From Auanema rhodensis (Eukaryota; Animalia; Nematoda), in the NCBI GenBank assembly GCA_964057225.1, contig OZ059899.1:14818001-14882000 (forward strand): DNA of 64,000 nucleotides, in the 5' to 3' direction. The notes under the pieces were generated by a model, which saw only the letters and a program-made list of their open reading frames with translations, ran no database searches and had not been told where the DNA came from. Every line of letters begins with the position of its first letter. The first letter of the stretch is position 1. This document shows, piece after piece, positions 1 to 64,000 of this stretch. The position numbers and the translations under genes are program-made.

Positions 1-1616
1 CCGATGACGTGAGTACTACATCTTATCCCCTTCATTATTCTAATATCATAGATACAGTTGGATGATGTAGATGGCGATAAAGGCGATGATTCAGCAGCTG
101 CTAAACGACGTGGCCCTAGAACGACAATCAAAGCTAAACAGGCAAGTTTGTTAATTCACGCGTTTTTGTTGCTACTACTGCTGTTGCCATTGCATCCATG
201 TCCCAAGTTTCTCAATTTTCGATCCTCGATCGGCATCGGCTTTTTCATAGTTTTTCCTTCATGTTGTTCTATTATTTGTTCTTTTGAAATGCTGTTGAAA
301 CAGCTTTGGAACTGCTGAACCATCTTGTTGTTTCTGGTTGCAAATTGGAAATGATTGATTCAGCCGAAAACGGATGTACAGCCCTGAAGGAAAAAAAGTT
401 TGAGATGAGAAACAGCCGAGAAGGTCGTTGATGGTGAATGAGGACACACAGCCGCTCATAATCCTGTATCAAACGGGAAAAAAAAGCCAAAAATTGTAGT
501 TTTTGCCATTTTCGTCTCATTTTCCTTGCGACAATGACGTCGCAACATAAATTGTTTTTTGAATGATTTGAGACCGTTTTTCTGATTTATTTTTTCAGTT
601 AGAAACGCTGAAGAACGCATTTGCTACTACACCCAAGCCTACTAGACATATTCGAGAACAATTAGCTGTGGAAACAGGATTAAATATGCGAGTAATACAA
701 GTACGTTCATAACTGATTTTTCAAAGCAAAATAGCTTTTGACTATACTTCGTTCTGCTGTCTAGACACCCAGATGGCTGGCTAATATCTGCTGATATCAA
801 GCTGCCTTCACTGGGGTTGACGCAGATATCTGAAGTTGAAAGACTTCGTGTTGGAGATTCTTATTACTTTTCATCGAAAATACAATAATGTCATCCGGGT
901 TTTCGATTTTCAAGAATGATATGCAGGAATTAGCTTGTTACTATATCTGATCGAAGTGATGTGAGTGATGTGTGTTAACACGATATTCTATGCCATGCGC
1001 TAGTGATGATGAAATTTTAAAACACCGTGAATCTACAACGAGAGTGTAAGGCAGGGGACAAAGAGAATGAGATAGAGAGAAAAGAGGGAGCTAGAAAGAG
1101 AGAGAGAGAAAGGAGAGAGAGAGGAGAAAGAGAGAGAGATGAGAAAGAAAAAAGACCATAGACAGAAAGAGAAACCAAAGATAGTTGTGTGAAGCGAGTT
1201 GAACCGGATGATTACATTCAGTCTCTCTTCTCTGTATCTCTTCGAAACACATAATGCTCCATTCTCATTTCCCTCGGTCCTTTAATTCACCTACATCTCT
1301 CTGGGGACCAACGGCAATTCAATTACCGTATGCTGGCTGACTGAAGCCTCATGGACCTACGGGCACACTGTCCTTGCCATACAGCATTCTGATGCCTCTA
1401 GCCATATGGCTCTTTCTTTTTGCACACTCTCTTCACTTCTATTTATTCCCCTTTATTCGTCTATCTCGTTTTCTCTCTATGTTGAACTAGCTCTTTCTCT
1501 GTGTGTCTGACTTTTCAGCCTGTTTATGTGAAAAAAAAGGTTCAAAGAAGAAAGATATGAAAACAGGAAGATGAGTCTCAGGCACACATATACGTCTATA
1601 TACATATAGACATATG

Positions 1617-1664
<48 letters not shown>

Positions 1665-2837
1665 GTGACATTACTCTTTCATTTTGAAAGAAGAAGAAGC
1701 AAGAAGCACAAATGTTGTGTTATCTGGCTGCTTTTCTGATCTTCGTTTCGTTGATTTTTGCGATTTTTCTTGGCTCCTTATCAGCAGAACAACATCTGTG
1801 CTCTTGCCGATGATGCGTCTTGCTCACCGTGCATTAGGATGTAGAAATCATGGAACATCTGACGGATCTTTAAAATGGAAAACGGGAGTAAGTGAGGAAG
1901 AAGGTTGAAGATAAAGTGGACGATAAGAGGCTTCAATGTTGAAGGCTGGTGACGATGTCGGGTTTCCTTGAGAGACAAATCTTCAGAGCTCTTATTGAGA
2001 AAATTGATTATGGGTTAGTCAGGTTCAAAGCAATATGGAAACAAGCAAGATGAAAGAAATAAAGGAGAATGATAGTAAATGAGATAAGAATTAAGAGAAA
2101 GAAAGAGGAAATCAAGCTTGAAGAGATAGAGAGCAGTAGAAACGAGGAAGCTGGTATAGAGGCTGAGAGAAAAAGTATGTGTGGGGGGGGGGTATTCCTG
2201 TTAAAGATTGCATTTATGTATAAGAAAAAGAATAAATTATAAGATATTAGGGTTTGAAACAAGTATTAATTGCTTTAAGTATCAGAATATCATATATAGT
2301 TAGATAGATAGTTAGATATAACTTATTTTAAAAAGTAAATTAAATTATATGAATGAATAACATTCAGAAAGTTTCGTGAATGAATAGATTTGTAGAAGAC
2401 ATTCATTACATGCTTATCCTATTTAGCTTTTCTCTCTTTCTTTCTCTCTCTCATTTTCTTCTTCTAATTATGGCATCTATCTTATAAACTTTACCCTTCG
2501 AACCGACTGATCTAATTGACCTGATCGTCATTGTTATTTTGTCCTCTTGACTCACAAAATTATGATGAAAGTTCTGAAACAGCCAATTTCTGTTTGGGAA
2601 CCAAAAAAAGAATTTTTTTTCTTCCTTTTCTACTCATCTGTTTATTTCATTTCGTTTCATCGTATTCAGTTTGTGTTTTCAGGTCTGGTTCCAGAATCGA
2701 CGTAGCAAGGAGAGGCGTATGAAACAGCTGAGATACGGTGGTTACAGACCAACACGACGAAATCGTGGAGGACGAGACGATATTTGTCAGGAAATGTTCA
2801 CACCAGGTAAAGCTTCGTACATTCAAAACTATCTGTA

Positions 2838-2893
<56 letters not shown>

Positions 2894-3254
2894 TGTGTTC
2901 AACTTCTGAAGCTGTTTGTCATAGAAATCGATATGATATACATGAAATGACCTTATTGCCAAACATGCCTCTTCTTCATTTTGGAGAAAAAAAAGTTGCA
3001 AATTTGGTTTTTGAGTCATGAGAAAAGTCTTATAAATAAGAGTAGTAGTGAGAATGAGAGTAGAAGAGAAAAAGAGAAAAGAGGTAAAGCATGGAATTAG
3101 AGATAATTCATGTTTTTCTTGTTGATTCTTTTCATTTTGCTCGCTAAGGCTACATTAGAAGCTGGAAAACATTGTCAAGGCGAGTGTATGGATGAGAGCA
3201 TGTTGAAGAGAAAGAGGACGAGCAGAAAAAGAGCAAGACACAGAGATGGAGAGC

Positions 3255-3316
<62 letters not shown>

Positions 3317-4638
3317 AGGGAGAGAGAGAGAGAGAGATTGAGAGAGAGAGAGAGAGAGAGGGGGGGAGGGAGAGAGAGAGAGAGAGATTGAGAGCTGAAA
3401 GTCGTCTTCAGCTACCGTAATCCCGATCTATGTCGATGTGGGTATGGTTTATGGTTGAAATGTTGCGAGGGAATGCATGAAAGCAAGCTCACTGGTCTCT
3501 TCTACGAAAAGAGTTAAAGAAGAGGAACTAAAACTTTATGTTCTAAACATAGTTGAAGCATATGAACATGTATTGAAATCAGTGCAAATGACTTTTATCA
3601 ACAAAGTTTTTAAAATGTTTTTCAAGTTTATTACCTATATGCTATATATTTAACTATATAATTTCACTAATTTTCATAGAAATATTGAAAATTTCAAGAA
3701 AAATGTTTGATAGCTTTAAGATATTAAAGACATTTTTTCTTCTACTTTGTGCTCTATCAGTAAAACATGGCTTCTCATCTAACACTAGCTAGAAGTTTCT
3801 ATCTTGAAAACTAAAATCTTCTCACTTCTTCTACTTTCTCGATTGATTTGACTTTGGATGTCATTGACATCAGTCTGTTTTGCTTATTTTCAATCACGGT
3901 TCCAGCTCAAGAGTCAGTCTGCACTCTAAAGAACTGTGATGATGTAAGGTCATCCGGTTAATCCGGCTGGTATTTTAGCAGATTGCGCAATAATGATTTT
4001 GGGATTTTTGATGAGCAGGTGTGATCCGTAGGTTGTTGATGATCCATAAAACCATAATTGCTCTTAGATACGTTTTAAAGGCTCTATCTTATAATAGTAA
4101 ATATGTTTAAATCACCAATTGAGCTCATCCATATTATAATCTATTAATCTGCTCAAAAGCCAAAATATGTTTGACCTAACTAGACAGAGAAAGAGGGGAA
4201 CTGAAGAAAGGGGAAGATCAACAGAAAAGATATTCTGATAAATTTAAGAAGAAAACGTGCACAAATCAAAATAATACATGAGCTACTTCAGTGTCAGAAG
4301 GACCGCCACCACCATTTTTCGGTCAACCTCCACCTCCAATGGGATTCTTCTGTGATCCGTACAGCGTACAACCCGAACGATCTCAACTACCATCATTCGG
4401 TACAGAATCCGCACATGCAATGGTTCATCGTGAGTTATTTCTGTTTCCGGACAAGCATATATCTTATCATATTATAGCATCAGAAGCCACCTTTTCCAAC
4501 GAAAGGACGTCACCATTGAATGGCGGATTACCTAACGCCATCATGCCGGAATTCGACCAAGAAATGCCTCCCCCTGTTTTCCATCCTTTGCCTTCTGTAT
4601 ATCCGACGACAGAACTGAAGCCGATGGCAGGATGGTAG
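1..4638 (+). CDS. lin-11: LIM-homeodomain transcription factor, Lhx1/5 class (lin-11 ortholog); 3' part only, LIM domains lie upstream of the window
   Basis: Spliced model: <1-8, 52(or 58)-141, 599-700, 2683-2806, 4292-4429, 4478-4638 (TAG); splice phases are all compatible. It translates to [13 protein letters not shown]|[34 protein letters not shown]|[20 protein letters not shown], the LIN-11/Lhx1 homeodomain, followed by a Pro-rich tail. Confidence 0.95.
2842..2892. repeat. (TG)n microsatellite, ~25 units, in a lin-11 intron
   Basis: Uninterrupted TG run read directly from the sequence. Confidence 0.95.
3247..3394. repeat. (GA)n microsatellite with an internal ~50-bp duplication
   Basis: GA run in which GGGGGGAGGG(AG)nATTGAGAG occurs twice (~3311 and ~3361). 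Confidence 0.9.
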
Positions 4639-5084
4639 TAGTATGAGAGCAACCATCATCAGCCTTCCGTACAGCACAACACATTCCATAGCTTCGAGCA
4701 AAAACATCATTATTCATTCCAAAGTTCTCTAACTATGTGTGCATGATTCTTCAGTTTCGAATCATTTATAGTTTATTATAACATATAGTTTATACAATTA
4801 TAATTATTTTCCCATCAAAAAGTCTTTTCTTCTGCCATTTATCCGCACACAATCAGCCATAATTCAGCGCCGAAGTCATTATGTTTTCACGTCAGCCTAT
4901 ATAGAAGTCACAACTACTTATCTCATTGTGGCTTCTCCTAATAATTTCTTTTTTCCTTTAACTATAAAAGGAATATTTCATACTTTTCTCTTGCCTTATT
5001 GATCATTATTGATTCTTCTAATTATTTTCGATGTTATATCTTCATCATCATACATCTCCATTTCTCTCATCCCCTCTCTTTCTT

Positions 5085-5131
<47 letters not shown>

Positions 5132-5954
5132 ATTTTCTAAAACTCTGAATTCAGCATGAAGTACATAGCCAACCAATTACGATGATGATGATGATTAAAT
5201 ATCACAAAATAAGTTTGTATCACTTCACTCATATTAGGAAATTAATTTGATGCGTGTGTCTGTATACTAAGTGTCGCATAATGTTTTTTTTTGTATTTTT
5301 TATTGTGTATGTTTCTCTTGTAAACTCTATTTACTATATTCTGATGATATATACGACGAGGATCGACGGTTGACAGTTCTAGCTCGGTCGTCGTCGACAG
5401 CGATGTCGACAGCCGTTGGCTACTAGACACGAACGCATAGATATGGCATTGACACAAGTCATGTACGTCTTCTGAATATATGCTGTCAGTCTATGCTTGC
5501 CGTCATCTGAATCATCGTTGTGTTTGTGTGAAAAATATTATTTTAAGCTCAGTCATTCATGTTCATAGTCATCTGACGTTCATCAGACATCTGATTCTGT
5601 ATTCTTTTTCTGGAAAAAATTATTGTTTATAGCTAATAATATATTTATTTTTCAATAATTATACAACAAACACATGTACATAAGCAGTTTTCTAACAAAT
5701 TTTTTCAATACAGTTCCACGTTAATCTTCTAGATAATGCTCAGGGAATGAGGCTGATACGAAAGTTGCAATAGGTTGCATAGATGTGATTCAACACTTAA
5801 GGCTGTAGGTTGAAGCCAGGATCTGCGAATACGAGATTTCTCAGGACGTTTCAATTGTTGGCAAGAGTATTGTGAAATCTCTTATAATAAGCTGAACGTC
5901 TTTGTCAGTTTTTTTCTTGAAAAGGCTGACTGTAAACGATGGAATTCTAAATTT

Positions 5955-5985
<31 letters not shown>

Positions 5986-7875
5986 TTATCTTTATCTTTA
6001 TATTGAAGTCGCGAGTGAAGCTGTCACATTGTGTCGCAGACAGGGAAAACGATGTGAGGGAGGAAGAAAGGATACACAATGTGTGACTAGCAGGTGTTAT
6101 CGTAAGCTTGAAGCAACAGAATGAGATACACGTCTGCTTGGTATGCTTCTTGTACATGTATGAATGAGCATTGACGGCCGGATGATTGTCGTCTGTCGTC
6201 TTGGTGAGGTTAAACAACACACATCAGAAATAGGAGGAGACAGAGATGATAGAAGAAGATGGTGTAGACAGGACATATAGATACAGCTCATCAACTGACT
6301 GAATCTGCTCATTTCCATATAAGAGGCTCTTTTTTGAGGTTTCAACACAACTAACTGGATAATTGATGGCATTTTGATGACAACTCGATCGGCAGCCGTC
6401 TCGTCTCGAGGGAGAACGATAAACGAAGGAAACGACATCTTTTCATAAAAATACATTGAGAGATGAAGAAAAGCACATATATGAGGTCATGATGTTGATA
6501 AGCTGCTGTCAAATATGTACATAAGTTCATTCAATAATGAGTATATTCTTATAAACCTTTATAAGAATATAGAGGGAATATCTTCGACTTCAAAATGCTG
6601 CTGAGAGCAGAAGCATGCAACTCAACTTGAATCACCGTTTTGGGATTAAAACTTGAAAACTGGGAAGAATGAGAAAGCCTTTGCCTCAAGATCAGTTTTC
6701 AATATATGTATTTCATAAGAAGATCATTCAATAGTCAGAACAGTTTCTTTTGCTCTCATGGAGTCGAAAAATTCAGAAACTTGCTAAAGTCGAGATAAAA
6801 CATCAATACGTCTGATGTGCATGATAGGTAAGTAGAGTTTACCGACGCTACATCTATGAAGTCAAGATGACGGAGAGAGCCAGATGCTCTACGGCCATTA
6901 ACTACTACTTCTTAACGTGATTAGCTGACGATATGACTCGTCTAATCCTCTTTCATTTATGATCATTAGATTGTATAATCGACGTAATGTATGATTGCCT
7001 CCAGAAGGCTTACGTTCTAACAGAATACGCATTTTCTTTCTCATCTCTCTCAATCTCTCTCTCTCTCAATCTCCCTCTCTATTTCTTTCTCTCTCTCTCT
7101 ACACATACGTAAACCTCCTACGTTCCATTTTCCTTTCTCTCTTTATACTTCAAGTCATCCTCCTCTTCCTCCTACTCATCATCATCATCATCTTATGATT
7201 CGGTGCCATATGTTTTATTTGGTTGCGGTAAATGGCCTGATGAGCATGAAACATTGGAGCACGTGGAGGTGTGACCTCATACCGTATACAGCCTGATGTT
7301 GTGTCTAATCTATTTCTCTAATTCTCTTCAATTTTACTTATCTCTAAAAAAGAATTCAATATGTCACATTGTTCTAACTGCTCTTCCTTTAATTTTGCCT
7401 TTTTTGTTGTTTTTGATGGTGATAGGCAAGCAGAAGGTCAGGCAGAATGTTAACTTTTCATTTACAATACAAGGAAATGACACAAATATCTAATGTAATA
7501 AGGATATATCTTTCTATTATCTTAGAAAGAGAGAACAGTCTAATTACAAAGTTGAATAAAGACAGATGTCTGTCCTTCTATAGCATTGTTACAGATGATC
7601 ACGTCATATACATCATTATGCTTTTAAGCATAGTATGCATGTATCTCTTTTTCATCTAAAAATAGTTTTAAGGGAGGAAATATTTTGAAAAATCTTTGAT
7701 ATATTTGCTCAAAATATGTTCCAAATTCTTCATCTCCTCTATTTTCTTGATCATAAAGAATTCTGGTGCTTCATCCTTCACATCCTATTCTTTTGAATTA
7801 TTTGATCAACATATATTTTAATGAAGTAATATAACTTATTATATAAAGAATTAGCATATATTTTTGAATAATTAA

Positions 7876-9539
7876 CACCTGAATCATTTGACGTGAATCA
7901 TTTCACGTGAACCATTTCACGTGAATCATTTGATGTGAACCATTTGACGTGAATCATTTGACGTGAATCATTTCACGTGAACCATTTCACGTGAATCATT
8001 TGATGTGAACCATTTGACGTGAATCATTTGACGTGAATCATTTGACGTGAACCATTTCACGTGAACCATTTCACGTGAATCATTTGATGTGAACCATTTC
8101 ACGTGAATCATTTGATGTGAACCATTTCACGTGAATCATTTGACGTGAACCATTTCACGTGAATCATTTGACGTGAACCATTTGACGTGAATCATTTGAC
8201 GTGAATCATTTGATGTGAACCATTTCACGTGAATCATTTGACGTGAACCATTTGACGTGAATCATTTGACGTGAATCATTTGATGTGAACCATTTCACGT
8301 GAACCATTTCACGTGAATCATTTCACGTGAATCATTTCACGTGAATCATTTGATGTGAACCATTTCACGTGAACCATTTCACGTGAATCATTTGATGTGA
8401 ACCATTTCACGTGAACCATTTCACGTGAATCATTTGATGTGAACCATTTCACGTGAACCATTTCACGTGAACCATTTCACGTGAATCATTTGATGTGAAC
8501 CATTTCACGTGAATCATTTGATGTGAACCATTTCACGTGAATCATTTGATGTGAACCATTTCACGTGAACCACGTGAACCATTTCACGTGAATCATTTGA
8601 CGTGAACCATTTCACGTGAATCATTTGACGTGAACCATTTCACGTGAATCATTTGACGTGAACCATTTCACGTGAATCATTTGACGTGAACCATTTGACG
8701 TGAACCATTTCACGTGAATCATTTGACGTGAACCATTTGACGTGAATCATTTCACGTGAATCATTTGACGTGAACCATTTCACGTGAATCATTTGACGTG
8801 AACCATTTCACGTGAACCACGTGAACCATTTCACGTGAATCATTTGACGTGAACCATTTCACGTGAATCATTTGACGTGAACCATTTCACGTGAATCATT
8901 TGACGTGAACCATTTCACGTGAATCATTTGACGTGAACCATTTGACGTGAACCATTTCACGTGAATCATTTGACGTGAACCATTTGACGTGAATCATTTC
9001 ACGTGAATCATTTGACGTGAACCATTTCACGTGAATCATTTGACGTGAACCATTTCACGTGAATCATTTGACGTGAACCATTTCACGTGAATCATTTGAC
9101 GTGAACCATTTCACGTGAATCATTTGACGTGAACCATTTCACGTGAATCATTTGACGTGAATCATTTGACGTGAACCATTTGACGTGAATCATTTGACGT
9201 GAACCATTTCACGTGAATCATTTGACGTGAATCATTTGACGTGAATCATTTCACGTGAACCATTTCACGTGAACCATTTGACGTGAACCATTTGACGTGA
9301 ATCATTTGACGTGAATCATTTGACGTGAATCATTTGACGTGAACCATTTGACGTGAACCATTTCATGTGAATCATTTGACGTCAACCATTTCATGTGAAT
9401 CATTTGACGTCAACCATTTCACGTGAATCATTTGATGTGAACCATTTCACGTGAACCATTTGACGTGAACCATTTCACGTGAATCATTTGACGTCAACCA
9501 TTTCATGTGAATCATTTGACGTCAACCATTTCACGTGAA
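7876..9539. repeat. 14-bp minisatellite GTGAAYCATTTSAY, about 119 units, with variant repeats
   Basis: Tandem GTGAATCATTTGAC / GTGAACCATTTCAC / GTGAATCATTTGAT and related variants. Unit junctions form CACGTG, GACGTG or GATGTG. Two 9-bp deletion units sit at 8565 and 8812. Confidence 0.98.
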
Positions 9540-9668
9540 ACAGTATTATTTCGTTTACATGTAAGAAACAATGGAACGGTTGTTCATCATTGACTTTCAC
9601 TTATTTCATTTGGTTTTCAGTCTAACGACGTAAATAGAACATTAAGAGAGCATGTTCAAGCTATGCCG

Positions 9669-9908
9669 CTAGTAAAATGATTAAAAACTTTATTTGAACA
9701 TCTATGAACATTCCGATTACGTCATAATTACGTCATACGAAAGAAATTGATAATAACATCGAAGTGAGGTCTCGTAAGTACAACGTGGCGCTTGTTCTGT
9801 TATTATCGTGTGAACTTTCTTAACTTTCAATTTCTTTCGTATGACGTAAACATGACGTAATCGGAATGTTCATAGATGTTCAAATAAAGTTTTTAATCAT
9901 TTTACTAG
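9669..9908. repeat. Long inverted repeat / hairpin (82-bp arms, 76-bp loop), possibly MITE-like
   Basis: 9669-9750 is the reverse complement of 9827-9908 with 2 mismatches. Both ends are CTAG and each arm has two TTACGTCA motifs. Confidence 0.93.
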
Positions 9909-9992
9909 AAAAAGCAGTAATTTACAATATTTTATTAATTAATATAACAATGATATTACAATATAATTAACAGAGACATATGACAAGTTATG

Positions 9993-10067
9993 AAATAAGT
10001 AAAAGACCCTTGGACAAGCGAATCCGTTGTTCAAGCTAAATGAGTTCCTTATTTATAGATTGATGCA
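9993..10067 (-). repeat. Outer inverted repeat, left copy (3' flank of ORF A)
   Basis: About 80% identical by eye to the reverse complement of 12561-12639; the innermost 25 nt match 24/25. Confidence 0.85.
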
Positions 10068-10083
10068 GTTGATATTTTGATTA

Positions 10084-10710
10084 TCATTGTATTTTATTAG
10101 CTGTCAAAATGCTCACAAAATGCTTGGCTTTCTCAAGAAATTCCGTCAGATGTGTTAGATCTTTTCTACAACTTAGGTACGGATTTCTGAGATTGTAGTA
10201 CTTTTCTACAAAGTTAATGATATTATTTATTAATAAAATAGAAGTATTAATTATATGCTCAGTGTTATTAATTATATGACATCGATTCATAGATAATAGC
10301 TTATTAAATACTAGATTACTGAAAACGCAAAACATTTGGGAAACATTGACGATTTCCGTTGCCAAATGAATCTGGTTGATAAATTTATCCCGAATTTCAT
10401 TTTGAAATCTGTCATCAAATTTAATACTGCCGACAGACTCTTTAAGTTTTAGGATGATATCAGTTAACCTAGCGCCTTCTGAGATATAGTAAGCGTGATC
10501 CTTATTTGGATTACACATCATACTAAACTTCAGCAAATGTTCTTGTACGTTCCTACGGAATGTGACAACATATCTAACATGTTTAGTTAATGCTTCAACA
10601 AGTTTCACTATATCATCTGGAGAAACGTCAGGATAATGGGATTTTTGAAACTTCTGTAGTTGAAATAAAGCGTTGCCTATAGAGATGAGAATAGTTTCGT
10701 GATGAGTCAT
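10084..10710 (-). CDS. Orphan ORF A, 208 aa, intronless, looks helical, function unknown
   Basis: Long non-repetitive ORF with protein-like composition in very AT-rich DNA. It ends in tandem stops TGA TAA, with AATAAA on the minus strand near 9931-9936. No recognisable domain. Confidence 0.6.
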   Translation of the reverse strand: MTHHETILISIGNALFQLQKFQKSHYPDVSPDDIVKLVEALTKHVRYVVTFRRNVQEHLLKFSMMCNPNKDHAYYISEGARLTDIILKLKESVGSIKFDDRFQNEIRDKFINQIHLATEIVNVSQMFCVFSNLVFNKLLSMNRCHIINNTEHIINTSILLINNIINFVEKYYNLRNPYLSCRKDLTHLTEFLEKAKHFVSILTANKIQ

Positions 10711-11053
10711 GGATATCTGTCATATAGTAAGCGTATTGAACTTTTGTCAACATTCTATGTTACGTAGAATCTGAAATAAATTTGTTGAATAAATTGAATA
10801 ACCAATTGGAATTAACAAGAAAAACATACGGATGCTCATGAACACCGCGATTAATTGATAACTTTAAATTTAAAAATTTATAGAAATCTTTATTGACTTT
10901 ACTACAGTTTATACCACGCCCCCAAGGAATTAAGCAAGAAGAAGCCAAAGGTCAATGAAGAAAATGTTTTTCTTACTATGTCAAATTTCATTTTCTGTTG
11001 ATACAAAGATAAAAAAGTTCCAAGTTTTCAGAATCCAATCTCTAATCAGATAG
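10710..11053 (-). repeat. 344-bp inverted repeat, left arm
   Basis: Reverse complement of 11388-11731 (coordinate sum 22441), with only 2 mismatches seen, both near the outer end. Degenerate similarity extends to ~11091/11354. Confidence 0.97.
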
Positions 11054-11087
11054 AACCTTGTTAAATGATGACAAATAGATATTGTCA

Positions 11088-11151
11088 TCGTTGAGCATCG
11101 GATTTTATCTATAACGCAGATTCTGATTTCGACCGTATCATAAATAGTGCA
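11088..11151 (+). repeat. 64-bp direct repeat, copy 1
   Basis: TCGTTGAGCATCGGATT...CATAAATAGTGCA, 62/64 identical to 12501-12564. Confidence 0.95.
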
Positions 11152-11453
11152 AAAGAAGACTCAAACGAATATGAAATCTATGTAAAGTTCGTGACAATAA
11201 CGGAATATGCATGCACATCAGCATCACAGTCAATTTTAAAACTCAATCAAGTGTTCGCAGTCAATGATATTTCTGAAAAGCAGTGTCTGTATAATGACTC
11301 AGCTATATTATGGATAAATCAACACAATCTTTTACATTTTGTTTTGATGAACGTACGATATCAATATCTATTTTGTTTGATAAGGTCCTATCTGATTAGA
11401 GATTGGATTCTGAAAACTTGGAACTTTTTTATCTTTGTATCAACAGAAAATGA
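11096..11453 (+). pseudogene. Orphan gene C, 3' fragment (exon ~11096/11120-11352, intron 11353-11399, exon 11400-11453) lacking its 5' exon at this position
   Basis: Open frame SDFIYNADSDFDRIINSAKEDSNEYEIYVKF...HFVLMN, then a 47-nt GT..AG intron, then RLDSENLELFYLCINRK*. No start codon upstream of the fragment. Confidence 0.4.
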
Positions 11454-11731
11454 AATTTGACATAGTAAGAAAAACATTTTCTTCATTGACCTTTGGCTTC
11501 TTCTTGCTTAATTCCTTGGGGGCGTGGTATAAACTGTAGTAAAGTCAATAAAGATTTCTATAAATTTTTAAATTTAAAGTTATCAATTAATCGCGGTGTT
11601 CATGAGCATCCGTATGTTTTTCTTGTTAATTCCAATTGGTTATTCAATTTATTCAACAAATTTATTTCAGATTCTACGTAACATAGAATGTTGACAAAAG
11701 TTCAATACGCTTACTATGTGACAGATGTCCA
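11388..11731 (+). repeat. 344-bp inverted repeat, right arm
   Basis: Reverse complement of 10710-11053. Confidence 0.97.
11518..11533 (+). promoter_or_regulatory. Candidate GC box + TATA inside the inverted-repeat arm (mirror copy at 10908-10923, minus strand)
   Basis: GGGGGCGTGG immediately followed by TATAAA, about 135 bp upstream of a TTTCAG acceptor (11665-11670) and the ATG at 11688. Confidence 0.35.
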
Positions 11732-12507
11732 GGCTGATGTTGAGGTAAATACATGTTGTTATGTTATATATATATATGATATAGTTAATAATTTAGCCGA
11801 TACCCTCAATTAAACAATTGGAATGCCAATCGGATTATTCGAGTAAAAATGAAGTATTGCAAGGTTTTCCATATATCAGCTTGATAACAAGCTCCAATAA
11901 CGGAATATTGCCGAATAGCCCTATATTTCCTACACTGGTCCCTGACTGTGCATATCATCGTACTTTAATTCCATTGGATTATTTTGAGGATTACGATTTT
12001 TGGATGATCAACAATGAGAAGGGACAAGTAACTATTCTTTTGACCAACGGAGACTCCGAACGTAAATTTGCTCTATATCTGGAACTCACAAAGCTCAATA
12101 AGGAAGATAATGAATTTATCTGCTTTACAGATGGAATATGGCGTTCTACTGATACATCAAACAATCAACCAACTGTTAATATCATACTTATTCATGATAT
12201 TGAACTGAATGATGATTGTCAATGGGACAAGGTGGTGAAACGTTCTAACGTTATTTCTTCCTTTTCTGGATGTACTCCAAACAAACTTGAAGCGATTCCT
12301 GAGATACACCACTTATCGGAAACAGAGGTTGGTCTTACGAACGATCCAAATTCGACTGAAATGGATCAGCGGCTAAGCAAAGCTAGCAAGATCATGGAAA
12401 CATGTACACAATTAATGGATCCTAATCATGACAACGACGACGTCATTGCCTTCTTTGACGACCAGTATGTGCTTCCATTTCAAAACGTTCTAAAACTTAT
12501 TCGTTGA
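11688..12507 (+). CDS. Orphan gene B, about 255 aa, acidic, function unknown
   Basis: TTTCAG possible trans-splice site at 11670. Exon 11688-11744 (MLTKVQYAYYVTDVQADVE), 52-nt GTAAAT..TTTAG intron, then exon 11797-12507 in frame with the 229-aa ORF. AATAAA at ~12654. Confidence 0.7.
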
Positions 12508-12564
12508 GCATCGGATTCTATCTATAACGTAGATTCTGATTTCGACCGTATCATAAATAGTGCA
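12501..12564 (+). repeat. 64-bp direct repeat, copy 2
   Basis: 62/64 identical to 11088-11151; spans the stop codon of gene B. Confidence 0.95.
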
Positions 12565-12639
12565 TCATTCTATAAATAAGGAACTTCTTCATCAGCTTGA
12601 ACCACATATTGACTTGTTCAAGGGTTCTTTTATTCATTT
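12561..12639 (+). repeat. Outer inverted repeat, right copy (3' flank of gene B)
   Basis: Reverse-complement homology to 9993-10067. Confidence 0.85.
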
Positions 12640-13534
12640 TTTAAATTTTTTTAAATAAAAAAAATTTTAAATTCAAAATATTATATATATATGTATATAA
12701 TTAATTATATAAATTAATGAAGCTATTAGTGAAGATTGAATTATTATTAATTTACAATCAAGATATGTTTTATGTGTAATCAATATATTATCTTTCACCT
12801 GAGTTTCATACATGACACAACTATATGTTCACACTTCTGCAGCTTTTTGATAATTTTTAAAATTATTAAATTAAAACAAAAATGTTTTATTATTTATATA
12901 AAAACAAGTTAAAAGAATAAATTATATAATTTATATACAACATCTTATTCATATATTTTTAATTTTGCGATTTTAATGTTTTTCATACCTACTACACATT
13001 TTGACATATTCCTCGTGGAGTCATTGACAACCAAATCAGGTGGGAATATGCTTTTCAAAAACTTATTTTTTCCAAAAAAAAAAACCTTTTGCCTTTCTCT
13101 CATTCATTAACAATTCTTCACATTCTCTTTCTCCTCCCATATACATGTTTCAAAGTTTTTCCATTAGCAACACCACACCACATCGGGCTTTGTACTACGA
13201 AGATATCCATCCTGGCATCGGCCGGCACAGAGCCCTCTCAATGCTTCGCGTTTCCTGTCAGGAGCACACCGGCTGCAAGCTGCTGGTTTGTGCTCTTATG
13301 GCCTCGTCTATTCATCTTATCCGCTGCATACCTCTTGGCTTCATCAGCACTTCTCTGTCTCTAACTGACTTACTCTCTTCATTCATTCTTTCACTGCTCC
13401 GCCCAAGCGCTGGCTACATTCACAGACCACATACGTAGCTATTGCCATCCTCAGCTGGATAAGCAATGATAAGATGTTGGAATGTAGAAGAAGTGAAATG
13501 GGTGAGCTTTGGAGAGCTTCCGAGAGAGAAAGAG

Positions 13535-13584
<50 letters not shown>

Positions 13585-13791
13585 CGAGGGAAGGGGGAGA
13601 GAAACAGAGAAAACTTTTCAAATGCTAATGATGAAAAGCTCATAAACTATTCGTCAGAGAATACCAAAGTAAGTTGAGAATAAAAGCAAGAAATCAAGCA
13701 GAAAATGGAAAAAAGCGAAATGAGAAGATTTGAAACGCTGAACTTTGGCCAAATTCTCTCAAACTCTTTCTCTTCCTCTATTTTTTATTTT

Positions 13792-13845
<54 letters not shown>

Positions 13846-15780
13846 GTTGATCCATTTTCTCCATATCTTACCACCCAAGATTAAAACTATTTCCCTCCGT
13901 ATGATTATTATGTGCCAGAGTGATATTCCTTTGGTAGTAATAGCTTTTGAGAAAGTATGCCATGCGAAGCTCTCGTATCTTCTTCTCCTGATTCCCAAAA
14001 AGATTTATTTAGTTTAACTATATCATATATATCGCATATATTCATATATAATAATTATATTTATCAATAAAAAAAATGTTTAATTATACGAATAAATTGC
14101 TTAATATACTAAACTAAAATAATTTAATTTAATTGTAAAATATATTTTATTTATTTCTAAATCTTTTTTTTTGTTCATTAAATATTCGAAATATATGCAT
14201 TTTCTCATGTTTTATGCTATAAAAATAAAATAAAATAAATTAAAAATAAGCAAAGAATAGCCCAAAGATGTATGCAGGATCGTTTTTCTATTGCCGCTTG
14301 TTTTTCCAGTAGCTCCTCCTACTCCAGTTTGATGATCAGAAGAAGAGGAAAAGCAATGTCCTTTGGTTGATGAAAAAGATTTGGAAGGAAAGAAACATAA
14401 ACAGGCTAAAGCATATAGAGATGAATTCAACATAGAATCAGACGACGATACGTCGTCGTTTCTCAAACTACGTAAAACACGCAGTTTATAACTTTTTCTT
14501 CAAATTTCTCTTTCTCTCTCTTTCTCTCTCTCGTTTTCTTTTTCCCTCTTTATCTCTCTCTCTTACCTTCCGGATCGCCTTTTTGCCGTTTTTGGTTTTG
14601 TTTCCTAGCCTTCAAGCCTTACTATTTGCAATCTTATTTAACTATTCAATTTCGAAATATTTAGAATTTATTTTTTCTACTCTTTCCCTCCCTCGCTCCC
14701 TCCCTCCCTCCCTCGCTCCCTCCCTCCCTCCCTCGCTCCTTCCCTTCCTCCCTCATTCAACTTTTTATTCCCTTTTTCTCTCCTGCTGCAAACACACTCT
14801 TCTTACTATCTTTTCTCTTTCGTTGACAGATTTGCAGGACAGCAAAGATCCAATCCTAGCTTTCAAATAAAAAATATGTTTATATTACAGAAAGCTTACT
14901 TCATGATCATATTCGGCAGGCTTTTCATTCATTCTTCATCTTTCAACCTCTCTTTTCCTCTTTCACTCTCATTTCTTCTTACCCCTTTTCATTCTTTGCC
15001 GTTCGTTCCTCTTCCTTCCTCTGTCTGCCGCCCCGTTCTCTTCATCTCTCTTTCATTGCCTGTTGTCCTCTCTCATGTTTCTCACGATGTCCTACTGATA
15101 TTCAGCTGAATTAAGCTCCGCCTTCATGGATACGAACGAACAAATCTAACGACAACAATCTGAGGAATGTCTGTTTCTTTATCTGCTCAGTGTTTTCTAA
15201 ATCTTCATAGTTTCCCATATTTTTTATCATTAAGCTTATCGCTTAGAGACATTTATAACAAATTGCCTTCCGGCTTTTTTTCTTTATCTGACCTTAATTT
15301 GGCAAAAAACACCTCGTATTCCCTGCTTTCATGGCGCTTAATTCTCCAACTGATCAGTGTGAAAAGCTGCAGTTCGTCGAAGCACCAGCAGCTATTTACA
15401 TTTGAAGCTTATCCTGATTATCACTTCACTAAATCATATCATTCAAATAGAAATATAGAAATAGATATTTTCAAATAACTATATGTATAGATATGTGTAT
15501 ATCTATTGAAACGTCAGTCCTTTTTTGAAATATTTATTCGTATAAGTATCTGATTTTCAGCAGACCGCCCCTCCCTTCCTACTTACCAATCCACTGATCC
15601 TCAAAATATTCTCTTTTTCTTCCAAATATATAATCATTTCATCTTCGATTCAACATTTTTATTATAATCTTTCAGTCATTTTCCTTTTCTTTTTTTTTTT
15701 AAGAAAAATAAAATAAAAGAATAATTGGTTTTGAAGCATTACTGCTCAGCTTTAATATACATACTATGTATGTATACATG

Positions 15781-15886
15781 TTTGCCCATATATACATATA
15801 CTACAATTCATTTCACGTCAAATTCACGTGCGACGTGACATGCTAATGACACCATTTTCAGTATCTCAGACACATATAACGGTTTC
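15781..15886 (+). promoter_or_regulatory. Dispersed E-box/CGGTT composite element, copy E2
   Basis: TTTGC at 15781, CACGTC 15814, CACGTG 15825, GACGTG 15832, AACGGTTT with C at 15880, in an AT-rich patch. Confidence 0.45.
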
Positions 15887-16692
15887 TTTTACTTTATTTA
15901 GAAATAAAACATTTCTAAATATTTGTTTTAAAATATAAAATTCAACAACTATATATAACTATATGTATAGATAACTATATATAGATAGATAGATAGATAG
16001 ATAGGTATACTGTAAATATATATTTATACATATATGTATCTACATGTATGTATAGAGATAGATTGTGATTTCATATTTGTATTATTAATGAGTTATTTCT
16101 TTTTTTTTCTCCTTCTATATGATCTTTGATACATCTCTTACATTTCTATCGTGTTCATGGCGCATACTCGCTCCTTAGACCACCCTGAGGGCTAAGTAAA
16201 AGGAGAATTTGGAAAAGAGATAGAACATAAAGTAGATGAAGTAGATATTAGGAATTAGAGGGAAACAACGTTTAAAAAACAGAACTTTAAAAAGATTGAG
16301 AGAGAGAGAGAGACATAGAGAGAGAGAAATTGAATTTCAAATCCCCCAAATATTTTTAATTATAAATATTTAAAAATACTTTTTATAAAGAAATAAATAT
16401 ATTATTTATACAAAATAATATAATTTGATAAATAAATTTAAACTATACATATAGTATAAGAGTAGTTCATTTACATTTCATATAAGGATCTTTGATATAT
16501 ACATGAATTCAAATATATTTCATAATAACATGAAAATATCTGAATGGAAAGTTTATTTATAATTATAATATTCATATCATACTATTCTTTCAATTATGAA
16601 AGTTCGTTTTCTCTCTGGAACATCTAATTCTCTTTTCATTTCATTCCCAGAATACTTCCTTCATTCTCACCCTCTCTCTCTCTCTTTCTCTT

Positions 16693-16751
<59 letters not shown>

Positions 16752-17177
16752 TTCTCTCTCTTTCTTCTTCTTCCTTCCTGTTATACAAAAATTTCTATTT
16801 ATTATTTATTTAATAAATTTCATAATCATAACCCAAATCTTATTTTTCTTTCTGTTATCCTAAGTTTTTTAATTTTTTTTTATTTTCATCTTCTTCCTTT
16901 TCTCTTTTTCGTTATGACGTAGTTGTGAGTTAGATGTATGTATGTACATGCATGTTATGCTCCAGACGCAAGACCACCAATGTCGACGAGTTTATGTCTC
17001 TCGTCTTCTTCTTTTTCTTCTTTTTAACCAATTTTGTAGATAATGTCTCCCGAAAAAAATCGAAGAAGATGTCTTTAGATGAACATGCTGCTTATCATAT
17101 CCAGTTAGATTCACAATCTTGAATCTCCTAAGTTATTCTGAATGAATTCCCTTCTCTGCCCTCCCTCGCCCTCTTTC

Positions 17178-17184
17178 CTCTCTT

Positions 17185-17272
<88 letters not shown>
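17178..17272. repeat. (CT)n microsatellite, representative of dozens in the window
   Basis: About 95-bp CT run read directly. Confidence 0.9.
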
Positions 17273-17275
<3 letters not shown>

Positions 17276-17915
17276 CGTTATCCTATTTCAAACAAAAAAA
17301 TATTTCATTTCTTTATTGCTAATATCATATTAGTCTATTACACATTCGTCTTATTTAGCTAATTAAGCTAGTATAGAAGATATAACTGAATAAGCTGGCC
17401 ATCTCTGTTTCTCTTCGTCTCCAAAATTTTCTTTTCTTTGCCATCTTTCTTGGACTTGATGTGCTTGGCTATCTGAAAAATCTGCAAGAAATATGAAGAA
17501 AGTGAGATGAGAATGAGGTGGAAAATGAGCAGAATTGCCTAAAATTGCAGATGCACACACACAGAGACATGTATGTATGTATGGATGTCTGAAGATAATT
17601 TTTGATTTTTCTTATTACCTTTATTAAAATAATTTATAATATATAGATTACTAGCATGTATGTATAACTTATGTAACTTATAAATATATAAAACAACTAC
17701 TTTTCTAATGATTTTCGACTTTTTCCTTTAGATATTGGAAGCATGGATGGCGACATGCGCCTTACCAAAAGCTGCTCCTTGGTCTTTTTCCTCATCTCAT
17801 CTGCATGACAACGGTTTGGAAATGGAAACTCAGACGAGATAGAGAGTGAGAGATATGAGTAGATGAAACATGAGAGAGACATCACAGGAAAGACATGATG
17901 ATAGAAGTAAGACGA

Positions 17916-17953
<38 letters not shown>

Positions 17954-18359
17954 CGAGACGGGGCGCACGGAACCAGCTTACTGCTCAAATTCAGCTCCAA
18001 GTAAGACCCAATGAGTGACAGAGCAAAGTCTGAGGAGAATAGGGCGTCGTCAGTTCGTTTATGCCTATCTCTCTTCTTCCAATCGCAGATTCGTTCGCGT
18101 TCTCGCTGTCTCTTCTCCTCCCGTTTGTCTGTAATATAAGTTGAAAAGGGCAAAGTTCTTAGTTATGTGAATGATGTACTAAACGGAAGCACAAATTCAT
18201 TTTTCCATTTGAGGAAGAACATAACAGAAGGAGAGACTGTTCTCATTACCTCCTCCATAGTTTAATGCTTTCATCATATAAATTCATGAAGAGACTGAAA
18301 GAAGAATCGGCCATGAGTCAGTCCTTTTTACTCCCTCTCTCTTTTTCTTGTAGGTATAT

Positions 18360-18410
<51 letters not shown>

Positions 18411-19301
18411 CAATATGCTCTTTCTCAGTAACATTATGCAAATGAATTCAAACTTATCTAAAGACATAATATCTTCATACATATATGCTTCTTAGTCATT
18501 TTCTTCTCTATTTAATTTTCAATCATCTCCATCACTTTTCAAATCTTTTGAACTATTTTTAAAAGAAAAAAGAAATATGAAAGCTTGAAAAGCTTCAAGG
18601 TTTATCACTTGTCAAAGTACAGAACGTTGTGAATGTTTAGTGAAAAGATGAATGAGTTAATAGATTCTTTTGACTTCTATCGACTTCACATTCAACAATA
18701 GCTATTTGAAGGTTTTTGTGAAAAAAATAGCAGAAAACGAGATATACATCTCCGTCGATCTCAGACATTTGCATTAAGTTTCTGTTAGATTTGGTATGAG
18801 CAAGCAGCAAATGAGCAAATGAAAGCAATAGCTTCTCATGTTATTGGTTTTTGAAATGAATCACATATAGTTATGTATAGTTAACAAACTGGATACAAGT
18901 ATATAGTTAAGATTACCATTTCCGGAACCTAAGTTCTGAAATGAAAGAAGCTCCTTCTGGCCATGTTATGTATGTTTCTTACTCAATCTGTGCATATGCT
19001 TCTATACATATGTATATGTGACTATGATCTGTATGCAGTATGCTGTATGCTGTAAGCTGTATATGGGTTATGCCTCCTAATTTCCCCTGAGGCATTTCGT
19101 TTTGTCATGGAAACTGAGCATCCTCACTCATATTGACAATGGACAGCAGTCATTAGATGATAAGAATAGATTTCGAAGGTTGTGTCTTCGTTCATTTAGA
19201 CGGGATTAGTATGGCACCACTGCGTTTCATTCAAAGATTTCATTGAACTGGTTGAGATTGGAGTAAAACCATTTTTACAAACTCTTCTACTATTTAGAAG
19301 T

Positions 19302-19393
<92 letters not shown>

Positions 19394-21205
19394 GATTCAG
19401 TTGGAAATGTAGTCATTGAGAGTTGACGATCGAACCACCGTATTACGCTTCATTTCGCAGCTTCCTCTACTGGAGAATCTCTTCGTTTCACTTTCTCTAT
19501 TTCTCTCTCAAATTCAACCTATCTATGAAACTCTCTCTACAACTTCGTCAGATTCTCCTTCTCTTATAAAATCGAAAAATTTCTTTTATGTATTCAAGAT
19601 TTCTTTTTCCCATTTTCTTCTGATTATACGCATACATACACACATACACCCTCCTTTTCTCGTCTGAAATCTCTTAGTGCAGGCTCTGCCGCTAGTTCTC
19701 AGCTCCATGGCTCAGGCTTCTAAACAACATTTCTTTCTATTGCTTCGTTCATTGCCTGAGGGGCGGCCAGCAGCCAATCCACTTCTCACTCAGTCTTTTT
19801 CCAACGTGTTCTCTGGTGCTCATTCCGGCTTTCTTTCACTCTCTCTTATTTCCTGCTTCTCTCACATCATCTCTCTCTACCTCTCACGCTCTCTTCGTCT
19901 CGTTCGTGCATTCTTTCGACCCTCTTTCCGTCTCGACTCATGGCTGTCTGCATGTGCCCTCAATGTCTTTCTCTTCCAGCTGAGAGAGTCAGATGGCTTT
20001 TCGCTATGTGGGCTCACAACCTCCATCTTCTGTCTCATACCATGCCGTTCTGCACAATCGTTTCTCATCCGTTTCAGCATTTTAGTTGTTTTTTCTCCCA
20101 TTTCTGTATGCAGGCCACCTTGCACCCTGCAAAGCATGACAAATGTTGTTTCGCCTCCGGCAATATCTTGACTCATCCTCAGTATTTTCCGTCTTTCCAT
20201 GTTCGTTAGATGCTTTCTATTCCTCTCACATACCAAAACTACATCACAAAAGCTTGTTGATCTATTGCTTTTGGGCATTATAATGAGTTCTTCTGGATGT
20301 TTTCACGTTCTCTCTCATATAGATTATTCTCTTTTCTTTAAAAGGAAGTTAAAACCTTTTATATGACTATATTCATTAAATCCAAGCAACTTAGATGCTC
20401 GTACCTCTCTTCAAGCTGACATCTATCTTTCCGTGTACATGACACGTTAATTGATCAACATACTTCCTAATGTTTCCGTGCACTTCGAACATTCTTCCAT
20501 ATTTTTCATTTTCTTCTTCCCCCTTGCCACCTTCCTTTTTCATTTTTCCAACATCCTCCCTCCCCTCCTCCCTCCTTCTCTCTCTGTCTGTCTCTTGTCT
20601 CCTATCCTCTTCTTTTTACTTATTTACATTCAATAGACTCAGTCTATTTCACAATCCATTTGAATGCCAAATATCTGCTGATGTCCAACGTAGCCTGTCT
20701 ATAGATGTCGATGTCTTTCCTCATCATTCCAACCATCTTTTTGGGGTTCGTTTGTCACTCAACCAACCAGTATAGCACATGATGATAAAGCATTTGAAAC
20801 AACTGTGAACAAATCACTTGCACTTCATGTAATCTCAGTACCAACTACAACTATTTCAAAAGAGTAAAATACTACTCTGAGATGGAGTGCACTTACCACA
20901 GCGTAGACAAGACAACGATAGGGCTGAGAAGAAGAGGATGAACCATTGTGTTGTACTTCAACCAGTAGCGTAGGCTTTATGATGTTAATAATGCTTATAA
21001 TGTTCCTATTTGATTTCAAGTTTATATTATTGTTTGTATTGTAACAGAATTGAAATTGAAATGGCCCTGAAGCAAATGATCTCTGTTATAACTACATTTC
21101 ACAACATATAAATAGCCTTATTTAGAAAAATTAAATATTCTACATGACTATTATTATAGTTAAGCTGAAACTTTATAAATAATTGTATTTCTTCAAATTT
21201 CATGT

Positions 21206-21311
21206 AATTAGCATAATATGCTAATTTCATTTCACTAACATTCTTCACGTAACTATCTTATCATATGCATATATTTTCATTTTTATTTCTTCAAGATAAT
21301 GAACGGTTGTT
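21206..21311 (+). promoter_or_regulatory. Dispersed composite element, copy E3
   Basis: Palindromic AATTAGCATAATATGCTAATT (21206-21226), CACGTA 21246, CATATG 21262, CGGTTG 21304. Confidence 0.5.
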
Positions 21312-21333
21312 TCTGATCTCTCCCAGTAAATCC

Positions 21334-21386
<53 letters not shown>

Positions 21387-23071
21387 ATCTTTCTTCTAGC
21401 TCTTATCTATGTATCTTAGAAAATATAAATATAATACATATTTATATTGTTAATAACATTAACTAATGAAAGAAAGATTCACAATCTTCTAATGCAGAGC
21501 TGATAAAGCTGAAGCTCTTCTCTGATATGAACATTTCATTTCGAGTCATCATCCTTCATTCAATTATATAATATATTGAACTAATCTAGAGCTATAGAAT
21601 CTATATCTTGGCACCTTAACACGCCTGTTTGACGCCTAACCAGACGCCTATCCAACCAGAAACATGTGAAGACAAGTCATTTCTTCAAACATTTCTCGTG
21701 CCTTCTAATAACTATGAGTTATAAAATATTTCATAGATATGATTATATAGTATATATAGTAATATTTATATTTTAATTAACTATAACCAACTACCTAACT
21801 AACTATGTCATTGATGTCTAGTTCTCATGCTACAACTAGGTTTATTTAAAAATAAATTACAAATTATCAAACATTTTTACGCATAGTAAATAAATAAAAT
21901 ATAAAAAAAAATCATTTGATTACTATAATGAAGCAATCAAATGAAAAAAGACTGATGTAAGATAAGTTAATTGTGAATATGAAGAGAAAATATTTGAAGC
22001 AACTGAAGCATATTTACTTCGATATCATACTGATTAAACGCCATTTAATTATATGATTATTCAATTATATATCTTATATATATATATATATATATAATTT
22101 ATATGAAATTATTAGTTATTCATCATTTACTCTTTATTATTTTTTATTTTTATTCAAAAAAAATAAAACTTGGGAACCTATTTTCATTTTAATTGATATC
22201 ATGTTTACATTATCTGCTTTCACAATCATCATCGTTTTCTTCTTCTTCTTCTTCTTCTTCTTCTTTTTTTGAAATAATGGTCAACATCTTAGTGATAAGC
22301 TTCAAAATGAATGATAAGTCGAGGAATATTGGGCAATAATTCCGATTTTTGAAGCTCAGATATGCCATGATTGCCTTCATCTTCATGTATATGCATGTAT
22401 GTATGTAGTTTACGTATTATTCTTATTATAAAATAATATTTTACTATATACATATAGATAAGAAGATGTACATATAGTTATGGTTACACAGAGAGTGAAA
22501 CACATACTCTCTCTCTCTCTCTCTCTCCCTCTCCCTCGCTATCTTATAGTGTTACTACTATGCTTTGGCATCGTTTGCAGCAGTTTTTATTCGTCTGCTC
22601 ATGTGATGAACCTTTTTTTCTTCTGTTTTCCCTCTATCTTTTACTTTGTTTCAGTTTCATCTCTCCTGTTTTTCTTTACTCTTTTCGTGTGTCTCCGCTC
22701 TCTTCGGTATGCCACGTCGCCTAGAACCAATTGCGGTGACGAAATTTGTGCGGAACGACACGAGTGAAAGAGTTAAACATAGCATTCGATTTCAAAATCA
22801 TTTTTAGAGGGGAAGAACGAGAAACTAACTGACTATAGATGCTCAGCAACGGAGAGTGAGAGAGAACGAGAGAGAAAGAGAGAGAGAGAGGGCGGGTAAG
22901 AGAGACACGGATGATAGTTGAAACACCAGTTATCCAAAAATGTTATTTTCAATCTTTCAGTTATATGAGCATACCTCCCAAACTATCAAGAGGTGGGCTT
23001 GAGCCTCCAGAGCTTACTGTAATTCGCAAAGAGTTTTGTAGATGTTTCATTGTGTATTGTATTTAGCTGTT

Positions 23072-23126
<55 letters not shown>

Positions 23127-23332
23127 ATCTTTTATTCTTGTTTGTTTTCTATATATATGCATGTATATGACATAACATGTGAATATGAATCACATGAAGT
23201 TTGATGTAAGTATTAAGTAGCTGAGTTATTCTCTCAGTTATTCTAGGATTGGGAAGAGTAGGGTAATCAGGAGAATAAAAGTCTTGGAATGAGAAGAAAA
23301 TAACGATTCAGAGATCTTTAATAATATCTTCT

Positions 23333-23409
<77 letters not shown>

Positions 23410-26275
23410 TTAGCTTTCAAAACATTCAGATGATTTTCTTCATTCGTTTAAAAACTTCAATTAAGATTCTTTTTTTCTGGAATCCCTTTTAGTTTGTTAT
23501 AGCCTAAATTATATTTTAAGCTGATATAAATAACAACTTATATTTGATTCTCCTCTTCTCAATGTCGCTCACTCTTTCTCTCTTCCTCTTTGTATTCTTT
23601 GGAACGTTTGTTCCCTCATAGTCGTTCTTTGTCACTTTCCTTCTCGCCTCCCCTCTCTCTCTCTCTCGTTCTCTCTCTCCCTCTCTACTATTTATTCATC
23701 TTATTCTCTTTTCTGTTCCTCCGTCTCAGATCAAAACAAGCTGTTTTTTTCTCTGAACCTCTTCAATTTACCGATCTTTTTTCCGCTCTCTCGACATCGT
23801 TTGACTATTCGAAAAAACTATCAAACGAATGCATCAGCTGGGCAAGAGGTTGTGAAACGTCGAGTATCGTCTGTCCGGGCTCGACCCTCTGATGAAAGAT
23901 CGGCAGAAAACGTTCAGATGCAATAGATGCATGAGACACACGGGGGCGCAATAGAGAGAAGACCAGCCGAGGAGATGACAGAAGACACATGAGAATCAGA
24001 CGGAAAAACTCCAACGACGAGGCGACGAGGCGATGAGGATGTGATGGCTAGTCTATGGTCGTTATGTGTTGCTGTGTGTGCCGGATCACATGATTCAGAT
24101 TCTCTTAGTCGTGTTCTGCTCATTGCATCTCGTCGTTGTCCTCATCCTCCACGACAATAACGGCGACCAACAGTTTTCGTAACCGAAAATCACATCTGAA
24201 CGTGTGCCATTCTCATTCTCGTCCTCTTCCTCGCTCTCTTTCTCCATACTTTCTCACCTATTTGTCTATTTTTCCAGTTGAGCTTTCAGATGTGTTTCAA
24301 ATGTGCCTTTCTTTCTCTTCTTTCTTTTCCTCTTTTCATTCTTTCATCAGTCACACACATACACATACAGGTGTTGGCTATGCAGTCCTCACCCATTCCC
24401 ATAGATTTCCCGTAGTTGCCAGCCAACACCCATGTCTGTCTCTGTTTGCCATCTCCTGTCCTTTTGATACCCAGCCATCTAACTCTCACATCCTCCCTCT
24501 CCTTCCCTCTCTTTTTCATTTTTTACTACTATTTCTTCACCATGTTCTCCTCGTTCAATTGATCTCTCCTTTCTTACTCTTCTCGTCTACTCTCTCTTTC
24601 TGACTTTTCTCTTTCTCTCGCACCCTCTTACTCTCTGTTTTTTCTTTTCAGAAACAGCTGATTAGAAACTCGCTCGATTTTCAGCTCTATATGCCGTTTA
24701 GTTTACTCATTCTTGCCACCCGTTGAGCATTCCATAGGATTACTTCCAATTAACAGTTCCATCCTTATCAGTATAATCGTTTTTCATCCTTTTTCACCTG
24801 CACATCATTTGCTTTTCTTATAGTTTATAGTCTCTCTCCCTCTCTCTCTCTCCTACCAGTATCCTCTCTCTACTATCTTCCATTCATTTTTTCCTCAAGT
24901 AGTTGTCCTTTTTCCTCGTTGTTTTATCCGCTCAATCTATGTTTCAAAACGTTTCCGCGGCTTTTTTTTCTTGATTTTCAGCTGTTCTTCAGATGTTGAT
25001 GTTTTGCGTCATGTCAACCACTGTCTCCATAAAAAACTTTTTTTTTTCAATCAAATTGGCTGTTTCCTTGGCCAAGTGTCATGGTATTACCAATGTGTAT
25101 GTTCAAGTCGAGTTTCTTATGCCCACCATTCCCACCTATACTTCTCCTACCTCTCCGTGTATGTTCTCATGGCCGAATGACACGGGGAGGAGGAGGAGTT
25201 CGTACTGATGCTTGTGGGTGTTTCCTGCCTTCTGAAGTCCGTACAACCTAACAACATATGGCCTTCGTGATTATCATCTAATTTTTTCTGTTTAAATTCA
25301 TAAACTCTTCTTCTTATCATTTTTACTTTTGTTTTTATCTTCTGTTTGTACATGAAAAGAAATTTATTCTTGAATGATTCATGTTCTAATTCGAAAATTT
25401 GAAATTACCTTTCTCTCTCTCTCTTTCTCTCTCTCTTGTATCTTTAGGAATGTATTTTCTTCATTTCGCAAATGATAGTCTCAAATCAGTCGCATTAGCA
25501 CAACAAACATCTACAAACTTCTGACACAGCAATTTCCAAATATAGTTTTTCATTATTTCTATTTCAAATTTAGAATCAAATGCATCTAAAGGCTTCTTTC
25601 ATCCAAGCTCCATCTCATCATCTACTTGTCTACGTTCTTATTCTTCATAATCCTTTTTACTTGCTGTCCAAACGTCTTCCGCACATCCCAACCTCCTCCT
25701 CCTCCTTGGTAAACCACCTCTTTTCTCCTTCTCCATCATTTTCAAATTATATCTTTAAAGAAGTGTTATTTTTCAACTGTTGCTATAGAAATTATAATTA
25801 TCATAATATTTAATTTTATGTTCTTCATATATCAAGTGGTGCTCAAATGTGCTTTGTCTTCACTAATCATTTTTTTCGTATTTGCTATCGTAAACCTTTC
25901 ATATTACCTCTCTTCTTGCACCTCCCTCCCTCCTCTCTTCCTCCTCTCTTTCTCTCTAGCATCCTTTTTTCTCCCTCATTCCCTCTATCTTTCACACATC
26001 CATTTACAGTCATCTTAAACAACTCATGTGATTTTGGTCATAAGATATCATGGCTAGCATATCACTAACACCTGACTGGTCACTTATTTCGTTTTCATTC
26101 CAGCGACCGTTGATGTCTATTTGCTAGCCTCTGGCAACTTTTCAAATTACAACAACAAAAAATTAAAATTCAATTGTTCTACTACAACATCTGAAGATGT
26201 CCTTTTCTATGAAATGCCGTTCAAAATTCGTCGTCTTCTGATTGTATTTCTAATGAGCTATCTGATGAGTCAGCG

Positions 26276-26339
<64 letters not shown>

Positions 26340-28139
26340 CGTTTTTTCTTCTTCTTTGCTATCATTACTACATACTATTTCAAAAGTTTTTCTTTAAACA
26401 ATCATGTCAGCCACATTGAACGAACGCCTTATTCTACTTTACGCATGTTCTATCCTGTTTACTCGTCTTCTGTGTTAATGCCACAGGATTTTTTTCCTTT
26501 TTTCTAAAAAAAATCCTGATTAAGCTTCATATTATGAATCAATAAAATTCAATGCAATATCATGTTTAAGGCAATAACTCTCGCTCAACGATCTGTTTTT
26601 CTGCTTTTCATCCATGTTTGATGTGTATTATCTCTTCTCTTTGGTATTTGGCAATGAACATTACATTGCATGAACGGTGAACTATTCATCTTTACAGCCT
26701 TACAGCTTTACAGCCTGACAGCCTTACAGTGTTCATTACCATTACTTTGCTTATCATGCTCGGATATTAAGCTGTATTCAGCTATCGTATACTATATCAT
26801 CAATTTATAACAACAACAATCATATCTTCTACCTTGTTTATCATCATCATCATCATCATCATCATCTTCTTCTTCTTCTTCTCAATCAGCAATATTCCGT
26901 TTTTCATCAATTAACATCATCATCATCATCATCGTTATCATCATGCCTGTACATGTTGTCATCAATGAGAGTTTGGCATGATATAGACTAGACATGGCCA
27001 TCAGTAAGACAACAACTTCTTCTTCACTTGTAGCAATCAGAGCGTTAGTATCGTCAAAGAGTTGATTTCGTTATGAACAAGTCGATTCGTTCATCTATGT
27101 CGTCATCATACGTATTTCATCATCTGAAATCGATTTGAATTTGTTGTTTTGTCATCAGCATTTTTTGATCTACGATCATAGACTAACACAGATAATGGAC
27201 TGTCTGCTTCTCCCCCATTCTCACTTTCAGAATCTTTCTCTCTCTTTCTCTCTCTCTCTCTCTCTACGAACATCGTGAGGAACCATGTTCTGTAAAAAAA
27301 GCAGATCAGTTTTTAATCAACATCTTCATGTGATTCTTATTTTGCTGTCATAAGTATCAATCCTACTTTTATATATGATGTCATTTGATGTTATATCCGT
27401 AACTACATCCCCCCTCTCTCTCTCTTTTTCTCTCTGTTCCTTGAATTACCTCTATATCAATCTCTCTTGATATGCCGTTTACTGGTCCCGTTTCAATATC
27501 ATTGATAAGTCACATCGAACGATTAATTTGAAAAATAGTTGATGACTCCACATAAACTAGAGCAGACAATATGAGAAAATAAATATTTTGATGGGAAATT
27601 GAGTATCCCATTGAATATATACGAAGATAAACCTTTTTTAACCTTTATTCTATGTAATCCATCATCTTTTATTCAATTTACTTCAATTTATTTCGAAAGC
27701 CTTTCACGAATCTAACAAGGTTTTACCGAACGATCGTTGTCTTGCACTATATTTGAACTTTAGTTGAAGAAAGGGTCGTGGCAAGAGTAATACCTCTTAA
27801 CCAATAAGGTTGAGTCAAAATCCTTCATCGTTTTGCCTTTACTCACTAAACTATCATCTTTCAGAGAATATGTTTTCATTCTCTTTCTCTCTCTCCCTCT
27901 TTCTTTCTCTCTGTCTTTCTGTCTTTCTCTTTTTGCTTCAATCCGCATTGTTTCGGCTCTTTCTGCACTGCCAATTCACGCCATGTCCTGCTGGTCCGGC
28001 TGACATCGAGATCATTCAACTGAAAACCGGGTCTTCGCGTCTTTGTCTCTCTCTCTATCTATACTAGACATCGTCATCTTTATCACACATCCTCTCGTTC
28101 TGTCTGATAAATATTTTCACAAACATGTATATAGAAATA

Positions 28140-28172
<33 letters not shown>

Positions 28173-28290
28173 GCCCTCTCTCTCTACCTCTTTCTTTCTT
28201 TCTTCTCTAGTTATACTCGGTTTCACCTTATTGCACCTATATTCCTTTTCAAAACTTTTTTCTTCTTATTCCTTTTCTATTAGTTCACAT

Positions 28291-28397
28291 AATTAGCATA
28301 ATATTGCATACGACGCATAGTTTACGTGAGTGCATTATCACGTGGCTGCCACGTGACATCATTCATTCTATTTGTTTGACACTGCCAAATCGGTTGC
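28291..28397 (+). promoter_or_regulatory. Dispersed composite element, copy E4
   Basis: AATTAGCATA 28291, TACGTG 28323, CACGTG 28339 and 28350, CGGTTG 28391. Confidence 0.55.
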
Positions 28398-29943
28398 AAC
28401 TCTCTATTCGTGGAGTCTGTTCATACATTTTTCTTCAAACTATTGTATATCTCTAACTCTTTTGGAAACTTCGTGATTTATCTTCTCTTTCTCGCCCTGT
28501 TTCTCTCCATCTCTCTTTCTCCCTCTCTCAACTTACCATCACCATTCTGATCAACACGGTTTTTCTGGATAACTTCATCATTCAATCCGGTCAATCACTT
28601 CTTTCCGGAATCGAATGTTATGCCGGAATAGGCTAGATCAGCACATTATTGGTTCAGTGTGAAGACTGCTTTTCCCATTCGTTATCAGCCCTTTCTTCAT
28701 TCTCCTTTTCATTCATTCAGCAACATACTTTTGTCTTTCATTTTGTCCTTTCTATGATCTCCAGTAATCGTTTCAGATCACATATCATCAAATTCAAAGC
28801 TTTTCAGCTATTTATATGTTTCAACCCTGCCCTTCGACACTATAAACTTCGTAAATCGTTTTTTGGTATTTCTGCTTCTCCCTCGTTCTAAATATCTACT
28901 TTTCTCCAATGACTTCACTTTTCCTCAACAATTCCCTCTCTCTCTCTTTCTTCTCTTCACTTCTCTCTCTCTCCCTGTCTATCTCTCTTTTCTTCTCGAT
29001 TTTGCTTTATCTCTTCTTTGCCACATCTATCTTCCTTATTTCTCCATTCCACCTGTTGTCACAGTGATTTTGCAACATTTCCAAGAGACACAAAGCCATT
29101 TCACACAGCGTCTGCTCTTCCTTCAGCATATCGAAATATAGATTTCATACTTGAATTGAAGTTCAACAGCTGTTTCAAACATCAATCTCTTCATTCACTA
29201 CTTTTTTCATTCGTCTGTCTGTTTTACGTCCACGTCCTCATCATCCTCGTTTGTTGTGCTTGTCGTCTGGTTAGCACCTATATAATCCTGATGTCATCTC
29301 CTATCACATTGAAGGCTATCATTATCAGAAGTCTTAGTAATGTCTGCTTATTGTTCGCAACACATGCTTGTGTCTAGTCTGCAAACGTTATCCACGAATG
29401 ATCACGTTGCCATCTCTTTATCTTTTACCTTTGTCTCTTCTCTTCTCTTTTCTCTCTCTCTGTTTTTCTTATTATTTCTGATTATATACACATGCCTATA
29501 TGTAATAGTTAAGACTAGTACACTGCTATCTCATATCTATCTATTCACACAAAAATATTTTCAATTCAAATCTCAAAAGAGACCGTATAAGAGATAGATG
29601 TATGTACATATGTCTAAAATACTCTGCCAATTTCATGGATTTTTCTCTCTTTTCACAGACTTTTTGTCTATTTTTTTCATCTACAAAGAATTTCTAGCTA
29701 TGAATCATAGCTATCATGCATTCACACAGCTCACCTTTCAACTCCTCCCTCTCTCTCCTTTCCTCCTTCCTTTCCATTTCTCACACATTAGACGTTCCTT
29801 CCATTTCTCCTTCTCTCCCTTGGTATCATCCTTAGTTTGACCTCTGTGTATGAGATATGTGAACGAGTTGCTGCTACGACGAAATCTTTGTTCTTCTGAC
29901 TGTAGATATGGATGTGTTTGTAATCACATGGAGCCATTACTTG

Positions 29944-29994
<51 letters not shown>

Positions 29995-30237
29995 TCCTTA
30001 CTGGATAACTTCTGATTCTTTATGTTCGTCCCTTCTTCATCAATTCCCTTTCATCTCACGAAAGCAAAAATATTAATTTTTCTTTGAATTCGCTTGTCTC
30101 TATCATGATGATGTATTCTTGAAAATTCAATTGTTAATTCTTGTTTTTTTCTCTTTTTTTTATATTTCATTCATCATAGTATTACTTGTTCGTTTATATT
30201 TCGTCAGCTCCAATATGTTAGAAGCCGAATAAGAGAG

Positions 30238-30290
<53 letters not shown>

Positions 30291-30600
30291 GATAGAGAGA
30301 GAGAGAGAGAGAGAGAGAATGATAGTGAGATTGATACAGAGAGAGACAGAGAAACAAAATATGAAAAGAGAAAGTAAGAATGAGAATGAAAAGCAAAAAA
30401 ATGTTTTTTTGCACTTCAATTCATCACCTTTTCCATATTTTGATTTCCGAACTAGCTATTGTGAAAAGAGTCGAATGAACCTCCCAAAACGGAAACAAAT
30501 TGAAAAAAAAAGATTAATATTATATATTTCTTATTTAATTTATATATTATACTATACTTAACTATATTATAATTTAATTATAATATTTATATAATATTCT

Positions 30601-30689
30601 ATTTGCATAATTCTAATTTTAATACGTTCACGTGAGTATCACGTGATATTCTCATTTTAAGTGTGTAAATCAGTTATAAACGGTTGTTC
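30601..30689 (+). promoter_or_regulatory. Dispersed composite element, copy E5, ~700 bp upstream of the TALE gene acceptor
   Basis: ATTTGCAT 30601, CACGTG 30629 and 30640, CGGTTG 30681; the same 52/41-bp offsets as E4. Confidence 0.55.
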
Positions 30690-31418
30690 TTTTTCATTTC
30701 ATCTTCAATTTTAATTTATTTTATATAATTTAATTTGAAAATATGTAAAAATTCTTTTTTTTTATCTCCTGTCGTCAATTCTTCATTGTTTCTTGTTATC
30801 CTTCACATGCTGCTTCATCTGCTATTGATAGCTTCCATTGCTGCAATTGCTTGGATGTTACTGCATGACGATCATCACGATCAACCAATTGTTTTTCTGC
30901 CGTAATTTTTGGTTTGAAAATCTATCATCAAACCATATAGTCAGTTATTGCTCTTCTTTCAAACTATGTGCAATATGAGATGTGTTTACAATACTGTGAA
31001 TGAACTTAACTCCCCTCCCTCATCTCTCTCTCTCTCTCTCTTTATATTCTCCTCCTTCTTGCATCATCTTCACCTTATTCTTCAATTTCTTTTTGCTTAT
31101 CTCCTTTATACTAAATTCGTTTTCCATTTTTTTGAATCTTCGACACTATCATCTCTATTATTGTTTTTCATTTTCTCTTCGATATAATTTTCTATTTTAT
31201 CTCAAAAACGCTTGTAACATGTCGTGTGTTCATCACTTTACCGATAGTAGTACTGTAGAATCATGCTTGCCAATACTTACAATCATCGCTTTTTTCATGA
31301 TAATTTCCATTTTTTTTCGTCTTATTCGCTTCGTTTCCTCCTGATGTTATTCTAACAATCATCATTGTTTTTTCTTTCTTTTTTTAGAGAAATCTGGCAT
31401 TAACTGTCAGTAGCAAGT

Positions 31419-34028
31419 ATGGTTTCTGACGAGAGTCAGTTCACATCTGACATCTCTATTACTTCAACTGTTGCTGCTCTGAATAACATCAAAGAATTGG
31501 AAATTGACTTCGATTCATCAAAGAAAGACGTATGTTCTACTTGATTCGATCCTCCTCCTCTATCTTAATCCATTCATTCATTCAGACTTTGCCATTACCT
31601 TCTCCAGATGAGAATCTGATTCCATTGTCATCAGCTATGTCCACCTCTGCATATGCTGTACGACCGTTGGAGATGACCGTCGCTTCAGCTGTTACAAGCG
31701 GCGAAAAGGCTCGATTTCGTCAGCTAACAACACATTTGGATCGAGTATGATATAAGCTTATAAGCATCCAAATCATTCAACTACTTTCAGTGGGTTAATG
31801 CCAACGGCAACAATCTCTATCCAACACGTGAGGAAAAGGAAAAGTTGGCCGAGGAAACAACATGTTCATACATACAGGTATCAAGCTTAAATACACTTTT
31901 ATTATGGGGGTTTCTCCATCAGGAAATAAAGTTGCCTGAGGGCAAATATACATGTTGCGAAATCATATCAAGCCATGTGTGCCCTTCTTATCAATTTTTC
32001 GTTTCTTCTCTATTCATGTACTCAAGCTCCATCTACTCTCCTTTACTATCTCTCTCTCTCCCCCTCTCTCTCTGTCTATCATGTTATCTCTTGCAATGCT
32101 TTATCAATATTGTAAAAAAGAATTCATGCTCATTACTGTCTTGACAACTCGGCTACTTACATCAGCCAATTTCTGAGAGAAGCCGACATCTCAACCTGTC
32201 CGGCTATCAGCAATTTCCTTCTTTTCACTTTTCATCCTCACAATGTGATTGGAGGATGATGTTTGGCATTTGTCGTGTTTGCATTCTTATCCTTCATTAC
32301 TTCTGTTACAACCTTTTGATTCGTTTTCTCCATCGTTACCGTCTACTTCGTTTTCTAAACCAATTTCCCATCTCTTTTGTCCCTTAAAGCCGTTTGCGTC
32401 GATGTCGCAGCTGTGCTCAAGAAATTCTCGTTCTACTTTCTGAATTCGTTTTCACGTCTCTTCACCTCATCAAGGCCATCTGTACGCTGAAAACTTGTCA
32501 ATCTCATGGCCATCTTGTGATCATCATTTTTGCCGTCATTACAATAGTACTCTCGTTTTAACCCTTTTTCCTCTCTATCTCTCTATCTCCCTCTCTTTCT
32601 TTCTCTTGTCCAACCTCTCAGTTCCCGATTCAGTCATTATACATCGAAATTCATTGTTGAGCAACCCTTCTGAAGACCACGTGGTTCAAAATTTCATAAC
32701 AGCTGGCAATTAAAATGTTCTTTTCATTGACGTTCGATGTTGTCGTTTGCGGATACGACTATATTCAGTCATCCGATGCCACGGCCATCATAGTAATCAT
32801 CATCATCGTCGTCGTTGTCATCATCATCATCATCATCATCATCATCAGTGGTATCGTCTATCCATAGGGTGTTCTTCTTTCTGATTCAGACGCACTGGCA
32901 CAGTTCGGACACTATAAGCAGTGGCTGTAGCATTGGCAGTAGCAGTCACATAGCTTTATACATACAACCCACTCATTGTATTTCAAAAATTGTTGAAAAG
33001 TTCTGTTGTACCTATCGATCACATCCATTGTTCAGAGTCTTTTTCGTATTTTTGGACAAAAAGTTTTCAAATGGATAAGGTAAAAACGATAAGAAGAGTC
33101 GTAACATGGTAAAGAGGGACAGATAGAAAGAGAGAAAGAGACAGAGGAAGAGAGAGAGAAATTGTGTGAAGAGTAAAAGGCATATCTCTAGTCATCATAG
33201 ATAGTAGGAAATGCTAACCGTATAATGTTCGTTCACTACCATATGATGACAGTAGCTAGTAATGTACTTTCGACCCTCCCCCCTTCTCTCTCTCTCTTTC
33301 TCTCTCTCTCTTTAGCTATATAAACCTTTTCCCCATTGTATAATTTTGGAAGCCAGCCAGGCAATCTCACGCTCCGACCGAAAAAAATGGGGGAATTTCA
33401 GAAACAACGAGTAGTTCTTTTGCAAATAATTTCAATATATCAATAGATTATAAAGTATAGTCAGCGAAACAAACATGATTGTATATCAGTAGTTTGATGA
33501 ATCTTCTCAGAATATATGATGAAAAGGGAATGACTATGAACGATGTTCATTGTAGTTATACATGTGTTTGATGTGGTAACGTTGACATAACTCTATAGCA
33601 ACTTATACCTTTAACATTGGTTAGAACAACGCTGACGATAAACTAGATAGGTAATGGAAAGAGAGAGAGAAGGGGGGAGAGAGTGATAGAGAGAGAGGGG
33701 GTGGCATATAGTTAGACAGCAAACAAAGTAGCAAGTTAGGTATGCTATGGAAGAGAATAGAATAGGATGGCACAGATCAAATTGAGTTGTCTGATGTTGC
33801 AACATCAAATGGATTATTTATAGTTTTCCATTCGCCTCTTCCAAAATACATGAAGAAGAATTTGCATTCAATCTGAATATATGATCTTCATTTCAATAGA
33901 ATTTTCAAATTCATAATCTGACCCATGCTGCTCCATTGTTTTCCCTTTCAATTGAAATTTTCTTTTTTTTCTTTTTTTCATATACTTCGAAGTATCTTTG
34001 ACCTATTGGCTTTAGTTCTCTCTAAATG

Positions 34029-34083
<55 letters not shown>

Positions 34084-34688
34084 TTGAGCTTAGGCAATGA
34101 CCATGAAAATTGCATTTTTACTATTGTGACATGAAACTGAGTCCCATGTGCTTCAACCAGACGGGATTACCTGCTTCCTGAAGCATGCTCATTCATGTTT
34201 GTCCAGTAGGTTGTTAGGAAAGAAAGAAAGAAGGGAAGTAGATAGAAGCAGTTTGGTAGGTAAAATAGGATGAAAACGCCTGAAGGTTCATGTTTTTTGC
34301 TAAGAAATAGACGGAGAGAGAGAGAGAGAGAGAGAGAGGAGTAATAGAGTAGATAAGAGAGATAAAAGCAGTTCCTACGTAATTCATAAGTACTATATTA
34401 AATGATGAAAAGCTTCCAATTCTATCTTCATTTTCGTTTTGAAATTTTGAAAAGCTGAGGTCCTGGAACAGAAACTGAATGCGCTCAGTAATAGATCTTC
34501 GAGGCGACATGCATAGGCATCAGATGCCGTCCGGTAGAATGGAAACAGACAAAGGCAATCAATCAGTTTGATATGGACAATAAGAAAGCCTGTAGAAGAT
34601 ATGATGCTAGAAAACAGACTATTAAAGATGAATAAAGGAAAATGAGAGAAGAAGAAGATAAAAGAGATAATGAAAATAGATTTATGCC

Positions 34689-34723
<35 letters not shown>

Positions 34724-35577
34724 TCTCTCTCTATCCATAAATATCTCTACGCTGTAGGGGCTTATCTCAATTTCTGAGGACATATGCACTTATTCATTTC
34801 ATATATATATATATATATTCAATAGAGTTCATAAAACAAACTTCTGAATATATCAATATGTGCCGACGATAGTCAAGCTGCTTCAATTGGAAATGTACGT
34901 GGTTCTAATAGAGTTGACATCTCAGATTACATCATGATATCGTCTAATGCTATTCCTTTTTTCTTGGCTGACGTTTACATCCTCCTTATACCTTGCAAGC
35001 ACTCGTATTTCCAGCAACAACTCTCTGCCTTAGATATATTCGACTGAAACCTGTCTGAGTGTCACAACAACAGCTCAATGCTTCTACTGATGATGTTGTC
35101 AATGTTGACCTTTTCATCCTCATCCGTATATCATATTGCTTTTCCACATCTCATTACTTCGCTCATAATTCTACTCTGCGTTCAGTCTGCTAGTACGAGT
35201 GTTGAGAAACCGGAAGACCACCCCTGATGACAAGGGAAGGTCAACACGAATGCTATGATGCTGAATGAGCCTTGTTGTGATATACAGCCCGAAACATAAA
35301 ATTCTTCACAGGTGGTCTACACCATCGTATAAATCCAAATCTTCTGAAGCGTACAGTTCTTATGGGTTTTATCTTCCATCTTTCATTCGTTTAGTCTTTC
35401 TCTTGACCGTCAGATACTCATCATCAAAGGAGAGAAGAGGATCAACTGAGTATGACGAACAGACGTTGACGCAATGTGAGTCACGATGAAACTAGAGACT
35501 TTTATGATCGTATTGTTTTATCATCAACATATGAGAAGAGAAAAAACTCTTTTTGATTCATCACAACTCCTCTTTCC

Positions 35578-35609
<32 letters not shown>

Positions 35610-35811
35610 TTTTCTCAAAAAGAGATCAAGTGATCAACATATTCTCATCTAACATTCAGCCTTTCAAATCATATTTTCAGATATTACAATCATTATTGTA
35701 TTTCTTGTTTTCAAAATGTTTTATCGGATCCTCAAATATCATCGTACAGCTCATTTTATCCTCATCCTGTCAACGTCTTTTCCAAATTGTAAATCCTATA
35801 CTTTCCCCTCT

Positions 35812-35853
<42 letters not shown>

Positions 35854-36229
35854 ATCTCTTTCTACCTCTCTCTGTTCAAAAACCATGAATGACCTTCGGC
35901 ATAGAACAATCATACTCAATAATTTTTAAAACTGGAGTAACACCTGCTCTGTGTGTTAGTAACTATTTCCCTTCTTTGCTCCTGTTTCGTTGATTTTCCA
36001 CAAAATTCAAATAAGAAAAGAAAGCAAGCCCTATATACATCAAATGATTTGTTTCAGGTCAATCGCTGGTTTGCTAATCGACGTCGAAAACAAACGAAAC
36101 GAACTAAAATCATGAATTCACCTGTGTGCGTCACTCCTGTGCCTCAGGCATCAATGCCTGATGACTGTATGCCGTCCGACAGCGGCTGTTCAACTGCTCC
36201 AGACGCCGTGAACTTCATCAATCCAGACG
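31419..36229 (+). CDS. Divergent TALE-class homeodomain protein (Mohawk/Iroquois-like), exons 1-4
   Basis: Exons 31419-31529, 31586-31744, 31791-31877, 36058-36229, with GT-AG introns in compatible phases. Homeodomain KARFRQLTTHLDR|WVNANGNNLYPTREEKEKLAEETTCSYIQ|VNRWFANRRRK has a TALE xYP loop and Ala50 (WFAN). TTTTAG acceptor at 31387 precedes the ATG. Confidence 0.88.
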
Positions 36230-37160
36230 GTACGCTACATTTGATTTTTTTCATTTGTTATTGCTGTATCATCAATCCTGCTACTTCTCATCATCATCCA
36301 GCTTTATCTGTCTGCTAAACAGACGAACTCAGTGTTTTCCTCATATCTTTCATCATTCACTTTTTCATTTCTTCATCAAATATTTTGTCTTTTTCCCTAT
36401 TTAACTCAATTTCAAAAGTCGTTTTTGACCTTTTTACCATGATTTTTGACGGATAGAAGGAGGAAAAAAGTTTATTTGCTTCTGATTTCTTCAATATTTG
36501 TCTCAGATTTCATACAAAATACACATACACACACATATATACATCCATACTATCCACATCCTTCAGGAAAGAAAACATTTTCAATTTGCCCTTTGAACGT
36601 TCTAGCAATTGAAAAATCCCGGAGAAAATCCAATCTTCAATTCTGCTTCATGAATTTCTTCAGGCCATATTTCTCTCTCTCTATCTCTCTCTCTCTCTTT
36701 CTATTTTACTTTCCATCAACATTTTTCTTCTTCTTCTTCTTCAGCTGTGTCTGCTTTGGCTTCTACTTCTGCTTGTCCTATAGTTGACAGTTTGATTGAA
36801 CATTCAGCTAAGTGAGATTAAACAAAAATATTTTTTTTTCCTGATTTTTTATTTATTTAAATAATAATTATTTAAGTTAAAGCTTAATAGATGTATGTTG
36901 AATGTTAGGATTCTTCTGAAAGCTTCTAACACTACCTTTCTGCATTCTATCTCCATGTATACAGAGATACATTTCTAAGAGAAAACTTGAATCTTTTATA
37001 TTTCGTTTGTATTAGTCATTGTGTTGCACAGTACTGTCGAACATTTCTTCTTGTTAACTGTGTCTTGCAGTCTTTGGCATCATGCCATCTGAATTGCTTT
37101 GCAGTTGAAGATGAATTATGCTATGAACTTCAACCTCTAACTCATCTATTCTTCTCTCAT

Positions 37161-37212
<52 letters not shown>

Positions 37213-38629
37213 TCTAACAATTAAAGTTGACGCACACATTTGTGTGTGTTCATCGTCTGGTATTCCTGTTCTTCTTCTCGACAATCTTTGTACTTTTGTT
37301 TTTCAGTTTTTTTTTTCATTTTTTTCTTGAACTTTCCTCAGACATCTCTCTGTTTATTCTATTTCATCATCATCAGATCTTCATCTTGTTTTCTCTTGTT
37401 TCTGATTCGTTTCCACTTCCTTGACTCACTCCATTCTTAGAATAGTTGTTTCTTTCTGCAAGCTCATTATTCTCTCTCTCTCTCCCCTCTCTCTCTCTCT
37501 CTCTTCTTCTCTCTCCCTCTCTCTGTCTCTCTCTCTTTTCTTTTTTTGTATATTTCCTTACTCTATATCAACTATGTGTTTCATCCGATTAAGAGGGACA
37601 TAAAGAATAACATAAAAAATACTTTGAAAAGCTTGCTTCAATGCTCCAGTTTAGATTTCAAAACAATAGTTAAACTTTCAAGTTTTAAAATAAATGCTTT
37701 AAAATGCTTATTATTAGCATATTTTGTATCCAATTTAGAATATCAAAGATGAGCTTGATAGGAATGTTTTGAAAAGCCTGTTGACTTGGCCAATTATTTC
37801 AAAATTCTTCTTATGATTTTGCTCATATTCTTCTCGAATTTCGTGAAGTGTTTGCTTCAAAAAGCCAGAATCTATGGTTTTCCAATAAAAACCTTATGAA
37901 ATCCATCATTCAGTAGAGATGATGATGAAATACTTGGTTACTGGCCAATTTGAAGCTTTTTGTCATCATTTTTGTTTTTGTGGTATGAATTGTACGACAA
38001 GCAGCAACCATCATTGATTCATCATTGAATTCGATTCATCTCCCTCTCTCTTACATTGCAATCCCTGGTTCCAGTGCTCGAAACTCTTAACTGTATCTCT
38101 CTCTCCTTCTCTCCCCCTCTCTCTCTCTTTCTTTCTTTCTTTTTTTCTTTCTTGTTCCCACTCTCTTGCAATTCTTTGACGATTGATGGTTTTGGCATGT
38201 GGATGAGTCATTTCGAAGGCTTTTTTGTCTTCTCATCGCCAATATGAAGATCAAACTGATTATTTCGAAATAATTTGGTTGTTTGAATGACAAACATACA
38301 GCCAAATACACATGAAATTTCATTTTTATTCTGCTGTTTCCATCCAGAAATTGCTTCATCCAGTTCTATTTTTGGTTCATTTGCCCTTTATGTTTTTCAT
38401 TATTTTCCTCATATTTCCACACCTTTTTACTCTTAATTCTCTAAACAGCATGCGATGAAGAAGGAGAGGGAGAGAGAAGAAGTAAAAGTAATGTAAGCAA
38501 ACTCAGTATATGTCTATAATAGTGGATAAGAAGGTAGAAAGAAGAATTTAAAAAAAAAAAAGAGAGAGAGAGAGAGGTTGAGCATGCACAAGTTAGTGAT
38601 CCATGAATGAAGACGAGAGGAAGAAGAAA

Positions 38630-38737
38630 TCAACCGCTTCACGTATTTAATCGACACTTAAATGAGGATAATTCACGTGAATCTCATTCAAATGCACTTA
38701 CGTGGGAAATGAATTACACGTGATGTTCAAGCTAAAT
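38630..38737 (-). promoter_or_regulatory. Dispersed composite element, copy E6 (reverse orientation)
   Basis: On +: CAACCG 38631-38636, CACGTG 38674 and 38717, TACGTG 38699, GCTAAAT 38731. Offsets of 43 and 99 bp match the forward copies. Confidence 0.5.
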
Positions 38738-41700
38738 TTTCTAGGGAAAAATAATATTTTGGCTGAAAAAAGAGTAAAGAAATAATAATAATATTAATGA
38801 AAATATCTCATAAATTCTCTATTTATGTATATAAATCATTATATTAAGTTTCTATTGCTAGGCCAAAAATTAGATTATTTCCAAAAAAAATATTCGAAAA
38901 ATTTCCAAATGAAAATGAATTTTAATCGTATATGAATGTGATGATGTGTTACCATGACAACACATAGATAGATCACACATGCACATACAGAAAGACTCAA
39001 TTATTAATTTTTGATTTTTTCATAAAAGGTAAACATCAAAAGTTTTGCAGATTATATATATATCTATAGATAGATTTATAGATAGATATAACACTAAGCA
39101 TAAATATTTTTTCTATAAATAGATTGATTGGCTAGCTAGCTCAGAGCTCAGCTCAGCTAACCAATCATCTCCAATGCCTATAGGCGCCTGATATATGAAA
39201 CTAGCAAGCAAGTAAAGCACACACACACACACACACATATATTTGAATATACAGCATTTTCTGCAGCCATAAGCTCATTGTTAAAAGGTTTTTTTGCTTT
39301 ATTCTATTCGAGAATTGTATGATCAATACTTGAAAGAAGAATTTTAAGGATACTTTTATTCTGGAATATAGTAATCAATTGGCTTTTCCTATATCTTCTC
39401 CCTATCTATCTATCTCCCCCCTCCACCATTCTCCTCTCACTTCATTCATCCACTATTCTCATACTTGGTCTCTATTCAATAGGATACAAGCTCAATAATG
39501 ATGTCGGCTTCATTCAATATATCCTTCTACAGTCTCTATAGGCTACTTCGTCTCCCTTCTAGCAATATTCCTCTTCCACTCCCAATCCCACCCCCCCCCC
39601 CTTTCCCTACTCCCTGTCATCTCCCATACTTTGTTGTATTTTCTCTCTTCTTTCTAGTCGGATATTCAGACCATAAAAGAGATATTGAACGAGTTTGAAG
39701 TCGTGTGCCTTGTGTATGCCACGTGCCCTCTAAATGTTTCTGCCACCATCTGGTCGAACGACCTTGCCGTTGTGATGCAACTGAAAGAACGGCATTCACA
39801 TTTCGACAGCAGCACAATCATCGTGATCATGGGTGATGGTTATGTGCGCCAAAACATGCTCTGCCGCTTAGCTCGAAGATCTGCAACGAATCGTCTTGAC
39901 GGCTTGTCGGCACTTGATGCTGCACATGTCACCACGCTGTTTCCTTCCAGCACATCTATTACCTCGATCTCTCTGTGTGACATTCTTGTAATCCGTGGAT
40001 TTTCGTTTGCCTTTCGCGCACAATGACCTCTTCACTACCATCATTTTCCCTCAAAACATCTGCTCTGCTATATTTTCTTTTTCTCAGCTCTCTCTCCATT
40101 ACCCAATTACATAGCCTATAATCTTTAATGATGTACATTTCTTTTTTTTTCTTCTTCAACAAACATCTGCCAGCTGCTTTCTGACCTGCCGACCGACCGG
40201 CCAACCGATGAGCCACTCCCTTGTCCCACTCCCTTGCCCTACTACTGACTATATACTCATCACATTGTTTCTCTCATGATATTTCTCTCCCTCATTTCTT
40301 TCTCTTTTCCTCTCTCTTTACTTAATCTTTATCCAAATGTTGTTGATTTAAAGTTTCATTTCATGCGATTATCACAAAGTTCTTCATTAAAAACTCACAA
40401 ATTTCAGTTGATAACTAACTAAAATATTTTCAAATAGAATACACTATGTGTTGATACTATGCTATCAATGTATTTGTTACTTTTTGCCCCTTCCATCCCT
40501 TCTATCTCTCCCCCCCCCTCTCTCTCTCTCCCCCTTCTTTCTCTCTCTTGGTCCATTTTCACATATTATTTTTTGGTTAATAGCCTATCCTTACTACCCA
40601 TATGATTGAATTTTTCATACATTTCGTTAACTATACGTATATATGTCATACAAATTCTCATATTTTCATATCAACTACAATCGAAACATTGTAATCATCT
40701 AGGCCGTTAACCAGGCTTGTTACATACCCCTTCCCCTCCCCCCCCCTTTTCCCACTAACACTCCTTTCCTACTTTCCCGACCTCTCCACTATTCTCATTC
40801 ATGCTACATCTCATATGCATGTCCAGTTATGCTCCCAGAGAGCAACACTGCTCTTTCAATTTTCTCACACCACTGAAGTCTTAGCGTTACGTTTTATGTC
40901 TTCTGATGCGGAATGAAGATGAAGAAGAAAGACCAAGTTATCAGAAACTCATGAAAAATGACCATAAGATGCGCATGTACAATCATAAAGTTCAATAGGT
41001 CATCATGAAGTTGATGAAAAAGTTTGTAAGTCTGTGTCATTACAGCATTATGCTCATCTTCATCATCATCATCACACATATACAACATTCTTCCCATCAT
41101 CATCCTTATGTTAATCACTTCTTCTTCTCCTTCTTCCTGTTTCTTCTTCTTTTTCGTCTTCCTCCATTCATTCATCATCATGATGATCAAGAAGAATACA
41201 GAAAAAGAGGAATAACATTTTCTCTCTCGCTCTCTTTAGTGAATACGAATCCTTTTTTCAAACCTGAACAAGCTTTTTGACCTTTTATCTAATGTGTATA
41301 TGTATATGTATATGTATAAACATCATAAAGATAAAAAACTTGTTCTCCTTCTCTTTACTAATCACATTCACCCTCTCTCCCTCCCTTCTTACTCTTCTCA
41401 TCTTTTCTTCACCCTTTAACCTTCTATAACAACACAACCATTTCATTATATTTTTAACATTTTAACTTCTTCTCCCCTTTTACCTCTTTTCCACTTTTCC
41501 CTCTTATTCTTCTCCTTCTATTCTATTTTCACCCTCTCGTCTACATACATCTTCCCATCTTCATTCGTTCAGTCGTTTCCCACCAACACCAAATCTTTAC
41601 ATCGCTAGCCACCCTTTTTCATTGCAAAAATTGCCGGATATAACTCTTTTTAACACCATATTGTACATCCAATTGTGTATCAACATCTCTCTCTCTCTCT

Positions 41701-44700
41701 CTCTCCCTCTCTCTTTCTCTCTCTCTCTCTCTCCTCTCTCTTTCTCTTGATCTCATCTCTCACATATATTCCAAGTATAATCAAGCGATTTTTATAAAAA
41801 TTTGGAACTGAACAACGGATCATCCTTTTCACTCCCATTTAAACTTTGAAACAAAACTTTAAAACTTGATTTGAGCATAGTGAGTATGTGTTCGTCTTCT
41901 GGTACAATTGTATCACTTGCTCATAGCCCATTTATAGTTTTCATCATCATCTCAACACGTATTTCCTGCGCTTTCTCTCCGTCCTATTCTCTTTTCCTCA
42001 ACTTCTTTACCTCATAATCTGTGTCTCTTGATTCTATATGCTATTTCCATGCTAATATTGCCGATTAGAAGGGCTACACATAACCCTTTAGACGGCAAAT
42101 ATTTATTCGAGAATGAGGCACTATCCACATTCGAACACAATCTCTTCATTTCTCGACCTCGTATGCCCCACCTTCTGATAACTGCACAAGTAAAGTAGCC
42201 GTTGTCAGTTCAATACACTCATATTCCTTCGTTTTTTTCTTGCGATCTTCAAGAGAAATTCACTAATAATACATACAAATCATGTTTTATTTTAATAAGA
42301 TTATCCTCATCTCATACTTCTATATTATTTCCGCCGAGTTGTCTTTGGGATTCGCTTCTCTCATCAGACTCTTAACCTCTTCTCTCATCTTCATTATTCA
42401 TTTGTTTCCTGGTTGTAAATGTCTATCAGATGTGATTAGATAGTGGAAGCTTTACATCTGAATCAAATCTCAGCTTCAAGCTTCAGGAAAGGTTAGTTCC
42501 TTTCGGCTATCACTTTCTCTCTCTATCTCTCAATAGCTTATTCTCTTAGTCTTTGTATTTCACCTACCCCATTGCAACCTCCCTTTACCTCCCTTTTCTC
42601 CATTTTTTGCTGCCATCCTCTTTCTCATTCTCTCATCTACTGCCCATATTCAACACTATTCTCAAACTTCATCCATTTTTACTCCTGGCTAGAAATCTTT
42701 GCTCTCTTGCTCTTTGCCCGATTACTTGTTCCTGCGTGCCGTCAGCCTTCGACATCGTTCGTCTTTTTCTTTCATTTTCATCGATGTCGTCGTTGTTCTC
42801 GTCGTAGTCTTCATCATCCAGAGTAACGCATGGCCAGCCTGCATTTGCTGTCAAGCTTGTCGTCAAAGAGTTGGAATAGAAGTAACATTCAACTATTTCC
42901 CATTCTTCTCTCCCATATGTTCAAACATGTCGATCAGCCTTTTCTTTCAGACAGTTCTTTCCCCGTTGGCTGCAAGCCAATCGTCTTTCCAACCCTCATT
43001 TTCCCGCTTTTTTCTCCTTTTTTCATACAGTTTTTTCTCTTCGTATACACAGCCGTTATACGACACCCTCTTTACGTCCCTCTCTCTCTCTTCCTTTTTT
43101 TCGCACTCTCTCGATCTCTCTGTATCTCTATCTTGTTCTCGCTCGCCGTCTTCTCCCTCATTTTTGCCGACTTTGTCATCATCGTTTTGGGAGAATTTTT
43201 TGAAGCAAATAAACCGGATGGTCAATGTTCATGTCATGCCGAACCTCAACAACGTTACTTACCCTGTCATTTCATTTAATTTCGTTTTTCTAACTCAAGC
43301 TTAGCGATCAAAATTTCAAAAAAAAAACGAAAAAAGGCTAAGATGTTAGTAGAATGAACTATGATTGTAAAATGCTATAAAACCATTTTTGAAATCTGAA
43401 AAGACCTTTCTTCAACTATCCCACTCTACAACTATCTATAGTAAACGTCACCATCTTTGTTATTCATTTTCTATTTTACAAACTTTGATCAATCTCTCCT
43501 TCTCCCCTTCTCTCTTTCTCTCTTTCTCTCTCTACAATCACTTGTCCTGATTTATAAAAAAAATGTTTTTTTTGTCATTTCTATAAGAAAACAACATATT
43601 TCTCATAGTTTTTTCATTTTTTAGATAAAATTATCTAAACGTTTTCAACTTTTAACAATTATTTCTCTTTCAATCTATATTTGAACTCGTTTTTCATTGA
43701 CTATTCTATAGAAAATATGATTTTCTACGTGAATAAACATTGATTGATTCATACAGATTAACCTCAATTTTCTTTTTTCAAATAAGGTAATTTTGAAATT
43801 TCAAAAATCATCTTTCTTCTTCTCCCCCTCCTCTCTCACTCTCTCTCTCCCTCTTTACTTACTTAAGCTCTTCAACTTCTACATTTTCTATCTTTTCATC
43901 TAAATTTCATTTACTTACGATCATTGTATTCTTATCAGGATGTTGTCTGTCTGAAGTTTTCCTTCTTCTCTTGTCTTATTCTTGGTTTTCTCTTTTTGTT
44001 CTTCAACAAGCACAGATACAGACATTGCGGGAGGTTTATAAGAGATAAGAAAAAACCTTTCTGCTCAAGACCACGTGTTGTTTTCCGATTTTTCTTTTGT
44101 CATCTCGTGTGGCCAAAGCTATAAAATATTTCACTTAACATCCTCGCCGACCGTTACTCTTCCAGCGAGTGAATCATTCAATTATCCCTCTTCTCCTCTT
44201 TGTCTTCATTTCTTTCACCCTTTTCTACTTATTCATATCCCCTCCTTGTTCTGTTTTTCTGCTTCTCTTCAGTCTCTTACACTCTCTCTTTGTTTCATTC
44301 TTATGTAAAAGTTATCATGTCTCTTCTGTACTAAGCTATGTTCATTGTGAAGTCTTAGTGCTTCTCTCTCTCTCTCTCTTTCTCTCTCTCTCGGATGAGG
44401 TCGTACCGCGTACGGGGCTACTGCCGGTTTATATCCAATTCTCTGCTGTCTCCCGGATCCAAATACATCCATAAGCCAGCTAATCAAGGCATTCAGATGA
44501 ATACAACGAGACAGAACATCTGCTATCTCTCATGCTTCTATCATCTCTTCTCTTGATCATCTCTGGCATTTACGGTTCCGTTCAGGATTTCCATTAGAAT
44601 ACTGAGAGCATGACCGACTGACAGAGAGGGAGGGAGAGAGAGAGAGAGAGAGAGTGGGTGAGAAGCAGAGAATAAGTGTGCTCAGATCAGCTCATCCACA

Positions 44701-46395
44701 TACCCTCGGATGATGGTAGTCCGTTAGTTAGTTAGTCCAGCTCTCTGTTTGGCTCCCTCTCTACTTCTCCCTCCTTTTAGCTCCATTTTTCCTTTTTTCA
44801 TTCAAATTTTATGTAAATATATTCCATTTTCTCTTTTCATATATTGAAATGATTCAAAGAGCTCTGATATATCGCATTATTCAACTTCTTTTCTCTTTTC
44901 ATCTTAAATATATTCATTTTCCTATATTTTCCACTTAAAGGTGAGCAGGTTAAGAATGGTTTTACCTACATTAGATGCTTCTTTTCACCTTTACTAGGAT
45001 AAAAGCTTGGGTTCCATCTCACATATCCTGTAATAGCCTCCCTCATCCATGTCATCATCTCACTTAAGTTGACCTGTCCTGACCGCATATGTATATGCAA
45101 AAGAGAGAGCAATAAGAATGTTAAGAGAGAGCGAGGGAGAGAGAGAGAGAATGAGAGAGCGAGAAGAATGGATCTAGGTCTTGCTTCACATCCTCATATT
45201 CACATATCTTTCTATTTTCCATATACATACATACATTATAACATCATCAAACCAAAACCAAATACTATATTTCGCTCATTCATCTCATGCTATTCGATGA
45301 TTTTCAGCTTCGTTTCATCCGTATTTCAATTCATTTTGCTGATACTTTATTATCATTTTTTTCCACCAAAATCTGATGCTTTCCACTGGTTTTGCCATTC
45401 TCATCTATCATTTTCTCACAGCCACTTCGTCATCTTGATCTTCTTCTACGCCGTCGTTGTCGTCGTCGTTGTGTTCCACAACCACCTCACTATCTTCTTT
45501 CCTTTTTTCTTTTTTTTTATTTCCTTTGTTGAAATATATTCATCTGTTTCAATCTGTCTCTTTTTCTTCTTCATCATCATCATCATCTTCTTCTTCTTCG
45601 TATATGCCAGGCAATGAATCGTTCCTCGCCAGCTAACGCTGTCTTCATTGGCCTTTTGCAGCTGTTATATGGTCATCAAACAGGTTTTTTTGGGGCTGTG
45701 CAGATAGATGACATGCAAAAGCAAACCTGTGTCAATCACATAATGATCTTCTATACTTTCATGTGTCGTTTTTTTATTTTGTTTGAGCTCTCCATAAGTT
45801 GTTGCAACAACATCAACGGCTATTTCACTCATGCTTATTCGTTTGCTTGGCTTGTCTCGTAAAGCAACTTTGCTTGAACTCTTCTGATTATCATTTCTCT
45901 TCATCTTATCCCCTTTGCTTTTCCCATTCTCCTCTTCCCTCTCTCTCGCTCTATTACGTTTTCTCATCTCATCTCCCCAGAGGTTATGCTCTCAGCTGCA
46001 AGCATAGTTGTGAAATTCCTAAGGTGATTTCAAGATATGCCATACTCACTCACCCTTATCTTCAAAGCCTATTACACATCTTACGAACATGACCGAAAGT
46101 GTGGAAATGCTTTGTCACTCTGCTCTTCTCTCTTTCCTTCAAATTCAAATGCTCATTTTTCTTTTTTCCCTTTGCAAAACTTTGTAATTCTTTAAAGCTT
46201 TAGTTGAAAAGCACCTGTCTCGTCCATTTATTTCAAAAATTCTTCAATTTGATTCATTCTCATCTCACATATATACGAGTTTTGATGAGCGAGAACAACG
46301 ATTCTTTGACTTTGTGGCGTAAAATTTCGAAACAAAAACACGAATAGATTCTCTTTTCTGATTGAATATAGAAAAATTTGAAAAAAAAAAGAAAA

Positions 46396-46520
46396 GAACA
46401 ACCGATTGTGGACATCTGCTGATCGAAATGAAATACATCTCTATGTCATTCGTCGTCGTCGCTAAAACTTGTCACGTAAATCCACGTGAGATAGCTCAAG
46501 TATGTATATTTATGCTAAAT
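46396..46520 (-). promoter_or_regulatory. Dispersed composite element, copy E7 (reverse orientation, longer spacing)
   Basis: On +: AACAACCG ending 46404, CACGTA 46473, CACGTG 46483, TATGCTAAAT 46511-46520. Confidence 0.4.
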
Positions 46521-47003
46521 ATGAAGAGTATATTCTCTTTTTTTCTTAAAATAGATTAGTTGAGAGAGAAGAAAGGAGAGAAGGACCAGAGATAAAGAAA
46601 TATCGAGCAAGCACGAGAGAAACAGAGAGAAGGGAGGAAGAGAAAAACGTGAAAACTAGAGAAAAGACTTAGAAATGGCAGAATGATGAAGGAGAAACAA
46701 GAAAGAAAATGGCTAATGCTGTGTCCAACTCATTCAACTGGCTAGAGAGCGTCTGCAAAAACGGGAGAGATGGAGAGAGCCCTCACGTCGTCGTGCCAGT
46801 CCACTATCGACTGGCCAGCAGAGCGAGCTGCTCGTCGCTCCAGCCCGGCCATCCAACCTCCTTTGCCCGTCCCAGTCCTTCTTCTTCTTCTTTTCTCTTT
46901 TTCTTCTTTCTTTCTCTTTCTCACTCACATTAGCTCCTCTCTCATATGCTCTTGAATTCTCATGCACCCTAATTCACTTCCTAAGCCCATCATGTCTCTC
47001 TCG

Positions 47004-47044
<41 letters not shown>

Positions 47045-50000
47045 TCTCTTGTCTGTTTCCCTACCTCCTAGCTATTTTTCTTCATCTGCCTTCCAGTTCA
47101 GCTTCTCAACTCTCCTCTTCTCTTTTTTGCTTCTCATTTCACTCTTACTCTCCCTTTTCGTCAATGTGTGCTGCTACTGACTGCTGCCGGCTGGTTAGCT
47201 TGCTCTGGCCTGCCTAGTCCGAGCGACCGGCCATCCGTTGGCTCGGCCGTCTGATCGTCCACATCTCATTTTTGCGGTTTTCCCTCCATTTCATTACTTC
47301 TGCTTTTATTCTCGATCTAGAATTTCTAATTAGAACATGCTATCAGCGTTTTTCTTCAATTATGAAGCTTAAAAAATTATTTTTTTTCATGTTTCATCTA
47401 TGTTTCGTACAATTTTGATTTTTAAAAAAAGTTTAAAACGGACGAGATTCAGCTGTAAATTAAGAAAATAAAATCTCAGAATTGCCCGCAGCTTTATATC
47501 TTTCAAATTTCGACAAAATACTTTCAATTTATGGTTCTATCTACCTGCTGCAAACTTCCTGATAGCTTTTTCCTCTTATTATGTTCCCGCATTCAACGTC
47601 CTCCCTCCCTCCCTCCCCCCCTCTCTATCTCTCTATATTCATTTCTTTTCCCTTATATGCGTGCGTGTATCGGCTCAAATCATCCATCACTTCCATACTA
47701 TGTGCCATTTTCTACTAGTATTGGAAGCCGTTATTCGTATGCTTTTCCCTTTAATTGGTAATTGGATGTATCTGTAGCTTACCCCCCCCCCTTCTCTTCC
47801 TTCTTCAACATCGTTTTCTTCATAACGGCACCCTCATACACATCCCGTTTTCCTCTTTTAGTTCCTATCGTTCTCTTCTGTATTTGGTCTTTTTCACTAT
47901 TTTTGTGAAGAAGAAGTTTCAGATCGTTTTCGTGAAAAGTTTTAAGTTTTATTCCAATTTTTCGGTTTCTATTCTCCTCCTGCTTCGCCTCTACTACCTT
48001 CTAGACTCTTTTTTCGCTCCCCCATTTTCTAATTTCCAAAGAAAGACTCTTAAAACGAAATTAAGAATCTTTTAACGGCTCTCCAGCATTATCTGCCATT
48101 GATCTTCATCTTTCATTTTGCCCAGTCATTTCTCTCATTTTCCGCAGATTCATTAGAAAAAACTTGGAAAAATCCATGGAATCGCACGGCTGACTCAGCC
48201 ACCTGACGGCAATTTTTGTGTGTGTGTGACAAGTTTCATGAAAAAACTTCACCTGTCCTCACCCTAATATAGGGTTTCCTTCTCTCTCTCTTTCTTCTTT
48301 CCTCTCTCTCTAATTTCTTTTTGTGTGAACTTAATTACCTTCCATTTGCCAATCTTCTCGACCTATTTAGTATGTCGTATATGCTTAAATCAAACTAGAT
48401 GAGACATATATAGTATATAGTAAATGAATTTTTTGAACATATAATAATGGTTAGTGTCAATTATCTACTGTCGCTACTCATTTCTTTGTATTTTTATTGA
48501 ATAATTGCTTAAACAACAGGTAGAACTGATGTTGAACTTGCCGCCGTTTTTGAAACTTTCTAGTTCTTCCTTCCACCTCTCTCTCTCATCTCTCTCTCTC
48601 TCTCTCTTTTTATTTCTCTGTTAATCTCTCTAATTGGCTATTATAATCTGTTTGCTCGAATTTGATCTTCTTGTTCTTCTGAAGACATATGTCATCATAT
48701 CTTTTCTTTAATTTCCATTTATAGCTCTCTTACACTGCTCCAATATGCTTGTTCTCCTGTATATGTGCAAACCCAGCTGTCGTTGGCGTCGTCATCGTCA
48801 GCGTCTAACTCGTACCAAGTCGCTGTCGGTCCTGTCCATTGCCTGTCCAATGAGCAGGCAGATTATTGCTACTGCTGCTGCTTGTTGCTGCTGCTGGTGC
48901 TGTTGAGGCTGTTGCTGTTACTTCTATGCCTGGCCGGAGGAGGGCGGCATGCCTGTCTCTGCCTGCCTTCATTTCAGAGGCAGCCAGAAATGGCCAAGCT
49001 CCTTCTAGCTACACACCAGTCAGCCTGCCAGCCAGCCTATTCATCTAGCCAATATTGAAATAACTAATGCAACCCTACTAACCAATTGACGCACTGACTG
49101 AAGATTACGTTTGCGACATCCACCCGTCTTCGACGACTACTCAACGCTGTTTCGCTGTCGTCGCCGTCGTCGATCTGGTTCAATCGTGGCGCGACGTCTG
49201 GTAGTAGGAGACAGATGGCCGTCGGAGACCCGATCGGCGATGGGAACAACGCATTTTTGGCGCCAGAATCTTGAAAACGCTAGAATATATGTTGCTTAAG
49301 AGAGTTTGAGAGATACAAAATAAAGAGTCCGAATTAGGGAAAGGCCATATGTGAAGTTTGTGGCGAAACGCCAAGAAATGAGAACGAGATAGATAGATGG
49401 CCATTGAGAGAAATAGAGAGAGAGGACTATAATAGTTTGAGTAAAAGACATAAAAAAGAAATGAAGAGAAATTGTAAGGGGGGGGAGGTGCTAGTAGAAA
49501 GAGGTGGTTAGTGGTTGGGGGGGTAGGGGGTGGGTGAAAAAGGCTCGGCCTTGAAATAGGCAGACGGTAACCTCTGTTCTTCTTTTCATACCGAGCTCAA
49601 CATACGTCTATGCTGTTGCCTGACATGATGATGCAAGCATTTTCCTCTATTACCTCCTTGAATTTTCATAAAATATTCAGAAACATCTATATGAAAACTG
49701 CTCTTTATCTCTTCTATATTCAGCTTCTTAGCAGAAGTTTTGACGACGCTGATACTCATCAACGTTGTCGTCTTCAGCGTCATTTTCTTCTATTTCATCT
49801 GAGTCTACATATGACAAATCATATATTTTTATTCACTTCATCCATTATTCAGCATGCTTGATGATGTTTCATCTTCTTTTTAAATTCGTTGTCTGGGTTT
49901 TGCTTCTGCTTGTTCCGGCTGCAACTCATTGCGAGCTAAGAATACTTCAAAACCAAAAATCAGCCATTTGAAAAGCTTATTGTCACCAAAAAAAAGTTTC

Positions 50001-53000
50001 AACACAATGCTTTTGGCTGGCCTAGGATTGTGTCTTTGAATAGCATGCAAAAGGAAGGAAAGATAGAAAAGAGAAATAGATATTATGATGAATAAGATGA
50101 AGATATGCATCTGTCTTTGGAGCTATTTCTCATTTTCTCCTGATTTCAACTGAAAATGACGACGATTTGCCGGTACTGGCTGTTGGATGTGCCGAAACGG
50201 TCAGCAACTATCCTGTCCCCCCTGCACCCTCTCTCTCTATCTTTCTCTCTCTATCTTCCTTTTCCTAAATAATCTTCCTTTTGCATTGTTTCTCCAGGTT
50301 CATTTCCACGTCTCTTTATGTATCTTTTCTGATTTTATCTCTTTTAGTTCAATCGCCACCGAAGTTGCAAATTATTCTTTTGACTTCTTTATGCGCTCGT
50401 GCGTGCGCCAGTCTGAAACCGTTGTGTAGCCAGACAGACGATTTGTATCCTCTTCTGCGATTCGTTTAGTTGACTTTCCTCTTCCTTATCCTCCTTCTGT
50501 CACCTTTCCACCAACCACGTCTGTCTGCCGACCGTGTAGGTAGACAGATGACGATCAAAGATGCAACAAGATTTCATCTCTTCATCCTTGTCTGATGTAT
50601 ATAGTTTGTATGTTCTTCAGATATTTTCCGTATAATCGTTTCATTTCAAACCATTTAGAGAGAAAGAGAGAGAAATACATCTCTCCACTCTCAATGCTAT
50701 AGAATTAGGCTGCAAGTTCAAAAACTAGCAAACTTATAAAGCATTATATCTATATATAGACGAAGCCCTCATTCAATTCATATTGCTTTTCAATATCAGA
50801 CGCTGATTTAAAAGAATTTTTGTATGATCTTTGGCTTTTAATGGTAAAAATAATTTATCAGATGATGATGATGATAGAAAGTCCATTTCTACATACACTT
50901 TGTCTTCAGCTCTTCTTTTTTTTTCGTTTTTCTTTCGACATTTGCCATTGTTATCATCATGACCTGTACCATGTTCCTCATCTAGTTACAATCAAATTCT
51001 TCTCTCTCTCTCTTTCTCTCGTAAATCTCTCTCTCTAAGTCTCTCTTTCTATCTCTCAATCTCTCTATCTTTCGTTTTCTTGTATTACCCATCACTCTTC
51101 TGCTCAGTCAAACAGGTTAGACAGGTGGCTGTGGTCCGGATCATGATAGGGCAAGTGCATACTCGTTGTGCCCGGGCCTGGCTGTCGACGACTCCTCCTT
51201 CTCCTCTTCTCATAGTTCTTATTCAGAAGACTCATATCATTCCATCGTTCGGAACATTCATCGTTTTTACGACGACGAGCTATGGCGTATACAGTCTTCT
51301 GAAGGCAATCACACACTCACATATACGTAGACTTGTGCTGACGTTGTGAAGACGTTCGCTCTATCGTCAGTCACCTTATCGCACAGCAATCTTCCACGTT
51401 CCCTTTGATCTCTCGTCATTTCTCTCTCTCTCTCTTTCAATCTCTGTATTTTCCTCCATATTTCTCTCTATTCTATAATATTTTTCCATTAGCCACACAA
51501 GATTTCTTTATAAAAATCTTACAAAAATATTATTTTTTGAACTTTTTGAGTTTGTTACATAAAAAAGTTTATCTCCATTTATCTTTATTTTAACAATTTT
51601 AATCATTGTTCTGCCGTTATTATTCTTCAAATTTTCATTCTTTCTTAATATATTTTGTTTTCAATCTTATCTATACGTCTATATGTATGACCAAGCACTT
51701 GCGAAAGTATTGATAAACGGAGCCCAAATGATAAAAAATCGTCGAAATACCCGCAAAAACCATTCAACAGTTTCTCGTTAGCATTCAATGCCCATTCTGA
51801 GCTTTATAATTCTTTTCCGACTCTTCGGCCTCTCCACCTATTCCAGGCTATTGCAGTTTGCCATCTTATCAGTGGCTTTCAGTGGCTTTTATCAGTCCGT
51901 CCTCCTCCACCCTTCTATACGGCTCTCTTTCTCTCCCGCTTTGTCAGCTTGTTGTGGGCTTTTTGTCGTCCACCTCTGATGCCCCTTAATGCTACTCCTC
52001 CCACGATCTCGCTCTAGTCATCACTCCACTCTCTCTCTCTCTCTCTAAGTTTCTTGTTATCTCTCTCTATTTCTGTCTCACTCTCGCTAATTCTTTTCCT
52101 CTAAAAAATAGAAACAAAGACCTTTTTGATCATCATCACATCATGACAACGATAAGTTTTTTTTGGCCCTGTATACGCTTGTTATCATTTTTTCTTTTCT
52201 TTAACAAATAACTTATCAAACCATTTTTTTTCCATCTAGAACTTTCGCCGATGTTTTTTCTGTCTTTCCCTCTTTCCATCTTCTAGTTTTCTTCAGTCCT
52301 CTCTAACATCTTTCGGGAGAAAAAGATGAAAGAACAGTTTTTTGAATCTTCCTCAGGTATATGGGTCAGCTGAGCCTTAGAGATCTCTTTCACAGCTCAC
52401 TCTCCTCCAACTTTATAACTTGGCCAACATTTCCGATCTTTTCACTATTTTTCTTGCTTTCAATACTTCTTCTTTCATTTTCAACTTGAAAAGAAGTAAA
52501 AAGTTATCATTATACTTTGAACATTGTTCTTCTTTCTCATTTTCTCTTTTTTCCTTTTTTGCCGATAACTTTACGCAAAATCAGTTACAAATCCGCTTAG
52601 GCTATGTCAGCACTTTTGGTTAAATTGCCGAAAAAGGCTGATCAACACACCAGAACTGATTTTTTTCCCCAAAAATTTGACTCATTGTCATCGTTGACTC
52701 ATCACCTGAAAATTCTTTGTTATGTTTTTTTGTGCCGATATCGAGTGACTTTTGATAGGACACAACTGGCTTCATCTAATTCAAATCATTTATCAAGCTG
52801 CTCAAGCTTAACCTTACTGTTCATTGTTCTTACTTCTCTCTTTATCACTTTCTCTCTCTACCTCTCTCTTTCTCTCTTTCTAATTGCTCATCTCATTTGT
52901 CGTATTTCGTAAGAACAAATGAGAAAAACGTTCAGAGTGAGTACTAATGGCTGAACGATTCCTAAGTATCAGCTGCTGCAACTCCTTGATGATTCCTTTT

Positions 53001-54005
53001 GTCTCTCAAAGATTTACGAAACATATCGAAATTTTTTTCGTCAACATATCTGTTTCTCTCAATTCTCTTCTCGATCATATGCTATTTTTTTCTCTCTCTC
53101 TATTTATAATTCTCTATTATTCCCCCCCCCCTCTCTCTCTCTATCTCACATTCACAGTTTCCTATCGTAATATGTTGCACTCCATCTGATCTATGTCTGA
53201 CGACGATAACTCCGTTGAGGAGAGACGGACGGGCAACCATTTTGCCATCTGGGGCCTTTGACCTTGATGAAAAACTTCTTTTTTCCCTTTTCTCTCCCTC
53301 TCTCATAGCCCCCATGTTGCGAATACGCCACGCTTTTTCGTATTTTTTTGCAAACTTTTTCCTGTTTCTTCACATTGTTTAACCTTTAAGCCACCCTGAA
53401 AGTTTGCATTTTCTTCTACGGCAACATCACTAGCAGCAGCCAGCAGTTTCAGCTCCTCCTTCTTCTCCGTCTTCTATACTATTCAATGTCTCTCTTTCCT
53501 ATCCAGACTGAAGCATTTTAATGTGAAAAATCCTTATTATAATCGTCGTTGTCCTCGTCCTCCTCATCTTCATCGTCGTCGTTTATCTGGAATCCTTGAA
53601 TTATTGAAAAAATATTTTTTCCGTTCCCTTTCAATTGTATTGCAAGTGGTGTTCATCAGAACAGAAAAAAAGTGAAATTTCCCATCCATAACTCCTCCCC
53701 ACCATCATTCCTCTCTCTCACTCTCTCCTTCTCAACTACCACCCCCCCCAGGCGAAATGTCCGAGCATTGCACTTTCGGAGTCTGCTCATCTGAATTCTC
53801 TCACTTTGTGTTTTCTATCGTTTACGTTGTTCCTCCTCTTTTCTCACCCAAGTATCTCTGTTTATAAACTGTCTGCTGTCTCGAAACTTTTCATGTAGCT
53901 CATTCATATTTCGTTGATGTCTTTTTCTTTGTTCAAGCAATGAACCAGTTTCCTTTTTGATCTATCCCCCTCTTTATATTTTCTATTACTCTTTATATTG
54001 AACCG

Positions 54006-54116
<111 letters not shown>

Positions 54117-56828
54117 ATGTATTTTCTTCTTTAACCATTTAAAGAATCTATCTTCATATATTCTTTCTTATTCCTTTTCTTCAATTTTTTTTTCATCAAT
54201 TTTCCCAAAATAAGAGAAAGGAAATATCATCAGACTCTTATAAAATCTAACATAAATATCTCAAAAAACTACAAAGAATTAAGAAGAAGGAATATCAAAA
54301 AAGGATAGAAAATCATCCTTTTTCACGTTTTGGATCCTCTCTCACTCTCTATCTCTCTCTCTCGTTCTCTTTCTCTCTCTCTTTTCAAGCCGTAGCCGTT
54401 AGACTTTACCGCCCAGACGAGTACAACGGGCTTCAAACCATTTTTTTATTTAAAAAAATTTTTTTCGCTTATCCGGTTTTTTGAGGTCTCCTCCCGTAGA
54501 ACCTCTTCCTTCTCTCTTTCTCTGTCCTAAATCGGTTCAGTTTCTCTCTTACGGGCTCATACGCAACTCTCTCTCTCTCTCTCTTTACCATTCTCCTATC
54601 CATTATGTTGTTTCCTTCTTAGTCTAAGACAAAACGTATAACTTTGCTCGTTTTCATTCCTCTTTTCACCATCTAAACCTGGTCTCTTCATCATTTCTCT
54701 CGACCTGTCTCACACACAATTTCTTTCTCTCTCTCTCTCTTTCTCGCTCTCTATCTTTCTCTCTCTCTCTCTCTCTTTCTCGCTCTCTATCTTTCTCTCT
54801 CTCTCTCTCAGTCTAAATCTTATTCTCTTGTCACTATTTTTTTCTTTTTACACGATGTGTAGATGTTATCAAATAATATTTTGATGTCGTCGTCATCGGA
54901 ACTGTCTTCAGAATCATCATAACCTTGATTATTTTAAAATCAACCATAGTTGACATGTATATGTGTATGTATGTATTTCAATGAATAACTAACTGATCAT
55001 CATGATCATCTGATTCGTTGATAACATAAATTCTTTTAGTTTGTCTAAACTTCACTTGAACTATTCAATATGTCCGTACATCATCTGTTATTTTCTGAAA
55101 ACTCTAAATCAAAACTGATTTCAATCCATCTCTCTCGATCTCTCTCTCTCTCTCTATCTCTTTCTCTCTACCAACTTTTTTTGAATTTTTTATACCAATC
55201 AACTATATTGTTATCCTCATCTGGAGCAATTCTGACAGTCTACGTGTAGCTTTCTCTCTCTAACTCTCTCTCTCTCTCTCTCTCTCTTTAGTTGTTCTTC
55301 CTCGTCCTTCTGTCTCACTCTCAAAGCTTATGTGTCTATCTTTTTCTCAAATTCGTTATTTGTTCAGCTATATTGAGAAGCGAAGTTTACAAAGAGTTTG
55401 AGAGTCTAGACAGAGAGAGAGAAGGGGAGGGATTGAGGGAGAGAGAGAAAGAAAGAAAGAGAGAAAATTGGATGTATTCCATATACATTCAGCCAAAAGC
55501 TTCGTACATTTACACCCAGACCTCAATATCAAGTACTTTACTCTCGTTCACTACAGTTTGCATCAGTTTCTCCTCATCGAAGTTTTTCTACCCATATCCT
55601 GTTATGAGCTTAATGTCTTAAGAATGACCAGAAAGCATTTCAAACCTTTTATCAAATCCCTCTCTATCAGACTATTCTCTAGTTCTCTTATGCTTTTTTC
55701 CGATGTCTTCTCTCAATTTTCCCACGTTCCAACCTCGTTTTTCTGATTGTTTTCTCTCGTCGTCGCCGTCGTCGTCGACGACTTCGCTACCTCTCTTCCA
55801 CCACAACCACAACCATCATCATTATCTTCATTGTACCCGTGTCCTCACTTTCTTCTGCACGTTTTCTTCGTTTTTTTTTTGAATTTAGTACAAAACTCGG
55901 TGTACTTCTTCATTGACTTCGCAGATTTTGATCGAAAAACTTTTGTTAGTTCATCATTCTTAGTAAGCTTTGAGCTTGAATATTTCCAAAAATAGTCTCT
56001 TTCTCATTGCCTATCTCTCTTAAACGCCAGTTGCAACGACATCGTTGTCGCTCATCTGAATACTGTCGCGTTGTCCTCGACGACGCCAACGACAACGCTA
56101 AACGGTAGCTTGACCTTCGCGCGCTCTCTAGTCATTGTCGACGACCAACGACGACAACTACGACGACGACGACAACGACAACGACGACTACAACTTAAGA
56201 GAGAAATAGATTGAGAGAGCGAATGAAGGTCCCCCTCCCCGTTCGTCCTGATTCCGAATTTGGCAGTCGTCCTCTAACTAACTTCAGCAATTGTTCATCA
56301 TCTCATTCCATTTTTTCTTTTCTTTTCTTTTTTTTTTCTAAAACATCATACTTATATACAGTTGCTGTTCGACCATTTTCATTGTATAGGCGACTATTGC
56401 ACGAAACATCGTCGTCGCAACAACGACGACAACAACGTTGACTACGACTACGACGTTCATATAGAACGTTAAAGTCAAGAGTTGAAATATAACGTTCTCT
56501 TTATTCAATTCATCGATTCTCAAACTCCATTATACCCAATATCGTTTGTAGTTCTTTTCTATCATGTTTTTTCACTTCCTATCTGTCCATTTTCTCACCC
56601 ACACCAACTAAAACCAACCAACCTACTTTGAACTTGGCCCGTTTCTCCCGAGCTTCAGAAATGTCAACGGATAAGCGAACAAAGTATTCTCGTTAACCCC
56701 CCTCTTTCCAACACTTCTTCTCATAATTTCTATGATTTGTTTTCATGAAAACTCAATTAGTTTGCTTGTTCTCATTATTTTATTCAGCATATTCTCATCA
56801 ACTTGTTATTTATTCTGTTAATTTTCAG

Positions 56829-57650
56829 TGTTCGGCTCGCCTGCCGACAGCTCGTCTGACGAAAAAGCCGAAATGGTAGCTCAACATCTTCAGAATCCTG
56901 AAGCCTCTCCACTTACGCCACCCGTCGACGAGGCACTCCATCAATACCATCAGGTAATTCATTGCTTGTATCTGATTCTAATTTATCGTCCGCTGTTTTC
57001 AGAATCATGTGGTGCCGGATATGTCTCAGCTCACAGCTGATCCAGCAATTCAGAAGCTGTTAGCTAGCTACCCTCATCTGCTGAATCCTCTTCTGAATCA
57101 GTCAATCTTGACTTTGCTGCAACCATACGCTTTACATCATTTTATTCAATCTCAAATGCATGTTAATCAGCTTTACAACGTAAGTTTTGCCTGTTTTGTT
57201 GATCGGAGTCTTTTCCGAACATGAAGCTTGTTCTAATAAACCTGTGCTCAACAAGCTTGTTTTCAGCAGCAATTCGTCCAAATGGCTGCTCCGCAGCAGC
57301 ATCCAGCTCCTCAACAGCTATGGACAAACACCAGCTTACCACCTATGGGCATGGATGGTGGATCCATTTCAGCCTCTCCTGCTCATGTATCGGACAGCGA
57401 GGTAAGCATCTTGGTAGAAAATCCTCTTGCTCATTCATTAATTGTTCAGGTTTCCGATTTCTCCGAGCTCTCTCCTCATCCCGTTGAGATGACTCCCATG
57501 TCTAGACGGCCGCACTCCCCTCCATTCAAAGATGGTCACAAGCTGGCTGATCCAACGATGATGGCACTAATGGACATGTCAAACCTATCAGAGCGCGAGC
57601 AAGTGGCTGTAACTATGCTGATGGAGATGCATACCGTCGAGATTCCTTAA
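56829..57650 (+). CDS. C-terminal exons, most likely of the TALE/Mohawk-like homeobox gene
   Basis: Exons 56829-56953, 57003-57179, 57267-57401, 57450-57650 (TAA), all with TTCAG acceptors and GTAA donors. The first exon is phase 1, matching the phase-1 donor at 36229 (G+TG=Val). Product is Q/P/S-rich and ends LSEREQVAVTMLMEMHTVEIP. Confidence 0.85.
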
Positions 57651-59579
57651 ATCATCTGAATCCGTCACGCACAGTCGGCTATGTCGTCGTTGTCACATAC
57701 ATTCCTTCATCTATCGTTAGCTTTCGACTACGACGACAACTACAACTGCGATATCTACAGAGATGTGAGCCGTCTGATGTTATTCAGAATGATTGACGTC
57801 ATCTTTGATCGATTTCATGCAACTTCATCATTTACAATCTTCAACATGTATATCGTCATTAACTCTTCTGATTCTACTCTCCATATACTGGTCTCTCATT
57901 AGTGACCTACACTACTACTACTCTACTCTTCACCCGAAGCGATCGGTAGTTACGTCGTCGCTCATCATCACTCACCTACACCCAGTCAAACCTCATCTGT
58001 ATTGTCGTCCAAACTGAATATTCTCCGATAAAAAAGGAAAAAAACAACAAAAATTCCTTGAATTTCCTCCATTCATCTATCTGCCTCGCTCTCCTTTTTT
58101 ATTGCATTTTTCTTTGCAATATTATGAACCATTTTCATGAATCACCTTTGAATATCAATCCCTTCCTCCCTCTCACATCCATCCAACTCTCTCTCTCTCT
58201 CTCTCTCTTGCTCTCCTCTCCTTACTTGGATTTTGAAAGATATATGAAGAAGATTGAAACCTTCATCTGTGTTTATGAATTAGATATGATTAATAGTGTA
58301 GTTAAAACTCTTGTAGTTGTATAGTTTATCGACATTTTACCGATGATTAATTTGAATTTCAAGCTGCTTGAGTGCCATCAACAGCTAGAACAACAGCAAC
58401 AAGCCAACACCTTCTTCATATATTTTTAAAATTCAAACTCTCTCTCTCTCTCTTGCTCTCTCTTGATTTAAAATACTTTCTCTCTCTCTCCCTGAGTTCC
58501 ATCATCCACATCCAAAGCAAAGCAGTATTTTAAATTTTCTATAATTGTTTGGGAAAATCGTATTTAGACAGACACAGATGAACATCTAACAGGCACAACA
58601 ACATCAATATTTTAATTTAAATAATTTTTTTTAAGTAAAAGCTTGTTTCTTGTTAATCATTTTCATTTAAAATTATTATTTTTTAAATTCTTTTAATCAA
58701 TTCACATCTTATATTCTTTGTGTGCTTCTACCAATTATTATTATTTCATTTGGATAAGATTTGTTTTGAAAAATTAAAAATGAATCTTATTCATTTGTAT
58801 TTTTCCTCCAAAAAAAAGTTTTTTTTTCTTTTTTTTTTCGATAAAACGAACAACTTTTTGATGCTCGTGTTATTCGTTTACGGATATTACTTGGAGATGT
58901 ATGGGATTCATTATTTCTTTTCGATTTTCCTCTTCTTCTTCTTCTCATTTTCTTCATGTTTGCACCTTCTTTGATATTCACTTGGCCAACAATCAACATC
59001 ATAGTACAGCCTATATAAGCTGCGCAGATTCAGATGACTACGACGAATGATGACGCTCTGGACAGCTAGTCAGCCAAATGACCACATGAGATTATGATAT
59101 GATGACATATGTGTAATACAGATGATCATTATAATCATGATCTAATGATATGATTTGATGACATGACAGCAGTCCAGATACACAGTTACAGTCTAACCGT
59201 TGTAGACGATGTTCTGTACGGATTGATTGCGATGATCGCGCACGGAACAGCATGGACAGCTTGACAGGCTTGGCCAATAGCACACCCTTTGTGATGCATC
59301 TTACGGAAAATGCTGCTTCAACATTCACATTTCAAGTTTCTTTTAACAGCAAAAACTTTTTATTTTGAAGCATTATCATCTGTTTGATGTGCCGCAAACA
59401 TCATGAAACCCATTCACCTCTGATTCTCATTACGTGTACTTTGAATTTTCGGGAAATTCACATCAGCCAGTCCTCTCAATTCTCTCATGATATCCACTCT
59501 CCTCCCTTCAATTATTTTTCTTCTCCTTCCAAACTCACCCCTCACACACACTCACTCTCTATTTCTCTCTCTCTCTCTC

Positions 59580-59642
<63 letters not shown>

Positions 59643-60019
59643 TTAACCTCCCTTCCTCCCTCCCATTCACATATATGTGTAAGCCTCAGCTGCAATTATC
59701 GCATTTGCTGTGGTGAATTCGAAAAATTTATTGAAAAACCAAAATTGTTGTTCATAAATTTTTTGAATTCTTATCAGATATGATTATTCAGCTTTTCGAG
59801 CTATTATCAACCGGTTAGCTGGTGAAACATGACGCTATAAGCTCGGTGTAAACAACAACAAGAACAACTGCTTATAAGTAGCTATCTTCCATTAAATTTA
59901 TTGTCCTTTTTTCCTTAAAATTATAATTTTCAAACATCTTAATTTCATAAAAAAAATGTATTTTTCCTTAATTTTTTTGTATATTTTGTATTTTTTCTTC
60001 GATTTTTTTCTGTAAATTA

Positions 60020-60062
<43 letters not shown>

Positions 60063-60889
60063 CTTCTGTTTTTTTGATCAGATTACATTTCATTTTTATT
60101 TTTATTTGTTTGTTATTGTAATTTATCTACAGCCTCATCTCATCTATCTCATATTTTCTCAAGGGAAGACACATTAGTTAGTAGTTTTTACCGTTGATCT
60201 TCCTTTTTTGTTTTGTTTTTTAACAAACCATTACCATGTATTGTTGTTCAAATCATTATTTTGTCTTGTAGCATCTTGTGATTTGTATGATTTAATAGAA
60301 AAAAAGAAGAAGATTAACGATGACATTGATCGGCTATGGATTGCCCTTTTCATTTTTCTTTTCCTCCCTCCATCTCTCCCTCCCTCCCTCCTTCCCTCCA
60401 ACCCATTTTGTCAGAATCGACAGCTCCGTTTCTGGTTAATTTTGTGTTTTTTTTCTCTCATTTCTTTTTTTTTCATTTAGAGCTGATTGTTAATTGTTTA
60501 TTTTTAAAAAAAACGAACTGAAAATCACTAAAAAGTGAAAAATTTGAAAAATAAAACGTTTTAAAACGTACTTCCGTGTTTTGTTATGTTTGATCTCATC
60601 GAGACGAACGGCTGAGCATCTTCTATATAAGTGCTCTAAGTGCTGGCGTCAAGATGAAGAGACAAGATGGTTTTCAACCATATAAACTTATTTGTTTTCT
60701 CAAAATATGCGTGATGTTCATGTGGTTATATACTCCAACAAAAAAATACAAAAATAATGAAGAAAATGATAATAATGATTGAAATTCAACAAAATAAACA
60801 AATAAACAAACAAATGAATAAGATAAATCAATTAAAATTATAAAAAAGTTCAATGTACAATGATTAGACTTGTATAGTTCTATGTATAG

Positions 60890-60921
<32 letters not shown>

Positions 60922-61496
60922 ATCTTGCCGCCAATACTATACTATATATGGAAGAAGGGCGAACACAACTTCAAACGAAACAGAGAGAGAGAGAGCTCAT
61001 TTTAACACATAAAATTATATAAATTTGAGTATTATAAAAAGAAAAATTATAAAGTTTAATAGAAATATATAAATTTTGTATAGTTATAGTAGTGTTTCAA
61101 TGTATTTTAATTAAAAATATTATGTGATATAGAATGTATTTTTGAGATGTACAAGCAGCACATGATGTAAGCAATTCAGTACTAAGCACAGATATAATTC
61201 GTTTTTCTTTTCCTTTTTTTGTCCCAATGTTATCTCTATTCATAGGTTTTGATTATTCAATTCTATATAACATTGAATGACATCATTTTTTTTCTATTTA
61301 TTTATTGATTTTATTGATTTTTTTATTAAAAATTTTATATTTTTTCAGGTTTAAAATCGAATCATTAGTTTGTGGCTGGTCTACAAGTTTGAATAGCAAA
61401 CACTACTCTCTCATTACGAGCATACTAATCATCTAGCACTTATCAACATATCATCACATATTAGTACTACTATAATCATCTGAATTAGAAGATATC

Positions 61497-61720
61497 ATGG
61501 AACTATTACGTGTAGTTGATGGTGAAGCTGATGAAACAGATGGTGAATTGGATATTGGAGATATTAATGTAACAACTGCAAATGAATCATCTAATACTAT
61601 GATTAGAAATATCAATTCAACGAAGACGAAGAAGAAGCCGTTAGATCGTAAATCACAGAAGCGTGAGCTGCAACAACTTAACTTCATAAACAACAATCAG
61701 ACAAGTCCAATCAAAGCAAG
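61497..61720 (+). CDS. First coding exon of an unidentified gene; later exons not identified in this window
   Basis: TTTTTCAG acceptor at 61348, in-frame stops, then ATG 61497. Reads MELLRVVDGEADETDGELDIGD...KTKKKPLDRKSQKRE..., ending at donor AG|GTAATT (61721). Confidence 0.6.
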
Positions 61721-61802
61721 GTAATTTTAAACTTTTTTTCCTTAAAATATGTCCTTTTCTATGTTATTTCTTCTTTTTCTTTTCCATTTTTCTTAACTAA
61801 TA

Positions 61803-61904
61803 TAATCATAAATTTCTATTTTTTACTATTACACGTGAAAAACTGACTTGATTTCACGTGAAAATTGTTATTTTCACTTTTAATGTGAAAATGCATGCGG
61901 TTGA
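61803..61904 (+). promoter_or_regulatory. Dispersed composite element, copy E8
   Basis: CACGTG at 61832 and 61855, CGGTTG at 61898 (43-bp offset). The upstream motif is degenerate (TAATCAT 61803). Confidence 0.45.
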
Positions 61905-62213
61905 ATGTCCTTAGTCTTACAGGCGGTAAGTTCAAAATCATTGCACATAACGCTTGTTTCATTTTAATTTCAAGTTGAATGAGAGAACTGAGAAGAATAG
62001 TATATATAAGTTGATAATTTATAATAGTTAAGTAGATTATAAAGTATGAAATATCTTTATTTCTTTGTATGAAAGAAGTTTTGTAAAGTTTACTAAAGAA
62101 AATGAAAAAGAAATATATAATCTTTGAATCTGCGACATATGACCATCGCCAGTCAAAGTTATGCCTTTCCTATATAACAAAGGGATAATAGAAGTAGAGA
62201 GGAGGTGAGGGTT

Positions 62214-62258
<45 letters not shown>

Positions 62259-64000
62259 TGAAGGTTTTGAAGTTGAAATATAAGTTGAAGTAGAGAAAAG
62301 ATGAAAAGTTATGCCAATGTGAAGGAGAAAAATAGAAGAAAAGAGGGAAATGTTAGAGTCTTATGTCGAAGAAGATTTGACTATACTTCGTTTGTATTTC
62401 GTCATCTTGTATGATTGTCGATATCTTATTGCCTTTTGAACAAGTCACTTCGTTTTGAAGTGAAGATCGTATGATGTAGACGAAGACCGTTCGGCCGTTT
62501 GAAGGATGAGAAATAGGTTCTGTTTGAACGAATCGGCAAATGATTCTCTGTTGGCTATTTGCCAAGATTTTTTAAGCAAACAGGTAATGAATGACTAAAT
62601 GTTGCGAATGTATATAAAAACTAAAGGAGAATCAACTAAAGAGTATAATAAGAGAGAGAGAAAGAGAGAGTGATTGAGAGAGAGAGGGGGGGAGAGGAGA
62701 GAGCGGGTGAATGAACGTGAATGAAAAGCTTATTGTATATCTTTCTCCTTTGATTTTTTTGGAGTTTCGAACATTTTTTTCGAAAATCTAGAGCCAATAG
62801 CAATGTAGATTCTCAATTTCAACTCTGGTTTTTTGTATTTTGGTGAGATAAACACTGACAAGATTGTCATTACGAAGCAATACATATAAGAGTGACAGTG
62901 GCTACTGTGGGACAGTCATTCTCTCATGTGACTATTAGGACCTTGAACGACTTTAATTCTAACTTCAAGATATATCTTCGAGACTTTGGTAAACGGCAAT
63001 CTCTTGCATCATTGGAGTTTGGAACAACATGTACAGAAGCAGGGGACGGGGCAAACCTGCACAAGAACTTTACGATTCCAACTATCAGTCGTATGAACGA
63101 TTCTGTTTATGATTCAACTGGCTTTCGGATTAGTATGTGAGAGGTTGTTGTTGTCCTTCTGAAGGTATGATAGAGAAGGCTAGTGTGAGGAGAGAAAGGA
63201 GAATTTCTACTATCCCATGAAAGTCCAATGTTGATTTCAAACATGTGTATGCAGCTTTAGAATCTCTTGGAATTTTCTCTCGCAACCTCTGTGTCTCTAC
63301 TTCTCTTTCTCTTTCTCACTCTTTCTCTCTTCTTCTCTCTCTGTATTAAGATCTATCGGCCTCTTTGCTCGTTTTTGTTTCCTCAAAACCATTTTTTCTA
63401 TTTCTATTCTACGATTTTTTCCACCGATGGTTTGCGATGGAAAAAAGCAAATACAAAGTGCAGAAAACGCAACGATTGTAGATGGATAGGTCGAAGTCCT
63501 GGTGTGTTATCTCTCTCATTGCCTCGTTCTCTCTCTGCCTTTCCCTCTATCTCTTTCACTCTCTTTCACTCTTCCTCTCTAAAGAGTTTATCGGTGTTTC
63601 CATACGTTTGCATACTACATCGAATTGGTTGAGCGGGACACAATCCGATTCTTTTGAATGTTCAACTAAACTCTCTCTCTCTCTTTTCACTCCTTGTGTA
63701 TCTCATCAAACTCTACCTCTCCCTCCATCCATTCTCCTTTTCATCCTAACTACCCCCCTCTCTCCATTTTTTACGATTTTATATTTATATTAGAAAGGAG
63801 AGAGGGAATGAAGAGAGGAAGAGATGAATGCCTCAACGACACACTATCACAGGGACTAATTTCATTTCTTTTTGTTGCCAACTCATGTTTACAAAAATAT
63901 TTTTTTCTTTTATAGTTGTAAGTTGAAGGGAAAGCTGGAAGAGTTATAGAAGGGGGGAGAACGACGTAGATGCTATCTGGAGATGGGAGTAGAACGTTTA

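Follow-up and report, generated by a model that had tools for sequence, protein, structure and literature searches.

Two unrelated head-to-head reading frames behind copies of one putative promoter: a candidate young chimeric duplication in a nematode genome

How do two reading frames with no visible likeness to each other come to stand head to head behind almost identical upstream sequence? The question is raised by a locus in the window, the 64-kb stretch of Auanema rhodensis DNA that we analysed, where ORF A on the minus strand and gene B on the plus strand face outwards from a palindrome of 1.02 kb. A sequence-only reading of the same DNA had described a two-gene quasi-palindrome with near-identical arms of 344 bp; the layout is real and the arms are indeed near-identical, but each of them measures 356 nt. 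The inverted arms (arm A, 10710-11065, minus strand; arm B, 11376-11731, plus strand) are 99% complementary and stand 310 nt apart. All five mismatches fall no more than 12-14 nt from the arm ends, leaving 330 nt of perfect identity, and when gaps are allowed the homology extends to 11091/11355 (382 nt, 96%), with a 5-nt indel and true mismatches located at the arm ends. At the outer, gene-side edge homology is lost abruptly, inside exon 1 of gene B (z -0.7), while the inner shoulder is short, lower in identity and significant (z 4.2, p 0.002). The first and last ~25 nt of the spacer (11066-11375) are diverged extensions of the arms. The spacer also holds something that the earlier reading did not mention, a 64-nt plus-strand segment (11088-11151) that is 97% identical to a stretch we call D2, made up of the last codons of B and the beginning of the 3' UTR; this D2 copy starts where the arm A homology ends. 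Apart from the arm extensions and the D2 copy the spacer is unique sequence.

Perfect inverted identity over 330 nt is a structure that assemblers or chimeric reads can yield, and the palindrome could in principle come from a foldback or a haplotype mis-join. We regard such an assembly artefact as very unlikely: each side runs on into a separate gene that is coherent in itself, true mismatches and the 5-nt indel occur at the arm ends, the spacer is unique and has its own 97% D2 copy, and the 3' flanks of the two frames, at 78% identity, do not look allelic.

To whom, then, does the arm belong? On the plus strand it carries a putative promoter, read from the sequence as a GC box (11518-11527) followed by TATAAA (11528-11533), then a leader with a TTTCAG acceptor-like site near 11670, and finally the start codon and first 14 codons of gene B. 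Arm A is an inverted copy of all of this, promoter, leader and 5' coding end, with the mirror TATA at 10908-10913. Gene B reaches its 255 aa only as a spliced model of two exons on the plus strand: exon 1 (11688-11744) has 19 codons and holds the N-terminal motif of a protein family (profile positions 21-37), a 52-nt GT..AG intron of phase 0 follows (11745-11796), and exon 2 (11797-12507) has 236 codons plus the stop and contains the family's core domain. TTTTCAG acceptors, the consensus form in nematodes, are seen and, like the named relatives of gene B described below, suit a nematode host. Since B's start codon, its first 14 codons and the family-conserved N-terminal motif all lie inside the arm, the arm is, judged by its content, B's own 5' end, copied to A's side.

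The family itself came to light in a full HMMER search. Although gene B had been taken for an orphan, the search returned 22 clusters of relatives (P0001-P0022) at E<=1e-3, with a best phmmer E-value of 5e-15, and tblastn found matches at 10 loci (1e-8 to 1e-19). The members bearing names are all from nematodes (Panagrolaimus superbus, Panagrolaimus sp. ES5 and Mesorhabditis belari); in all, the family covers a few nematodes and further eukaryotic contigs and spans several animal lineages, and among the 19 of 22 hits whose source names are readable there is no Caenorhabditis protein. Directly after its start codon, exon 1 aligns to the family's N-terminal motif, with three invariant columns, and the length of gene B before this motif equals that in P0001 and P0020. 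The core domain of ~130-170 residues is likewise there in B, showing the blocks conserved in alignment A3 with their invariant and near-invariant columns. A phase-0 intron separates motif from core at profile positions 37/40 in both B and M. belari, though it is not universal, being absent from L002 and others. Strongly diverged paralogues occur in local arrays: one locus has three in tandem (L005), and another (L001) holds two with 50% amino-acid identity and a dS of 0.86. These profile matches place gene B in an animal gene family that is uncharacterised and diverges fast.

Gene B is acidic (pI 4.5) and its core is predicted to be beta-rich and to have no obvious catalytic residues; one family member has a coiled-coil tail. 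A Pfam scan of the 22 members at E 10 found no family in common, and the family profile had no match in the PDB. A PHYHIP C-terminal domain, which we considered for B, found no support in Pfam: none of the 22 members matched its model even at E 10. Neither exon 2 of gene B nor ORF A had a meaningful match among Pfam, PHROGs, NCBIfam and PDB sequences; nothing was listed beyond three PHROG families whose function is unknown (E 0.008-0.12) and a single PDB chain (E 1), all for gene B. Single-sequence AlphaFold models were poor for both (pLDDT 39.5 for B exon 2 and 46 for ORF A), and Foldseek searches of the PDB with these poor models returned noise only, the best E-values being 0.55 and 2.9. The result is a protein family that has no Pfam model and no solved structure, forms local arrays and diverges fast.

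On the other side of the palindrome lies ORF A (10084-10710, minus strand), 208 codons plus a stop and free of introns. It looks coding, because an open frame of its length (211 codons) is expected only ~0.001 times by chance in the 64-kb window and its in-frame codon usage fits that of gene B. The predicted protein is basic (pI 9.0) and all-helical, with no membrane segment. A word-indexed search of 5.8 billion proteins with ORF A, exon 2 of B and the family alignment as queries gave nothing new, so that ORF A has no relatives there; an exact look-up was also empty, and viral, metagenome and prokaryote genome contigs held no match to it. The arm runs into the beginning of this frame. The truncated inverted copy of B's start (10631-10753, minus strand) comprises the start codon and first 14 codons within a 41-codon frame, which overlaps the start of ORF A and is out of frame with it. 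ORF A's own start sits behind two out-of-frame upstream ATGs. The 41-codon frame matches profile positions 21-47 of the family at E 0.04, with nearly all of the score coming from the arm part.

Could A and B be distant copies of one gene after all? The sequence-only reading had seen no similarity between the two coding regions, and this is borne out at the DNA, protein and profile level: the coding bodies give a BLASTP E-value of 60, the DNA Smith-Waterman score of 13 does not exceed its null (13.6 +/- 1.8), and aligning A to the B family by hhalign returns a probability of 0.3%. We rejected the idea that A is a frameshifted or overprinted B paralogue, as no frame of the A region carries a family signal even when stops are read as X. 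A 30-residue look-alike near the C-terminus of A is not significant.

Homology returns behind the two coding bodies. A piece of the 3' UTR of gene B (F, 12561-12647, plus strand) is shared with the 3' flank of ORF A (F', 9985-10067, minus strand); at 78% over 87 nt (E 2e-12) the two agree with the earlier estimate of about 80%. The F'/F homology fades with no sharp end, no duplication is seen beside it, and the pair occurs once in the 64 kb. An AATAAA lies ~146 nt past the stop of B and ~150 nt past that of A. D2 proper (12501-12564, plus strand), which contains B's last codons, its stop and the first 57 nt of the 3' UTR, is missing from the 3' end of ORF A. The weaker likeness of the 3' UTRs (78%), together with the stray 97% copy of D2 at the inner edge of arm A, would suggest either that several events took place or that a single one was complex.

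An old, full-length inverted pair of B-family genes, whose arms stayed identical through gene conversion in the palindrome and whose left body was later replaced by A, would account for several of these features. The 3' flanks are homologous yet old and would have drifted to 78%, and the lower-identity inner shoulder resembles the edge of a conversion tract. Local arrays of diverged paralogues are typical of the family, and beyond the arm the left frame goes on and still bears a faint likeness to the family (E 0.04). That extension, however, is worth only ~2 bits; beyond the N-terminal motif the A region carries no family signal in any frame, again with stops read as X, and the outer edge of the arm is abrupt rather than graded. 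A separate replacement event would still be required. We consider this history unlikely.

The surroundings of the locus bear on whether it is a mobile or viral insertion. As the sequence-only reading had noted, the island is free of (CT)n/(GA)n tracts: none occurs at 8-13 kb, and runs are found in most of the other 1-kb bins. The hairpin and the minisatellite said to adjoin it are both present. The first is a 240-nt foldback (9669-9908) with 82-nt arms (98%) and TA next to both ends; it folds as DNA at -90.8 kcal/mol (z -20), resembles a miniature inverted-repeat transposable element (MITE) and probably lies outside the cassette. The second (7876-9539) consists of ~60 copies of a 28-nt unit with 14-nt sub-units and is rich in CACGTG and GACGTG cores. 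No terminal repeats were found around the 7-13 kb island, and the 64-kb window contains no Rfam families or tRNAs.

With F' and F inverted and terminal to the gene pair, the 2.66 kb between them could be taken for a two-gene mobile element with terminal inverted repeats, or the arms for the common region of an endogenised multipartite virus. The lack of host CT/GA runs in the island, the adjoining MITE-like foldback, and a family member elsewhere (L006) whose gene-dense contig holds mostly unknown ORFs would all suit such an origin. Domain searches of A and B nevertheless bore out the earlier remark that no transposase or Rep is visible, and they gave no capsid, Pfam or PHROG domain either. 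A gene-capturing element, as had been proposed, finds no transposase, sharp termini or target-site duplication here, and there is no other copy in the 64 kb. The viral proposal fares similarly: there is no Rep and no nonanucleotide stem-loop (the nonanucleotide pattern occurs twice in the window, at chance level, and neither time within the island), the arm and D2 strings have no match in viral and metagenome contigs, and B has a host-type intron in common with a nematode gene. We consider either origin extremely unlikely.

The sequence-only reading had gone further and proposed an expression chassis, here the arm together with F, into which unrelated ORFs have been swapped; recombination would be the means, and A and B could be a co-expressed, toxin-antidote-like selfish module. 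A non-homologous middle flanked by homology on both sides is what such swapping would leave. A and B are closely linked, point away from each other and have identical promoters; the first is basic and the second acidic; the island is compositionally distinct; and part of the published record describes nematode toxin-antidote pairs as linked and fast-evolving. The view of the arm as neutral does not hold, however, since it carries B's start codon, 14 of its codons and the conserved family motif. A, moreover, lies out of frame behind the arm. The B family spans several animal lineages and is not confined to one strain's element, with no Caenorhabditis protein among its readable hits, and no second unit exists within the 64-kb window. 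Palindromes were not found at the other B family loci, and tblastn revealed no A-like neighbour beside family members elsewhere. Sequence homology is not required for membership among toxin-antidote elements. The sole feature of such elements found here is tight linkage, A and B standing 1 kb apart head to head, and no relation to a known toxin or antidote emerged, A having no hits in the word-indexed protein search. We judge a chassis or selfish module to be decidedly unlikely; were it true, one could see from this locus how the co-expression of such pairs is built in.

We lean instead towards a young inverted duplication, chimeric or partial, or towards gene conversion, within a fast-diverging family. 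The high-identity tract ends inside a reading frame and both copies have unique coding sequence, which is what marks a duplicate as chimeric. Two RNA polymerase II transcription units would sit head to head on the 1.02-kb palindrome, B's promoter having been put or kept before A by a very recent small inverted duplication, by template-switch repair or by ongoing gene conversion from arm to arm. A would then be a chimeric gene, formed by 'partial duplication with recruitment' or by promoter capture, as is common among young nematode duplicates. Divergent transcription from identical TATA promoters would co-regulate A and B, and the co-expression expected by the earlier reading can fairly be inferred from the identical promoter and leader and the shared piece of 3' UTR. 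On the A mRNA the copied B start codon would come first and out of frame, so that A is predicted to be poorly translated unless the message has another 5' end.

Some features fit this preferred reading badly. A simple partial duplication of the 5' end leaves two things unexplained, the sharing of F and F' and the homology found at both edges of the replaced segment, and two out-of-frame ATGs before the start of A are odd for a working gene. Should a young chimeric duplication be correct, the locus would offer a clean, dated snapshot of a new gene gaining a ready-made promoter: the 330 perfect nucleotides would represent a very recent copy of promoter and start before an unrelated long frame, and the upstream-start-codon problem of such fusions would still be visible.

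Several known systems invite comparison with the locus. In multipartite ssDNA viruses such as nanoviruses and begomoviruses, near-identical non-coding common regions precede different ORFs; near-identical regions precede different ORFs here as well, but with a spliced host-type gene in a linear chromosomal setting, no Rep and no nonanucleotide origin stem-loop. Fungal mating-type idiomorphs, too, hold unrelated sequence between homologous flanks, as alternative alleles at one site, whereas here a single molecule carries both versions as a palindrome, in an animal host. The nematode toxin-antidote elements (peel-1/zeel-1, sup-35/pha-1 and those of C. tropicalis; PMC10629817, doi 10.1101/2020.08.06.240564) share with our locus two tightly linked genes, at least one of them with no known relatives, in a compositionally distinct patch; they differ in that B belongs to a multi-lineage family and that no sequence relation to known elements emerged. 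Another such system is the divergent hsp-16.41/hsp-16.2 pair of C. elegans with its common promoter of 394 bp (PMC3587839), where head-to-head genes likewise stand a few hundred bases apart and co-regulation is expected. Those genes, however, are paralogues on one bidirectional region, while here two full unidirectional promoter copies face apart before unrelated genes. Finally, duplicates of chimeric or partial structure account for much of the young set in C. elegans: an initial classification put 116 of 290 in the chimeric class, and in a re-examined subset 43% were partial duplicates with recruitment (PMC3449122). The A. rhodensis locus resembles these in its short high-identity tract, which takes in the promoter and 5' end of one gene, in the break of homology inside a reading frame, and in the unique coding sequence of two adjacent copies. 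It departs from them in three ways: the copied start codon is not in the frame of the new ORF, the 3' end has a further, older block of homology, and the new ORF is long and already coding-looking rather than freshly recruited non-coding DNA.

The gene pair is arranged around an inverted repeat: a repeat search recovered two 356-nt arms, arm A (10710-11065, minus strand) and arm B (11376-11731, plus strand), which are 99% complementary and lie 310 nt apart, so the inverted-arm layout described from sequence alone is borne out. None of the five mismatches lies further than 12-14 nt from an arm end, which leaves 330 nt perfect, and gapped blastn carries the homology inwards to 11091/11355. On the gene side homology breaks off abruptly within exon 1 of gene B (scores over the following 30 and 60 nt do not exceed the mean of shuffled sequence). 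The inner side shows a significant shoulder (z 4.2, p 0.002), ~40 nt of lower identity that include a 5-nt indel. The 3' flanks had also been called alike, and they are: F', behind ORF A (9985-10067), and F, behind B (12561-12647), are 78% identical over 87 nt (E 2e-12). Furthermore, a 64-nt piece that runs from B's last codons into its 3' UTR (D2, 12501-12564) has a 97% identical copy in the spacer (11088-11151), which starts exactly at the inner end of the arm A homology; the arrangement resembles the three-way junction that template switching would leave. The first ~12 nt of the spacer copy have a diverged mirror copy at 11340-11352. That the palindrome is an artefact of assembly is unlikely, given the mismatches at the arm ends, the unique spacer and two coherent genes.

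What the arms contain bears on how they arose. Arm B holds a GC box (11518-11527) with TATAAA directly after it (11528-11533), a ~125-nt leader in which two upstream ATGs and, near 11670, an acceptor-like TTTCAG occur, and B's ATG at 11688 with its first 14 codons. These contents mark the arm as promoter and 5' end of B itself, with the left arm an inverted copy; the expression chassis of the sequence-only reading is therefore not a neutral one. On A's side a frame of 41 codons begins at the copied start codon; it overlaps A's start and is not in frame with A. The profile of the B family matches this frame at E 0.04; because nearly the whole score comes from the arm part, we claim from this comparison no homology to the family past the arm.

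B is read on the plus strand as a 19-codon exon 1 (11688-11744), a 52-nt GT..AG intron (11745-11796) and exon 2 (11797-12507), and the length of 255 aa proposed earlier holds for this spliced model. A word-indexed protein search gave no match to B; an exhaustive phmmer search of exon 2 against 1.84 billion representatives gave 22 clusters at E<=1e-3, the best at E 5e-15 with 36% identity over residues ~19-150, and B is thus no orphan. Among the 19 of 22 matches looked up, only three are named, each an uncharacterised protein of a nematode: Panagrolaimus superbus (A0A914Y4S2), Panagrolaimus sp. ES5 (A0AC34G005) and Mesorhabditis belari (CAJ0916444.1). The remaining members come from eukaryotic contigs in Logan, ENA and JGI, and tblastn confirms ten loci of the family (1e-8 to 1e-19). 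A Pfam scan of the members found no Pfam model, a profile search no solved relative, and Foldseek with poor single-sequence models of A and B exon 2 only noise. A likeness of B to PHYHIP found no support in the Pfam scan of the family members. The splice model is supported by the M. belari gene, which has a phase-0 intron at B's profile position (37/40). A short conserved motif a few residues past the start of family members is present in B's exon 1, and B's N-terminal length equals that of two relatives, P0001 and P0020. B itself is acidic (pI 4.5); some members (P0002-P0005 and P0009) have an insert rich in cysteine (4-6 Cys) immediately ahead of a conserved C-x-W-D block, and in P0009 the complete family domain occurs twice, one copy after the other.

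At other loci, family members are clustered in local arrays, and the paralogues within them have diverged strongly. On the M. belari contig (CAUEEP010000118.1, 600-4650 and 12850-13790) a 4-kb stretch has at least three strongly diverged members in tandem, all of them with a small first exon set apart from the rest; 8 kb downstream of them is a remnant of a mariner-type transposase. Two members lie ~9 kb apart on a second contig (ENA ERZ21781341 ctg64272l, 3400-20130), with 50% amino-acid identity, dS 0.86 and dN/dS 0.49. Upstream of each is a ~5-kb stretch, 92-99% identical, that ends 0.4-1.6 kb before the genes; runs of (AC)n and a weak match to CARD also occur on this contig. A third contig that bears a family member (ENA ERZ27254851 k141_685859, 1-13488) is gene-dense, with 12 intron-less ORFs in 13.5 kb, mostly of no known kind (ankyrin, RRM and DUF6919 domains are among them), and has a direct repeat of 99 nt, exact in both copies (11826 and 13390); its source may be a protist or a large DNA virus.

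ORF A (10084-10710, minus strand, 208 aa) looks like a real coding sequence, judged by its length and composition. Given how often stop codons occur in the island, an open frame as long as its 211 codons would be expected ~0.001 times in the window, and 2000 Markov simulations of the island never reached 211 codons (maximum 195). Its codon-position composition resembles B's, and its score on B's codon usage is -4.02 per codon when it is read in frame and falls to -4.40 out of frame. The product is basic (pI 9.0), has no membrane segment and is predicted, at low confidence, to be all-helical. Searches of domains, PDB, word-indexed proteins and viral, metagenome and prokaryote contigs gave no relative, an orphan status set at lower sensitivity than B's exhaustive phmmer. 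As the sequence-only reading held, the two coding bodies are unrelated: BLASTP gives E 60, a Smith-Waterman DNA comparison scores 13, where shuffled sequence gives 13.6 +/- 1.8, and hhalign of A with the B family gives a probability of 0.3%.

The surroundings were also as described. CT/GA runs of at least 4 units are absent from five successive 1-kb bins (8001-13000), most other bins holding 10-190 nt, and GC is lowest in this island (31% at 10-12 kb); it may be younger DNA than its surroundings, and no terminal repeats were found around it. Within it, 450 nt from the gene pair, lies the adjoining minisatellite (7876-9539), in which a 28-nt unit, itself a pair of 14-nt sub-units, is repeated ~60 times with 92% matches; all the sub-units hold a CACGTG or GACGTG core that we take to be E-box or CRE-like. 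The adjoining hairpin (9669-9908) folds back on itself almost perfectly over 240 nt: its 82-nt arms match at 98%, TA lies beside each end, and the DNA fold is at -90.8 kcal/mol (z -20); repeated TTACGTCAT-type cores in its arms recall the minisatellite, and it resembles a Tc1/mariner-derived miniature element (MITE). Further out, two homeobox helix-3 exons (2683-2805 and 36058-36159, plus strand), possibly LIM-type or HNF1/HMBOX-type, each follow TTTTCAG, which we assume to be the nematode-type acceptor consensus; their PDB matches are weak and below significance (best E 0.15-0.2 and 0.8-2). Together with the intron position that B shares with the M. belari gene, these acceptors suggest a nematode host. 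The window is poor in genes and lies around developmental regulators.

These data speak to the origins first suggested for the pair. A mobile element finds no transposase, sharp ends, target duplication or second copy within the 64-kb window; a multipartite virus, neither a Rep, the nonanucleotide in the island nor a match in viral contigs, and B has a host-type intron. Tight linkage is the one trait of a toxin-antidote pair that the sequence shows, such pairs being defined by expression, population distribution and transmission, and B's looked-up matches (19/22) include no named Caenorhabditis protein. A true cassette or selfish two-gene module is altogether very improbable.

As the best explanation we lean slightly towards a recent inverted duplication, a recent repair with template switching, or gene conversion still going on between the arms; the most economical reading is a young inverted duplication of a chimeric or partial kind. 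Identity falls into three levels (arms 99-100%, D2 97%, F 78%), and these, with the three-way junction where D2 begins, suggest a single complex event or more than one. Two histories fit. A may have been B's divergent neighbour, its upstream region overwritten by the inverted B 5' end and the D2 piece; that A instead replaced the body of an old inverted B paralogue, whose arms were homogenised, seems rather doubtful. Under either history both units would be transcribed outwards from identical promoters, and the copied upstream start would interfere with translation of A if no different 5' end is used. Altogether, the structure is real, one half of the supposed orphan pair belongs to an uncharacterised animal family, and the supposed chassis is B's own 5' end. 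The pattern, a short near-perfect duplicated tract over promoter and gene start that is broken inside the reading frame and adjoins unique coding sequence, is characteristic of partial and chimeric gene duplicates, which account for a large part of the young duplicates of C. elegans (PMC3449122).
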